A program made the position numbers and the translations under genes. This document shows positions 1 through 64,000 of a DNA stretch of 64,000 nucleotides, one piece after another (position 1 is the stretch's first letter; every line of letters starts with the position of its first letter). The stretch is from Lama glama (taxonomy: Eukaryota). The stretch spans positions 78,246,001 through 78,310,000 of the forward strand of contig CM052816.1 in the NCBI GenBank assembly GCA_028534125.1. The letters are read 5' to 3'. The notes beneath the pieces were generated by a model. The model made no database searches and was not told the origin of the DNA. It was given only the letters and a program-made list of their open reading frames with translations.

Positions 1-300
1 ATATGTATGTTCATGTATGACTGAAGCATTATGCTGTGCACCAGAAATTGACACAACATTGTAAACTGACTATACTTCAATAAAAAAATATATATATATA
101 TATACCAGAAATAATTAAATATCAATGATTAAAGTTCTTTCTCACCACAAGAAAAAGGAAATTTAATCGTGTATGGTGAGAGGTGGCAACTAGACTTACA
201 GTGATCATTTCACAGTGTATGCAAACAGCGAATCACAATATTGTACACCTGAAACTAATGTAATGTTATATGTCAATTATAACCTCGATTTTTAAAAAAT
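1..300 (+). mobile_element. L1 3' ends: younger L1 tail (1-~90) next to older L1M 3' UTR (~130-300)
   Basis: acacaacattgtaaactgactatacttcaataaaaaaa and gtacacctgaaactaatgtaatgttatatgtcaatta motifs. Confidence 0.75.
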
Positions 301-419
301 CTTTGTCACCATATTGAAGCTTATCAGACTATATATTTTGTAATTTTTACCCTAAAAGAACCAAATGAAACCTTGTTGAACTAGATTGTGCTTAGTACTA
401 GTCATGATTATAGTAGCAG

Positions 420-630
420 CATCAAAACATTCATACAGTGCTTTACAAGGCACTTGTATATCTCACTGAAGGCCTCACAATGAGCCTATGATGGAAATGG
501 CAAGTTGTTGTATCCCCATCTTCTGCTCTGTTTGACAAGGGCAGAGAGGCTAAATAACCTGCTCACATCACATGGCTAGTAATGGGAGAGCCAGATCTAG
601 AATTAACATTCTTTGACTACTGGTTTAGCC
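420..630 (-). mobile_element. MIR SINE
   Basis: Reverse-complement MIR core (gcagagaggctaaataacctgctcacatcacatggctagta). Confidence 0.65.
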
Positions 631-987
631 TCTTATTTACACTATCAGATTAAGTCTGCATAGGTTCAAAGTAAAAGTGGTGTCACATCCGATAGGAAAA
701 GATGGATTCTTTTCTCTTACCCCAGGTTCCCAAACAGGAAACTTACATGCTCTACAAAGTGGATTGGACATCAGATATTCTTCCTAAATAACATCACAGG
801 GCAGTTTTCAATGCTGTTTAATATTAACCATAATTAGATATATAATTTAGTAACCACATAATATTAAATGCTTATTTTAATATCAGTAAATTTTGCTTTG
901 GACTCTGATGACTATTTTAACATAAATAATTGAAAATTCAGTTGACGCAATTTGCTTTACAACTCCTGATGTATATTTTCTTTATAG

Positions 988-1094
988 GATCCATTCTGGA
1001 ACAGAATGAAGAAGCCACTGCACCTTTTGGATTGTATACATGTACTATTGACAAGATATGTTGAGAATCCTAGCCAAGTTTTAAATTGTGAGAG
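988..1094 (+). CDS. NUP155: NUP155 penultimate coding exon ([36 protein letters not shown])
   Basis: tttatag acceptor, AG|gtaagt donor; translation matches recalled NUP155 C-terminal region. Confidence 0.95.
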
Positions 1095-1739
1095 GTAAGT
1101 ATGAATTAAATATTATATTATAACAAAGGCTTTTAAATACATCTAATAAACCTCTGGGTAACAAATTTGGAGACAGTGGGGCAAGATTTGGAGACTAAAA
1201 GAAGTATAGGAGATTTAAGCTCTTGTGTATATTTGCATTAACTATTTGAATGACATCGGTCAGCATGTATGAAAGATTAGTGTTTTCCATTTTTCAACCC
1301 TTGTATAGAATTCTCTATGTAAGTGAAAGGATACAATTTATGAATTACTCCTAAATTTCTGCTTTGAATTAGTGACCTAGGAAGTTCAGTTATGCCTTTG
1401 TGATATTATTGGCCATTTCAACGTGCATTTGTTTGAAAAGGCCGAAAGAATGTAAATAATTTAGTATTTAAGGAGTTATAATTTAGTGTTAATTTAAGGA
1501 GTTATCCCTTACTGCCTCCTTCTCATTATTATCTTCCAAAGGAAAATGGTGCTGATGTGGAATTCACCTACCCCCTGAGTTTCCTTCTCTGTTTTCATTT
1601 ATTTGCCATTTGTTTAATCACATGATCCTTGCTCTTCTGTGGGACTGTAAGTAAGGTTAGCAGAAGTTAAAGGGAAATGCTATAGTAGGAAATGTTTCTA
1701 AATGTGTAGATGGTTGATCAGGTGTTTTTTTCTTTTTAG

Positions 1740-1878
1740 GAGAAGATTTACAAATCTTTGCCTGGATGCTGTTTGTGGTTATCTGGTTGAGCTCCAGTCT
1801 ATGAGCTCCTCGGTAGCAGTACAAACCATCACGGGGAATTTTAAATCTCTTCAGGCTAAACTAGAACGGCTTCATTAA
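1740..1878 (+). CDS. NUP155: NUP155 last coding exon ([45 protein letters not shown])
   Basis: ttttag acceptor, phase 2 continues the previous exon, TAA at 1876-1878; known C-terminus AKLERLH. Confidence 0.95.
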
Positions 1879-1918
1879 TTATTGTAATGTATTTTCATCT
1901 GTGCATTTTGATCTGTAA

Positions 1919-2170
1919 AATAAAAGCTCAGCTGGGTCCAGGTATCAGGTGTTCTAAATCTAACAATTTAAGAACAGTTTTAGTAGAAATGTGGTTTTAA
2001 TAAATAGGTAGTATCAGTAGACAGTACATTTGCCAGATGAGTTCTTTTTTTACTACATAATACTATTTTGTTTTTTAATAATCAAATTAGAAAACAACCG
2101 AATTAAGATTATGATTTTAAAAAGGATATAAAAATAAAACTCTTATTTTGAATTTATAGTATTCCTTTTC
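1919..2170 (+). terminator. Candidate NUP155 polyadenylation signals
   Basis: AATAAA at 1919-1924, 1999-2004 and 2133-2138, the last followed by U-rich sequence; which is used cannot be told. Confidence 0.5.
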
Positions 2171-2486
2171 AAGTTCAAGGATCAAAACTTAAATAGACTA
2201 GCTGAGCAGATCCATTCCCATAATACTGGATTCTCCAACAGTTCTTAAATAGGCAAATCTCTTAAAAATTTATTTTGGTTTTGGCTTTATTCTTGGAAAG
2301 AAATTTCCTCCAACTACTAATTTTGACAGTTACAGTACTTGAAGATTAATACACATCTGGTTGTTCTTCAAGCAGGCAGTAAACTTGTAACCAATGTTCT
2401 GTGTCCTAAAAACCTATACAGGGAGATACTTTTTCCCTTAGTGTCCACCTAGCTCTTCTTTGCTCTGTGACTTCTGATTCCATTAC

Positions 2487-2662
2487 AGCGCAGTTCTCAA
2501 AGTCTGTGAACGTCAGCATCATCTGAGAATCTATTAGAGATTCAAATTCTCCAGCCCAGTCCTAAACCTACCGAACCCAAAACTTTGGGGTGAGTGCCAG
2601 CACTCTGCTTTAACAAGCTCTTCAGGACATTCTGGTACATGTCAAGTTTGAGAACCAGTGGA
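2487..2662. mobile_element. MER5A-like hAT DNA transposon
   Basis: cagttctcaaagt..cagcatcatctgagaa..aagtttgagaaccagtg. Confidence 0.7.
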
Positions 2663-5454
2663 TTAGAGGATATAGTTAGTTTATGAATTGAGCTCCCTGA
2701 TTTCTCCTCTTGCCTCCCCCATCGATGATCACAAGACACGAGCTTTACCCAAGACACAATATATAAAGCAAAGTTGTTAGTAATATAGTTTTTTTTAATC
2801 TTCAACAAAATTAGAATAACAAAACCAAATGCAGGAGAAGAAAAGAGTGGTAATGACCAGGACTAACAAAAAAGCGAGAACATGAACTCCTTTCTTCTGA
2901 ACTTTTATGCTTTCCTTACACTTTTACTTTTTCCCAAGACTGTGGGGTTGCGCCTTCCATATTTATTCTCTTATAACTTAGCTTCCTTTCTTTTATAATC
3001 TTCCAACTTGTAATATTTAATAGAATGTCAAAATGTCACTCATTAGGTACCACTACCTCTCATACTTTTCAGCTTTTCAACTCTTTAAGTTTAGATTTTT
3101 TGAACATATAAAATGAATTTATGCTATACATTGTTAATTCTGTAAATTCAAAATTCTGTCAGTGTCTACTTAAAATGAAAGTCTTGCTTAAATATTATAC
3201 TTAGCCGCAACTCTGCTACATGTTTTTATTTTAAGCACATTTACACAGAAGCACATTAATGTATATGTTAAATATATTCAACTCAAAATAATAAAGCTAC
3301 ACCTTTCAAAAGGGCTAAGATGGCTAAATGGTCCTTAAGAATAAGAAATTTGAATCCTGTTTCTTTCATTTACATAGTACATTTTGAGAGAGTCTTAAGA
3401 GTTCTAGCTGTACAGTAGATGTTATCAGTATCCTTTTGAGGGTGTGATTCTTAAGAGAAATTAAGGTCCCCTCCTTTTTAATCCTCTAGAAGAGTGTTTC
3501 TAAAATTTTAACATTCATAAGAATCACCTGGATAGTGTTAAACCAGATGCTCCACCTCCAATGTGATGTTGATACTGGTGGTCAGTGGATCAGACTTGGA
3601 GTAGCACTGTTCTAGCACATCTATCCACTTGGTTATTTGGTGTTCATTCAACACATTTCTTTATAATGACTATTAAACATAAATAGGCAACGAATAATAA
3701 GTGGAACATATGAAACTGCATTCATTGTAGGCAGTGAGGAGTCACTGGAAGTCTTGGTTGTGACATATTTGTTTAGATAGATCATTTTAGTATGGCAAAA
3801 TGGTTAGAAAAGAAGAGAAGAATCTGTTTTGAGTAACTGTACGAGGTATGGGATATTGATCCTGAATGCACGTAATGCATGTTCAACATTTCTTTAACAC
3901 ACCTGACTTATTAGTGACTTGTTCATTGAAAACCTCACTGCTAACCACACAAACTTTATCCACTTTTATGTTTTACAGTTAATTTCATCTCGACTCACAG
4001 ATTACTCATTCTCTTCCTCAGGATACTTCCCGCCTCCATCTTTTTCCCTCCTGTTCATGAGGGGAAAAATTATGATAGTGATACAGTTGTATCAAGGAAA
4101 TAAAGAAATAGAACATTGAATCTAAAGGTCTTGAAAGACATGATTTCCTTTCATTTTCTCTGTTGTTTCATTTTAATTCTCTTAAGTTTTTTTTTTAGAA
4201 TATTTTCGAGTGTTCTAATAAATCATTTAAAATGTTAAGTTTTATTTTCCTCATAAGGAGACTGAAGCTAAATAACACTTTTTTAAATCCAAAAACTTGT
4301 AAGTAATGTAATCTAGTTTTTTCACTTTTACTGTTCTGCTTCAATCATATTAGTTACAATACTATTGTTTTTACAGTTTTTCATTTTCAAATAAGCATTT
4401 CTATTGTATTATGGCATGCTTGAAATTAAACATTTGTTTTAAAACTCAGTAGTGCTTTTTGTATTTTGGCAGCTCCTATTAGGAAAACTAACTTTTTCTA
4501 AGATTAATCAGTTTAGCATGTGGGAGCTAGGACTGTCACATCTCCAGCCCACATCTGAGTGTCTTACCTGTGTAAGGAACATTTCCGCTTACATGACCTC
4601 CAAAGCTCCTTATGCAAAACAACCAAATCTGTACTCGTTCCTCTCTCTCTGCCCTCTGCCTACTCCTGTTCTTGCTTCATTTCCTACCTCAGTCTTTATC
4701 ATCTAAATTTGAATAGGAAATATGGGTAACACCTTTAAATGCCTTCCTCTCCCTCCAAATCCAGTTAGTCACCAATTTCTAAGCAACTCTTTTCTTAATG
4801 AAAAAATATCTGTCCAATTATCTCACTCTTTCAGTTTTTCAGGGTTTAATCAGGTTACCCTATTTCAATTGGATGCTTACAATAGTGTCTTAAGTGGCAC
4901 TTCCTGCCTCTAATTTGACCTCTTCATTTCCACCCCCAACAGTGTCAGAGTTTTGTAACTGTAAACCTAAATATATTACACCCCCACCTTTTACTCCAGA
5001 GAAATTTCAGATTCCTGATGTGGCAAGTAAGGACTCCATCGAAGATGACAAAAATAACAATCTCAAGTTAGTTTAAGCAAAAGAAGAATTTATTGGCCCT
5101 CAAAACTAAGAAGTCCAAATACAAAGCTACTTCCACATGATTAGATCCGGAGCCTCAATTTCTTAAGGGCTTTGTCTGGGTCAGTCCTGCTCTTCTTTCC
5201 ATCCTAACTTTTTGTCTACTTTTTGCAGACCTTTTGCTGCGTAAGTCCTGGGAGAGTGCTGTAACCCAGAGGCAAGTCCCAGGAAGGGCTCTGACTGACC
5301 TAGCCTGAGTCATGGACTCAGTCTTGGGGTACAGGATCATTCCCCAAACCATAAAGAACAGGAAAGAAGTGCTTTCCTAACAAACCAGATGCTAGACATA
5401 CATCAGTCCACTCTATCTGTCCACTTAACCTTGATTACCATTAAATTCCTTGTG

Positions 5455-7145
5455 CTTTGATGAAAACTTACAAGCTCATAGATCCAAGAAAATGAACCCA
5501 GAACAGGAAAGGCACAAAATCACACCACAGCACAACATAATCAAATTCTCAGCAAACTAGGAATAAAACAACTTCCTCAACCTGATAAAAGTCATCTATG
5601 AAAAATATACAGCTAAAATTACACTTAATAGTGTAAAGGATGTTTCTAGTCAACATAGTATTGGAGGTCCTGATCAGTGCAATTTGGCAAACAAAGGAAA
5701 TGTAAGACACACTGGAAAAGCAGAATTAAATGAGTGCTTATTCACAGACAGCACACTTACGTAGAAAATCCTATAGAATATACAGAGAATACTAGAACTA
5801 TTAACAAACTGCTAGAATTATTAATAGAACTATAAACTAATGATAGCAAGGTCACAGGATATAAGGTCAATGTATAAAAATCAATTGCATTTCTATATAC
5901 TAGCAACAAGTAAAAAATTTTTAAATATTAATTTAAATAGCACAAAAACCATAAAATAAGATTAATTTTTAACAATATAAGAACTGTATATTGGAAACTA
6001 CAAAAGTGCTGGAAGAAATTAAAGAAACCCTAGATGAATAATATATAATACTCATGCATTGGAAGATTAAACTTAGTAACCATGAATTTTCACCAAATCA
6101 ATAATGTAGATTTGATGCATTCCCAGCCAGATTTCCAGCAGACTTTCTTGTAGAAATTGACAAGCTGATTCTAAAATTTATATAGGAATGAGAAGTCCTA
6201 GAATAGCCAAAAGTTTTGAAAAAATAAAACTGGAGATTATATTCTACTGATTTCAAGATTTTGTTATAAAGCTACAGAAATTGTGATAATGTGGCATTGG
6301 TGTAAGAAACGTCAGTGGAACAAAATAAAAGTACAGCAGTAGATGCATACACATGGACAACGGATTTTCAACAAAGGTGCCAAGGTAGTTCAACGGGAGA
6401 AAGAACAGTCTTTTCAATAAGTGGTTCTGGAACCACTGAATGTCTACATGGAAATAAACCCCCAACCCTTACCTCATAAAATACACAATCACATCACAGA
6501 CCTAAATATAAGAAGTAAAATTATGAAACTTCTGGAAAAATACTGGAGAAAAAATTTCGTGACCTTAGATTAAGCAGATTTCTTAAGAAAAACCTTAAGA
6601 AGAAAAAGTTGATAAATTGAACTCCATCAAGATTTAAGACATTTGCTCTTAGACACATTAAGAAAACAAAAAACTAGGCCACAGACAAAATATTTACAAA
6701 CCAGAGATCTTATAAAAGATTTGACCTAAATATATGGAATACTCTTACAATGCAATAAGACAACTCCCCCCACATCTCCAGGAGATAAATAAGGGCAGAA
6801 AAGATTTGGATATTTTACTCAAGAAGGTATTTGAGGGGGAGGGTATAGTTCAGTGGTAGGGTGCATGCCTAGCATGCACAAGGTCCTGTGTTCAATCACC
6901 AGTACCATAAAATTAAAAATAAATAAATAAACCTAATTACCTCCTCACCAACAAAAATAAATCTATAAATAAAATTTTTTTAAAAAGATATTTGAATGGC
7001 AAATAAACCCATGAAAAGAAGCTCAACATTGTTACAAGGGAAATGCAAATTAAAACTATGATAAGATGCCACTACACATCTACAAGAATGGCTAAAATTT
7101 AAGACTGGCCATTGGCAAGGATGCAGAGTACCTGGAACTTGTACA
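5455..7145 (+). mobile_element. Old L1M ORF2/3' fragments, interrupted by a SINE
   Basis: gaaattgacaagctgattctaaaatt, caaaggtgccaag, gaaatgcaaattaaaac; no intact ORF. Confidence 0.8.
6835..6981 (+). mobile_element. tRNA-derived camelid-type (Vic-1-like) SINE
   Basis: gggggagggtatagttcagtggtag..gttcaatc head, acctaattacctcc body, A tail; imperfect TSD aagaaggtatttga / aaaaagatatttga. Confidence 0.85.
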
Positions 7146-9117
7146 TGATTAGTTATTTTTTGTTTATTCCTGACCTGTTCTCAGCTTCCTGATTAGCAAC
7201 CTGATTTGAGGTATCTAATTATAAGGGTACTTGGTATAATGAATTTTAAAATCTCTCTCGTTCATTCATTTTCTTTCACCTTCCTAAGAGGAACCCGATT
7301 TCATTAGGTCACCTTCCCTTCCCCTCCATAAATCAGAGCAGATCCTCACAGGTAAAAACCAAGCAGGACAACACTCCCATCTTCACACAGCGTTTGTGTC
7401 TCATGAAACTTGAGGCATATTTGGGACATGCGACTCAGTCTCAGTGAATGAGATGTGAGGGGAGGTAGGCTTTGGGAAAGAAACGTCTTCACTCTTCTGA
7501 TAAATCTGTCAAGGGCTGCTCCCCTCTCAGGATGATTGTGGCTTGACTGCCTTAAGTCAGTGGTGTGCTGAGGCCCCTGGAACTGGGTTTTGAGAGTGGA
7601 CTGTTAACTTTTCAGGAAATCTGTGAGCCAGTTGATGTCAGGCTTTAACTTGAAAGCAGTCATGGTAGGAAAATTTACCCCACAGAAATTGTCCAGTGCT
7701 ATGAATCATGACTCTTCCCCCACCTCCTAGAGCAGTTTGTTAAATATTTACAAGCCTGCAACTGCCTTAAGTCCTGTGGGGCCCATTTAGTTAGCTGGGG
7801 GTGGGAGGACATAGGAGGACAGGGTTATGTACTACTAATACGGTTACTAAGGTCCACCTCTGAGTGTGTGAAGCAATCCTCAAAGACAGAGTCTGCTAAG
7901 ACAGCACCCAAAAGATGCCTTGTGCTTAGAATCTGCCACAAAGGAGCTTATGTTACATTCCCTGAATGTGTCCTACATTTATTCAATATGATGCAACTGA
8001 ACTCATAATCTTCCTCCACTTCTCTATCAAAATCCTACCCATCCTTTAAAGGTGAATCTGTTGGGGAGCCAATAGAGGACCCTTCTTCACTTTGTCAGCA
8101 GTTTTATTTTTGTTTAAATGATAGCTTTCCAAATGTTTAAAAAAAAACTTCAAAATAACACACAGAAAAGTAAACAAATCATATATTAAGAATAATAAGT
8201 TTCCTCAAAGTGAACACATTTGCCTACCTAACCACCTCAATCAAAATACAGAACCTTACCTAAAAGCACATATTCTTTCCTATATCCTGTCCTGATAGCC
8301 CAGGTCTTATTATTTGACTTATTTTTTCCCTTTATCTTAGTTATGTTTTTTTCCTTCTAATGGGTTTTCTGAAAGTAGAACAACTCCAATTGCCATTTAA
8401 ACAAGAAAAAAATTTAGAACTGAAATTAAAAGTATGCACGTTACATCAGTATGATTACACTCATCTAAAGATAAGGTCCAGGCAGTGGCTTGGTAAACTG
8501 TTGAGGCATCCATCACAGCCCCTCATCTATTGGGTTACAGTTGCTGTGGGTCCACTTTCTGCAGTAGAGCCTCGGAAAAGAAATCAGAGCATGGTCTCTA
8601 CCTTTGGGATGATATATGGATCCATAGTGCTTGCCATGGGAAATAAAGTCCGTTGTCTCTGACAACTCTGGCAACTGTCATTGATTGTATAATTCAGTTT
8701 AATAGTCAAAATGACTTCTGGCTACTTACTCGTTATCTGCCTAAGTATGTGATAAGTTAACCATCTAACTGACAAGCAATGGAAGGCATACTTAAAACAG
8801 TTGCATTTCAGGTGACAGGGGAAGTCCAGGATTAATTATTGCCATTACAGTCTTGCAACTCACATTATCACAGTGACACTTAACTAGAGCATAAACCAGT
8901 CATTGCATGTGCTGTTCTTTGTTTGTTTGTTTTTAAGGCCAAGTGATTGACTAAAAATGAATATATGACTTTAAGCTGTTCCAATCGGAATGAAGCCCAG
9001 GTTGGAGAAATAGATCTTTTTCTGTTGGAGAGTAAGTTTGGATAGATAATCTAAAATCTGGGACATCTGTAGCCCCTTTGCTACCACAACAGAGATGATA
9101 TTTTTAAAGAATATTTT

Positions 9118-9525
9118 GGATGGATGGACCTAGAAATTATCATACTAAGTGAAGTAAGTCAGAAAGAGAAAGACAAATACTACATGATATCACCTATATG
9201 TGGAATCTAAAATATGATAAAATGAAGTTATTTACAAACCAGAAAAAGACTCACAGACACAGAAAACAAACTTATAGTTACCAAAGGGGAAGTAGTTGAG
9301 GGAGATAAATTAGGAGGTTGGGATTAGCAGATACTAACTACTATCCATAAAATAGACAAACAGCAAAGTCCTACTGTATAGCACAGGGAACTATATTCAA
9401 TATCCAGTAATAAACCATAATGGAAAAGAATATGAAGAAGAACATGCGTTTAACTGAATCACTTTGCCATACACCAGAAACTAACACAACATTATAAATC
9501 AACTATACTTCAATAAAAAAATTTT
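9118..9525 (+). mobile_element. 5'-truncated cetartiodactyl-type L1 3' end
   Basis: atggacctagaaattatcatactaagtgaagtaagtcag..tactgtatagcacagggaactatattcaata..caactatacttcaataaaaaa. Confidence 0.85.
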
Positions 9526-9577
9526 AAAAGAATTTTGGGGGAAGTAATTTTATACTTGTTAAATCTTATGCTGCACA

Positions 9578-10190
9578 TGGTATCAGTCAGGGTTCGATCA
9601 AAGAGAAAGAAGCACTAGAAAATGTGTGTGTTTGTGTGTTTATAGGGATTTGACCTTATGCAATCGTGAGAGCTAGTTCAAGTAGTCTCTGAAAGGCTGT
9701 TGTCTTTGCTTCAGATGCTGGAGCTTGAAGTTCACAGAGCAGTTGATTAGCAAGTGAAGACAGGTGCAAAGCGGAAGAGAAATAAGGAAAGTCTGGGACC
9801 TGTGAGCTTGAGCTGGAGCTCATGAGAACACACCCAAAGCCATGTCAAGCCTTGTTATTTCTCATCTTAGTGGTATCGGTGTCCTGCAGAAGCTGGGACC
9901 TTCTTGGAGCTAAATACTTACATGTGTCAGGAATTGGAGCCTCTGAAAGAGGATCCAAGGGAAGTTAGAGCAGAGGCAAGTTTTGCTACTGCCTTACAAG
10001 AAGGTAAGCCAGCAGATGAATGACCACATATGTGAGCTACAAAATGACTGCTGTTTCACTTCAGCCCTCAAATCCCTCCCATAAGAAGAATTGCTCTTGT
10101 GGTCTATTCTAGCTAGAAACATGCAAGGAAGGGAATTCTGGAAAATGTAATTCAGCCTAACCAAACTGATGTATTATAAAGCTACCACAC
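9578..10190. mobile_element. ERVL/MaLR-class solo LTR
   Basis: tatcagtcagggttc start and gaagggaattctggaaaatgtaattcagcctaaccaaactga end. Confidence 0.55.
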
Positions 10191-11599
10191 TACCCATTCA
10201 CTGAGTCAATGGCATGCACTCCTTTGTAGAGAAGCTAGAAACCACCTAGAACAAAGGTTTTGCTTTCAGCTTGAAGTTTCCAAGCAAAATTATTATTTGA
10301 TTCCTTGGTGAGACAACTGTCTAAACAGCTCACCTTTAGTCACAGAGAAAGGGACTCTAAATGTCTTGTTATATCAAATTCAAAGCACTGAAGTCTGAAT
10401 CTGGACTTTTGCCATAAGTCACAATACAATAGCCATCCAGAGAGGACTCAGAATATGTGTAAGAGAAGTACTATTCAGGAGGAAAAAGAGAGTCCCCTTC
10501 TCCCCCAACTTAGTGGAAACAAGGAATCAGATATGCATATATTTCAAGGTAAAATCTCGTGGGGATGTGGTTGAAGAGAAAGTTGAGAGCTAAGTAGCTT
10601 TTCCCAGTTATTAGAAAAGATTGTTCTGTAGGATGCTTCCTCTCTCCCAATATGGGGATGGTCCCAGAAGAATAAAACATGGTAACGTGTGATAATTAGA
10701 GAAAAGAGCTGAATCATCACTCCTAACCTGCTCTCAGCCTCTTGTGTCTAGCTCAAGGAACATTCTCACATGCTCTGGGGGACTTGAGAGCAAGAGGATC
10801 CCACTGTAAAGGCTGCAGAATGGAGAGATGAAGGATGTGGCCAAGCCTTAGTTGGCACGCTTGCAACATCAAGGGGGAAATAAGAGACTCTACATCACAG
10901 ACACTACAGTGGACACCAAAGCAAGAGACCCAGGAGTCAGCATCAGATATCCTGAAGCAGTGATGGCTAAGAATATAGAAAACAACGTTTGAATGCAAGC
11001 ACTCTCTTTCCCCATTGCCTTTAAGGGCATATAACCCCTCCTACCACAATCACAATGAATCTACACTGTACACTAAGTGGAATGAGAAGACAATCTGCAA
11101 GACAAAGCATTCATCTGAAAGAGATTTTACAAAAGAAGAAATGGAAGTACCATTAATTGTCAAGGTAAAGACTTTCCCTGCTACATCATGGGGTATAGGC
11201 TCATAAAGAACATTTAATTACAGAAAAAAATTTTAAACTACATTTTCCTTGTAAAATAAGTAGATGTGCCATCTTCTCACTTTATCACAAAAAGAAGCCA
11301 GCCTGAAGACAAAAGGCAGAGTGAAGAGAATTTGGGGAAAATAGAACAAAGGCCCTGCCGGATCAAAACTTTTAAGAAACCTGCTGAGCCAATCAACTTC
11401 TTATATTGTTAAATCCAGTCTGTGTGGGGTTCTCTGTTACTTGAATCTTTATTAGGTTTAAAGATAAGCATTTTAAATCAGCCAGTAAGTCAAAATTGGG
11501 AATTGAATATAGAATATCTAACATCCCAAACTGGACTCTTAATCACTGAACATAATACAAAGCTCACATGCCATTCCCGTTGTGTTGTTTGCTGCATCT

Positions 11600-11772
11600 G
11601 CAACCACTTGCTACTCAAAGTGTGGTCCAAGGACCAGCAGCATCGGCATCACCTGGGAGCTTGTTAGGTGAGCCAATCTTAAGGCTCCAGCCACTCCAGA
11701 CCTACGAGAATTTGCAGCTTAACAAGATTCCCAGGTGATTCATATGTACATTAAATTTTGTGAAATACAGTT
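11600..11772. mobile_element. MER5A-like DNA transposon
   Basis: ctactcaaagtgtggtcc..cagcagcatcggcatcacctgggagcttgttag..aacaagattcccaggtgattc. Confidence 0.8.
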
Positions 11773-11909
11773 CTAAGTCATTTTTTTCTTTGGGTTCTTA
11801 CAGCATGTTCCTTATTCATAGCTAGTTACATACTCTCCTATCTCCTCACCAAAACTGTGATACCCCAGAAGGCAGGAAAAAGGTATAATTATTTTTCATG
11901 TTCTAACCA

Positions 11910-12355
11910 CTTGTGATAAAGATGGCTATTTGTCCACTGAAAGCATTCTTTCAGTCTTTCTAGGTATCTTGCTAATCTACATTTCCCAGCTTGCCTTGTG
12001 GTTAGGTGTGGCCAGTTGTCTGAGTTCTCTCCAAAATAACACAAGCAGAAATATTGTGTACTACTTCTGGGCCTAGGTCTCCAGACTGTGGGTATGCTTT
12101 CTCTTTTACCCTTCCCTTTGGCTGGAATCCACTGGGACTCAGTCTTTATTATGCAACGAGACACTGGAGAATTACAGAGCGAGGATCTCAAAGAAGCCTG
12201 GATCTCTGAATAACTGTGTGGAGCAGAGCTACTCTGCCAAACTGAATCACTCACCTTGTAATAGTTACACAAGAGAGAAATAATTGTCTATATTCTCCAG
12301 GCTACTTATTTATAGTAGAGGCTTTTTGATATGGCAGCCTAGTCTTACCCTAGAT
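11910..12355. mobile_element. MLT1-type MaLR LTR
   Basis: ctacatttcccagcttgccttgtggttaggtgtggcc..aagcctggatctctgaataactgtgtggagcagag. Confidence 0.65.
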
Positions 12356-12879
12356 AACTCACCACTCCATCGTATAATAGACCTCAGCTTATAATTCACC
12401 TTGTGGAGGGAGAATGGCCTCAGACACACAGTTCTCCTGCCTTGTACCCTTTGTTTGCTAAGGTAAACCAAGCTGATAGCTTTCCATTTGAGAGAGCTGA
12501 GCCATTTACTCAGCGGAACACACCTAGCCTAGCCAAAGGTAACAAGCCCAAGTGCTTTCAAATACCAGGCCAGTGAGTTAGTGACATCAGCGAGTGAAGA
12601 GAAGGGCGGGTAGGGAAACGGAGAGCATGCCCCTGCTTAAGGTATGCAAATTTAAGCTACAGAAAACTGCCTTCTCAAGCCAAACATAGCCCTAGAGCTG
12701 CATTTTCCTGTACCCTGTTCCCCCTCGGTCGGCAGGACCAGCATAAGGGCGGTAACAGTATAGTAAATTAACAAGTTACTAGGAATTCAGAGTACTGACA
12801 CGCTTTCCTTAGCGCCTTAAGTTGCCCACCTGATCTGTGCAGAGCAGTGTACTACTCCTTTATTCTCGGGTCTATGGAG

Positions 12880-13880
12880 GTCTCCGCTAGGGTGGCGACA
12901 TCCCGTGATTTACCTATTGGTATTAAAAACGGTTTCCTGGAAAGCCCTGCACAACGCCTGGGCACTCAAAGGCGTGTGTCTGAGGAGCGCACCGGGGAGG
13001 TGAAGATAGAAAGACCTGCCGAAGCCGAGGAGACCGCGAGAGGGAGAAGGGGCAGCCGAGCGGAGGAGACGGAGGCGAGGGAGGCGGTGCGGAGGCGCTG
13101 GACGGCGGGAGGAAGAGGGCGGGAACCCGGAGGAGCCCTGGAGAAGAGGAGGGAGGAGCATCTGGAGCCTCCAGCCTGCGCTCCCGGCTGGCTCGGAGCA
13201 GGCGCACTGGCGGCGCTCGCCCGCGTCCCCTTCCCCGCCCTCGGCCGTCGCCAGGGCGCAGGCTCGCGTCAGGGCTGGCGGCTGGGCCCGCGGCCGCCGC
13301 CCTCCCGCCTCGCCGCCGCGCTGCCCGCTTCCCCCTCGGCCTCGCCGCGCCTTCCCGCCCCGGACGCACTGGGCCCTGGCGGAGGTAACTGCCCGCAGAT
13401 TCCTGCCCCTCACGGCCCCAGCCTCTTCCCCACGGCGTCGGGCCCGGCGTCCTCGGGCTCCTCGGGCTCCTCGTTCCCCCTCACACCCTCCTGTCGTGCA
13501 CGCCCGCGACCTCCCCCAGCCCCGCCATCCCCCGCCGCACCCAGGCGCCTCGTCCTGTCCCTCTGCCCGGTCCCCGGCTTCCCCCGTGTCGTCCTCCCGC
13601 CGCAGCATCGTCAGGCCGACGGAGGTGCGTGGGCTCCGAGCGGCCCAGGTTGCCGGGAGCTGGCTGGGGACGAAGTCTGGCTCGGCCCAGACCTCAGCCC
13701 CAGACCGGGTCCTCCAGCTCCAGTGCCGTCCCCGGTGGGCACCGCGGTGGCACCTCGCGGAGTAGAGGGCCGCCCTGCCGCGCAGGATCCGGTTGGAGTC
13801 CCCTGGGGATGACTTCTGCGACGTGCTCTTAGGGTAACTCCTGTGTTGACCTTAGTGGGTGATAAATTAAACGCGCAGGA
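12880..13880. promoter_or_regulatory. CPLANE1: CpG island / CPLANE1 promoter with non-coding exon 1
   Basis: Abrupt GC- and CpG-rich tract ~3 kb upstream of the first coding exon; GC boxes; candidate donors GAG|gtaact (13385) and GAG|gtgcgt (13625). Confidence 0.85.
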
Positions 13881-14218
13881 ATGGACGCCAATTTTTAGAC
13901 TTGTCTGTTGTGGAAACCACAGAACAACTTGGATTATTCTCTTGAAATTGCTTTTGCCAGTGTGTTTTAAATAAAGGTGCTTTTAAGGGATGGACTTTAC
14001 ATATTTCTCCTCTCGCATATTTTGTGAGTGTGATAGAGTTTATTTTTATATCTTTCTTCCATTAACTAATTTCACTTGTTTCGTGATGTTTATTAGTATC
14101 TATTCGTATGTAGCATTAGTGTTTTGAGTGCCAGTTCAGTATGTAGCAAAAATAACCTCTGCTACATTACAGGAGGTGATTTTTTTTAACTACTATTTTA
14201 TTTTATTTATTTTTTTAA

Positions 14219-14718
14219 NNNNNNNNNNNNNNNNNNNNNNNNNNNNNNNNNNNNNNNNNNNNNNNNNNNNNNNNNNNNNNNNNNNNNNNNNNNNNNNNNN
14301 NNNNNNNNNNNNNNNNNNNNNNNNNNNNNNNNNNNNNNNNNNNNNNNNNNNNNNNNNNNNNNNNNNNNNNNNNNNNNNNNNNNNNNNNNNNNNNNNNNNN
14401 NNNNNNNNNNNNNNNNNNNNNNNNNNNNNNNNNNNNNNNNNNNNNNNNNNNNNNNNNNNNNNNNNNNNNNNNNNNNNNNNNNNNNNNNNNNNNNNNNNNN
14501 NNNNNNNNNNNNNNNNNNNNNNNNNNNNNNNNNNNNNNNNNNNNNNNNNNNNNNNNNNNNNNNNNNNNNNNNNNNNNNNNNNNNNNNNNNNNNNNNNNNN
14601 NNNNNNNNNNNNNNNNNNNNNNNNNNNNNNNNNNNNNNNNNNNNNNNNNNNNNNNNNNNNNNNNNNNNNNNNNNNNNNNNNNNNNNNNNNNNNNNNNNNN
14701 NNNNNNNNNNNNNNNNNN
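14219..14718. other. Assembly gap (500 N)
   Basis: Run of n characters. Confidence 1.
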
Positions 14719-14719
14719 C

Positions 14720-16090
14720 AATTACATTTTTAAGAAATTGTATTTTCCTCAATTTGGATTAGTTTCCTCATGAATAGACAGGTTTGCATTTTTTTTGGCA
14801 GAAATATTACATAAATAAAGTTTTGTGTTTTTCAAGTTATCACACCAGAGGAGCATACTGTCTGCCCCTTACAGGTTAAGATATTATCCCTTTTCTCCAC
14901 TATTGGTATTTTTTCTTTTCTCGTTTTTTTGTAAATTATGAATTAATTTGTGGGAAGATACCTCTAGGATGTGTAAATATCCTATTCCTCATCAGAATCC
15001 TCCCTCTCTTTCTGTTTGATTTAGCATCCATTGATAGTTCTTTTGTGAATCAGTTTTTACTATGATCATTGCAAAATGTTGACATTCCACGTCTACCACC
15101 ATATAAAGTGTGGTCTCATTTATCCTTATTTTACTTAATAGACTAACCTATTTATTTTGACACTCACAGTGCCCCAGATTTGGCTCTTCAGTCTCATTCC
15201 TCTTTCTTTTTGACTTGCCTCTATCATACATTTACTTCTTTGCTTTGGACCATAAGATGTTCCAGGTCCATCTGGTTCCTTTCCTGCCCCAACCCTGAAA
15301 TCAGCTGTTTTTCCCAGGAATGCTGGTTCCTCTTACTGAAAAATGGTATTTAGAAATCAAGATCTGAGTGTTAAGTTTGCTCACTGTTACTAGGCTGTCT
15401 TTACTTTTGGTCTTTTTACAGGATAGAGGTAGAAATAGTGATTTGTATACTGATACATTCATGTATTACAGCCATCTAATCCTCAGTTTCTCTTCCTATT
15501 CAGGATTTTACAGCTGTCTAATATTGTCCTTTATCATGGAAGGATAAAAATTTACAATTACTGCATTTAGTTGTCAGGTTTTTTGTTTGGGACCAGTTTC
15601 TCAATCTTTTCCCAACTTTCATAGAAGGTTACGGATCAATTATTTTGTGGAATGTCCCTCAGTTTGGATTTCCCTTATATTTCCTTGTGATTAAATTCAG
15701 GTTATGTTCTTTTGCACATATGTTCCAGAGATTTTTTTCTCATTTTAATGATTAGGTGGCAGATGATTTCCATTTGTCCCATTTCTGATCATTTTCATTT
15801 TGATCACTGGATTAAATGGAATCTGCCTTGTTTCTTCGTTGTAAAGTTATTCTTTTGTCTTTTGAAATTAATGAGTATTTTATAGGGAGATATTTTGAAA
15901 CAATATAGATAGGCCATTTTTAACAAATGTTCAACTTATTGATAAATAAGTAATATTTTTATTTATGGATTCATGGTTTCCTATTTTATTCCATGGATTA
16001 TAAAATAATTACTATAATTTATTTTGATGCTCATATTGTCCTCAGTTTGGTCTTTGGGATCCCTTTCATTATGGCTTCTATGTCCTCACT
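14720..16090 (-). mobile_element. Old L1M (L1MC/ME-like) 3' fragments
   Basis: T-rich strand with aatggtatttagaaatcaagatctg and ttattttgatgctcatattgtcc motifs. Confidence 0.55.
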
Positions 16091-16860
16091 TTGCTTGGCT
16101 CCAACCTGCTGTGCCAGGCTCTCCCACTGCATGAACATCCTCCCAGTCACCCAGGAATGGACCATTCACCCCATATTATGCTCCCCTCACCCTAGTTGGG
16201 CTCTGACAGACTGTTTTTAGCCTCTACTGCAGCTATCCCCACACCCAGCATGAGGACTTGCTGGGCATCTTTACTTGATATTATCTCAGGGCTTCATTTT
16301 TATGTTGGTTAGTTTGGACTTTCTTACAGCTCGGTGGCTTAGCCTTGGATGATCTAGCATTGGAAAATACATAACATCACTTCCATTTTAGTCTTGGTCA
16401 GAGGAGTCAAAATCCCACCCAGTTTTTAGGGATGATGCATAAACCAGAGCTCTCAATGAGAAAAATGTGAGTCATGGTGTAAGAAGAGCATATGAGATGG
16501 GAGATATTCTTGTGGCCCTTTTTGGAAAATACAACTTACCTCACTGAGAAAATCACATCACATAGAAACTATATTGGCAAGATGTTGTCCTAGTTCATAT
16601 TTATCTTCATGGCCTGAGAAATTACTTGTCAAAGAAGCAAATTCATTTTGCCTGGCTATTCAAGATATGAGATACTGAATACATTGTCAACATTTTACCT
16701 TAAAAATAGAGTTAACTTGAGCTGATGAAAAGTAATTTACCAAAACTTTATGAAAATTTTAAACTAAAATCCTCAGTATTATGGGATGTTATCTTTTGTT
16801 GTTGTTTTTTACAGCATCTTGTGGCTTTTTACTTAATTGGTCATTGATATCTTAACAAGC

Positions 16861-16941
16861 ATGGAGATACGATTAGAAGTTTTGACATCAACAAGTATCA
16901 AGCAGAAAAAACCCTGGCCCCGAGTCTCCTGGCTGGGACAG
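16861..16941 (+). CDS. CPLANE1: CPLANE1 exon 2 coding part (MEIRLEVLTSTSIKQKKPWPRVSWLGQ); exon starts 16815
   Basis: acag acceptor ending 16814, in-frame upstream TAA 16834-16836, ATG 16861, CAG|gtaggt; matches recalled N-terminus MEIRLEIL. Confidence 0.95.
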
Positions 16942-17100
16942 GTAGGTTTTTCTTTTCTCAAATAGTATCAGTTGTAATATATATTAAATGTATGCTTTGC
17001 CTATAAGATTGAAGAAAGTTCTATGACCTTTAAAAATAAAATACGTGTAGAAGGATCACCTGGACACTGAACAGGGTTTTGTGTATTTGTGTAGTAAGAA

Positions 17101-17583
17101 GCTGGCAGAGATAGGAAGGGGGCATCAGTCTTTCTGTGATGTATCAGAGTTGTCACCACTCTCATCACTCTCTTGCTCCTTTTCTCCATCACTTGCTTCA
17201 TCGTTTCACTGTCCTCTGTTGCTTTGCTCTTGGAGACTGGGATAATGTGTCATCCTCACTCTCCTCTGCTCTGCTCTCCTGGAAATTCTGGGACGTAATC
17301 TCTTAGCTTGTAAAGTCCCAGTTTTTGAGATGGCACAGCCAGAACGCCTCTCTGCAGTTGTTGAGGATGAGCGTGGCTTTCACTCTGCAAACTAACAACT
17401 ACAGAGTCTTTTTGAGCAGAGACGCATGCTTGGTGAGTCTTGTGTCCTGGTGAATCTTGGAATGACCACACAGGTGATGAAGCAGCCTCATGTCCAACTG
17501 GAAGTTTTCCAGTAAGCTCAGAGCATTTTCCTGATATTTTCTAAAACTAAGTCTAGGAGTAGCATGACACTGCTTCAGAAATG
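17101..17583 (-). pseudogene. FANCD2: Processed (intronless) FANCD2 3' retrocopy with start of 3' UTR, disabled
   Basis: Minus strand translates [115 protein letters not shown]; collinear with recalled FANCD2 C-terminus; stops at 17399-17401 and 17303-17305, plus frameshifts. Confidence 0.93.
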
Positions 17584-17961
17584 AAAAGTCGTATCTATTT
17601 TAGCCTAAGTAAATAATTTAAAAACCTGCCCATACTGCTGTTCAGATTGATGAGATTAAACAGCAGAAGACTCAGATTAGGCTACCAGAATTGGAAGATA
17701 GTCCTATAATTCTAAACTTCAAAGAAATTTCAGTGTAACCATTAATTCATCCTACCTAGTAATTCTACAAGAGATACTTTAAGATAGGATGAAAAATCTT
17801 CAGGTTCCATAATCAACCTTATTGTTCACTCTGTGATGTGTAGCATATAGAAATAAATAATCTTTCTTAAATGTCACTGTATTTTCCTTTCTAGGATAGT
17901 TTATTTAGGTAAGCAGTTGAATGAATTTCTGACACCTCTTGTATCTTATTTCTTCTTTTAG

Positions 17962-18097
17962 GAAAATGAAGCTGTTTTTCTTTTGGATAATAAATTCATA
18001 AATGAAATTAATTTGCTATCAGGAAGGACAAAGAAGAAAATTCCTAGTCTTCAGCCTTTGTTGAAGGATGTTATAGTCCTAACAACATCCAATAATG
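17962..18097 (+). CDS. CPLANE1: CPLANE1 exon 3
   Basis: ttttag / G|gttaag; ENEAVFLLDNKFINEINLLSG; 136 nt. Confidence 0.93.
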
Positions 18098-18212
18098 GTT
18101 AAGTAATACTGATCTTTTCAAAAGTCTAGGTAAACTGTATTTTTTAATAACTTGGGATTAATATTAAGGGAAATATTAGATTGTAAGTATTGCATTTTCT
18201 TTTTGGAAACAG

Positions 18213-18332
18213 ATGCCTGGCTGGCTGGGGTACTTGCTACAGGGGAGCTTTTCCTTTGGAACAAAGATCAAGATTGTTTGAAAACTATACAAGCAACTGA
18301 AAAGCCTAAGGAAATGATTAAAGCTGCAGTAG
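18213..18332 (+). CDS. CPLANE1: CPLANE1 exon 4
   Basis: aacag / G|gtggga; DAWLAGVLATGELFLWNKDQD; 120 nt. Confidence 0.93.
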
Positions 18333-18727
18333 GTGGGAGTTTTTTGATTTGTTTAAACTGGTTTGACTTGATATTTAGGAGGAATAGAGGATAAAACATT
18401 TTCCTATTACTGTCTTAAAAATACATCTTTGTGTAAATATATATATATTTCCTTATATATGTAAATATTTCTTTGGTGGTGTTCATTTGTAAGAGATATT
18501 CATCTTGAAGAAAGTCTGGCATGCCTAACATACCTATGGTAGCAATGGGTTCCTAGTATCACATAATAAGTACATGTTAAAAGTTAGTATTATTGTACTT
18601 CTGATTAGTCTTACATCCTAAATGGAAACATCGTTTAGGTTCCTTATTGTCAGAATAGATAAAATTAGTACTTTTTGGCAGAATTCAGGCTTCAGAGGTT
18701 TCAGTACTTTTTTTTTTTTTTTTTTAG

Positions 18728-18960
18728 CAAGCTCTTTGAGACTGTACTTGTATGTATCTGACAATGGGAAAAGAGTGCTGCTTGTAACTCCTTCTGGATG
18801 GATGTTTCTTTGGGAACATTTGGAATTCAAGAATACCTTATCTTCTAAAAGCCCTACATCGGTGGGCCAGTGGTCCCAGATTATGCCTGAAGAAGCAGTG
18901 CCTTTGCCTTCCCCTGAAGATAAAGAAGCTGTAGTACATGCTGTTTTTATAAAAAATGAG
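18728..18960 (+). CDS. CPLANE1: CPLANE1 exon 5
   Basis: poly-T ag / GAG|gtaaaa; SSLRLYLYVS..AVFIKNE; 233 nt. Confidence 0.93.
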
Positions 18961-19596
18961 GTAAAATCCAAATCAGACAGGGTGTTATAGAAGTTGAGAT
19001 CTCGGACTCAAAGAGCAGACACCATCTGGGAAGCTGTTGAACAGAGTGTATAATGACATAGCTATGTATTTCCAGTCATCATTCATTGTCACAGTAATTG
19101 TAAAATTATCATGGAAAAAAATTTTTATATTTCTTGGTCACGTTTTGAAAGATGTTTACTAAAAATGGTTTGAACTTGGAGCTTCCTTTGTCTTTCCCTA
19201 GTTTTACTTTTCCCTAGTTTTGGAATATAACTGGTTTTGTGATCAAAAAAGCTAGAATTGTTGATATTAAGTAAGCCATTTATTCCCAGGAAATAACACA
19301 TTCATTAACTAAAAAAACATTTAAAATAGCTCTTTGTATGCATTTTATTACCCAGTCCACTATTGTGAGAAATTGCATTTTGAAGTTTTATTGTTTTCCT
19401 ATACCTCCCTCAACCCCCACCAATAGTGCCCCATTTTAAATAATATGTAACTATAAAAGAGAAAAATAAATATGTAAGCATACATAAATAAATGGCAGTG
19501 TTTTCTTAAGAGAGTAAAGTTCACCTTGATTTCCCATTTGAGACACGCCTCTGGCTCAGAAATAAATTACTTAGTCTTTAGCTTAATTAAAAAATT

Positions 19597-19737
19597 TTTT
19601 TTGGGTGTTGGGGGAGGTAATTAGGTTTATTCATTTATTTATTTATTTACTTACTTATTTTTTAACGGGGGTACTGGGGATTGAACACAGGACCTCGTGC
19701 ATGCTAAGCACACGCTCTACACTAAGCTATATCCTCC
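19597..19737 (-). mobile_element. Camelid-type tRNA SINE
   Basis: ggaggtaattaggtttat..gtactggggattgaac..ctaagctatatcctcc. Confidence 0.85.
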
Positions 19738-19894
19738 TGTCAACTTAATGTTAAGCTATGTGTTAAGAATAAAAATACAAGCAGGATCTTGGTATGTTTC
19801 ATTTATTTTATTTATGATGACAAATATATGTTGCATAGATCTTGACTTATCTTCAGATTAATTACGTACTAAAGTGTATTAAATTTGCCTGCAG

Positions 19895-20001
19895 TTATTT
19901 GGAGACTGCTGCTTGTGTTCATTTGCTTTCTTTTCCGGGGAAAGCCTGAAGTTAACATTTCTAGCAATTCGGTGGCATGAAAATGCGCTTACACCTATGA
20001 G
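19895..20001 (+). CDS. CPLANE1: CPLANE1 exon 6
   Basis: tgcag / AG|gtgagg; LFGDCCLCSF..IRWHEN; 107 nt. Confidence 0.92.
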
Positions 20002-20427
20002 GTGAGGTAAATGTTTCCTTCTTCCTTGTTTTATAAAACTATTATCTCTTGGCCCACAAATGCATAATAAAATTAGTAAATGAAATGTGAATTTCAACTT
20101 CTGGTGCTTCACAAATCCTTTCTTCCTTTAAGTATTGTTCTGTTTCTTTAGTTTTCCTTTTAAATATTTATTCTAGAAAGTTTTTCTTGTTTTTGTTTTG
20201 TTTTCCTTCTTGGAGAACACATGAAAGGTATGGCAGACTATGGCTTTGCTTGTCTAAAGACTATAAAGTAACTCTTTTGAAAAGTAATTCAACTGGATTT
20301 TTTAAAGGACATAACTTACTGAATTCACTGCTATACCTTTTAAATGTGCAAGTTTTTTACATTAAAAATAGTTTTATTTATTCTAAAAGCCCAGTAAAAC
20401 AAAATACATTAAAAGCATACAATGACT

Positions 20428-20595
20428 GGGGGAAGGTACAGTTCAAGTGGTAGAGCCCATGCTTAGCATGTGTGAAGTCCTGGGTTCAATCCCCGGTACC
20501 TCCTCTAAAAATAAATAAATAGACCTAATTACGTCCTCCCACAAAAATAAATAAATAAATAAACAACCAAATAAATAAATAAATAAAACTTCTAA
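20428..20595 (+). mobile_element. Camelid-type tRNA SINE
   Basis: Head, body, (AAAT)n tail; TSD aaaagcatacaatgact (20411-20427) / aaaagcatataaagact (20596-20612). Confidence 0.88.
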
Positions 20596-21115
20596 AAAAG
20601 CATATAAAGACTAAGATTTAATAAAATGTGAGGTTTTTTGTTTTTTCTGTTTATTTTCTTTGTTTTCTATGCTAGCAGTACTTTTATTAAAGTATAATTA
20701 ATATAAAGTAAAATGAACAAATCTTAAATATACAGCTAGATGGCCTTTGATAAATACACATATGCCTGTAACCATCCTCTTATCAGTGCCACTATCCTAA
20801 AAATCCCCTCTTCTCTGTTTAATCTGTGTAAAAATGTGTGCAGTAATGTGGAAATATTGCGTCTAAACCTTTAGTGGTTGCAGATGTGTTTGGGTTGGGT
20901 ACAGAACATGCCATTACTAACAAAACCCTGATATGGATCTTGCTTGTTTAACTAGCAGTTGCTCTTTTACGCCCTATATGGAACTTCTGAACACTTGCTA
21001 AGAGACCCCATATATATGTACACATGTAGGAATTTAGTTGGACCCTTTATTTTTTTGTTATGAAATGTATATATATGCATATTTCCTGTTCTTAATTAGC
21101 TCATTACTTTCTTAG

Positions 21116-21272
21116 GTCATTGACATACCATGTTCAGTGGGCACAGCAAGACTGCCTTCTGCACAGTCTTATTCCTAAGTGTGAATCAGTAAAGTCAAGA
21201 GGAGCTCTGATTTCTGCCTTTTCAAGAGACGGACTTACCTTGGCAGTAACTCTTAATCAGAAAGACCCGAAG
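21116..21272 (+). CDS. CPLANE1: CPLANE1 exon 7
   Basis: cttag / AAG|gtcagt; YHVQWAQQDC..NQKDPK; 157 nt. Confidence 0.93.
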
Positions 21273-21666
21273 GTCAGTAAAAAAGAGTTTAGTTCAGTTT
21301 TGAGATTTTTTTTTTACCCTTAAGATAGTTTTTTTTCTTCTTAATACTACTTTATGTTCTTTAAATTGGTGGTTTCTGATCCAACTTGATGTTGTAAATT
21401 GGTAAAATTTTTAAAATTAGCTGACATAGTTTTCAGAATTTGACCCTCAGAAGTGAAAAGAGGATAGTGGAAAAGGAAGAAAGAAAGGCAAAGTGGTAAC
21501 TTGATACTCTTGAAATGTAGTATAAAAGAAAGAAGACTTATAGGTGGTCAATATTACCTTGCCAGTTGGGAAAGTCTCTAGATAGTTCATTGATATAATC
21601 TCTAGATCTGCAGAATTATAAGTATAATAATTTTAATGGTTTTGTTGTCTTTTTTTTTCTTTCTAG

Positions 21667-21770
21667 TCAACTCAGGTATTATTTATAAACACACTGAATT
21701 TTGTTACTCTCTGTGGTAGCCTTAAAGGATGTAGTAATAAGAATCCTGTGGTTCCAGCAACACTTATCAG
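21667..21770 (+). CDS. CPLANE1: CPLANE1 exon 8
   Basis: ttctag / AG|gtaaga; STQVLFINTLNFVTLCGSLKG; 104 nt. Confidence 0.93.
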
Positions 21771-22919
21771 GTAAGAATTCTTTTGTATTTCTAGTGTTTT
21801 TCTTTTCTTTTCTAATAGTCTAATAAGTTTAAGGCTCTGATAATACAGTAAGTGTCTAAGTAGGTATTTAGATAGATAATGCAACTTTTAGCATTTGTGC
21901 TTGATAGATTCTAATAATTGCTTTATATAAGGAAGGCCTTAAATGCCTCAGGAAAGGATCTGATAGGGTAGAAGTCGATGAACATATTTTCTTTTTTGTT
22001 TGTTTCTGTGTTGCCTCAGGAGGAGTAGAATCGTGATTGGGTAGAGAAATACTGGGCTTAGTTAGAGAGACTGAACGGAAAAACCTGGATTGGGAAGACC
22101 ATTATATACTCAGGTTGAGGTGTTAATAGCCTTTTAAACAAAAGTAGCATTCTCTGCGTAAGATAGCAACATAGCAACATAAATGGTGGTTTTGGATGGC
22201 AGATGGACTTACGCAGGATTGTAGAGCAGGAATATTTCCTTTTGGAGTCTCCAGATTTCCTTTTCTGGATACTTCTGTGTGTTCTCTGAATATCCAAAGT
22301 TTTTAGATTCATCCAGGCTGCCTCTTTATTTTCTTTCTCTCCCCTAAAGTTCCTTTCTAGAAGTATTACTGGTCTCAGTTCAGTGGTTTCTTTGACTTAG
22401 GGTGGTCATCATTTACAAGAGGAGGAGCTACTTTTTATCCCCATGAAAGAAACATTATTAATATTATTAGATACTTAAGGAGTAGTAATGGCTTTGGGAG
22501 GAGGGAGTCTGCTACTGAGTGGAGCTCTGGCAGGCTGCAGAGAAGACAGGCATGGTATTCACTTCAGATCTACCAGTAGATCTTAGCTGTGGACACCACT
22601 AGAATTAAAAGTTGTTCTAATTATGATCTAAGGGACTAAAAAGCTCTGCTTTTTTAGGTAGTATTTCCATCTTATGGTTTGCTTATGAATCTAGGTAAAT
22701 TTCTAACTGGTATGTTGTGTAGAGTAGATGTTTATGCACAAACGCCTTTTTTCTTACCTTTTTTCTGGGAAGTAGAATACACAAAATGTATGTGACATTT
22801 GCCTACAATTCATTCTTTTGCCATTATATTTTGAAGTGTCTCACCCCTCCTTGGCCATTATAAACTGTCAAAGACATTGTAGAGAGTCCTTTCTAAACAT
22901 ATTGTCTTGCTTTTTCTAG

Positions 22920-23102
22920 GTCGTACTGGGTAGGTGATATCAGCTGGACTCATGATAGTCTTTTTCTGGCTTGTGTGTTAAAACGTGGCTCCCTAGTTTT
23001 GTTGACCTGCCAAGGTGAATTGCTAACGTTAATTACATTTGGTTGCTCTATAGAATTTGGGCCAGCAGAATTTATTCCTCTTCACCCACTAATAACATAT
23101 AG
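22920..23102 (+). CDS. CPLANE1: CPLANE1 exon 9
   Basis: ttctag / AG|gtgaga; SYWVGDISWTHDSLF..PLHPLITY; 183 nt. Confidence 0.93.
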
Positions 23103-23549
23103 GTGAGACATTTGAATTGTTTTAATTTATTTACAAATGTTTTTCTCTTTTGATATTACTTTACTTTTTTTTTAAAATAATTTCATCTTTCACATTGTCT
23201 TATTCTTTCTTTGAGTCTGTCATCTCAATATCTGTTTCTTATTTATAGTTTTCTTCTATTTCTTTTTGTGGCTTAATCCTGGTGAAAATTTGACATTGTG
23301 GCTATGTAAGTATATGTTATTTAAATATTCAATAGCACTAAAAATGTATCTTCTTGATATAAAAGTTAATAAAAATGTGATATGTCCTTTACTGTTTTAA
23401 AAGAAGAACACAATTACTTAAATTAATAACTCAAAATTAACTTGGCATATGGATTTATTTACTTTTTTCCTAGAAGGAAAAAGGGGAAATGTTGTTGAAA
23501 ATGGATAGAAGACTTTAGAAGTTAGCCATATTTTAATTTTTAGTGAGAT

Positions 23550-23735
23550 GGGGTAGCAGTTTGGCTTTGGAGTCATACAGATCAAGATTCAAATCTGGGT
23601 TCTTCTGTTTATTAGTTGTGTGACTTTGGGTAAGTTATTCTTCAAGCCTCTGTTTCTTTTACTGTGAAATGAAGACGACAATAATTGTCTCTTAGGATTG
23701 AGGGATGAAGTAAGTGCTCAGTAAATGTTTGTTGT
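23550..23735 (+). mobile_element. MIR SINE
   Basis: ggctttggagtca..ttgtgtgactttgggtaagtta..aagtgctcagtaaatgtt. Confidence 0.65.
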
Positions 23736-25033
23736 TACTGGGTGGGATTATTATATATGGCTAGCCACATATACACAGGTATGTACAAAACAAAAAAAAA
23801 TTGGAAAAGGTCTTTGAAACTAATCCATTCCCTTTGCTTTATAGAAGGGAAACTGAAGAGGGCTGTCCTTCTGATTATGTTTAGCAAAAAGTTGTGCTGA
23901 ATTTTTAGCAGTAGAAAATTCTAATGGGAAAACTTGTCACTTCATGCAGTGAAAGTGTTTTTTCCCTTATTTCTTCTGGTCTGATTCGTAATTGACTTGA
24001 ATTTCTTCACATTTTCCTTTAAAATTAATATTTGGGGTCTTTCAAAATGGATTGCTTCTTCTGATTATAAAAGTAATACATATTTGTTATTTTAAAAACT
24101 TAAAAATCAAATGGTACAAAACTAAATAATGTAGAAAGTGAAAGACTTGTAATCCTGTTTCTCAGAGATAAAATTATTAGCATTTGAGTGTGTTGTCCTC
24201 CAAATTAAAAAATTTATATAACAATTACAATAACATTAGTTTCTTTTTTAAAGCAAAATATCATATATGCTGTTTACTATTTTGCTTTTTTATTTAACTC
24301 CATGTCTTATACATCTTTCCACAAGGTCACTTTTTATTAGTAGTATAGATTTCATAGTGTGTACATTCTATAACTAGTCTTCTATTGTGGACCATTTGGC
24401 TAATAAAATCTAAATTTGAATAGTTCCCTAACCAGAAAAAAATTTGTATTTTTATTATTTGTTCTCTTTATATTTATAAAACCCCCAAATTAATAATCAG
24501 TGATATTAAGTACTCAGAATCAGGCACCATAACAATAAATAACTATATTTATGTGGAAACTCAGTCAAATTTAATCTTAAGCTGATAAAATTTTACTTAC
24601 CACCATCCTCTTCAAATATCCTCTCAGTTTCTTTTCTTTTCCTTAACAACAATGTACTCGTAACTCCTAATTATATTCTTATAAGTATAATATGGTAAGA
24701 AGGAAAGTTAACTATTTAACTCTCTTTAATAGTAAAAAGTGAACTACCTCAATTCTTTTCTGAAAGAGGTTCTATAAAACTAGATTAAAAACAAAATAGA
24801 ATAAATGCCACAATTCTGAGAAAATTTTAAAAACCACGTAGGTCCCTATTAGTCACTTATGTTTTCCTTACAGATACATGCATGTTTAATATTTTTGTAT
24901 TTAATTTGCTTGGTTTTTTATTATTCTAGAACTTTTAATCTTTTTGTTTCTTTCTTTTTGTTTGGAATAATATGACTGTTTCTGTTAAGATTTTTCTCTC
25001 ACTAATTCTTGAATTTTGATATTTATTTGCTAG

Positions 25034-25283
25034 ACCACAGCAGTTTACATTTCAAGATTCGAATAATTCTGTAGATTCATCAGCTTCTGATAGTGACCCT
25101 ATGAGACAGAGATTTTCTATAAAAGCACACTCACGGTTACCCTACCTCATTATTTCTGATGGATACATGATCACAACCCTTCGATTTCTTGATAATCTGT
25201 CTCCGTCAGTGCTCATGAGATCCCTTCTACTTGATTCAACCCAGAGACTTGAGAAAACATACCAAAGTGTGATACTGTCTAAG
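25034..25283 (+). CDS. CPLANE1: CPLANE1 exon 10
   Basis: gctag / AAG|gtatag; PQQFTFQD..QSVILSK; 250 nt. Confidence 0.93.
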
Positions 25284-25457
25284 GTATAGTGCTTTTTGGT
25301 ATCATTAGTGAAAGTTGGCTTCTTAGTCTTTTCCGATTTTAAACTGTGCTGACAGTTATGTCCTTGGATTATATACAGTTGTCTATCAAAGTCTTAATTG
25401 TAGTAGAATTATGGGTAAAATTTTGCTCCTGGAAATCTCTTATCTTTTCTTCTATAG

Positions 25458-25613
25458 CCAAACAGCAAAGGGCTGAACTTGAGATCACTGGATTCCCTAA
25501 GATCTAGCTTGTTAAAACACCAAGGAAATGAACATTCAGCTGATTCTACTGTCCCGAGATTCTTGCAGGCAGAAGAAACAATGAAATTAAATGAAAAAAC
25601 AGCAAATTTACAG
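25458..25613 (+). CDS. CPLANE1: CPLANE1 exon 11
   Basis: ctatag / CAG|gtactt; PNSKGLNLRSL..ANLQ; 156 nt. Confidence 0.92.
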
Positions 25614-25771
25614 GTACTTAGTAGCAGTGTTTTATTTACTTTGAGCAGTTACATATTGACTTTGTTCTTGTTTTTCTCTTATTAAAGGAAGAGAAACTTG
25701 AGAACATCAAATGATTCTACTTGTAAGGTATTTAATGATACTAAGTATAATTTTTTTCACTCATGTTTTAG

Positions 25772-26541
25772 GATTTTGAAGCAGAAGAAACTAATGAAGG
25801 CAAACAGTTTCCAAACAACTTATTCTCCTTTTGCAATCAAAAAAGTGATCTACTGTTTAGTAGTGCCAAGGAAGGAAGGTTGGAATTTGCTTCTATGATT
25901 GATACGATACATGCAAAGGATGATACTGAAGAGACAGATAAAACCGTTACAGAGCTACATTCTGTCCAGAAAAATCTCCTTTCAGCATGGACTATAGGAA
26001 TTTCAAAAAATGTGACAGAAAAAAATTTAATGTTAAATTACACAGTAGTTTGTATCACTCATTTTTTCTACATTCTTCAATTTATAAAATGTCCTTTCCC
26101 AAAACTTGATCTTTTTCTAAGCAAGAGCCCAATATATGATGCATGGGTACTTTGTATCTTTCAACTTTTTCATCAGTGTTTATCAGTCCACTACTGGGAT
26201 TTGAGGTACAGACAAGATGTAGGACATTTGGTAAAGCTGGCATCAAATACTGTAAAGCTTTTGCTGACTCAACAACAAGAAGGTCAGTTATTCTCAGAGA
26301 AGCTTTTAGCTTGTTTTCATTTACTCAGAATGGTAGCTGATAATTTAAATGGCATATACAGCCTTCAGCCTGAAGTGATTTCAGCATCTGCTGATGGAAG
26401 TGGAACAGTAAAGCAAGATTCATTGATGGTACCCATTTTTCAAATGTTTCAAGATAGTGGTTCTCAGGAAAGCTGGTCTTGGAACTCATCTTTCAAGATT
26501 CGTCCTCAAGTATTGAATCTTGTTCAACAGCCAGGACACAG
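25772..26541 (+). CDS. CPLANE1: CPLANE1 exon 12
   Basis: ttttag / AG|gtataa; DFEAEETNEG..QQPGHR; 770 nt; overlaps the 233-aa ORF. Confidence 0.95.
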
Positions 26542-27095
26542 GTATAATGACTTTAATATTAGGATACCATCAGTATTATAGCTGTTAAAAATTGAGATAT
26601 AATTCCCATACTGTGAAATTCACCATTTTAAAGTGTACAAATCCCTTATTTTTTTTTTTAGTATAATCACAGGGTTGTAGAACTGTTAGCACAAATTCCA
26701 GAATATTTTTATCACCCCAAAAGAAACCTGTATCCTCAGCACTATAGGTTTTATGTTATTTAAAAATATTTTAGGGTTTATGCCAAATGTTATTCAACAC
26801 ACATATTTTACTAATCTTGGGCAACCATGATACTGTTGATAGATTTTGGTTTAGGTAAGCACTGTAGAAAAATGACCGTAGGTACATAAAACATTTATGA
26901 AGGTTTTAAAAATACGTTATGCATTTTTTTGATCAGTGGACTTTGTGCTATATATTTAAATCTGATCAATTTGTATATGTGTTATCACCTCAGTGAAGAG
27001 TACAGGCAGGGGAAAAAAAAAAAGGCTTAGGAAGAGGCTCATTCTTACCCCTAGTCTGAAATTTGGTTGTGATGATTACCTAATTTTGTGTGCAG

Positions 27096-27304
27096 ATTGA
27101 TTGTTCTCTGGAGAACATTGTACAGAAAAACTTTGTGGTATCAAACACAGTTAAGTCAAAGAGTTCCTGAAGATGACATACACTTAACTGAAAAGATGAC
27201 ACACGAAGCATCTACTGTCAAATCCCTGTTATGTCATATACAGGCTACATTGCAGACTGCTGGCGTTCGCTTGAACCAGACCTTACAACTTAAACCCATC
27301 AATG
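27096..27304 (+). CDS. CPLANE1: CPLANE1 exon 13
   Basis: tgcag / G|gtcagt; LIVLWRTLYRKTLWYQ; 209 nt. Confidence 0.93.
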
Positions 27305-27513
27305 GTCAGTATCTTATAAACAGTTTCTTCTTCTAGGAACAAACAATATCGTTAGCTGGACTTTGGTTTTATTAATTGGTTGTATTGGTTGTAGTTATTT
27401 GTTTTTTTCAAAATAATTTCTGGCTGAACAATATCCACTAAATTTTAAAACAAGTAAATTTTTACAAAGTAATTGAATTAACTGTGGCTAATTGTTGGTT
27501 AACAACTTTGTAG

Positions 27514-27594
27514 GTGAAGAGTGCTTCCTATTAGGATCATATGAAAAATCTGTTCAAATATGGAAGAAAGCTCTGCAAGAAACCCAAGAGAAAG
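27514..27594 (+). CDS. CPLANE1: CPLANE1 exon 14
   Basis: tgtag / G|gtaggg; GEECFLLGSYEKSVQIWKKALQE; 81 nt. Confidence 0.93.
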
Positions 27595-28245
27595 GTAGGG
27601 GAGTGTTAAAAAATGTTACTTGCTATATTATTGATAGGAACGTATTTTAGCATGCTGTAGAGCTTAAAAATAATTACAGATTTCTGAGTGTTCACAATTT
27701 CTTAATGTTAAAATAGAATACAAAATGTAGGTACCTTGACTGTCAGAAATAGTTATTTAAAATTATTCTTAGTCTTGAAATTTGTATCACCTCGGTTTTT
27801 TTTGTTGTTGTTGTTGTTGTTGTATTTTTTGTAATCCATGGATAAGGCTCCTCTGTCCTGTTTTTTGGTTAGTGATGGAACCTATGATTTATTGTTGATG
27901 GGAGAAAAATGAGGCTTAAATCTTAAATTAAAAAATTTTTTGTCATTTAGAGGGGCTGCAAGTATCTAAATAAGAAACCGTGGGTCACATATTTTGTCAC
28001 CTTATTGCAGACTTATAGAAACATGTAGCCTAGGCTCTCTGCACTTAAGTAATTCAACTTTAAGAGTTTCCTATAAGTTAGACTGACTGTGGGCTAATTG
28101 GAGTTTTGATGAGAATATAGGGGTGTGGAGTCTAGAAACTGGTGATAGCTTTTATGATATAGAGCTGAGGTTGTGATAGGTTCTCAGCTAGTGACCTTGC
28201 AGCTAGCTTTGACTATAACTAGTACATGATCAGGTTTAGCCAATT

Positions 28246-28565
28246 TTTTATTTTTTAATTATTTTTTTTAATTGAATTATAGTCAGTTTACAATGTTGTG
28301 TCAATTTCCAGTGTAGAGTGCAATTTTTCAGTTATACATGAACATACATATATTCATTCTCACATTCTTTTTCACTGTGGGCTACCACAAGATCTTGTAT
28401 ATATTTCCCTGTGCGATACAGTATAATCTTGTTTATCGTTCTACATATGCCTGTCAGTATCTACAAATTTCGGACTCCCAGTCTCCCTTCCCACCTCCCT
28501 CCCCGCTGGCAACCACAAGTTTGTATTCTATGTCTATGAGTCTGTTTCTGTTTTGTCTATTTATG
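28246..28565 (-). mobile_element. 5'-truncated L1 3' end, same family as 1-90
   Basis: T tail then attgaattatagtcagtttacaatgttgtgtcaatttc; TSD tcaggtttagccaatt / ttaggtttggccaatt. Confidence 0.85.
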
Positions 28566-28619
28566 TTAGGTTTGGCCAATTATTAAATTTATTTTCTGAC
28601 TGCTGTGGCTTTGTATATT

Positions 28620-29560
28620 TCATTCACTTATCTACTTAACCAGTACTTATTGAGGGCCTGCTATGTACCTAGTACTGTGTTAGGTACTAGGAATAACTGA
28701 AATAAGCAAGTTTACCCTCAAGTTGCCCACAACCTGGAAGAGAGATTACATAAATAACTGGCATGTTTCTCATTATGTTTCGTGGTAGTTGCTGGGGAAG
28801 GACAGAAGAGCACTTCATACGGTCTGAGGCTGGAATGCAATCAGTCCTGGGAAAACCTGGACGAGTTGATATTTAAAACTGTGTGAAAATCATCCAATTG
28901 AAGTAGTGAGAATGGTTTAACAAAGGAAATAGCATTCCAAAAGCAAAAAGGCATGAAAGGAAAAAAAATGCCAAAACAAACAAACAAACAAACAAAAGCA
29001 TGAGAAACCATGGCAGTTTTGGTAAACTACAGTACTTTAACAGGACTAGATTACATGAGATATGTATGTAACCTGGAGGTTGGTGTGGTGAGAGCTAAAG
29101 TGAGAGTCAGAGAGCAGATGATAAAGGAACATATTCTGCAGTGCCCCAGGGTTAATATTTTATCCTAAAGGTGTGGGATCACTTAAGATGCTTTATAAGT
29201 GGGAAAGAGAACTTTTCAAATAAATATAGGCCATTTGGAAAGATCACTTTGGTACACCATGGAGGGCCATTTGTAAGAGTGTGGTGTGGAGATGTGGATT
29301 TTACCTAGAAGCAAGAAAATTAGTCATTTGAGGAGATCCTGAACCAAAGCAATGTCCAGAGTACTGGAGAAGAGAAGTCACATTTGTCAAATATTTAATA
29401 AATTTAATCAGTTGGACTTGTGACTGAGTAGAGAAAGAAGCCTGATGTAGTTCTTGCATATAGGGATTGTCCAGCTGGATAGAGAAGAGTGGCATTAATG
29501 TGATGAGAAGTTCTCATGAAGGAAAGTTTTCATAATGAGTTCCATTGTGGACCATTTCAT
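28620..29560 (-). mobile_element. L2 fragment
   Basis: tacttattgagggcctgctatgtacctagtactgtgttagg is the reverse L2 3' end. Confidence 0.6.
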
Positions 29561-29579
29561 TTAATTCATGTTTCTAGTT

Positions 29580-30085
29580 GTATCTATTTGCAATGATTTC
29601 TTATAATGGAGGCTGAAAGTAACAGTGGCTTCAACAAGAAAGAAGTTTATTTCTCCTTCTTAGAAAAGGAGAAGTTGGCAGCATGGGGCTGATTTGGTGT
29701 TTCTGTGGTCTCTTCAAGGACTCATGCTGTCTTAGTTTTTCTTCTCCATCACCAAATGCATTGCTTCCCATCTTAAGGCCATTACATGAGTTAAGAATGG
29801 TGCTGGAGCTCCAGCCATCACGTGCATCATCTAGGTAGAAGAAAGGAGGAAGGCACGAAGGGCAAGAAAGCGTGCACCTGTTAGCTGAGTTACCTCTCTT
29901 TAAGCAGCCTTTCTGGTGGTTCTGCACAGTATTATTATCTCTTTGTTCAGAAATTTGTCTTATTTTCACATGGCCACATCTAGCAAGAAATTGTGATCTG
30001 GGTGCATTGTAACCCCAAATAAAATTAAAATTCTTTTGCTCAGGAAGCATGGCTAAGGGGCAGGCAACCAGCAGTCTCAGTCCTA
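29580..30085. mobile_element. MLT1-type LTR
   Basis: aacagtggcttcaacaaga..aagtttatttctc..aagaatggtgctggagctccagccatcac. Confidence 0.6.
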
Positions 30086-30557
30086 AGCACCCTTCAGATA
30101 TTTGAAGGCGGTCATCCTGGGCTCCTGTTTCATTGGATAGTGTTTCTTCTTTGGAAAGTCCTTTGATTATCTATTTGGTATTTGTACAGTTTCTTGTTTT
30201 TTGTGTTTTTTTCTTTTAAACTTTCTGTTTCATGTTATGTGTACTTGAGACAGATGTCATTAGTGGATTTTAGTACTGAGATGAGGCTGATTTGCATCTC
30301 TCTTTAGATAAAATCTTAGTCATCCTAGGGCCTGATGAAAGAAAATAAAATTGTTCAGAACTTAAAATGAAAAAGAACAAAGTATTGCTGACCTGTTTTT
30401 TGCTGAAGTATAAAACATACAGAAAAGTTTACACAACACAAGTGTACAGCTTAATGAATTTTTATAAACTAAATGCTTGAATCTACCCAGCACCCAGGTC
30501 AAGAACTTTGCCCAGCTAGCATGTTTTTAATGTAAGCTTAATTCTTTCCTGTTTAAG

Positions 30558-30722
30558 GAGGAAGAAGGGCGTGTTTTCTCCAGATGCGCTATTATCTTTC
30601 CCTTTTATACTGCCACCTCTATAACTATAATTTAAATGATGCTCAAGGATTGTGTGATCAGCTAGTAAGAGAAATACTGAGATGGTCCTACCTACCTGTG
30701 AATGAAAATGAAGATTGCTCAG
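30558..30722 (+). CDS. CPLANE1: CPLANE1 exon 15
   Basis: tttaag acceptor (NAGNAG aag|GAG) / G|gtatgc; GRRACFLQMRYYLSLLYCHLY; 165 nt. Confidence 0.92.
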
Positions 30723-31954
30723 GTATGCTTTTCAAAAACCAGTATGTTTAATGTTAGTAGTTTGTGTTTATAGGTTTAGATGTGAAATTGCTTATGCATA
30801 AAAGTTGGTTGCTCTACCCTGTTGTCACCTTCTCAGTGGCAGGGTCATGTTTGTGTGTGTTTGTTTTTAATCTTTGGGTCCCTAGGCTTAGCAGTAGTAG
30901 CCTGCTAAACTGATGTAATTGTTGTCCCACTGCCACATTTGTTGGACATACTATCGGTACCCAAGTACTTTTCATTAATACAGTTATATTTTCTTTAACT
31001 GTTGCCTAAGGTGGTTTACTAAAGTGATGGAAATCACTTTCTGAGGTATTCTGAGTCCTTTTAAAGTCTGTTTAAGAGGCTGCAGAGTATCTGGATTGCC
31101 CTTTTTAAAAGACGTATATTTACATTAAGCAATAACCAGAGTGAAAGATACATAAGAACAAACACATACTATATTGATAATGGTTGTATGGTGGTAGACA
31201 TTAGATGTATACTATGCATATGAATGTGTCAGAAAGGCTCAATATATAAGAACTTTCTAAACGGAATAAATGGAGTTCATGATAATTTTTTTTTTGGCTT
31301 CAGCCACTGTTTATAGATTTCTTATTCTTTGTGATTTTTATCTTTTTAAATTTTTGTGTTTGTTATGGAAGCAGTCCATGTTCATTTTAGACAATTTTGA
31401 AAATATGGAAAAGTATAAAGAAGAAAATGAAATCACTCTTAATTCTACCACTTTTTTGTCTATATACATTTATATATGTATAGTACCAGAGCTGTATATT
31501 GTTTTATAATCTTTTAAATTTAATATTATGATGAATATTTTCCAGTGTAAATTAATATTCTTTTAAAAAACCTATTAAGCCTTTTCCTCATTATTTGCAC
31601 ATTTTAGGTTGTTGCCACTTACTTACTATTTTAAATAATGCTGCAGGGTTCATAAATTTTTGTAAGCATTACTAATGATGTCTTTAGGATAAATTTCTAG
31701 AAATGAGTTTACAGATCAAAGAAAATCCATGATTTTGACTTTTGATGCCTGGTATCAAATTGCCCTTGAGAAAGGCCTGTTAGCTGTGGATGAGTGGAAG
31801 ATTTTTATGTGTGATTTTTTAACTGACTGAATATTCTTCATTTTTTTTTTCAGCAATATTGTCATTAATAATTTGACTTTCAAGATAAGTTGAACCTATA
31901 GTAATGTGTTTGTTTTCATTTATAATGATAATTGCTTAGAATCCATTAAGCATA

Positions 31955-32515
31955 TCTCTGCTGGGTCAGGAGTCCACAAGACTAGCCCCCAACTTCAGTG
32001 ATTCACAGAGAGGACTCCTGGGACTCAGTAGATGGTTGTGCTCACACCTGTGATTCATTACAATGAAAAGGTACAAAGCACAATCAACGGAGAGAAAAGC
32101 AGCATGGGGTGAAGTCCGGAGGCAGCCAGGCACAAGCTTCCAAGAATCCTTTCCCAACAGAGTCACAAAGGACATACTTAATTCCTCCAGCAAAAAGTTG
32201 TGACAACACATCTGAGGTGTTGCCTACCAGCGAAACTCATTAGAAACTCAGTGCACAGGGCTTTTAATCAGGGGCTGGTCACGTAGACCCTCTCTGCCTA
32301 GCCCATGCCAAAATTCCACACTTTCAGAAAGAAAGCAGATATTCAGTTAAACAACATTTTTTGTACAATTAGGTCCAGTGAGCCACTCTTCATCAGTTAA
32401 AGTGGTGGGAATCCTCCCCATATCCAAGTTCCTAAACCAACCAAAGGTCAATGTTATAAGCAACTTAATAAGCCTTTCGAGTAGTCAAGCCTGCTATTAT
32501 CTCCTTCCTGCACAC
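31955..32515. mobile_element. MER21-like ERVL LTR
   Basis: ggagtccacaagactagcccc..ggactcag..cacaagcttccaagaatcc..gagtcacaaaggac. Confidence 0.65.
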
Positions 32516-33018
32516 TTACCTCATTAAGTTATTGTATGTAGTTATAATTTAATTTTTATTGCATAAGGTTGCTATTACTAACACCTTTACTATGCCATGT
32601 ACAAAATTACCCTTTTAAACTTTTTTAAACTTATGAATGGATACAGTTTTACTCTATGACAATATCTTTTAGAATTAGGTTGCTTCCTGTTTAAGGGGCT
32701 TATTCCTGAGTTTTGTATAATGAGTTTTTGCATTATTAAGATTATTGGAAATCATGCCTTTGTATAATTTCTACTCTAAGTCTTTTGCCTAGGAGAAAAA
32801 AATTCTTACCCTCTGTATTTTTAACGTTATGTGAAGAAAAGTATGGTTTTCCCAAACTTAGAGTGATTAAATGAAGAGTCCTGCTTGAAGGCTAATAAAA
32901 TTTTTTCAGAACCCTTTTATGTAAAATAAAGTGTATTAAAAATACCCTTGGAGTGCTTGCTGTAAGAGGAGTGATTGGTGCTGGTGATACAGTGACAAGA
33001 TAGAAATAGCCATATTCT

Positions 33019-33143
33019 GGGGGGAGGGTATAGCTCAGTGGTAGAATGTGTACCTAGCATGTGTGAAGTCTGGGGTTCAATCCCCAGTACCTCCATTAAA
33101 TAAATAAATAAACCTAATTACCCCTACCCAGGGGGAGAAAAGA
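33019..33143 (+). mobile_element. Camelid-type tRNA SINE
   Basis: ggggagggtatagctcagtggtaga..gttcaatccccagtacc; imperfect TSD agaaatagccatattc / agaaatggccctactc. Confidence 0.85.
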
Positions 33144-33341
33144 AGAAATGGCCCTACTCATATAGAACTTAATTAACATTCTTGTGAATATGTATCAAGT
33201 GACTTCTGGGACAGGAAGATACTTTGCCATTGTTGGGGCCATAAATCTCGTAAAAATTAATGTTAACTTAGTATTTATCTGTATTTAATAGTCTTTAACT
33301 ATTTATTTTCAAATATCCCAATACTTGTTTCTGTTACTGAG

Positions 33342-33501
33342 TTTGTATGTATGTATGTATGTATGTATGTATGTATTTATTTATTTAATTTTTAGAGGGA
33401 GGCAATTAGGTTTATTTATTTTTGGAGGCGTTACTGGGGATTAAACCCAGGACCTTGTACATGCTAAGCATGCACTTGACCACTTGAGCTATACCTTTCC
33501 C
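33342..33501 (-). mobile_element. Camelid-type tRNA SINE with (TATG)n tail microsatellite
   Basis: Reverse head ending gagctatacctttccc; tail degenerated to gtat repeats. Confidence 0.85.
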
Positions 33502-34153
33502 TCAAGTTTTGATTCTCAAATAGGGATGACACATGTCATCGTGTATGCCTGCTTAGTTTATGTCAGAATCACCCTAGAAATCCTGATGTGACTCTCTCCC
33601 TCCCCTGCCTTCTCCCTCTACCCCATGCATTCCTTTTGTGCCTACCTCCCAAAAGAATCTTACAGGAATGAGATACTCTTACTAATGGGAGTATATCATA
33701 ATTCCCAGACCTAATGGTACAGAAAAAAGCATTAAGAATCACTCTTCTGGTGCTTTTCAGATTATCTTTGGAGTAAACCCTGCCTCCTTTCTTTAAAGAG
33801 AGAAAATTAGAAAGGGGAGAAAGAAGAGAAATTAAATAATGAAATGCTAAGCTTGTAAGGCTGGATTGTTTTATAAATCTGTCCATGTTTTTAGATAAAA
33901 CTAGTAATTTGAAGTCATAAGGAGTTCCTGAGTGTATGTGCTCATAATTGTGAGCTAATTATTTTTGTTCTACTGTCTTCAAGAAGTATAGATACCTATT
34001 ATAAATATAGCTCGTGCAGGCCATGGGTGCTCAACTCAGAAGAAAGTTTTAATTACAATTTTGTTCTTGAATACTGTTGGGAACTTAAATATTGCCCCAT
34101 TTGGATAGTTTGATCAGAATCTCCTTTGGTCATTTGCTGTATGTACCCTGCAG

Positions 34154-34327
34154 TTCCTGAGGAGTCTCCCTGTGAGCCTGGAATGACTGGGAATGTTCAT
34201 CCTGAGGCGGCGATGCGGGTTGTCCAGTCCATGGCTCGCTTCATGGCCGCCTATTTCACCAATCAGCTTCTTTGCATTTTGCCACCTCACAATGTGAATG
34301 TTCTTCCTCCCCTTCATATTAAAACAG
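34154..34327 (+). CDS. CPLANE1: CPLANE1 exon 16
   Basis: ctgcag / G|gtaatg; VHPEAAMRVVQSMARFMAAYFTNQ; 174 nt. Confidence 0.93.
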
Positions 34328-34799
34328 GTAATGGAGTAAATAGATAATTTTCTCACCTTGTTTTTGCACGTAATATTTCAAATCATAATACGCAGTGATC
34401 ATTCTAGTAAATAATACTGTTCTCACCTAGTGCCTGACACATAGGAGACACTCAGGTGAATGTTTACAAATGAATATAATCTGAACGAGGTGATTGCTTT
34501 GGACTTGTTTTTATTGAATATATATTTTTGTAATGATACATTTTAGACACATTAGTATTATGAGGTTTCCATTTTTAAGTAAAAGAGCTGCCACCTTCAA
34601 ATTTAACAAATTTAACTAGTTTTGAGGATGCTAATTTAGAATTTAATTTTATTTGCACATTGTACTTTTATAATTTTATTCTGGTAATTTTCTTTGTTCT
34701 ATTTAATCATTTCGTTAATAGAGTCAAAATGTACCTCAATCTGTGCTAGATAACTGCCCTGACCTAATGGAAATAAACACTTACACAGATTTCTATGGT

Positions 34800-35420
34800 A
34801 GTCATTCATTCTACTAATTTGTATAAGTGCCTGCTATGTGTCAAATAGTGTTGTGCGAGCTGGAAGTATATTAGCCTGCACCAGATGAAATTAATAAAAT
34901 ATGAAAACATTTGTAGTTTTGTTTTAACGTATGAAACAGTCTTATCCTAACTGTCATGAACAAAACGGATGAATTACCTGTTCTTTTGTGGAATTTACAT
35001 TTAGCAGGTTGAGACAGAAAATTACATAAATGAATATATAAACAAAGGTATATCAAATGGTGATCATTATTATGCAGAGAAGTGCATTGTGACTGAGTGG
35101 CATGTTCAGGTGGTGAATTTAGGCAAGAGCTCTCTGGGGGTGACGTTTACCTGAACTCTTAGTGACAGAGAGAGCCAGACTTCTACACATAGGACTTAGA
35201 GCAGCCTAACCTGAGCCTATGCGAAGGCCACAGAGCAGGAACAAACTTGGCATGTTTGAGAAGCTGAAAGGCTGATGTGGCTGGAGCACAGAGGTGAGGT
35301 GGGGAGTAATATGAGATGAAGTCAGATGATGTAAGCCAGGGTGCGGGATCTGAATTTTAAGTACAATGGGAAGTTATTGGAAGGCTTTCAGCAGGAAATA
35401 ACATGAAATGACTTATGTAA
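34800..35420 (-). mobile_element. L2 fragments
   Basis: cattcattc..aagtgcctgctatgtgtca; tacaatgggaagttattggaaggctttcagcagg. Confidence 0.6.
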
Positions 35421-37709
35421 CATGAACATATTTATGTACAGGGCACACATAGATTACAATAGTATAAGATATCATGTAATTAGAAGTTTAATAAAGGTAG
35501 CAACAAGTGTTTAGTAGATTTACTCACAGAACCATGGGTTTTGAGCTATGTGTTCAGACGCCTCTGTTCTGTAATTGTCTCAGGATGTGGGTTGGAGTGG
35601 AGGAGTGTCCTCCCCCAGTTGGATGCTTCAACAGGAGGGTTAGTCTCTGGTGTCACCGGGAGTCTTCAGGAGGTTCTCGTCCCTAGGGAGCCTTCTGTGT
35701 GAGGTAGGAGCAGAAGGGAAATTGTCTCGAGGTTTCTACTCTGGGTCCCTGCTTCTCTGGGGGAGAAAAGTTGGCCCTGACCTGATTTTGGCTTCTCTTA
35801 GGAAACTGGTGTAAGGAGAGGAACAGGTGCTCTGCCCCCTTCTCCACCGTGCCCTAACTCAGATTCAGCCCATGCTCCGGGCCTTTTCTCCCTGAGAACG
35901 GCCTGTGCTCCTTTCTCTTGCCTTTATGCTTTCCTCTGACTAATGGGTATTACTTCTTTCCTTGTACATTTGACATTATTATTATTACAATTATTTTATA
36001 TTTAAGCTCTCGTTTTAGTCACAGCCACAGAATTTATCTGTTATACTCCCTATTTTTAGTAGTGTTTCTGACAACAAATAATATCCTTAATCTGTATAAT
36101 TTTCCTGAAGAAAAGAAGTAGAACTTCATGTGGTTTTTAGAAAAAAAAAAAAAAAGGTAAAATCCTGGTACTTAGGAAGTTTGTCTCAATTTCTTGTTTT
36201 TCTGTGCCACGGGTATAAACAAGACTTTTGCTGTTTGCTCATAATCTTTATCTTTACAGAAGGCTTTACAAACCTAGGGGAGACTCATCTTGATCACGCT
36301 CTAGGAAGAAAGGTGATAGCATCATTGAATTGTTTCTGGACAGATTCATAAACATTCATAAAAGCTCAGAGATGCACCTTTTTATTTGCTATGTAAATAT
36401 TTTTCCAGTGAAGAGGAGAGAGTAGGAGAGAAGTCTCTGTGTTCTTTTCCTATGCCTGAGACTGATTGTAGAAAATTTAAATATCTGAAAGTTGGTACAT
36501 ATCCTTTAAGTTTTTTAATCTCCCTCTGTCTTGAAAAATGATATCAGCAGGCTTGATGCACAGTATATTTCATGTTAATCTTTTAAATCAGAGCTAGTGG
36601 CAGAATGTATAGGGGATTTGAGTTTCTTATTTGGTGTGATGTTTGCTATGTGAAAGCAGTAAAATTTTCAGAAATTTAAATTATTCAAGTTCTTTTCATG
36701 GTACAGTACCTTACTCATAGTGAATTAAAAAACGGAAAAATGTAGTCAGTCTCCTGGCCTTTTTTGCCTATGCAGAATCAGAGTCATTGATTGACTAAAT
36801 TTTTCATTTCTTTCCTAATGTTTGCCAAGTGCTTGATGTGGGCAGAGCCTATGAAGATCATGTGAGAGACTAATCATTTCATTCAAAGAGCAGAAACCCA
36901 CGTATACTATTTACCAGTTTTATTCTGAGGGAGTGAGTGAAAATCTTAGCCATTTGTATTTAAACAAAAATAACAGAGCTGTTACCATATCTTGAAGTTG
37001 CTTACTCAAATCACTTTAATAGGGGAAAGGTACAGAAGCCTGGGGAGAAGGATGTCAATACCCTTTGTATTTAATCTCAGGCCAGACTGAACTCTTGTTG
37101 TTTAGTCAGGATTATTGAAAATTACACTTTTCTACTTTCTAATACTATTTCAATACACTATTAATACTAATATATTGAACACTTAATATGCCTGAGTATT
37201 AATGACCTCGAGCTAGTTTTTTATCATATGATCGGTGCTATGACAAATGCAGTCAAGTGAAAATGCAGTCTCTGCCCTCCAAACGTCGTAAGGTAGTAGA
37301 GAAATAGACGTGTGTTTCACAGCAGCCGCAGCAGTAACTGTACACTGTGGCCCAGTACATTTAAGTGTGTGTATGTTTATTTTATCTGACAAAAAAGCTT
37401 CATTAAACTGTACGTATTTACCTTTGTTTTGTGTAATGCACTCTGCACTGTCTCTTCTGTTTCTGTGTCTACTGTTTCATTTTTTAAACAATGCTGACAT
37501 TTGCTTCATGACCCACTAAGGAGGCAAATTCTTCCGTGTTAAAACAAAAACTATTCTAGAGTATGTTAAAGCATTATTTTACTCCGTTCTGTACGTATCT
37601 TCCTTGCTGTGGTTCTGTGTGGAAAATACTGATTGAAGAGATCTGTGTAAGGAGGCATGAGCTCTGTTATATATAATTGTAATATCCATTTTCTTTAATT
37701 TACCCACAG

Positions 37710-37938
37710 AGCAGTCCTTTCGACTTATTCCTCTGCAACACTCTAAGGTGGCCAGTGCTGTTCGAGAGCAGAATCTTTCTAATGTGTGGACAGTTGAATA
37801 TACCCTTGAATTATTACTTATTGGTGGCCTGGTTCCAGAAGCAGTGTGGCTGGCACATAAACTTGGAGACTGGAAGACGTCTGTTTCGATCGCTGTGGCC
37901 TTCCAACTGTTCTGTAAACGTGACAGCAGTTTCCCAAG
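37710..37938 (+). CDS. CPLANE1: CPLANE1 exon 17
   Basis: cacag / AG|gtgtgc; QSFRLIPLQHSKVAS..KLGDWKTSVS; 229 nt. Confidence 0.93.
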
Positions 37939-38034
37939 GTGTGCATTTTTAGGCACATTTAAGTTAAGAAATAGTGTAACGGTGTCACCTAAAGTATACT
38001 CACTGCTGGTATTTACACATTTTGTGGAATCCTT

Positions 38035-38240
38035 AGTTCAGCCTTGTCCAACGGAACTGTCGTCAGTGATGGAAATATTCTGTGTGTGCTGTCCGGTCGG
38101 ATAGCTACTGGCCATCTGTATTTATTGAGCACTTGAAATGTGGCTAGTAAGACCAAGAAACTCACATTTCAATCTAATTTTAATTAGTTTAAATTCAGAA
38201 AGCTGCATGCAGCTGGCAGCTGCTGTGTGGGACAGTGCTG
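38035..38240. mobile_element. MER3-like hAT DNA transposon
   Basis: tgtccaacggaact..tgatggaaatattct..ttgagcacttgaaatgtggctagt..ggacagtgc. Confidence 0.75.
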
Positions 38241-39055
38241 CAGGGTCTTGCTTTCTGTGTTAAAATATCTGCTTAGAACTTTTATTTGTTAGTAGTGCCC
38301 TCAAAGGGCCTGTAGTCAATGGGAGAGTTTGTCTTTCCCAGACAGGATTTGAGTCTTAAGCTAATCAAACTAATCCCTATGTTTTAACTATTCTGAATAT
38401 TATGGAATTGCTGTGTCTTCTATATTTTGCAATTCAGTAATTCAACATATATTTATTTATTAAATAACTAGTCTGTACCAGGCTCTGTACCAGGCTCTAT
38501 ACCTGGTATTTTCGTGGATATAAACTTAAATGGTACGTAGTATCTATGCTTGGGCATTTATGGTTTAATAGAGAAAATAGGACAAAACATTATTATAATT
38601 TACATAATGTTGTAAGAAAAGTGCCAGTGGTACAGCGGGAAGAGTAGTAATACCAAGTGAGAGATGGACAGGAAATACTTTATGTGGGAGATATCATTTG
38701 AAATGGGCATTGGAGGGAAGATGGGATCTTGACAGATTCAGTAGCTGTCGGAAGAGAGAACATTCCAAACATGAGCAAAGGCATGTGGCAAAAACTGAGT
38801 TCAGTTTGGTTTGGGTAGAGTACGTATGTAGGCAGCAGTGGGAGGTAAGGATGGATAGATGTATTAGTACCATAATCAGGGAACGCCTTACTGCTCTCCT
38901 TAATACAATATTTTCTTGATTAGTTCTTTTCTAAATATAGGATGAATAAAGTGAATTTCTCTGTTCTTTAAAATTTCATGGTTAGTTCTTGATGTATGAA
39001 TGTTTCCTTTTTTTCAAACTTTGGATTCATTTCCCTTAATTTGATATGATTTCAG

Positions 39056-39195
39056 GTCCAAGAAAAAAGGTCTGAATTTACCACTAAATATGACTCCTGC
39101 ACAGATTTTCCAGGAAAAACTGCAATGTTTTTTAGGTCAGCCAGCCTCTTTGGAAGCAAAAACTGAAATGGGCTCAAAATATAAACAATTTACAG
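39056..39195 (+). CDS. CPLANE1: CPLANE1 exon 18
   Basis: ttcag / G|gtgcgt; SKKKGLNLPLNMTPAQIFQEKLQ; 140 nt. Confidence 0.93.
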
Positions 39196-40169
39196 GTGCG
39201 TTACCTATATATGGTCTGCACATGTATCAGCTTACATATTGTAAAGCTTATGATATTTGAAAATGCTTTTAAATACTCACATATATATTAACGCTTTGAA
39301 GTAAGCTTATCAAAAATAAAAGTATGCTATTTATTCTTAATCATGGGAGCATCCAAAACTGACACAGCTCAAAACACGATGATCAGTATCTGAATGATAT
39401 TCTAATTATCCATACCTGCCTTTATACTAGTGGTGTTTTGCTGCATTTGGATTATTTTCTTTTGTAGTCATGGAGTCGTAAAATCTCAGACATGGAAGGG
39501 TGCTTAGAACTTCTTGCCTGATGCATAAATCATAGTGTTTTTTGTTTTTAATTCAAAAGTTCAGAGTGGTATTGCAAAGTTAAAAATAATGTTATATTAC
39601 ATGTATTACATAGGTTTACCTAGGAGCCCTATAAAATTTGTCTGTCCTTTTTCAGATGTAGGAATTTAGACAAAAAGTAATGAAGTAAAAAAAAAAAAGT
39701 AATGAAGTCAGTTATTTAAAGTCATATATTTAATGATAAAACCAGGACAACTGTGGGATCCTTTGGTTTTATTAGTGCTTATCTCTATTAAGGAGTGAGA
39801 CTTCTGACTCTTGATTCTTAGAATTTATTAATTGTAACTTCTCTTTCTGAAAAGAACTCATAATACTTGGAAATCAGACTGAAGACTTTTCTTTGATAAT
39901 TTCTGTCAGTTTATTTTTATAGTAAATGAAAAGATAATGTATCTATATGAAAGTGAGTTTTGAAAAAAAGGACTAAAAAATTCCCAGTATGAACTTCCAG
40001 TTCTGTCAATATATTGTTTTAGGTGCTCTAAAAACTTTCCCACAGTCACTACATAGATACAGTGTATTTCTAGATAAAATATAAAAATATACATTTAAAG
40101 GCTAAGATTTAAAGCAAGTAAGGGAAATTTCCAGGGGTCAAAAACAAAGAGAAAATAAAGTCAGTGGAT

Positions 40170-40670
40170 TCCACCGCTAGATATTTACTCCAGAAAAATA
40201 AAGGCATAGGTCCACTGAAAAACCTGTACATAAATGTTGATAGCAGCTTTTTCAAATGTCCAAAAACTTGAAACAAGCCAAATGCTCATCAACTTGTGAA
40301 TAGTAAACAAACTCATATAGCCACACAAAAATAATGAAGAGGAGCGAACTGCTGGTAACATGCAACAACATGGATGAATCACAGAGCCATTATGCTGAAT
40401 GAAAGAACTCAGAAATAAACCTACACACTGTCTGATTCCACTTATGTGGCATTCTATAAAAAGCAACACTATAGAAACAGGAAGCAACTCAGTGGTTGCT
40501 TGGGAGTAAGGGGGAACTGACAACAAAGGGGTACAAGAGAACTTTTTTGGAGTGATGGAAATGTTCTTACAGGCTGTATAGATTTGTCAAAACTCTTTGA
40601 TCCATGTACTTAAAAAAGGATGAATTTTGGTGTGTGTAAATTATACCTTAACCAACTGATTTAAAAACAA
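40170..40670 (+). mobile_element. L1MB/MC-like 3' UTR fragment
   Basis: atgcaacaacatggatgaatc..cattatgctgaatgaaagaa..gtaaattatacctta. Confidence 0.75.
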
Positions 40671-40727
40671 AAAACTCAGCAGATGGTTAGTGAACTGGAA
40701 AATGAATTTGGAATTCTCTCTGTATAA

Positions 40728-40760
<33 letters not shown>
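40728..40760. repeat. (TA)n(CA)n compound microsatellite
   Basis: Directly visible. Confidence 0.9.
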
Positions 40761-41325
40761 AAATATACAGAGAGAGATATAAGAATAAATATATACAAAA
40801 GAGATATAAAGAAAAGAGTTGGAAAATATGAAAGAGAAGTTAAACTTTGTACAATATAGACAAGGAAGACACAACATATGTCAAATAGGAGATCCAGCAG
40901 AGCCACACCAGATTCTGGATTTGACTGTCCCTGGAGAGAAGGAATGGAATATGATCGGTACCTAAGGAATTTCATCTATGTCTGTAACATTTTATTTTTT
41001 TAATCTAAATTAAATGTAGGAAAAACGTTAATATCAGACAAGGGTGAAAAGTTAGGATATGAGTGTTTTTATATTATATTCTGTACCTTAAAGTATGCTT
41101 AAAATATTTCCTAGTATAAAAGTCCCTAAGTCTCCTATTCTATATCTCTATACATTTTGCCTTCTGGCAAATATATCTGTATATATACAGATATTTATAT
41201 ACAGATATTTATATAATTGAAGCCATACTGTATGACTGTTTTGTGTATTTCTGGTTTTTTCTTTAGCTTCACAAGTCCTTTTTATTATAAATGTACAGTG
41301 ATGGATTATTAAGAAAAAGAAAATA

Positions 41326-41447
41326 GAGGGAGGGTATAGCTCAGTGGTAGAACGCCTGCCTAGCATGCATGAGGTCCTGGTTCATTCTCCAGTACCTCCA
41401 TTAAAAAATAGGTAAACCTAATTATCTCCCCCAAAACAAAACAAAAC
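41326..41447 (+). mobile_element. Camelid-type tRNA SINE
   Basis: Perfect 15-bp TSD aagaaaaagaaaata (41311-41325 / 41448-41462). Confidence 0.9.
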
Positions 41448-41839
41448 AAGAAAAAGAAAATAATTACTGTCTCACTGCCTTTCACATGATGTTGTATATT
41501 ATTTTGGTGTCTTTCCTGACATTCTTTTCTTCCTGTTAGTATTTTTTCTTTTATTATTATTTTTGAGTCAAGACTGTATTCCAAGAATATTTTTATTATA
41601 TAATTGTTATTATAACACCTTATATAATTCTGGAAAAAGTCTTTGTTCTCTGATTGCCTGTAATCTTAAAGTAGCAGAATCTTTATTAAATTTCTGTCTA
41701 GAAGTTTGGGTGTTTTGCATGTCAACCAATATGTTTATTTTTGGCAATCAGGTTGTTCAGATACGAAATTTTATCCTACAAAATAGAATGAGAGTACAAT
41801 ATAAATTTTAACTACTTTACCTAATTTTGTACTTGGTAG

Positions 41840-42057
41840 ATCCCATTGAAGAGGAAGATGCAGGTCTGCTGTTGGGTTCTATGCAGGAAGTACTGAAAGC
41901 AGCAGTTATGGCTGATGCAGATATTCTTTCAGAGACATTTCAGCTTCTGATAAGCTCTGCCAAGGACTTCAGTAAGAGACTGTGCGGCTTAGTGCCGGTC
42001 GGCTTGTATCTTCCAGCTCCTCCATTATACTGTCCTCAGCCAGCTGTCCTCAGTGAA
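41840..42057 (+). CDS. CPLANE1: CPLANE1 exon 19
   Basis: ggtag / GAA|gtaagc; DPIEEEDA..YLPAPPLYCPQP; 218 nt. Confidence 0.93.
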
Positions 42058-42139
42058 GTAAGCTTAGTGCTTAATCTTTTAATTAATTTCAAGTTGACTT
42101 TGTCCAATTTTTAAAGTAATCAACTCGATAACAATCATC

Positions 42140-42365
42140 AAGTTAAAATTCAAGCTCTGAAGGCAAACATCTGGATCCCAGCTTTACTGTTTATCACTTG
42201 TGTAATCTTAGGCAAATGCTGTCTAGGTTTCCTTAGCTGTAAAGTGCAGATGATAAAGTGCTACCTCTGATAGCACCATTGTATTAAATGAGATATCCTG
42301 TAAAAGCTTTTACTTTAGGGCCTAGGACACATAGTAAGTTTATGATAAATGCTAAAATTATTTCA
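42140..42365 (+). mobile_element. MIR SINE
   Basis: tgtgtaatcttaggcaa..tttccttagctgtaaagtg..acacatagtaag. Confidence 0.65.
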
Positions 42366-44188
42366 ATAATAAAACAAAATGAAGAGATACTTCTCTGCAT
42401 CCAGATTTTTAAAAAATAAACATTGTTTAGGGTAGCAAAATAATGACTGTCAGAATTTAGAACCAGATGTTATTTTAGTCTTTTATTCATCTCGTTGTCT
42501 TTGCCTCTTTTGAGAAACTTGCTTTGATTTTCCTTTGATTTGAAAGGTCATTTTTTTTATCCTGCACTTTTCAATTGATAGTTCTCGTTTATAAATAACA
42601 ATACTGTATTCCTCTCAGGAACTTTTCCTCTGCTCTTATTGAAAATCCTAACACAATTGCAATTAGCTGGTTTTAAGATGTAAAGTGTTAATGTAAATTA
42701 TTTACATTTAAATTGTTTTAATATTTGATTAACATTTTGAAGTGATTCTTGTACTGTTTCCTTTCTACTTACTGTTTTAGAATTAGCAACTTCTATCTGA
42801 ATCTCGTCTTTTCTTTTTTTTTTTAGAGTTATTTGCTATATTCTCATTTGTTATACTTAGAGTTATGTTTCAGTAGGTTAAAATGTTTCATTTGTTGATA
42901 TTTCACATCTGAGTCTTCAATATATTGGTTTAGGAATTAGAAATAGCATTTACAACATTTTGGGATATGCTATGCTGACATTCATTTGAGTGGTTACTAT
43001 TCTTAGTAGTACTTCATTTTATTATTTTTTATTAAAATAATCTTCAATGGTAGGATTTCTCTTAAATGTTGCTCTGTAGCAGTTAGAACTCCTTGGGTTG
43101 TAAGTAACAGAAAACTTGGTCAAAATTGGCATAATCGAGAAGCCCAGTTATGTTACCAAAGACTTGGACTCTCTCTCTCTAGTTTGTTTTCTAAGGTGTC
43201 AGCTTTCGTTTAAGACTGGCTACCTTTGTGGGAGCAGGATGGCTGCTAGCAGCTTCTAAGGGTACCTTGTCTATGTCCAGAGGAAGTGGGAAGGGGAGAA
43301 AGAAAATCGTAGAAGTATTTTTCTCCCAGCATTCAGAGTAAGAGAACTGAGAGTCATGCTTGTGAGACTGACTGAGGTCTGTTGCCTGTCCTTGAATCAG
43401 ACACTGGGCTAGGGCTAATGCAAGGAATTGCTTGGCAATTGATTAGGACCTTCCCTGGAAGCTGGGGGTATGGGATCAGCTTCCCTGAATCATAGGGAAG
43501 AGGCAGATACCCAGATAAAACCTGAGTACTATTAAGAAGTGGTAATGGTGGAGGACGTGGAGAGGCAAATGTTCACAGTACTCATATTATCTCATTCTCT
43601 GGGAAATTAATCTGTAGCTACTGGCTTGGATTATATTTATTCAGCAAATATTTATTGGATCCTACCACATATTGGACTTTTTCCTGTACACTGTGATAAT
43701 ACAAAGACAGATGACAAGGCCTTTGCTCTTGGGTAGTTCTCAATAAGTGTGGGAAACAGATGCATAAATCAGTAAGAATAAATAAGTAAGAGCTGTAATA
43801 GAAATCTGAGCAAAGCACCATAGTAGCACACAGTGGGAGAGTTCCACAGAGAGGTGACCTTGAAATGTACGCAGGATTTTTCCGGCAGAGGATGGGGAAG
43901 GAGTGCTCTGTAACGTTCCACCAGCGGAGTCAGGAGTGGTGGGCTTTAAGTTTTGTAGAGGGGGACTCAGGACTAGGGTCGACTTATCCCTTTACATTGT
44001 TTGAGGTGAGAGGACTGTTTCCTTGACACTAGAAATAGCTATAGTTGAGATCTCTGAGGCTGTGCCTCAAAACTTCCTTTATAAACATCGAGGAATATTG
44101 TAGCTTGAGAAGCACTATATTTTTACTTCAACATTTTAAATTTCCATTTTACTAGCTACTAAAATGGTGTGGGTTTTTTTTCCCCCAG

Positions 44189-44353
44189 GAAGATGGTGAT
44201 GATCTTCTTTTAAAAGCTGAAAAAGATAATCGCCAAAAGGTGTCTGGAATCCTTCAGCGTGTTCTCCTGCTTTTCCGGGCAGCTCGGTGTTCTTTTCCTG
44301 TAGCACAGTGGTACATCTTGCAGTTGAGATGGGCGAGAAAAGTCATGCAGAAG
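44189..44353 (+). CDS. CPLANE1: CPLANE1 exon 20
   Basis: ccccag / AAG|gtacga; EDGDDLLLKAEK..WARKVMQK; 165 nt. Confidence 0.93.
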
Positions 44354-45241
44354 GTACGAAAGTGTCTTAGTCACTTGTGTTCTATGTTAAACAATTTAAA
44401 TATACTAGTATTTATTAACTTGTATAATTGTGACATTTTCCCCATGGAGTCCTGTGCTATAAATCCATAAATTTCAGGCTCATTTACAGTAAGAAACCTA
44501 GACAGCCCAAGTTCCTTCTGCTGAAATTTAAGGACTCTGAACTGGATCTCTATGTTTAGTCTCATCCTATCTGGCAGTAGAAAGTGTAACTAGTCAGTTA
44601 ATTCCAGGTAATTTCAGTTACTTTTTCTCCCACAATCATTGAGGATTTAAACTCAGTTCAGGGTTTGCTCCACTTCTCCCAAGGTGTTATCTGTATTCTG
44701 TGGGGTCAGACCATGGGAAGTTCAGAGTTAGTTCTTGACTGTGTTGCCTTTCAGTAGTCTCCACCAGTCAGAGTCTACCCCCTGCTGTCTTCTGAGATGT
44801 GCAGTTCAGATTGATTCTCGGGCTGTCATCCTCTTCTGCACTGACTTCAGCTAGGATGTCGTGGCATTCTTACCTGATCTGCAGCCGGATGGGACATCTG
44901 CTCCTATGTTGCTTATCCAGCTGCAATTCCTTTGTAAGCCTGTCATCTGTCTCTCATAAAATGTGGGAATATTATTAGCCCTAAATAACTAAAATTTGGC
45001 CATTGAGTAAATGACTAAATGTAATGAGTCTGTAACTTTTTTCAGTAGGAACTCTTACAGGGACTAAGAAGTTGTTTATCAAGTTCTTGAAAAATAGTCT
45101 TTCTTTTTAGAGAGAAAGATTTGTGAAATTTGCATAAAACTACCATAAAAATGAGTTAAAACTATACTCATTCTATATCATAACACCCCAGGGTTGTTTT
45201 GAAGTATGTTTACTGAGAAGGGCAAAGAATGTTCCTGTATT

Positions 45242-45332
45242 TTTTCTCCTTTTAACAAAGGCACTGGGGATGGAACCCAGGACCTTGTGCACACCAGGCG
45301 TGTGCTCTACCGCTGAGCTGTACCTCCAATCC
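45242..45332 (-). mobile_element. Short tRNA-derived SINE variant (head only)
   Basis: gcactggggatggaacccaggacc..ctctaccgctgagctgtacc; TSD ttcctgtatt on both sides. Confidence 0.75.
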
Positions 45333-45604
45333 TTCCTGTATTATTGAAGGATTGTTTTTAATAGTTTCAAGATCTTTGAGCCTGAACGTTTGCTTATTTT
45401 AGAAAACTGTTTAATTTGCATTGAAGGTTGATCTTACTTACCAACTCCTGACAATAATCTCACTTAACCTAATTTTAATGAACTAACTAGCACGTAAAGA
45501 CTGTGTGGATTCTCTTAAAATTAACAGCTCAGTTGAAGATGTTCCTCCTTATGAAAAATTTTTACAAGTAATATTTTAACTATATAAGATTAAAGCAAAT
45601 ACAA

Positions 45605-46255
45605 GGGATATGGCAGAATTCTAAAGATGGCTCGAAAGAGTCCTATCTCCTGGCTATTCAAACGTAAATCTAGACACTGCTTTAATTTGACCTGAAGAAA
45701 TTTTGCAGATGGAATTAAGATTACTAATCAGCTGACTTTAAAGTATGGAGATTATCCTGGTTTATCTTGGTGGGCCTGATATAATCACAAGCCCTTTAGT
45801 AAAGCCAAAATGAGAGGCCGAAGAGTCAGTCAGTGAGATATAGTGGAAAAGGAAAACAGGAGAAATGAGGCAAAAGGAAAGATTAGAAGAGTGAGAGGGA
45901 CTCAGTTCAGCCTTGCTGGTTTTGAAGAGGGCCATGATCCAGGGAATGAAGGTAGCTTGTAGAAACTGAGAATGTGCCCTAGCCTATAGCCAGCAAGGAA
46001 ATGGGGAAACCTCGGTCCTGTAACCACATGGAACGGAATTCTGCCAACATCCTGAGTGAGTGGGAAATACATTTCCCCTAGAACCTCTAAAAAGGAAGGC
46101 AGCCCTGCTATTACTTGGATTGGCCTTGTGAGAGACTTCGCAGAGAACCAGCTGTGCCTAGACTTCTCATCCACAAAGACTGAGTAACTGGATGTTGTTT
46201 CAAGCCACTAAATTTCTGGTAATTTGTTAGAGTAGCAATAGAAAATTAGTAGAGT
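45605..46255 (+). mobile_element. MLT1 MaLR solo LTR
   Basis: tttgcagatggaattaag..gagattatcctgg..aagccactaaatttctggtaatttgtta..gcaatagaaaa. Confidence 0.8.
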
Positions 46256-46289
46256 GCAGAATCTTTATTTTACCTAACTTATTTACCAT

Positions 46290-46795
46290 TTTAAAATTGG
46301 TATATGATTCACATTCCATAAAATTCACCTTTTAAAAAAAATGTACAATCCATTGGTTTTTATTATTTTCACCAAGTTTTACAACCATCAGCACTGTTTA
46401 ATTCCAGAACATTTTCATCACCCCAAAAAGAAAAACATTAGCAGTAACTTCCCATTTCCTTTTCTTCCCAGCCCCTGGCAACCAATAATCTACTTTCTAT
46501 CTCTATGAATTGGCCTATTATAGACATTTTATATAGATGAAGTCATACAATATGTGACCTTTTGTGACTAGCTTCTTTCATTTAGCATGAGGGTTTTAAG
46601 GTTCCTCTGTGTTGTAGCATAAATCATACTTTAGTCCTTTTTATGACTGAATAATATTCCATTGTATGACTATGTAATATTTTGTTTATTCATCCATTAA
46701 TAAACATTTGAATTGTTTTCATTTTGGCTAGTATGAATAATGCTGCTATGAATATTTATGTACAAGTTTTTGTGTAGACATGTTTTTCATTCTAG
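46290..46795 (-). mobile_element. L1MB-like 3' fragment
   Basis: ttccagaacattttcatcaccccaaaa..cagcccctggcaacc..tgaataatgctgctatgaa. Confidence 0.8.
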
Positions 46796-48167
46796 GATCA
46801 AACTTTACCAATACTTTTAAGGATGTAGATAACCAAAAGATACAGGAGAAACAGAGAAATCTGGAATTGTGTACACTGATCCAAATATTTTCTCACTGCA
46901 GAAAAATGTTTCCTGGCCTTTATTTAATATCATGACACTAAAAGGGAGGAGGTATTTCAGTTATTTAACATCTCCTTTTTTAAATCTCTTTAATTACAAA
47001 GTTTGTGTGACATTTTCCAGGGAGTTAGACTCCATAAATCCTAGCTTTCTAGATTTGTTTATAATACCCAACCTAGACAGACTCTGTACATCTGGTATAC
47101 TACTAATTTGTTTGACAAGAAGCCTGCCATTAACATGCCTACAAAGGAATCTGACTAGATCATGTTTTTCTGGAAGTGAACAGTGGAAGGAGAAAATAGA
47201 TTACAAGGCTGCTGCTAATTCTGTCCTTCCCAGGATTATGTCTCTTAGATCTGTTTTCTTTTATTTTATCACAGTTTCCTTCAATTATTATTATTATTAT
47301 TTTTTTGTATTCTTGATTTGTTAGAGAGACTAGGTAAATTTGTCCTGAACCATGTTCTGGATTTGTCTATCATTTTTTCCTTTAGTGTCATTTAATTTGT
47401 TCCTCTTTTCCTTTTATTTACTGTAAACTGGTAATTAATCTACCCTTATCAAAGTGGAGAAGTTTGATTAGGTTCACATTTTCTTACACTTGAGTCCTTC
47501 ATGCATGGTGTTGTATATGTCCCTGTTGCCTCATATCATGTGGCATATATGTCTTTTTCTCTCACTTTTCATGATGCTGAGATGAATCAGTGAATTTGGG
47601 TCATGTTTCACCCACTATCATGTTCTATCAGCTCATCAACTTTTACCTAATTTAGCATTTGTTGATCCTTTCTAGTCATTTATTAAGAATTGCCAAATGA
47701 TGACTTTCTAATTCTGTCACTTAAAGATTAGTTTTTTTAAAGTTATGTATGTAGATATATCTTTTTTCTGTATTAGTTTTTAGATACTGCATATAGGTCT
47801 AGATGAAAGTTAGATACTTAAATTTATTTTCTTAATTATTACTTTGTGGAAAATTAGGGCAAATAGCATTAAATTCTTTTTATGTAAAACTTTTTAGGAA
47901 AAACCGAATGACAAGAGAGGTTAATTTGGTTAGAACTTTTTTTTTCTTTTGAGATTTAGCCTAGTGAATTTGTTGAATTAAATCTGTGAGCTAAATTTCT
48001 GAAAGTACAAGTGATTTCAAGGGTATTTTCTTGCATAGTATAGGAACCATGCTGTATTTTCCATTCTATATGGTTTATCTTGCCTATCTTGTTTGTTGCT
48101 TTATAGTTTCCTTAAAAATTGATTTATATGACTGATATTTAACATATTCTATCATTCTCTACTTCAG

Positions 48168-48306
48168 ATTCGAATGAAAGGGTCCCTTCCTTCATTAAGT
48201 CCTTTCCCTCAGTCATTACTTAATTACTGTAAAGAAGGTGTAGCATTCTTTCGACCTGGAGCAACTGGAGACCACAAGCTTGATGAAGTGTCCATTAAAG
48301 CAATAG
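48168..48306 (+). CDS. CPLANE1: CPLANE1 exon 21
   Basis: ttcag / G|gtttgt; IRMKGSLPSLSPFPQSLLNYCK; 139 nt. Confidence 0.93.
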
Positions 48307-48969
48307 GTTTGTCCAACATTAACTGCTTACTAGAGATTAAGCCTAAATATTAATAATGATACATTTTCCATTTGATTTTGGTAAGTTTTCGTGCAATGGA
48401 ATATGATATGGATAATTAAAAGACACTATATATATGTTACCACCATGGAAATATATCCGATACATTAGATGAAAAAAGGAAAAGATAGTTGCAGAACTGT
48501 ATACATAGTATGATTTTATGTCTTTGTGTGCTTGTATTACTTTTAATAAAAAATTGTTTTATATTGGAAACTATTTTTCTGGTATTGAAAAATTTGAAAC
48601 CTAAATGCCTATCAATAAGTGATTTTCCAAATAAATTAACTACATGCTATTAAGTAGAGCTATGTGTATTGACTTTGAAAAATATCTGCAATATACTATA
48701 AGTCTAAAGCAGGTAAACTATTAGTAAATAAGTAATTTATTTACTCTATAAAAGGTTCTTTAATATTTTCATGCAACTGACATGCATGAGGTATTCTGGA
48801 ATAATATGCATAAAAATTCTGTAAGGATCTCCACAAATTTTATATAAAGTATTGACAGCATGTTTCTTTTATAATCAATGACATAAAGACATTTATTTTG
48901 AAAAACCAGCAGAGGTCTACTTGGTATAATATTAATGTACATACTCATACAATCTTCTTCCTAATTTAG

Positions 48970-49079
48970 GTTGCTTCAGAGAACTCTGTGCTTTGTGTTG
49001 GATGCTGCATATTCGTGATAAGTTATCCTACAGTTGTAGGCAGTATCAGAAAGCAAGAGAAAATGTGGAGGGGAAAAAG
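48970..49079 (+). CDS. CPLANE1: CPLANE1 exon 22
   Basis: tttag / AAG|gtattt; CFRELCALCWMLHIRDKLSYSCRQYQKAR; 110 nt. Confidence 0.93.
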
Positions 49080-49239
49080 GTATTTACCTGCATGGGATAA
49101 GAAAAATGAATAAATATTATTTGGGAAATTACTGCTTGATAGAAGATTTTTATTGTTTGTAGCAACACTTTCTTTTGATCTCATTCTGGTCTATTCGTCT
49201 GAAGTGAAAAGGAAATGATATCTTTCAATATCCATTTAG

Positions 49240-49398
49240 GACCTTGAAGTGAAGTTTGATTCTTGTATGGTTGAGCACTGTCTCAGTGCGTTGGAATGGG
49301 CTTATAGAATGCTGCCCTTCTCTCGGTTTTTTAATATTGAAGAACTTATTCAGGATCTAATTTTGAGCCTTATTGGAGAACTGCCACCAATCAGAAAG
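49240..49398 (+). CDS. CPLANE1: CPLANE1 exon 23
   Basis: tttag / AAG|gtaatg; DLEVKFDSC..GELPPIRK; 159 nt. Confidence 0.93.
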
Positions 49399-49511
49399 GT
49401 AATGTAAATGTAGGTGAAAATAAACTAAATCATAATCAAAGACTTTAAAGGATTTTAATTTTAATAAAGAATGATGTTGCTCACAAAACTCATTTTTAAA
49501 TTTTTCTGAAG

Positions 49512-49620
49512 GTAGCAGAAATTTTTGTGAAAGCCTTCCCCAGTCCTGAGGACATAAGGGTTCCATTAAGAGAAAAATACCACTCTCTTCAGCAGAGACT
49601 CAGGCACTGTGTTGTGAAAG
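49512..49620 (+). CDS. CPLANE1: CPLANE1 exon 24
   Basis: ctgaag / G|gtatta; VAEIFVKAFPSPEDIRVPLREKY; 109 nt. Confidence 0.9.
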
Positions 49621-50162
49621 GTATTATTTATCTTGTCTTAGATATCTGATAGATTAATTGCTGAAGATTCTCCTTTTGTTTTGAAAGCATTTATTTTCTA
49701 GTGCCTTTTTTTTTTCATTTCTCCTTTCTTTAGAGATAGGTGTATGAGAAGGCAGAATCATTTTCCCATTACAGATGTACCAATTCTGTTGCTTTGGAAC
49801 CAGACAAAGCTGGCTTTAGGTCATGGCTGTATTAGTAACTGTGTGACCCTAGGCAAGTTGCCCAGTATCTCTGAAACTCTTTTCCTTGTTTGTAAAATGA
49901 GTCTATTAATACTTGCTTTAGGAACTTGTATTGAAAGAAGATTAAACAAGAGAAAAATATATAAAATGAGCATATAATGTTTTATATAATGTGGATATTT
50001 TATTGGCAAACTAGCATTCTTCTTCTCCTTTTATGGTTATTTTTGCTTCTAATTTTATACTACACATTCAGGATGACCTTGTGGAAATTTTTTTTATTGT
50101 GGTAAAATATGCATAGTTTAAAATTAACCATATTTAAGTGTATAATTCAATGGCATTAAGCA

Positions 50163-50633
50163 TAGGCATACCTTGGAGATATTGCAGGTTTGTTTCCAGA
50201 CCACCACAATAAAGTGAATATTGCAGTTAAGCAATTTTTTTGGTTTTCCCGTTCATATAAAAATTATGTTTGCAGTATACTGTAGTCTATTAAGTATCCA
50301 ATAGCTCTAAAAAAAATAAAATGTATATACCTTAATTAAAAAATATTTTATTGCTAAAAAATGCTAACCATTGTCCAAGTCATAATCGTAAGTGAGTCAA
50401 TCTTTTTGCAATCGTAACACTAAAGATCACTGATCACAGATCACTTTAAACAAGTATCACGATAATAAAAAAGTTTGAAATATTATGGGAATTAGCAAAA
50501 TTCAGAGACATGAAATGAGCAAATGCTGTTGGAAAAATGGCACCAGTAGACTTGTTCGATGCAGGATTGCCTGAAAGTTTCACTTAGTAAAAAACTCAGT
50601 ATTTGTGAAGTGCAATAAAATGAGGTATTCCTG
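50163..50633 (-). mobile_element. Internally deleted Tigger1-type DNA transposon nested in an L1 3' fragment
   Basis: Inverted termini aggcatacct / aggtattcctg followed by TA; L1 sequence continues on both sides. Confidence 0.8.
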
Positions 50634-51274
50634 TACATTCACAATGTTGTGAATTCAAATTACTCTCTTTTTTTTTAGAACTATAATCTAGTGTTTAAGT
50701 CTAGTAATGTCCTCTGATTGCACATTCTTGTATTAATGTACTTATATTTGTGATTTATATTTTTAAGAATTTTTTGAAATCTCTAAAATGTCCTGTTTAT
50801 GTATTAATAATGTTAAAAGTTTTTCTGTAGGCAGCCTTGAAAAACTTCCCTTCCTGTTGTTTCCTATTACTTGATGTCAGAAAGGTGTTTTTGTTTCTTT
50901 GGCTAAAGCTATACTGATTTTCTCTTGTTTACCACTCTGTGGGAATGGAAAAAATGTTAGTGATTATTTTTATAATTATTTGATTTTTGAAATAAATTAC
51001 TTCTAAAATTTTTGTTTTGTAGGGAATGCTTTTTTATGGAGTCCCTTTTTTTGTTCTTAAATGGAACATTTCTGGCTTCTGCAGTTCTACCTTAAAAAGA
51101 AGGACCATAGCTTTCTGACAAATATTGAAGAAAGCATGATCTGTAATATTGTGGAAATAAGCCTTAGTCATCAGTTAGATTTCATGTTCCGAGGAGGGAC
51201 CAGAATTGGGTCCCTTATGTCTTGAGTTGAAACGTTTTAGTGAACTGTAAAGCCTTTTGTTATTTTCTTCCTAG

Positions 51275-51575
51275 GTCCCCAAACTGAAGAAATGATGTCT
51301 GTTGTCATGCATTCTATCCATAAAGTGAGGGTGAAAGCTCTGAAACGTGTGCAGAGAAATATAGGTCCTTTTGAGATGACTATATGGGAACCAGTTGAGG
51401 AAGAAAAACCAGCTGAGCTTCCAGGTTTTGATAGGTGTTCCTTGGGCACTAGTTTGAGCAGGAGCACACTCACAGAACTGGGGAATTCTCTCGTTCACAG
51501 TGACGCAGATACGGCTGATACCTTTTCAGAAGCTTTGTCAGTTGAAGAAAAAAGTCGGATACATTTCTGTCAAAG
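51275..51575 (+). CDS. CPLANE1: CPLANE1 exon 25
   Basis: cctag / AG|gtaaaa; PQTEEMMSVVMHSI..EEKSRIHFCQR; 301 nt. Confidence 0.93.
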
Positions 51576-52910
51576 GTAAAATTGAGATCTCTTAATAGCA
51601 AACACTCACTTCCTTTGGTAAAAAAATATTTTCAGGATTTTCATGCAACTGACGACCTGACATCTAGTCCTAGCAACTTCACTGATTGTGGTATTAACAG
51701 TGTGAATATAAGTTCCACCGTCCATAATCACAAGGATTTTAAGAGAGTAAAATGAGACTGTACATTTGAAAATCCGTTTAAAATATTGAGATATGAAATA
51801 ATTTTGCCACCTGAAGATATATGGTAGAGTGAGTAGATGAAATTCTAGAATTCACTGGAAGACTTTTAGTTCTTTTAGTAATCTTTATAGTTTAGGATTA
51901 CTGGGTTAGCTGTATAATTATTTAGAGTCTCCAGGAAGGAATTTGCACATTCATGTTTGAATCTTGTCCATAAATTGTTGAGAAATTCTTGCATATCATT
52001 TACACCTGTTACTCTGATTTAAACAGATTTTTTCTTTGTTAGTCCAGTATCTACAATGCAGTTTATCCTTCTTATGACTGAAAGATTGTATAATCAACCA
52101 TAATCTTCCTTAAGTGAGACAATATCATCTTACTTTAAATATCTGCTTAAACCGTATCTAAATCGTATTATAAAAGGTGTGCTTGTTCCCCACACAGCTT
52201 CATGGCTAGCACAGGTGTACCTTGGAGGCTGCTTATTGTGCATTCTTAATAAGAAGAGACATGCCATCTTCGGCCCAGGTGCCTAACTGGAACCATTTTT
52301 TTTATTGCAGGAATTAGGGATCTGTGTTCTGCTCTAAGAACCATGTTGTAAAGGAACAGATTTAAAAGTAATTATGGTTGGCAGTTAGGTGCCTGTGCAA
52401 CAGGTTTAATAGCAAAAAGTGTTTAGAAAAATACCCAACTTTTGTGTGGCAAAGAATCCTGAGGGCAGTCCTGCTTGTTGCACTTTGTACAGAGGAAGCT
52501 GAAAGGGGCAGATGTAAGAGAGAAACAAGAAACTGTAAACTAAGATGTGTATTGATGGCTTGTGATTTTTATTAGCTTTGTGTTCCTAAATTCTGGCCTA
52601 TTAGGGGACTTTTTTTTTTTCTCAGAAAAACATTGACATTTTTTAATAGTGAACACATTTTTATCTTTTTTAACATAAAATTTCCCTTTTGATATTAATG
52701 TGTTTATGATTTTTGGACTCGAAATGTTCAGCTCTAGTGAACACAGAGATCATTTAGTCGAACCCTCTCATTTGAAGGTAGGTAATCAAGGTACTAAAAA
52801 ACAACATGTATGACTTAATCAATGGAGAGAATTTTTATTGTCAATGTTAAGATCAGTTTTATTGATTAAGTGATATTTAATTTTGTCTTTTCAATTTTGT
52901 TTTGCTATAG

Positions 52911-53820
52911 AAATGCCCCAAATCACATGGAATTAACATTGACTGGTAAGCCCAATGAAAAAAAGAAAATATGTAATCAGAAAGAAAAGCCTAAAAGAAA
53001 AGAAGATCATGAAAAGTTATTACAAAATACACTTCCTGTAATAGGTGTTTGGGAATTTGAACGTGACGATGATGAGTACATTAAATTCCTTGAACTCTTC
53101 TTGAGTTATGTTCTTGAAAGAGACCTACTTGGTTCCAAGGATCCTGGCATTCCATTTCTAACTAGTTTTTCTGGACATCTTAGAGAACATGAACTTAACT
53201 CTTTATTTTTTGATGTACATACAACATTGAAACGACGTCAGGGCAAAACCAAAGGCCAGAATGTGTTTAGAGCTGGCTCCTGCTTTGTTGTTGCTCCTGA
53301 GTCAGCTGAGTCTGGAAAATCAGAAAACCAGGTGCTTTCAGCTTCAGTATTGGCTAATCAAGAGATCAGGCCTTTTTTAGAGAACCCTTTGAATGAAAAC
53401 AGTAAAAACGAAGGGAAGAGTGGATTGTTCAGTTTAAAACAAAAGTCAATTTACAGAATACAAGATGACAATGCAGAGAAACTGTTAATCCAGAGATTGT
53501 CGAACCACAGTTTTTGCACTCCCAAGTCCACTGAAGCTAGAAGATGTATTTTCAAAGCAATTCAATGCAGTGATATTAACCCTCAAGAAGATCTTCCTTT
53601 AGCACTAAATAACACATTTGGCAGTATAAGAAAGCTGTTGGAATGGATGATAAGGTGGTCTGATAGAAGACTGCTCTGTGATTCTGGTCTCACTGAATCA
53701 TCCTGTGAGTATAGTCCTGTCATTCGTGTGAAGACCTCTACAGCTGCCATTCTTACATCATTGTGGCTTTTAGAACAACCCTATTTTGCTACATATAAGG
53801 CAACAAATGCCATTATTAAG
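52911..53820 (+). CDS. CPLANE1: CPLANE1 exon 26
   Basis: ctatag / AAG|gtaagt; NAPNHMEL..GVWEFERDDDEYIKFL..NAIIK; 910 nt; explains the 320-aa ORF. Confidence 0.95.
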
Positions 53821-54539
53821 GTAAGTACTTGAATTGTGTATTACATACAAATGAGAATTCTCATTTTAGCTTAAAACTATATTTGTATTTCCCCCTCTAA
53901 TAAAGAATCACTAAATAACAGAGTTACTGACAATGCTGATTGTAATCTGTATCATCTAATTTGCTGAAGTGGTTTGTTTAATTCTTAAAAATGATTAATT
54001 AGAGGTAAAGTACTTTCAGAGAGGTTGTCAGATTTGGAGGTTTCATGTGTGTTTATGAAAGAAAAAGGAGGAAAAACATAATTTTAAGTGATATTATAAG
54101 TAGTATTATATTTATATTATTTCTCTTTTAAGTTTCAGGTTTTAGTTCAGATGAGGAAGCACTAGGCAGCTGTCCAGTTTTTATTACTGATGTCTCATCA
54201 TATATATTAGGGGATCATCTTTCTTATACTCTCTGGCATATGAGTTTGGAGAATGAGACCTACAAAGGCAGATGGGTATCGGTGAAGTTAGTACTTACTA
54301 GCTATTTTTCCTTTTCCCTACCCAATGGCAAGTAACAGGGCTGTCTTTTAACCTGACAGTTTGCAAGGCCAGTATTTTTTTTCATAATCTTTTGATTGAG
54401 TAATTGCTGTTGCACTCAAAAAAAGATGACGATGAATTTCTTGGAAAACAGATTTCTATGAGGTAAAATAGTTGGGACATGGATTAAAAAAAATACTTGG
54501 AGAATTCCAAAAGTGTCTAAATTTGTTCTATTTTTGTCT

Positions 54540-57500
54540 CTGTTTTATTGAGGTATAATTGACAAATTTGCTTTTATTGCCTTTGCTTTTGGTGTCAAAT
54601 TCCAAATATTGTTGTGAAGGAGCCTAACTGCCTGTCTTTTCTGCTAGGAGGTTTATGGTTTTGGGTCTTATTTTTGAGTTTTTAATCCATTTTAAGTTAA
54701 TTTTTGTGTATGTTGTAAGGCAGTGATCCAGTTTCATTTTTTGACATGTGACTGTCAAGTTTTCCCAGCACCATTTACTGAAGAGACTAACCTTTCTCCA
54801 TTGAATAGAGTCTTGACTCCTTTTTCAAACTAATTAACCATAAGTGTGTGTGTTTGTTTCTGGGCTGTCTGTTCTGTTCCATCGATCTCTGTGTTGGGTT
54901 TTAGGCCAGCACTATACTGCTTTGATTACTGTAGCTTATATAGTGTGTATAAGTAGTATACAGTATATGTAATTTACAAGTACTGTACATATAGTACTTA
55001 CAAGTATAAATATATCTAAGCATATAATAATAGTAATATACAGATTACAGTAACTGTGCTCTACAGTACAGTTGACCCTTGAACAATGTGAGTTTGAACC
55101 ACTCAGGTCTACTTATATGCAGATTGTTTTCAGTAAATACAGTACTACACTATCCGTGGTTGGTTGAATCTAAGGATGCAGAACTGTGGATATGGAGGGC
55201 TGACTGTGGACTTGAGCATCTGAGGACTTTGGTATCCAGGAGGTCCTGGAACCAATCCTTGGCTGATACTGAGGAATGACTAATCTGAGATCAGGAAATG
55301 TGATGCCTCCAGCTTTGTTCTTTTTTCTCAAGACTGCTTTGACTATTTGGGGTCTTTTGTGGTTCTATACAAATTTTAGGGCTGTTTTCTCTATTTCTGT
55401 GAAAAATGCCATTGGAATTTTGATAGGGATTGCATTGAATCTGTAGATTGCTTTGGGTAATATGGACTTTTTTAACAATATTAACTCTTCTAATCCATGA
55501 GCATGAAATATCTTTGCATATATTTGTGTCTTCAATTTCTTTCCTCAGTGTCTTACAGTTTTCAGTGTACAGATCTTTTACCTCCCTGCTTAAATTTATT
55601 CATAGATATTTTATTCTTTTGATATAATTATGAATGGGATTGTTTTCTTAATTTCTTTCTTATAATTCATTGTATATGCATAGAAATGCAACTGATTTTT
55701 GTATATTGATTTTTATATCCTGCAAACTTTCTAAATTCATTTATTCCATTTTGGGTGGAATCTTTTGGGTTTTCTATATATAGTATCATGTTATCTGCAA
55801 ATAGAGATAGTTTTACTTCTTCCTTTCCAGTTTGGATTCCTTTTGTTTATTTTTCTTGCCTGATTGTCTGACTAGCCCTTCCAGTACTCTGTTGAATAAA
55901 AGTGATGAGATTGGACATCCTTGTCTTATTCCTGACCTTAGAGGAAAAACTTTAGATTTCCATTGTTGACTATGATCTTAGCTGTGGGCTTGTCATATAT
56001 GGCCTTAAGTATATTGAGGTATGTTTCCTGTATGATCTGTTGTTGAAAGTGGGGTATTGAAGTCCTCTACTATTACTGTTACGCTATTTCTCTATTCATA
56101 TCTATTAATATTTGCTTTAAATATTTAGGTGCTTCCATGTTGGCTACATAAATATTAACTAATGTTATATATTCTTGATAAATTGACCCCTTTATCATAT
56201 AGTTAAGTTGTTTGTCTCTTGTTATAGTCTTTGGCTTAAAATCTGTTTTGTCTAAGTATAGCTACCCCTGTTTTCCTTTAGTTTCTGCTTGCATGGAGTA
56301 TTTTTCCATCTCTTCAGTTTCAGAATATGTATGTCCTTAAAGCTGAAGTGAGCCTCTTGTAGGCAGTGTAAAATTTGGTCTTGTATTTTTATCTGCTCAA
56401 CTACTCCATGTCTTCTGATGGGAGAGTTTAGTCCATCTACCTTTAAGCCAATTATCGATAAGTAAAATGGCTAAATATTATTGTTTTGTTCATTGTTTGC
56501 TGGTTGTTCTATAGTTCCTTGTTCTTTTCTTTGAGATTTGATTATTTTCCGTAGTGTTATGCTTGGATTCCTGTTTAAAAATCTTTTGTGTGTCTACTAT
56601 AGGTTTTTGCTTTGTGGTTACTGTGAGGCTTATACTAGAACATGTTATATTTGTAATAATCTATTTTAAGTTGATAACTTAACTTTGAATGCATACAAAA
56701 GGCTTGCACATTTACACTACTCCTTCCCCATGTTTTGTGTTTTTGATATCACAATTTACATCTTTTTGAATTGTGTATCCATTAATAAGTTATGGTATAG
56801 TTGTTTTAATACTTTTGTCACTTAGTGTTCATACTAACTTCATAGAGTTATGGATGTTTTACCCACTATCATTACAATACTGGAGTATTCTGAGTTTAGC
56901 TGTGTGTTTAACTTTACTAATGAGTTTAATACGTTCATATGTTTTCCTGGTACTAATTAGCATCTATTTATTTTAGCTTGAACTCTTTTTAACCTTTCTT
57001 GTAAGGCTGGTCTGGTGGTCATGAACTCCTTCAGCTTTTACTTGTCTAGAGAACTCTATCTTTTCTTCAATTCTGAAGAACAGCTTTGCTGGGCAGAGTA
57101 TTCTTGGTTGGCAGTTTTTTTCTTTCAGCCCTCTTCATGTATCATGCCACTCCCTTCTGGCCTACAGAGTTTCTGCTGAAAAATCTACTGATAACCTCAT
57201 GGGAATTTCCTTATATGTAACAAATTGCTTTTCTTTTGCTGCTTTTAAGATTCTCCCCTTGTCTTTAACTTTTAACAATTCAGTTACAGTGTTTCTCAGT
57301 GTAGGTCTCTTTGTATTTATCTTATTTAAAAGAGAATCCTCTGGGCTTCTTGGATCTGATGTCTGTTTATTTCCCCAGGTTTGGGAAGTTTTCAGCCATT
57401 ATTTCTTTGCATAAGCTTTCTGTTTCTTTCTCTCTTCCCTTTCTAGGTCCTCCATAATGCATATATTGGTCTCAAGTTATTTTCATCTTTCATTCTTCCC

Positions 57501-58995
57501 TTTTGCTTCTATGGGTGAATTCCACTGCCCTGTCTTTGAGTTCTCTGATCCTTTTTTCTGCTTGATCTAGTCTGCTGTTGAACCCATCCATTAATTTTTT
57601 AGTTCAGCTCTTGTATTCTTCAGGTCTGTAAGTTCTATTTGGCACTTTTTTGTATTTCTGTCTCTTCACTGAAATTCTCACTTAGTTAATGCATTGTTTC
57701 CCTGGTATCAGTGACTGTTATTTTGAATCCCAACAGTTAAATCACTTACCTGTTTCATTAAGTTCTTCTTCTGGAGAGTTATATTTTCATTTGTTTGGAA
57801 CATATTCCTCTGTTTCTTCATTTTCCTTGAATCTCTGTGTTGGTTTCTATGCATTAGATAAAATAGCCACATTGCCCAGTCTAAACAGAGTGGCCTTGTA
57901 TAGGAGATAAACCTCATCAATCAGCCTGGCCTGAGCTTTTGATGGTCTCTGAAATCTTTGTGAATATCTAAGCCTACTTCTTTGTTCTCAGTGACTCCCA
58001 GTGGTTGAGGTTATGCCAAGACCCATCAGTGTCCCAAAGGTGTAGATCACATTTGGCATCTAAATGCAGGCTGATTGACAGCTGAACCCTCAGGCAACAT
58101 GTGATGAAGTATGTAGTTAAGCCCCTTTTGGGGAGAAACTAGGAGATGGGTGTTTTTGTCTACTCCCTGTGCACTGGGCCCGGGTGTATAGCCAAAAGGT
58201 GGGTATTCCTCCACCCATTAAGAACTGCTTCTTTGTTTGCTACAGTCCTGTATGCCTTGTGAATATAAGCCCTATTGACTATGAGAGACATGTAGTCCAG
58301 AACCTGTCCCTCAGTCAGCAGCTGCAAAAACTAGGGCACCAGATATGTGTCCAAACTTCTTCCAGGGAGGTACTGGCAACTTGGAGCAGGCTAGATGGAG
58401 AAGGTGGGGGAGGTGTCCATTAACTCCCCTGGTCTCTGTGGAGGACTGTAGCCTAGATGTGTGTTCAGGCACTGGACCCTCAGGCAGCAGCTTTCAGAGT
58501 GTACAGATGGACTCCTTCCAGGGGAAGACTGGAAGATAGGTGCTTGTGCCTGCCCCTCTGTGCTAAGCCCTGTGGGGATAGCTGCGGGGCGTGCTCACAT
58601 ATTTGTTAATAACGGCTTCTTTGTTTGCTATGGTCTTTGGAGTCTCATGGATGCTAGCCTGTTTGGCTTTCAGAGCTAGGTGTTTTGCAGGCCTGTCCCT
58701 CAAGTAGGAGTCTCAAAAGTTGGGGCAATATATATGGTGTCCAAATCCTTTGCTTTTCAGAAGCTGGGAGTTGGGAATTCCCTCCTGCTTGTAGGGTACT
58801 ATTTCCATGGTTTGGGTTTATGGTCAGATTGCGTCTCAACCTGAGTGTTTTTTCATTCACTTAATGTGTAGGAGTCACTCAGCAAGTTTCTGGATTCCTT
58901 TCAGCAGTAATTGCTCTGTGTGGAGTTGCATGTTCAGTGTGTCTGTGGGAGGAGAGGAGTTCAGGAGCCTCCTGTGCTGCCATCTTGGTCGACCC
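54540..58995 (-). mobile_element. Large antisense L1 with 5' UTR and decayed ORF1/ORF2, internally deleted
   Basis: L1 start gctgccatcttgg near 58990; ORF2 motifs gatagggattgcattgaatctgtagattgctttggg; 3' tail tttattgaggtataattgaca. Confidence 0.85.
55069..55282 (+). mobile_element. Tigger2a-like element inserted in the L1
   Basis: ta|cagttgacccttgaacaa..ggaaccaatcc..gatactgaggaatgact. Confidence 0.8.
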
Positions 58996-59650
58996 GCTGT
59001 ACACTTTTAGTTTCTGCATTTGTTCTGTTTTGAAGTGCCTTCATTCTAAATTTTTAGTTTATTCTAGGGTGAAGAGTATGAATGTGTGTATGAGAGTTGT
59101 TTTATGTTTTCTTTCTGTGGGTTTTTTTGAGATAATTTTCTGTTTTCCTAATAAGGTAGGTTAGAAGATACTGTGATATTTGTTGTCACTGAAATCTTTG
59201 TGTTTCTAAGTGATGCATACCTGAATTTCTAAGTAACACAAAAGAGATACATCCCTTGTATTTTTAGCTGCACATAAATTTGCCCACAATGTCATTTTGA
59301 AATAATTACTTAATGCCTTTATAATAGTAAAGAGAATTAAATGAAAGTAACTTTATATTTTTATTGCTATTGTTTTGTGGCCTGAAAACATTGGTAATAT
59401 ACCTTACAAGTTTGTAAGGCTGATTTCTTTTGAATACTGTGTAGGTAGGCTCATTTTTTCTAGGTGGAATAAAGACTTGGTCATTGCTTCAGCATCGAGT
59501 ATTAAGTTTTAGAAATGCAGTAAATACTTGGTAAGTGAATAAGAGATGCAATCAGGAGAAGTTCTGTAGAAAGTATTAGTAGTCTAAAAATATAATGAAC
59601 AGTAAGGGATTCAATAATGAATACTAAATACTATAAATGGTTTGTTTTAG

Positions 59651-59799
59651 GTGCCAGAGAATAATTACCCTGGGCCTCAGACCGGGCCCGATGTAGAGAG
59701 TGACTGTAAAGCAGATGCTGGCTGTTCGGTTGCAGTATCCACCCAAGGTGGGGCTGAGGAAAGAAATGATCAAAATGAATCTTGTCAGAGTATCTTGAA
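59651..59799 (+). CDS. CPLANE1: CPLANE1 exon 27
   Basis: ttttag / AA|gtaagt; VPENNYPGPQTGP..SCQSIL; 149 nt. Confidence 0.88.
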
Positions 59800-60420
59800 G
59801 TAAGTCGCCGATTATACCTTCCTTTTCAATGGATATCTTGTTTGAAGCTGTATATTCTTAAAGGAGAACTGAACCCTTGTAAGTTAAAGAAATGAACATT
59901 TCTTTGAACTGGAGAAGCAGGAAGCAAGTGCTTTCCGAAGCACTTTAACACTTCATTACAAATTTTGTTTCTTCCCTGTTAGTCTAGCTTGTATCTTCTG
60001 AGAGAGCAGCTAATCCATTGCAAGAGGTCCCTTTATTATATTTATTGATGTCCTGTGTCAGAGGAAGTTGAACTAATCATTTCATCCATCTTTACATATT
60101 AAGTGATACTATGATTAATGTATGTTTGAATACCAAAGATGAAGCCTTGGTAGCAGAAAGATTCCTTTGTGAAAATGGCACATTTAGATAAGCTGAAATT
60201 ATTCTCATATTTGAGTAAATAAAAACGAGACTTTCAGTTATTCATTGAGCAGCCTTTTATTAGCCTTCTGCTATGAACCATACGTGGTTAAAAAGCAAAA
60301 GACTTTATAAGTGTGATGGCTAAGTTCGTTCTTTTTCAGTAGAATGAATCAATTGACAGCAACCTCTTTGTTTCCGAGAATGAGTTAGAATAATTTTAAC
60401 TGCATCATTTTTATCCATAG

Positions 60421-60584
60421 GATGCCAACTGAGACAAAAAATTCTGAAATAAAAGAAACCAATGATGAGATGATTTCTGTCACTGATGATACTGAAAAAG
60501 AGTTTGTAGATATTGCTGAGAATCTTTTAGAAGTTGAAACATTTGCACAGGAGGAACTGGAGATATTCCTATCAGACTATGAAG
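60421..60584 (+). CDS. CPLANE1: CPLANE1 exon 28
   Basis: ccatag / G|gtcagt; MPTETKNSEIKE..LSDYE; 164 nt. Confidence 0.88.
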
Positions 60585-61089
60585 GTCAGTTCATTTGGCT
60601 GATCTTTTTGTTTGGCCTTACTGATTTGATATGGGTGAATGATTATCTGTGATAAGTTAGTCTTATATCTAAATTGGTCCTAAAGCCAGATATTAAAAGA
60701 GAATGTAATATTTATGAAATGTTGAGCACATTAACTCATAACCTGAATTCACAATTTTGGGGGCTTTTGCCTTGCTTGTGTAACTATTATGGCTGTCGTC
60801 ATTTCTATGAACCAATTCTGTGAACCTTTCCTTGGCAGTCTTCCTTAAAACAGAAATTCTCAGAGCTTTATATGGAATTATACCCACTGATATGAGGCCT
60901 CTCAAGACTTATCTGGGATTCACTTGATGAAGAGGGATTGTCTCTTCGTGTTTTTAAAAGATATTTTTCTAAGGAGGATATTAAAATGTTTCTGCCATTT
61001 TATTTATTTCCTGTAATATTCCTGAACCTTTTAAAAAGTAAGTTGTCTTTCTAAAAGTCAGTTTACTCTCTCTCCTTGTTTCCCTATAG

Positions 61090-61172
61090 AGGATGCCAAA
61101 GAACCTGTTGGAAGCATTAAAAGTCCCAATATTGCCTTTTGTATGCAGACTTCACCACAGCATTTAGAAGAA
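61090..61172 (+). CDS. CPLANE1: CPLANE1 exon 29
   Basis: ctatag / GAA|gtaagt; DAKEPVGSIKSP..PQHLEE; 83 nt. Confidence 0.85.
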
Positions 61173-61642
61173 GTAAGTCTATAAATAGTGGATAAAGTGA
61201 CTTAAATTATATTTAAGTGTTTATATTCAATGTATCCAACCAAGGCTGTAATGTCTTAAAAGTATACTGTGGATTGTGGAGTCTAGCCATGTCTTGTAGC
61301 ATTTTTCTTTCAGTGAAATTCTGTTATTAGTAAGATATCTAATAATTTCAGGCAATTAAAGTTCAATTTCATAAGCTGCTATAGTAAATTAATTAAGAGT
61401 GATGAAAGTGTCCCATATTCAAAATGTGTAATTCAGCATGTATGTATGTGTATACATGTATGAATGTAAGTATGCATATTTTGCACATATGTGTACTTTT
61501 ATGTGTTATTTGTTTTCTCAAAACTGTATACACTGGGTTTCCAAGCCGAACACACAGACATTTCTAATTATTGAAACAATATCTTTTAAAAGGATTAGGT
61601 TTTTTTTTTTCCTTCTAATTTTATAGTTGTTTTCACAATGCA

Positions 61643-61861
61643 CAGTTGGCCCTTGAACAATGTGGCAGTTAGGGGCTTCGACCCCCTCCCATACAGTGAA
61701 AAAAGCCACATCCATTCGTCCCTTGGTGTCCATGAGTATTGGTTCCAGGAACAGGTGGGGATCCAAGCAACCTCAGATCGTGTACTACTCTATTTATTGA
61801 AAAAAATCCACGTATAAGTGCACCTGTGCAGTTCAAAATCGTGTTGTTCAGACGTCAGTTG
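61643..61861. mobile_element. Tigger2-derived MITE
   Basis: Inverted termini cagttggcccttgaacaa / ttgttcagacgtcagttg followed by ta. Confidence 0.75.
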
Positions 61862-62166
61862 TACTTACTTACATAGTGATGTGTGTGTGTAGTTTACAGT
61901 GTATTTGTGAGTACTTTGTAAATGATTTCTAGTGACATCATTTGGCTTTGTAGTCTAATATGCTCAGTGTCTTCGGGCTAAAGACATAATAGTATAAAGA
62001 TCTGGTTAGAGCAGGACTGGGAGTACCTTTTAATGTTTAGTTTCTCACTTGCCTTTAGGTGGTTTTTAGGCGAGTGGCTAATGTGAAACTCAAGATACCT
62101 AAGACAGTAACAGCTGTTTGTTTCACTTCTTTTTTCTGGGGGGTGGGGTACTATTAATTTTAACAG

Positions 62167-62246
62167 CATTCCACAGGAGCAGTTCACTGTCCAAGGGAAG
62201 AACTGTTCGAGGCATGCATGGAGAAAAAATCAGCTGAACAGAAAGG
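62167..62246 (+). CDS. CPLANE1: CPLANE1 exon 30
   Basis: taacag / GG|gtaagg; HSTGAVHCPREE..KSAEQKG; 80 nt. Confidence 0.82.
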
Positions 62247-62684
62247 GTAAGGGGGGGAAAGTGTGAAAGTGATTATAACTGCCTTGTTTACCTCACTGAA
62301 CAAAGCCCAAGGTTTATCTGGGATTCACTTGATGAAGAGGGTTTTTTTCCCTCATAATTTACAATATATATTTTATGATGATATTGTGTTCCTAGTGAAA
62401 TTGTAACTTCAATTTAATAGAAATGGCAATGATGATTTTTTAGTAAATGTTATACTTCTAAATCTTGGTAGCGTGATACAATGATACCTAAAACGCCTTT
62501 TGTTCTATTACTATCAGCCTTATCAAAGTAAAATATAGCTGTAAACGGACCAGAGTGCATTCAGCTGCTAATTAGGGAAACTACTTTTCCATACTCATTC
62601 CACTTTATTGGACCAAGTGAATAATCATCATGTGTCATAATATATATATATATATATCGTCTTTCACTGTTGTGGTATGAGAAC

Positions 62685-62736
62685 CACACTGTCCATAGGG
62701 CTGTGATGTACACACTGTCCATAGGGCCGTGATGTG
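62685..62736. repeat. 26-bp tandem duplication
   Basis: cacactgtccatagggctgtgatgta / cacactgtccatagggccgtgatgtg. Confidence 0.9.
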
Positions 62737-63380
62737 CACGTGCTCTGCTAGCTAGCTTATCATTGCTTCAAGGAGAGCTGGAGGCGGTTTTCATTTGTTG
62801 TAGTTTGAGCATGATTTCTTCATTTTTAGAGTTTTTGAAGTTTTAGAGTTTTAGAATTACCTTGGATAAGAGGAGCAACATAATTAGATTTTCTTTCTCT
62901 TCTCATATATAAATTTTGTTTGGTTTTTCTGTGGATAATTAACAAAACAAATATGTTTAATGTCCTGTGCCTTTATAAGTAATATCAATATTTCTATTAA
63001 TAAAAAACTAGTCATTATAGTTGCAGGTGTGATAATGGGTTCTGTAGTGTTCCTGAGCAAAGTGTCTGCCTCTTCCTAAGTGAAATTTGAGGTCCCAGCT
63101 AACTTCATTTCCCCTTATTTTAGATTCTGTTATTTCTGTTGCCAAGCGCTTAGTAGTGTTCAAGTTGTTTGTTAAGCCATACAGACATATTCTTTGCTTT
63201 TGTTTGAATCTGCTACTAATTGCTATGGGGACGATGTAAACAGATTATAATTATGAGCTAAGCATTATAGAAGATTAGAGGATGGTTAGACTCTTAGATG
63301 ACTGAGCGTTAGATCACCTGTACCTTAGATAATGTGAAGAATATCTTGCTTCCTAATTGATTATTCATCTTTAATTACAG

Positions 63381-63458
63381 TATAATTGAAGCCTTTTCAG
63401 ATCCTGAGCACATCATTCCTCATTCATTTTGTGTAGATACAAGTTCAGAAGTTTCTAG
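63381..63458 (+). CDS. CPLANE1: CPLANE1 exon 31 (gene continues beyond window)
   Basis: ttacag / AG|gtaaga; IIEAFSDPEH..VDTSSEVS; 78 nt. Confidence 0.88.
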
Positions 63459-64000
63459 GTAAGAATTTCTGGGTACTGCACCATTTTGATATGATTACAA
63501 GTAGATAAGAGAATGAAGTTATGCCTACTGTACTGTTTTGAAATAATTACTAAGCATCTTGGCCAAAACCAAAAAATAAAATGAAAGCAGTATTAAGCAT
63601 TGAAAGTGAGATACACATTGAAATAGATACACATTTCTGACACCTTTAAGTTTGTTATTGAAAGAGTAGTTTTAAAGACATAAGGAACTATTTTAGAACA
63701 AGTCTTTTCTGAAAAAAAGTAGTTGATTCATTACTGAATGATGTAGTTGTTGCTCATTTTCAGCCTGTAAGAGATTTCTAATAGCATATGAAATCCTTTG
63801 AATTCTCTCATAGAACAGATTCATCCAGTTCTGTCTTTTGAACTTCTTTTACAGCAGTTGAACAGTGTGTATAGTATTTACAAATTACGTTGAAATAGGA
63901 GAATGATACAGCACAGCTTTACTTTAGAAAAATTCTCCATAATTAGAATTTATCTCCTTGCTACTTGTAGAAAGTAAAGGCCAATAAAGTTGTCTTAAAA

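What the first reader, a model, noticed from the sequence alone, without database searches (positions are those of the whole stretch)
17101..17583. Hidden FANCD2 processed retrocopy, antisense in CPLANE1 intron 2
Seen: minus-strand translation gives ~140 collinear residues including [32 protein letters not shown] and [10 protein letters not shown], with two premature stops and 1-nt indels, so the ORF track misses it. Known: this is the FANCD2 C-terminus, and the span crosses about four FANCD2 exon junctions (from recall) with no intron. Inference: a 5'-truncated L1-mediated retrocopy about 160 nt from the donor of the first coding exon. The human FANCD2 pseudogenes I recall are different loci, so this may be lineage-specific and unannotated.
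Basis: partly seen in the sequence, partly recalled or inferred. Interest (0 to 1): 0.7.

Follow-up and report, generated by a model that had tools for sequence, protein, structure and literature searches.

The report
Old dead FANCD2 retrocopy in CPLANE1
A broken, intron-less copy of the tail end of the DNA-repair gene FANCD2 was pasted backwards into an intron of the cilia gene CPLANE1 tens of millions of years ago in an ancestor of camels and llamas; it is real but an ordinary genomic fossil.

Summary
Confirmed. Minus strand 17584-17143 matches FANCD2 residues 1304-1451 collinearly (PDB E 2e-23, Pfam PF14631), with two stops and four 1-nt frameshifts. It crosses four parental exon junctions, inferred from exon-skipping and read-through gene models, each with a 0-nt gap. 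The 5' end falls inside an exon. It lies antisense in the 1020-nt intron after the first coding exon of CPLANE1, in what is most likely a New World camelid. It decays neutrally: 19 of 86 invariant columns changed, against 0-1 in orthologues. New here: it shares 0 of 10 camelid-derived residues or indels, so it is older than about 43-51 Ma and dates from near the artiodactyl root. 'Camelid-specific' is therefore unproven; pigs, ruminants or whales may share it. No target-site duplication or poly(A) tail was found, so L1 insertion is inferred. No unusual cryptic exon. Verdict: ordinary 5'-truncated processed pseudogene.

The parts
17143..17584 (-). FANCD2 coding-derived segment, residues 1304-1451 (human/hippo numbering), last part of exon 40 to end of exon 44, intron-less, with 2 stops and 4 (probably 6) 1-nt indels
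17530..17531 (-). Spliced parental junction R1321|E1322 (exon 40/41), 0-nt gap
   Evidence: junction inferred from 7 gene models joining upstream sequence to residue 1322 and 2 skipping 1322-1346; gap
17455..17456 (-). Spliced parental junction K1346|I1347 (exon 41/42), 0-nt gap
   Evidence: P0167, P0193 and the Camelus ferus model P0189 resume at residue 1347; gap
17308..17309 (-). Spliced parental junction Q1395|G1396 (exon 42/43), 0-nt gap; lies in the locally disturbed stretch 17300-17317
   Evidence: P0038, P0039, P0041 diverge right after Q1395; gap
17213..17214 (-). Spliced last junction E1427|D1428 (exon 43/44): the copy came from the isoform with the last intron spliced out
   Evidence: 10 distinct tails diverge after E1427; PMC5410239 passages; gap
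17399..17401 (-). Premature stop at E1365
17303..17305 (-). Second in-frame stop at E1397, probably from a compensating indel pair
17101..17142 (-). Probable 3' UTR remnant; the codon after the last aligned residue is not a stop
   Evidence: GC 0.52 against 0.30 in 16943-17100; read-through; likeness to FANCD2 UTR recalled, not tested
16861..16941 (+). CPLANE1 first coding exon (coding part), donor at 16942
   Evidence: tblastn of CPLANE1 proteins, residues 1-27
16942..17961 (+). Host intron (1020 nt); 'intron 2' assumes one upstream non-coding exon in the CpG island near 13 kb (human numbering, recalled)
17962..18097 (+). Next CPLANE1 coding exon, joins in frame to the first

Best explanation
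A dead, 5'-truncated processed pseudogene. Shown: the DNA is an intron-less copy of the last five exons of FANCD2, lacking the first 1303 codons, lying antisense in a CPLANE1 intron, and decaying without protein-level constraint. Inferred: in the germ line of an early artiodactyl (or an early member of the camel line), L1 ORF2p reverse-transcribed a spliced FANCD2 mRNA from its 3' end into a nick in this intron and stopped after roughly 0.5 kb. The copy had no start codon or promoter and was dead on arrival. Antisense orientation spared the host the parent's poly(A) signal, so it drifted to fixation. About 0.08-0.10 substitutions per site have since erased the poly(A) tail and target-site duplication. 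It is transcribed only passively, as part of the CPLANE1 pre-mRNA intron, and is spliced out.
For: Identity and collinearity. 0-nt gaps at 4 of 4 junctions defined by gene-model isoforms among 181 FANCD2 hits. 5' end at residue 1304, 7 codons into exon 40, which starts at 1297 (c.3888+2 donor of exon 39, PMC3527584 passage); tblastn of 9 full-length FANCD2 proteins finds no upstream FANCD2 piece in the window. Neutral decay: 19 of 86 invariant columns changed, 13 of 62 variable ones (Fisher p 1.0), against 0-1 of 86-87 in 7 of the 37 orthologues checked; dN 0.10 +/- 0.024 at invariant codons, 0.082 +/- 0.016 overall. Age: non-camelid state at 10 of 10 camelid-derived sites; identity 0.80 to beaked whale and 0.79 to hippo, 0.76 to alpaca. 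Real and fixed: 14 of 24 listed runs, from 8 studies and 5 organism labels, hold 0.94-0.97 of the words of 16800-19000 (one may be the assembly's source). No better cryptic exon than background (114 of 200 intronic windows score as high).
Against: No L1 hallmark was recovered: best target-site duplication candidate is matched or beaten by 84 of 150 controls; no AATAAA/ATTAAA on the copy's strand in 16943-17143; the A-rich patch at 17075-17094 (11 of 20) equals background. Only about 40 nt of probable UTR follow the coding part, which a plain copy from the distal poly(A) site does not explain without a later deletion or internal priming. Junctions rest on automated gene models, not on parental DNA. 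The protein tree does not place the copy (long branch at the midpoint root, backbone unresolved, bootstrap not converged). One site (column 49, R) agrees with non-laurasiatherians, hippo and sea lion rather than most artiodactyls, which could mean an older origin. Neither RNA reads nor an empty site were examined.
Confidence: 0.88

Rival explanations
1. Same processed origin, but not a clean poly(A)-primed L1 insertion: the cDNA was primed internally, captured at a double-strand break, or inserted by twin priming with the rest of the 3' UTR inverted on the plus strand beyond 17585.
For: No poly(A), no poly(A) signal, no target-site duplication, and a very short probable UTR. AATAAA/ATTAAA occur on the plus strand at 17655 and 17852.
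Against: At 0.08-0.10 substitutions per site plus indels these hallmarks are expected to decay (inference). The copy is anchored at the mRNA's 3' end, as poly(A) priming predicts. 17585-17962 has intron-like GC (0.31) and no A-run follows the plus-strand hexamers.
Confidence: 0.2
2. The antisense copy was co-opted: its purine-rich acidic-tail codons read as a pyrimidine tract on the CPLANE1 strand and supply a cryptic or poison exon that tunes CPLANE1 levels.
For: This route is described: pyrimidine tracts from antisense oligopurine codons (PMC2584115, passages). A pyrimidine-rich tract lies near 17160-17235 and a donor-like site at 17433 (score 4.4, inside the range of proxy real donors).
Against: Best acceptor inside the copy scores 1.2 against 9.3 for the true acceptor; no acceptor in the copy exceeds 3; 114 of 200 random intronic windows hold an equal or better pair (crude scorer with recalled weights).
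Confidence: 0.04
3. Secondary copy: an older FANCD2 retrocopy elsewhere was later moved here (transduction or DNA-level copy), so the sequence age is not the insertion age.
For: Would explain the missing tail and flanks, and the ancestral residues, together.
Against: Needs a second locus for which there is no evidence; a single old insertion explains the same data. The whole genome was not available.
Confidence: 0.04
4. DNA-level (unprocessed or segmental) duplication of FANCD2, as recalled for the human FANCD2P1/P2.
For: FANCD2 has such partial copies in human (PMC4657327, PMC3527584 passages).
Against: 0-nt gaps at 4 of 4 junctions; five exons fit in 442 nt.
Confidence: 0.01
5. Assembly artefact or contaminating mRNA read.
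For: The assembly has a 500-N gap 2.4 kb upstream.
Against: 14 runs from 8 studies hold at least 0.94 of the words of the 2.2-kb stretch; the copy is decayed and less like camelid FANCD2 than like whale or hippo FANCD2.
Confidence: 0.005

Closest known systems
Mammalian processed pseudogenes (retrocopies), 5'-truncated L1 by-products; bioRxiv 10.64898/2026.06.26.734816 (passages and section 14 read), RetrogeneDB PMC4069623 (main text read)
   Same: Intron-less, anchored at the mRNA 3' end, keeps the terminal exon junctions, disabled, decays neutrally. It meets the preprint's stated filters of at least 120 bp and one of three terminal junctions.
   Different: Covers only 148 of 1451 residues (10%), so it fails RetrogeneDB's 50% coverage filter; poly(A) and target-site duplication are no longer detectable.
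Human FANCD2P1 and FANCD2P2 (PMC4657327, PMC3527584, PMC3374947; passages)
   Same: Same parent gene; partial non-functional copies.
   Different: FANCD2-P2 interferes with calls in exons 22-26 (PMC3527584), the middle of the gene, whereas this copy holds exons 40-44. That the human copies are intron-containing and lie on chromosome 3 is recalled, not read.
Antisense intronic retrocopies exonised into host genes (Type Ib; PMC2584115, passages)
   Same: Antisense in a host intron; parental Glu/Asp/Lys codons give a pyrimidine tract on the host strand.
   Different: No good acceptor and no evidence of inclusion here.

Membership tests
Processed pseudogene (retrocopy) | Homologous to a multi-exon parent gene | tested here: met
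   FANCD2 by PDB, Pfam and homologue search
Processed pseudogene (retrocopy) | Parental introns precisely absent | tested here: met
   0-nt gaps at 4 of 4 junctions; junctions inferred from gene-model isoforms, not from parental DNA
Processed pseudogene (retrocopy) | Located away from the parent locus | tested here: met
   Inside a CPLANE1 intron; no other FANCD2 piece in the 64-kb window. The parent's position was not available
Processed pseudogene (retrocopy) | Coding capacity lost, neutral decay | tested here: met
   2 stops, 4 frameshifts; invariant columns change as often as variable ones
L1 target-primed insertion | 5' truncation with the mRNA 3' end retained | tested here: met
   Begins at residue 1304 inside exon 40 and runs to the last residue
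L1 target-primed insertion | Poly(A) tail at the 3' end | tested here: inconclusive
   No tail or signal above background; decay expected at this age; true 3' boundary unknown
L1 target-primed insertion | Target-site duplication and endonuclease site | tested here: inconclusive
   84 of 150 controls score as well; low power without an empty site
Lineage-specific (camelid) insertion | Absent from the orthologous intron of pig, ruminants, whales | not testable with these tools
   No mammalian genome collection; the metagenome scan returned only 2 distant eukaryote loci. Internal dating allows either answer
Exonised antisense retrocopy (Type Ib) | Competitive splice sites inside the copy | tested here: not met
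   Best pair no better than 114 of 200 random intronic windows (crude scorer)
Exonised antisense retrocopy (Type Ib) | Inclusion in spliced host transcripts | not tested
   No reads were laid on the locus; open
Unprocessed FANCD2 duplicate | Retains parental introns | tested here: not met

The most novel reading that the evidence does not exclude
The antisense copy of FANCD2's acidic tail was kept for 45-65 million years because it gives CPLANE1 a weak, stop-containing poison exon (best candidate 17236-17432) or a splicing-modulating pyrimidine tract in its first coding intron, tuning a Joubert-syndrome ciliogenesis gene in camelids or across artiodactyls.
Probability: 0.03. Interest if true: 0.55.

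Novelty: new member of a known kind. Interest (0 to 1): 0.13.

Why it matters
Little in itself: mammals carry thousands of retrocopies (about 8,000 in great apes, 16,000 in sloths; bioRxiv 10.64898/2026.06.26.734816, passage). Two modest uses. First, it is a dated fossil of the FANCD2 C-terminus near the artiodactyl root: it shows that the spliced last-intron isoform was made in the germ line then, and its three-site combination (columns 31, 49, 142) is found among 37 orthologues only in hippo and pika. Second, if it inserted close to the basal artiodactyl split, its presence or absence in pig, ruminants and whales is one retroposon marker for that split. At about 10% divergence it is unlikely to confuse FANCD2 read mapping in camelids, unlike the human pseudogenes (inference).

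Tried and rejected
Whole-genome search: no genome held, so the parent locus and sister copies were not seen. Repeat search of 16900-18000: 16 direct families and 38 inverted pairs, none bracketing the copy convincingly; formal duplication search at chance level. Poly(A) and signal search negative. Protein tree of 38 rows did not place the copy. Cryptic-exon search at background. Literature searches for the c.-positions and numbering of exons 40-44 found nothing usable. Pfam did not recognise 3 CPLANE1 exon translations; the host was named from homologues. Rfam on 17600-64000 gave only 5 tRNA-like hits. Rejected: DNA-level duplication, artefact, and a young camelid insertion (0 of 10 camelid-derived states shared).

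Full report
Observation. The minus strand of 17584-17143 encodes the C-terminus of FANCD2. The first open stretch hits human FANCD2 1304-1364 in the PDB (E 2.1e-23; 7 of 7 hits are FANCD2), and both open stretches hit Pfam PF14631. A frameshift-aware alignment spans residues 1304-1451 in one collinear run for each of 6 reference proteins (scores 473-527) against 25-39 for 12 random control windows. It has two in-frame stops and four 1-nt indels. Around 17300-17317 an extra compensating indel pair is more economical than substitutions (3 edits against 5), so the second stop is probably a by-product and there may be six indels. tblastn of 9 full-length FANCD2 proteins found no other FANCD2 piece in the window.

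Host. The window holds CPLANE1 on the plus strand. The first coding exon is 16861-16941 and joins in frame to 17962-18097 across a 1020-nt GT-AG intron. The name 'intron 2' assumes one non-coding exon in the CpG island near 13 kb (recalled human numbering). Exon cores are 542 of 553 identical to a Camelus ferus model. Alpaca FANCD2 is 1421 of 1449 identical to C. ferus, dromedary 1448 of 1449. The host is therefore most likely a New World camelid (inference across two different proteins). The stretch is no artefact: 14 of 24 listed runs, from 8 studies and 5 coded organism labels, hold 0.94-0.97 of 219 sampled words of 16800-19000 (one may be the assembly's source). The copy is about a fifth of that stretch, so most of its words must be present.

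Is it processed? Seven models join upstream sequence directly to residue 1322; two skip 1322-1346; a C. ferus model resumes at 1347; three diverge after 1395; ten distinct tails diverge after 1427. PMC3527584 (passages) puts the exon 39 donor at c.3888, so exon 40 starts at residue 1297; that passage is inconsistent in one place about the exon number. The copy has a 0-nt gap at 4 of 4 junctions and starts 7 codons into exon 40. It carries the spliced last exon, the form that PMC5410239 (passages) calls V1. This is a 5'-truncated processed copy. The human pseudogenes are other loci: two are annotated (PMC4657327, passage), and P2 overlaps exons 22-26.

L1 hallmarks. None was recovered. The best target-site duplication candidate is equalled or beaten by 84 of 150 control windows. 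There is no poly(A) signal on the copy's strand between the last codon and the host donor. The A-rich patch at 17075-17094 is no richer than background. About 40 nt after the last codon are GC-richer than the flank (0.52 against 0.30) and, from recall only, resemble FANCD2 3' UTR. L1 mediation is thus inferred from the 3'-anchored, 5'-truncated, spliced anatomy and from L1 being the main source of mammalian retrocopies (bioRxiv 10.64898/2026.06.26.734816, passage; 5' truncation in PMC8535693, passage). Internal priming, twin priming, break capture or a later 3' deletion remain open.

Function. In an alignment with 37 orthologues the copy differs at 19 of 86 invariant columns (stops and breaks counted; 15 if the compensating pair is accepted) and 13 of 62 variable ones (Fisher p 1.0 and 0.67). 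Seven orthologues checked the same way differ at 0-1. There is no protein-level constraint. On the host strand the acidic-tail codons form a pyrimidine tract, the known route to antisense exonisation (PMC2584115, passages). But the best acceptor in the copy scores 1.2 against 9.3 for the real one, and 114 of 200 random intronic windows hold an equal or better pair (crude scorer, recalled weights). No reads were laid, so use in RNA is untested.

Alpaca and camels share ten derived changes in this part of FANCD2 (nine residues and one deletion; some recur in other mammals). The copy has the non-camelid state at 10 of 10 (one read in the frame after a deletion). It is closer to beaked whale (115 of 143) and hippo (113 of 143) than to alpaca (108 of 142). 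With evenly spread changes, the insertion lies within the first 26-28% of the camelid stem or earlier (95% bound). With crown Artiodactyla at 53-64 Ma (calibration bounds, PMC10728886, passages) and Camelini-Lamini at 16.3 Ma (PMC6899786, passage), that is older than about 43-51 Ma. An upper bound comes from column 142, where the copy has the residue found in all 11 listed artiodactyl rows with a residue there and in only 4 of the other rows. Against it, column 49 has the residue of hippo, sea lion and non-laurasiatherians, which could mean an older origin or one back-mutation. Non-synonymous divergence is 0.082-0.101, near the roughly 0.10-0.11 neutral substitutions per site that I recall for the alpaca branch from the artiodactyl root. 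The tree did not place the copy. My estimate: about 60% early camel line only, about 35% shared with other artiodactyls, about 5% older. 'Lineage-specific' is not established.

Comparison and novelty. It meets the tested features of a processed pseudogene; two L1 hallmarks are inconclusive. It fails the tests for an unprocessed duplicate and, on sequence, for an exonised copy. It would pass the filters of the vertebrate retrocopy survey (section 14) and fail the 50% coverage rule of RetrogeneDB (PMC4069623, main text), which may be why it could be unlisted. Searches for it in papers found nothing: (listings and abstract starts seen). Annotation databases and the preprint's supplements were not seen. 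Earlier notes of this scan hold no FANCD2 retrocopy; other dead intronic retrocopies in camelid genomes were noted and judged ordinary (unchecked AI notes).

Verdict. Real, correctly identified, old and almost certainly inert: a new member of a very common kind. Interest 0.13.

Noticed in passing
window 19666-19736(-), 20432-20505(+), 33024-33095(+), 41330-41400(+), 45256-45327(-); related copies near 6831-6973 and 33350-33505: tRNA-like heads (ARAGORN calls four of them tRNA-Ala AGC; Rfam scores 32-40 bits), 73-85% alike and partly next to TTTA/AAAT/TGTA arrays: most likely copies of a tRNA-derived SINE, not tRNA genes.
   Followed up: partly
window about 55000-58000, minus strand: Decayed L1: ORF1 domain PF02994 at 57165-57398 (E 4.5e-5; 1 of 48 intronic ORFs with a Pfam hit) and an ORF2-like translation at 55291-55599 (likeness recalled).
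   Followed up: partly
window 14219-14718: 500-N assembly gap in the first intron, right after a T-rich run; probably an unresolved repeat.
   Followed up: no
window about 12900-13900: CpG island (121 CpG in 12001-14000), the likely CPLANE1 promoter and non-coding first exon.
   Followed up: no
proteins P0123, P0124: Gorilla 'CPLANE1-like' models begin with an unrelated N-terminus (WDR70-like by my recall) fused to CPLANE1 from the exon at 22903: a partial duplicate or a gene-model fusion.
   Followed up: no
L001 (853-1719), L002 (3029-3457): Two metagenome contigs of a distant eukaryote hold a short FANCD2-like exon and several tandem partial repeats of it between AT microsatellites.
   Followed up: no
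FANCD2 alignment, columns 31, 49, 142: Hippo alone among the artiodactyls listed shares all three residues with the retrocopy, suggesting that it keeps the ancestral artiodactyl states and that column 49 changed repeatedly.
   Followed up: partly
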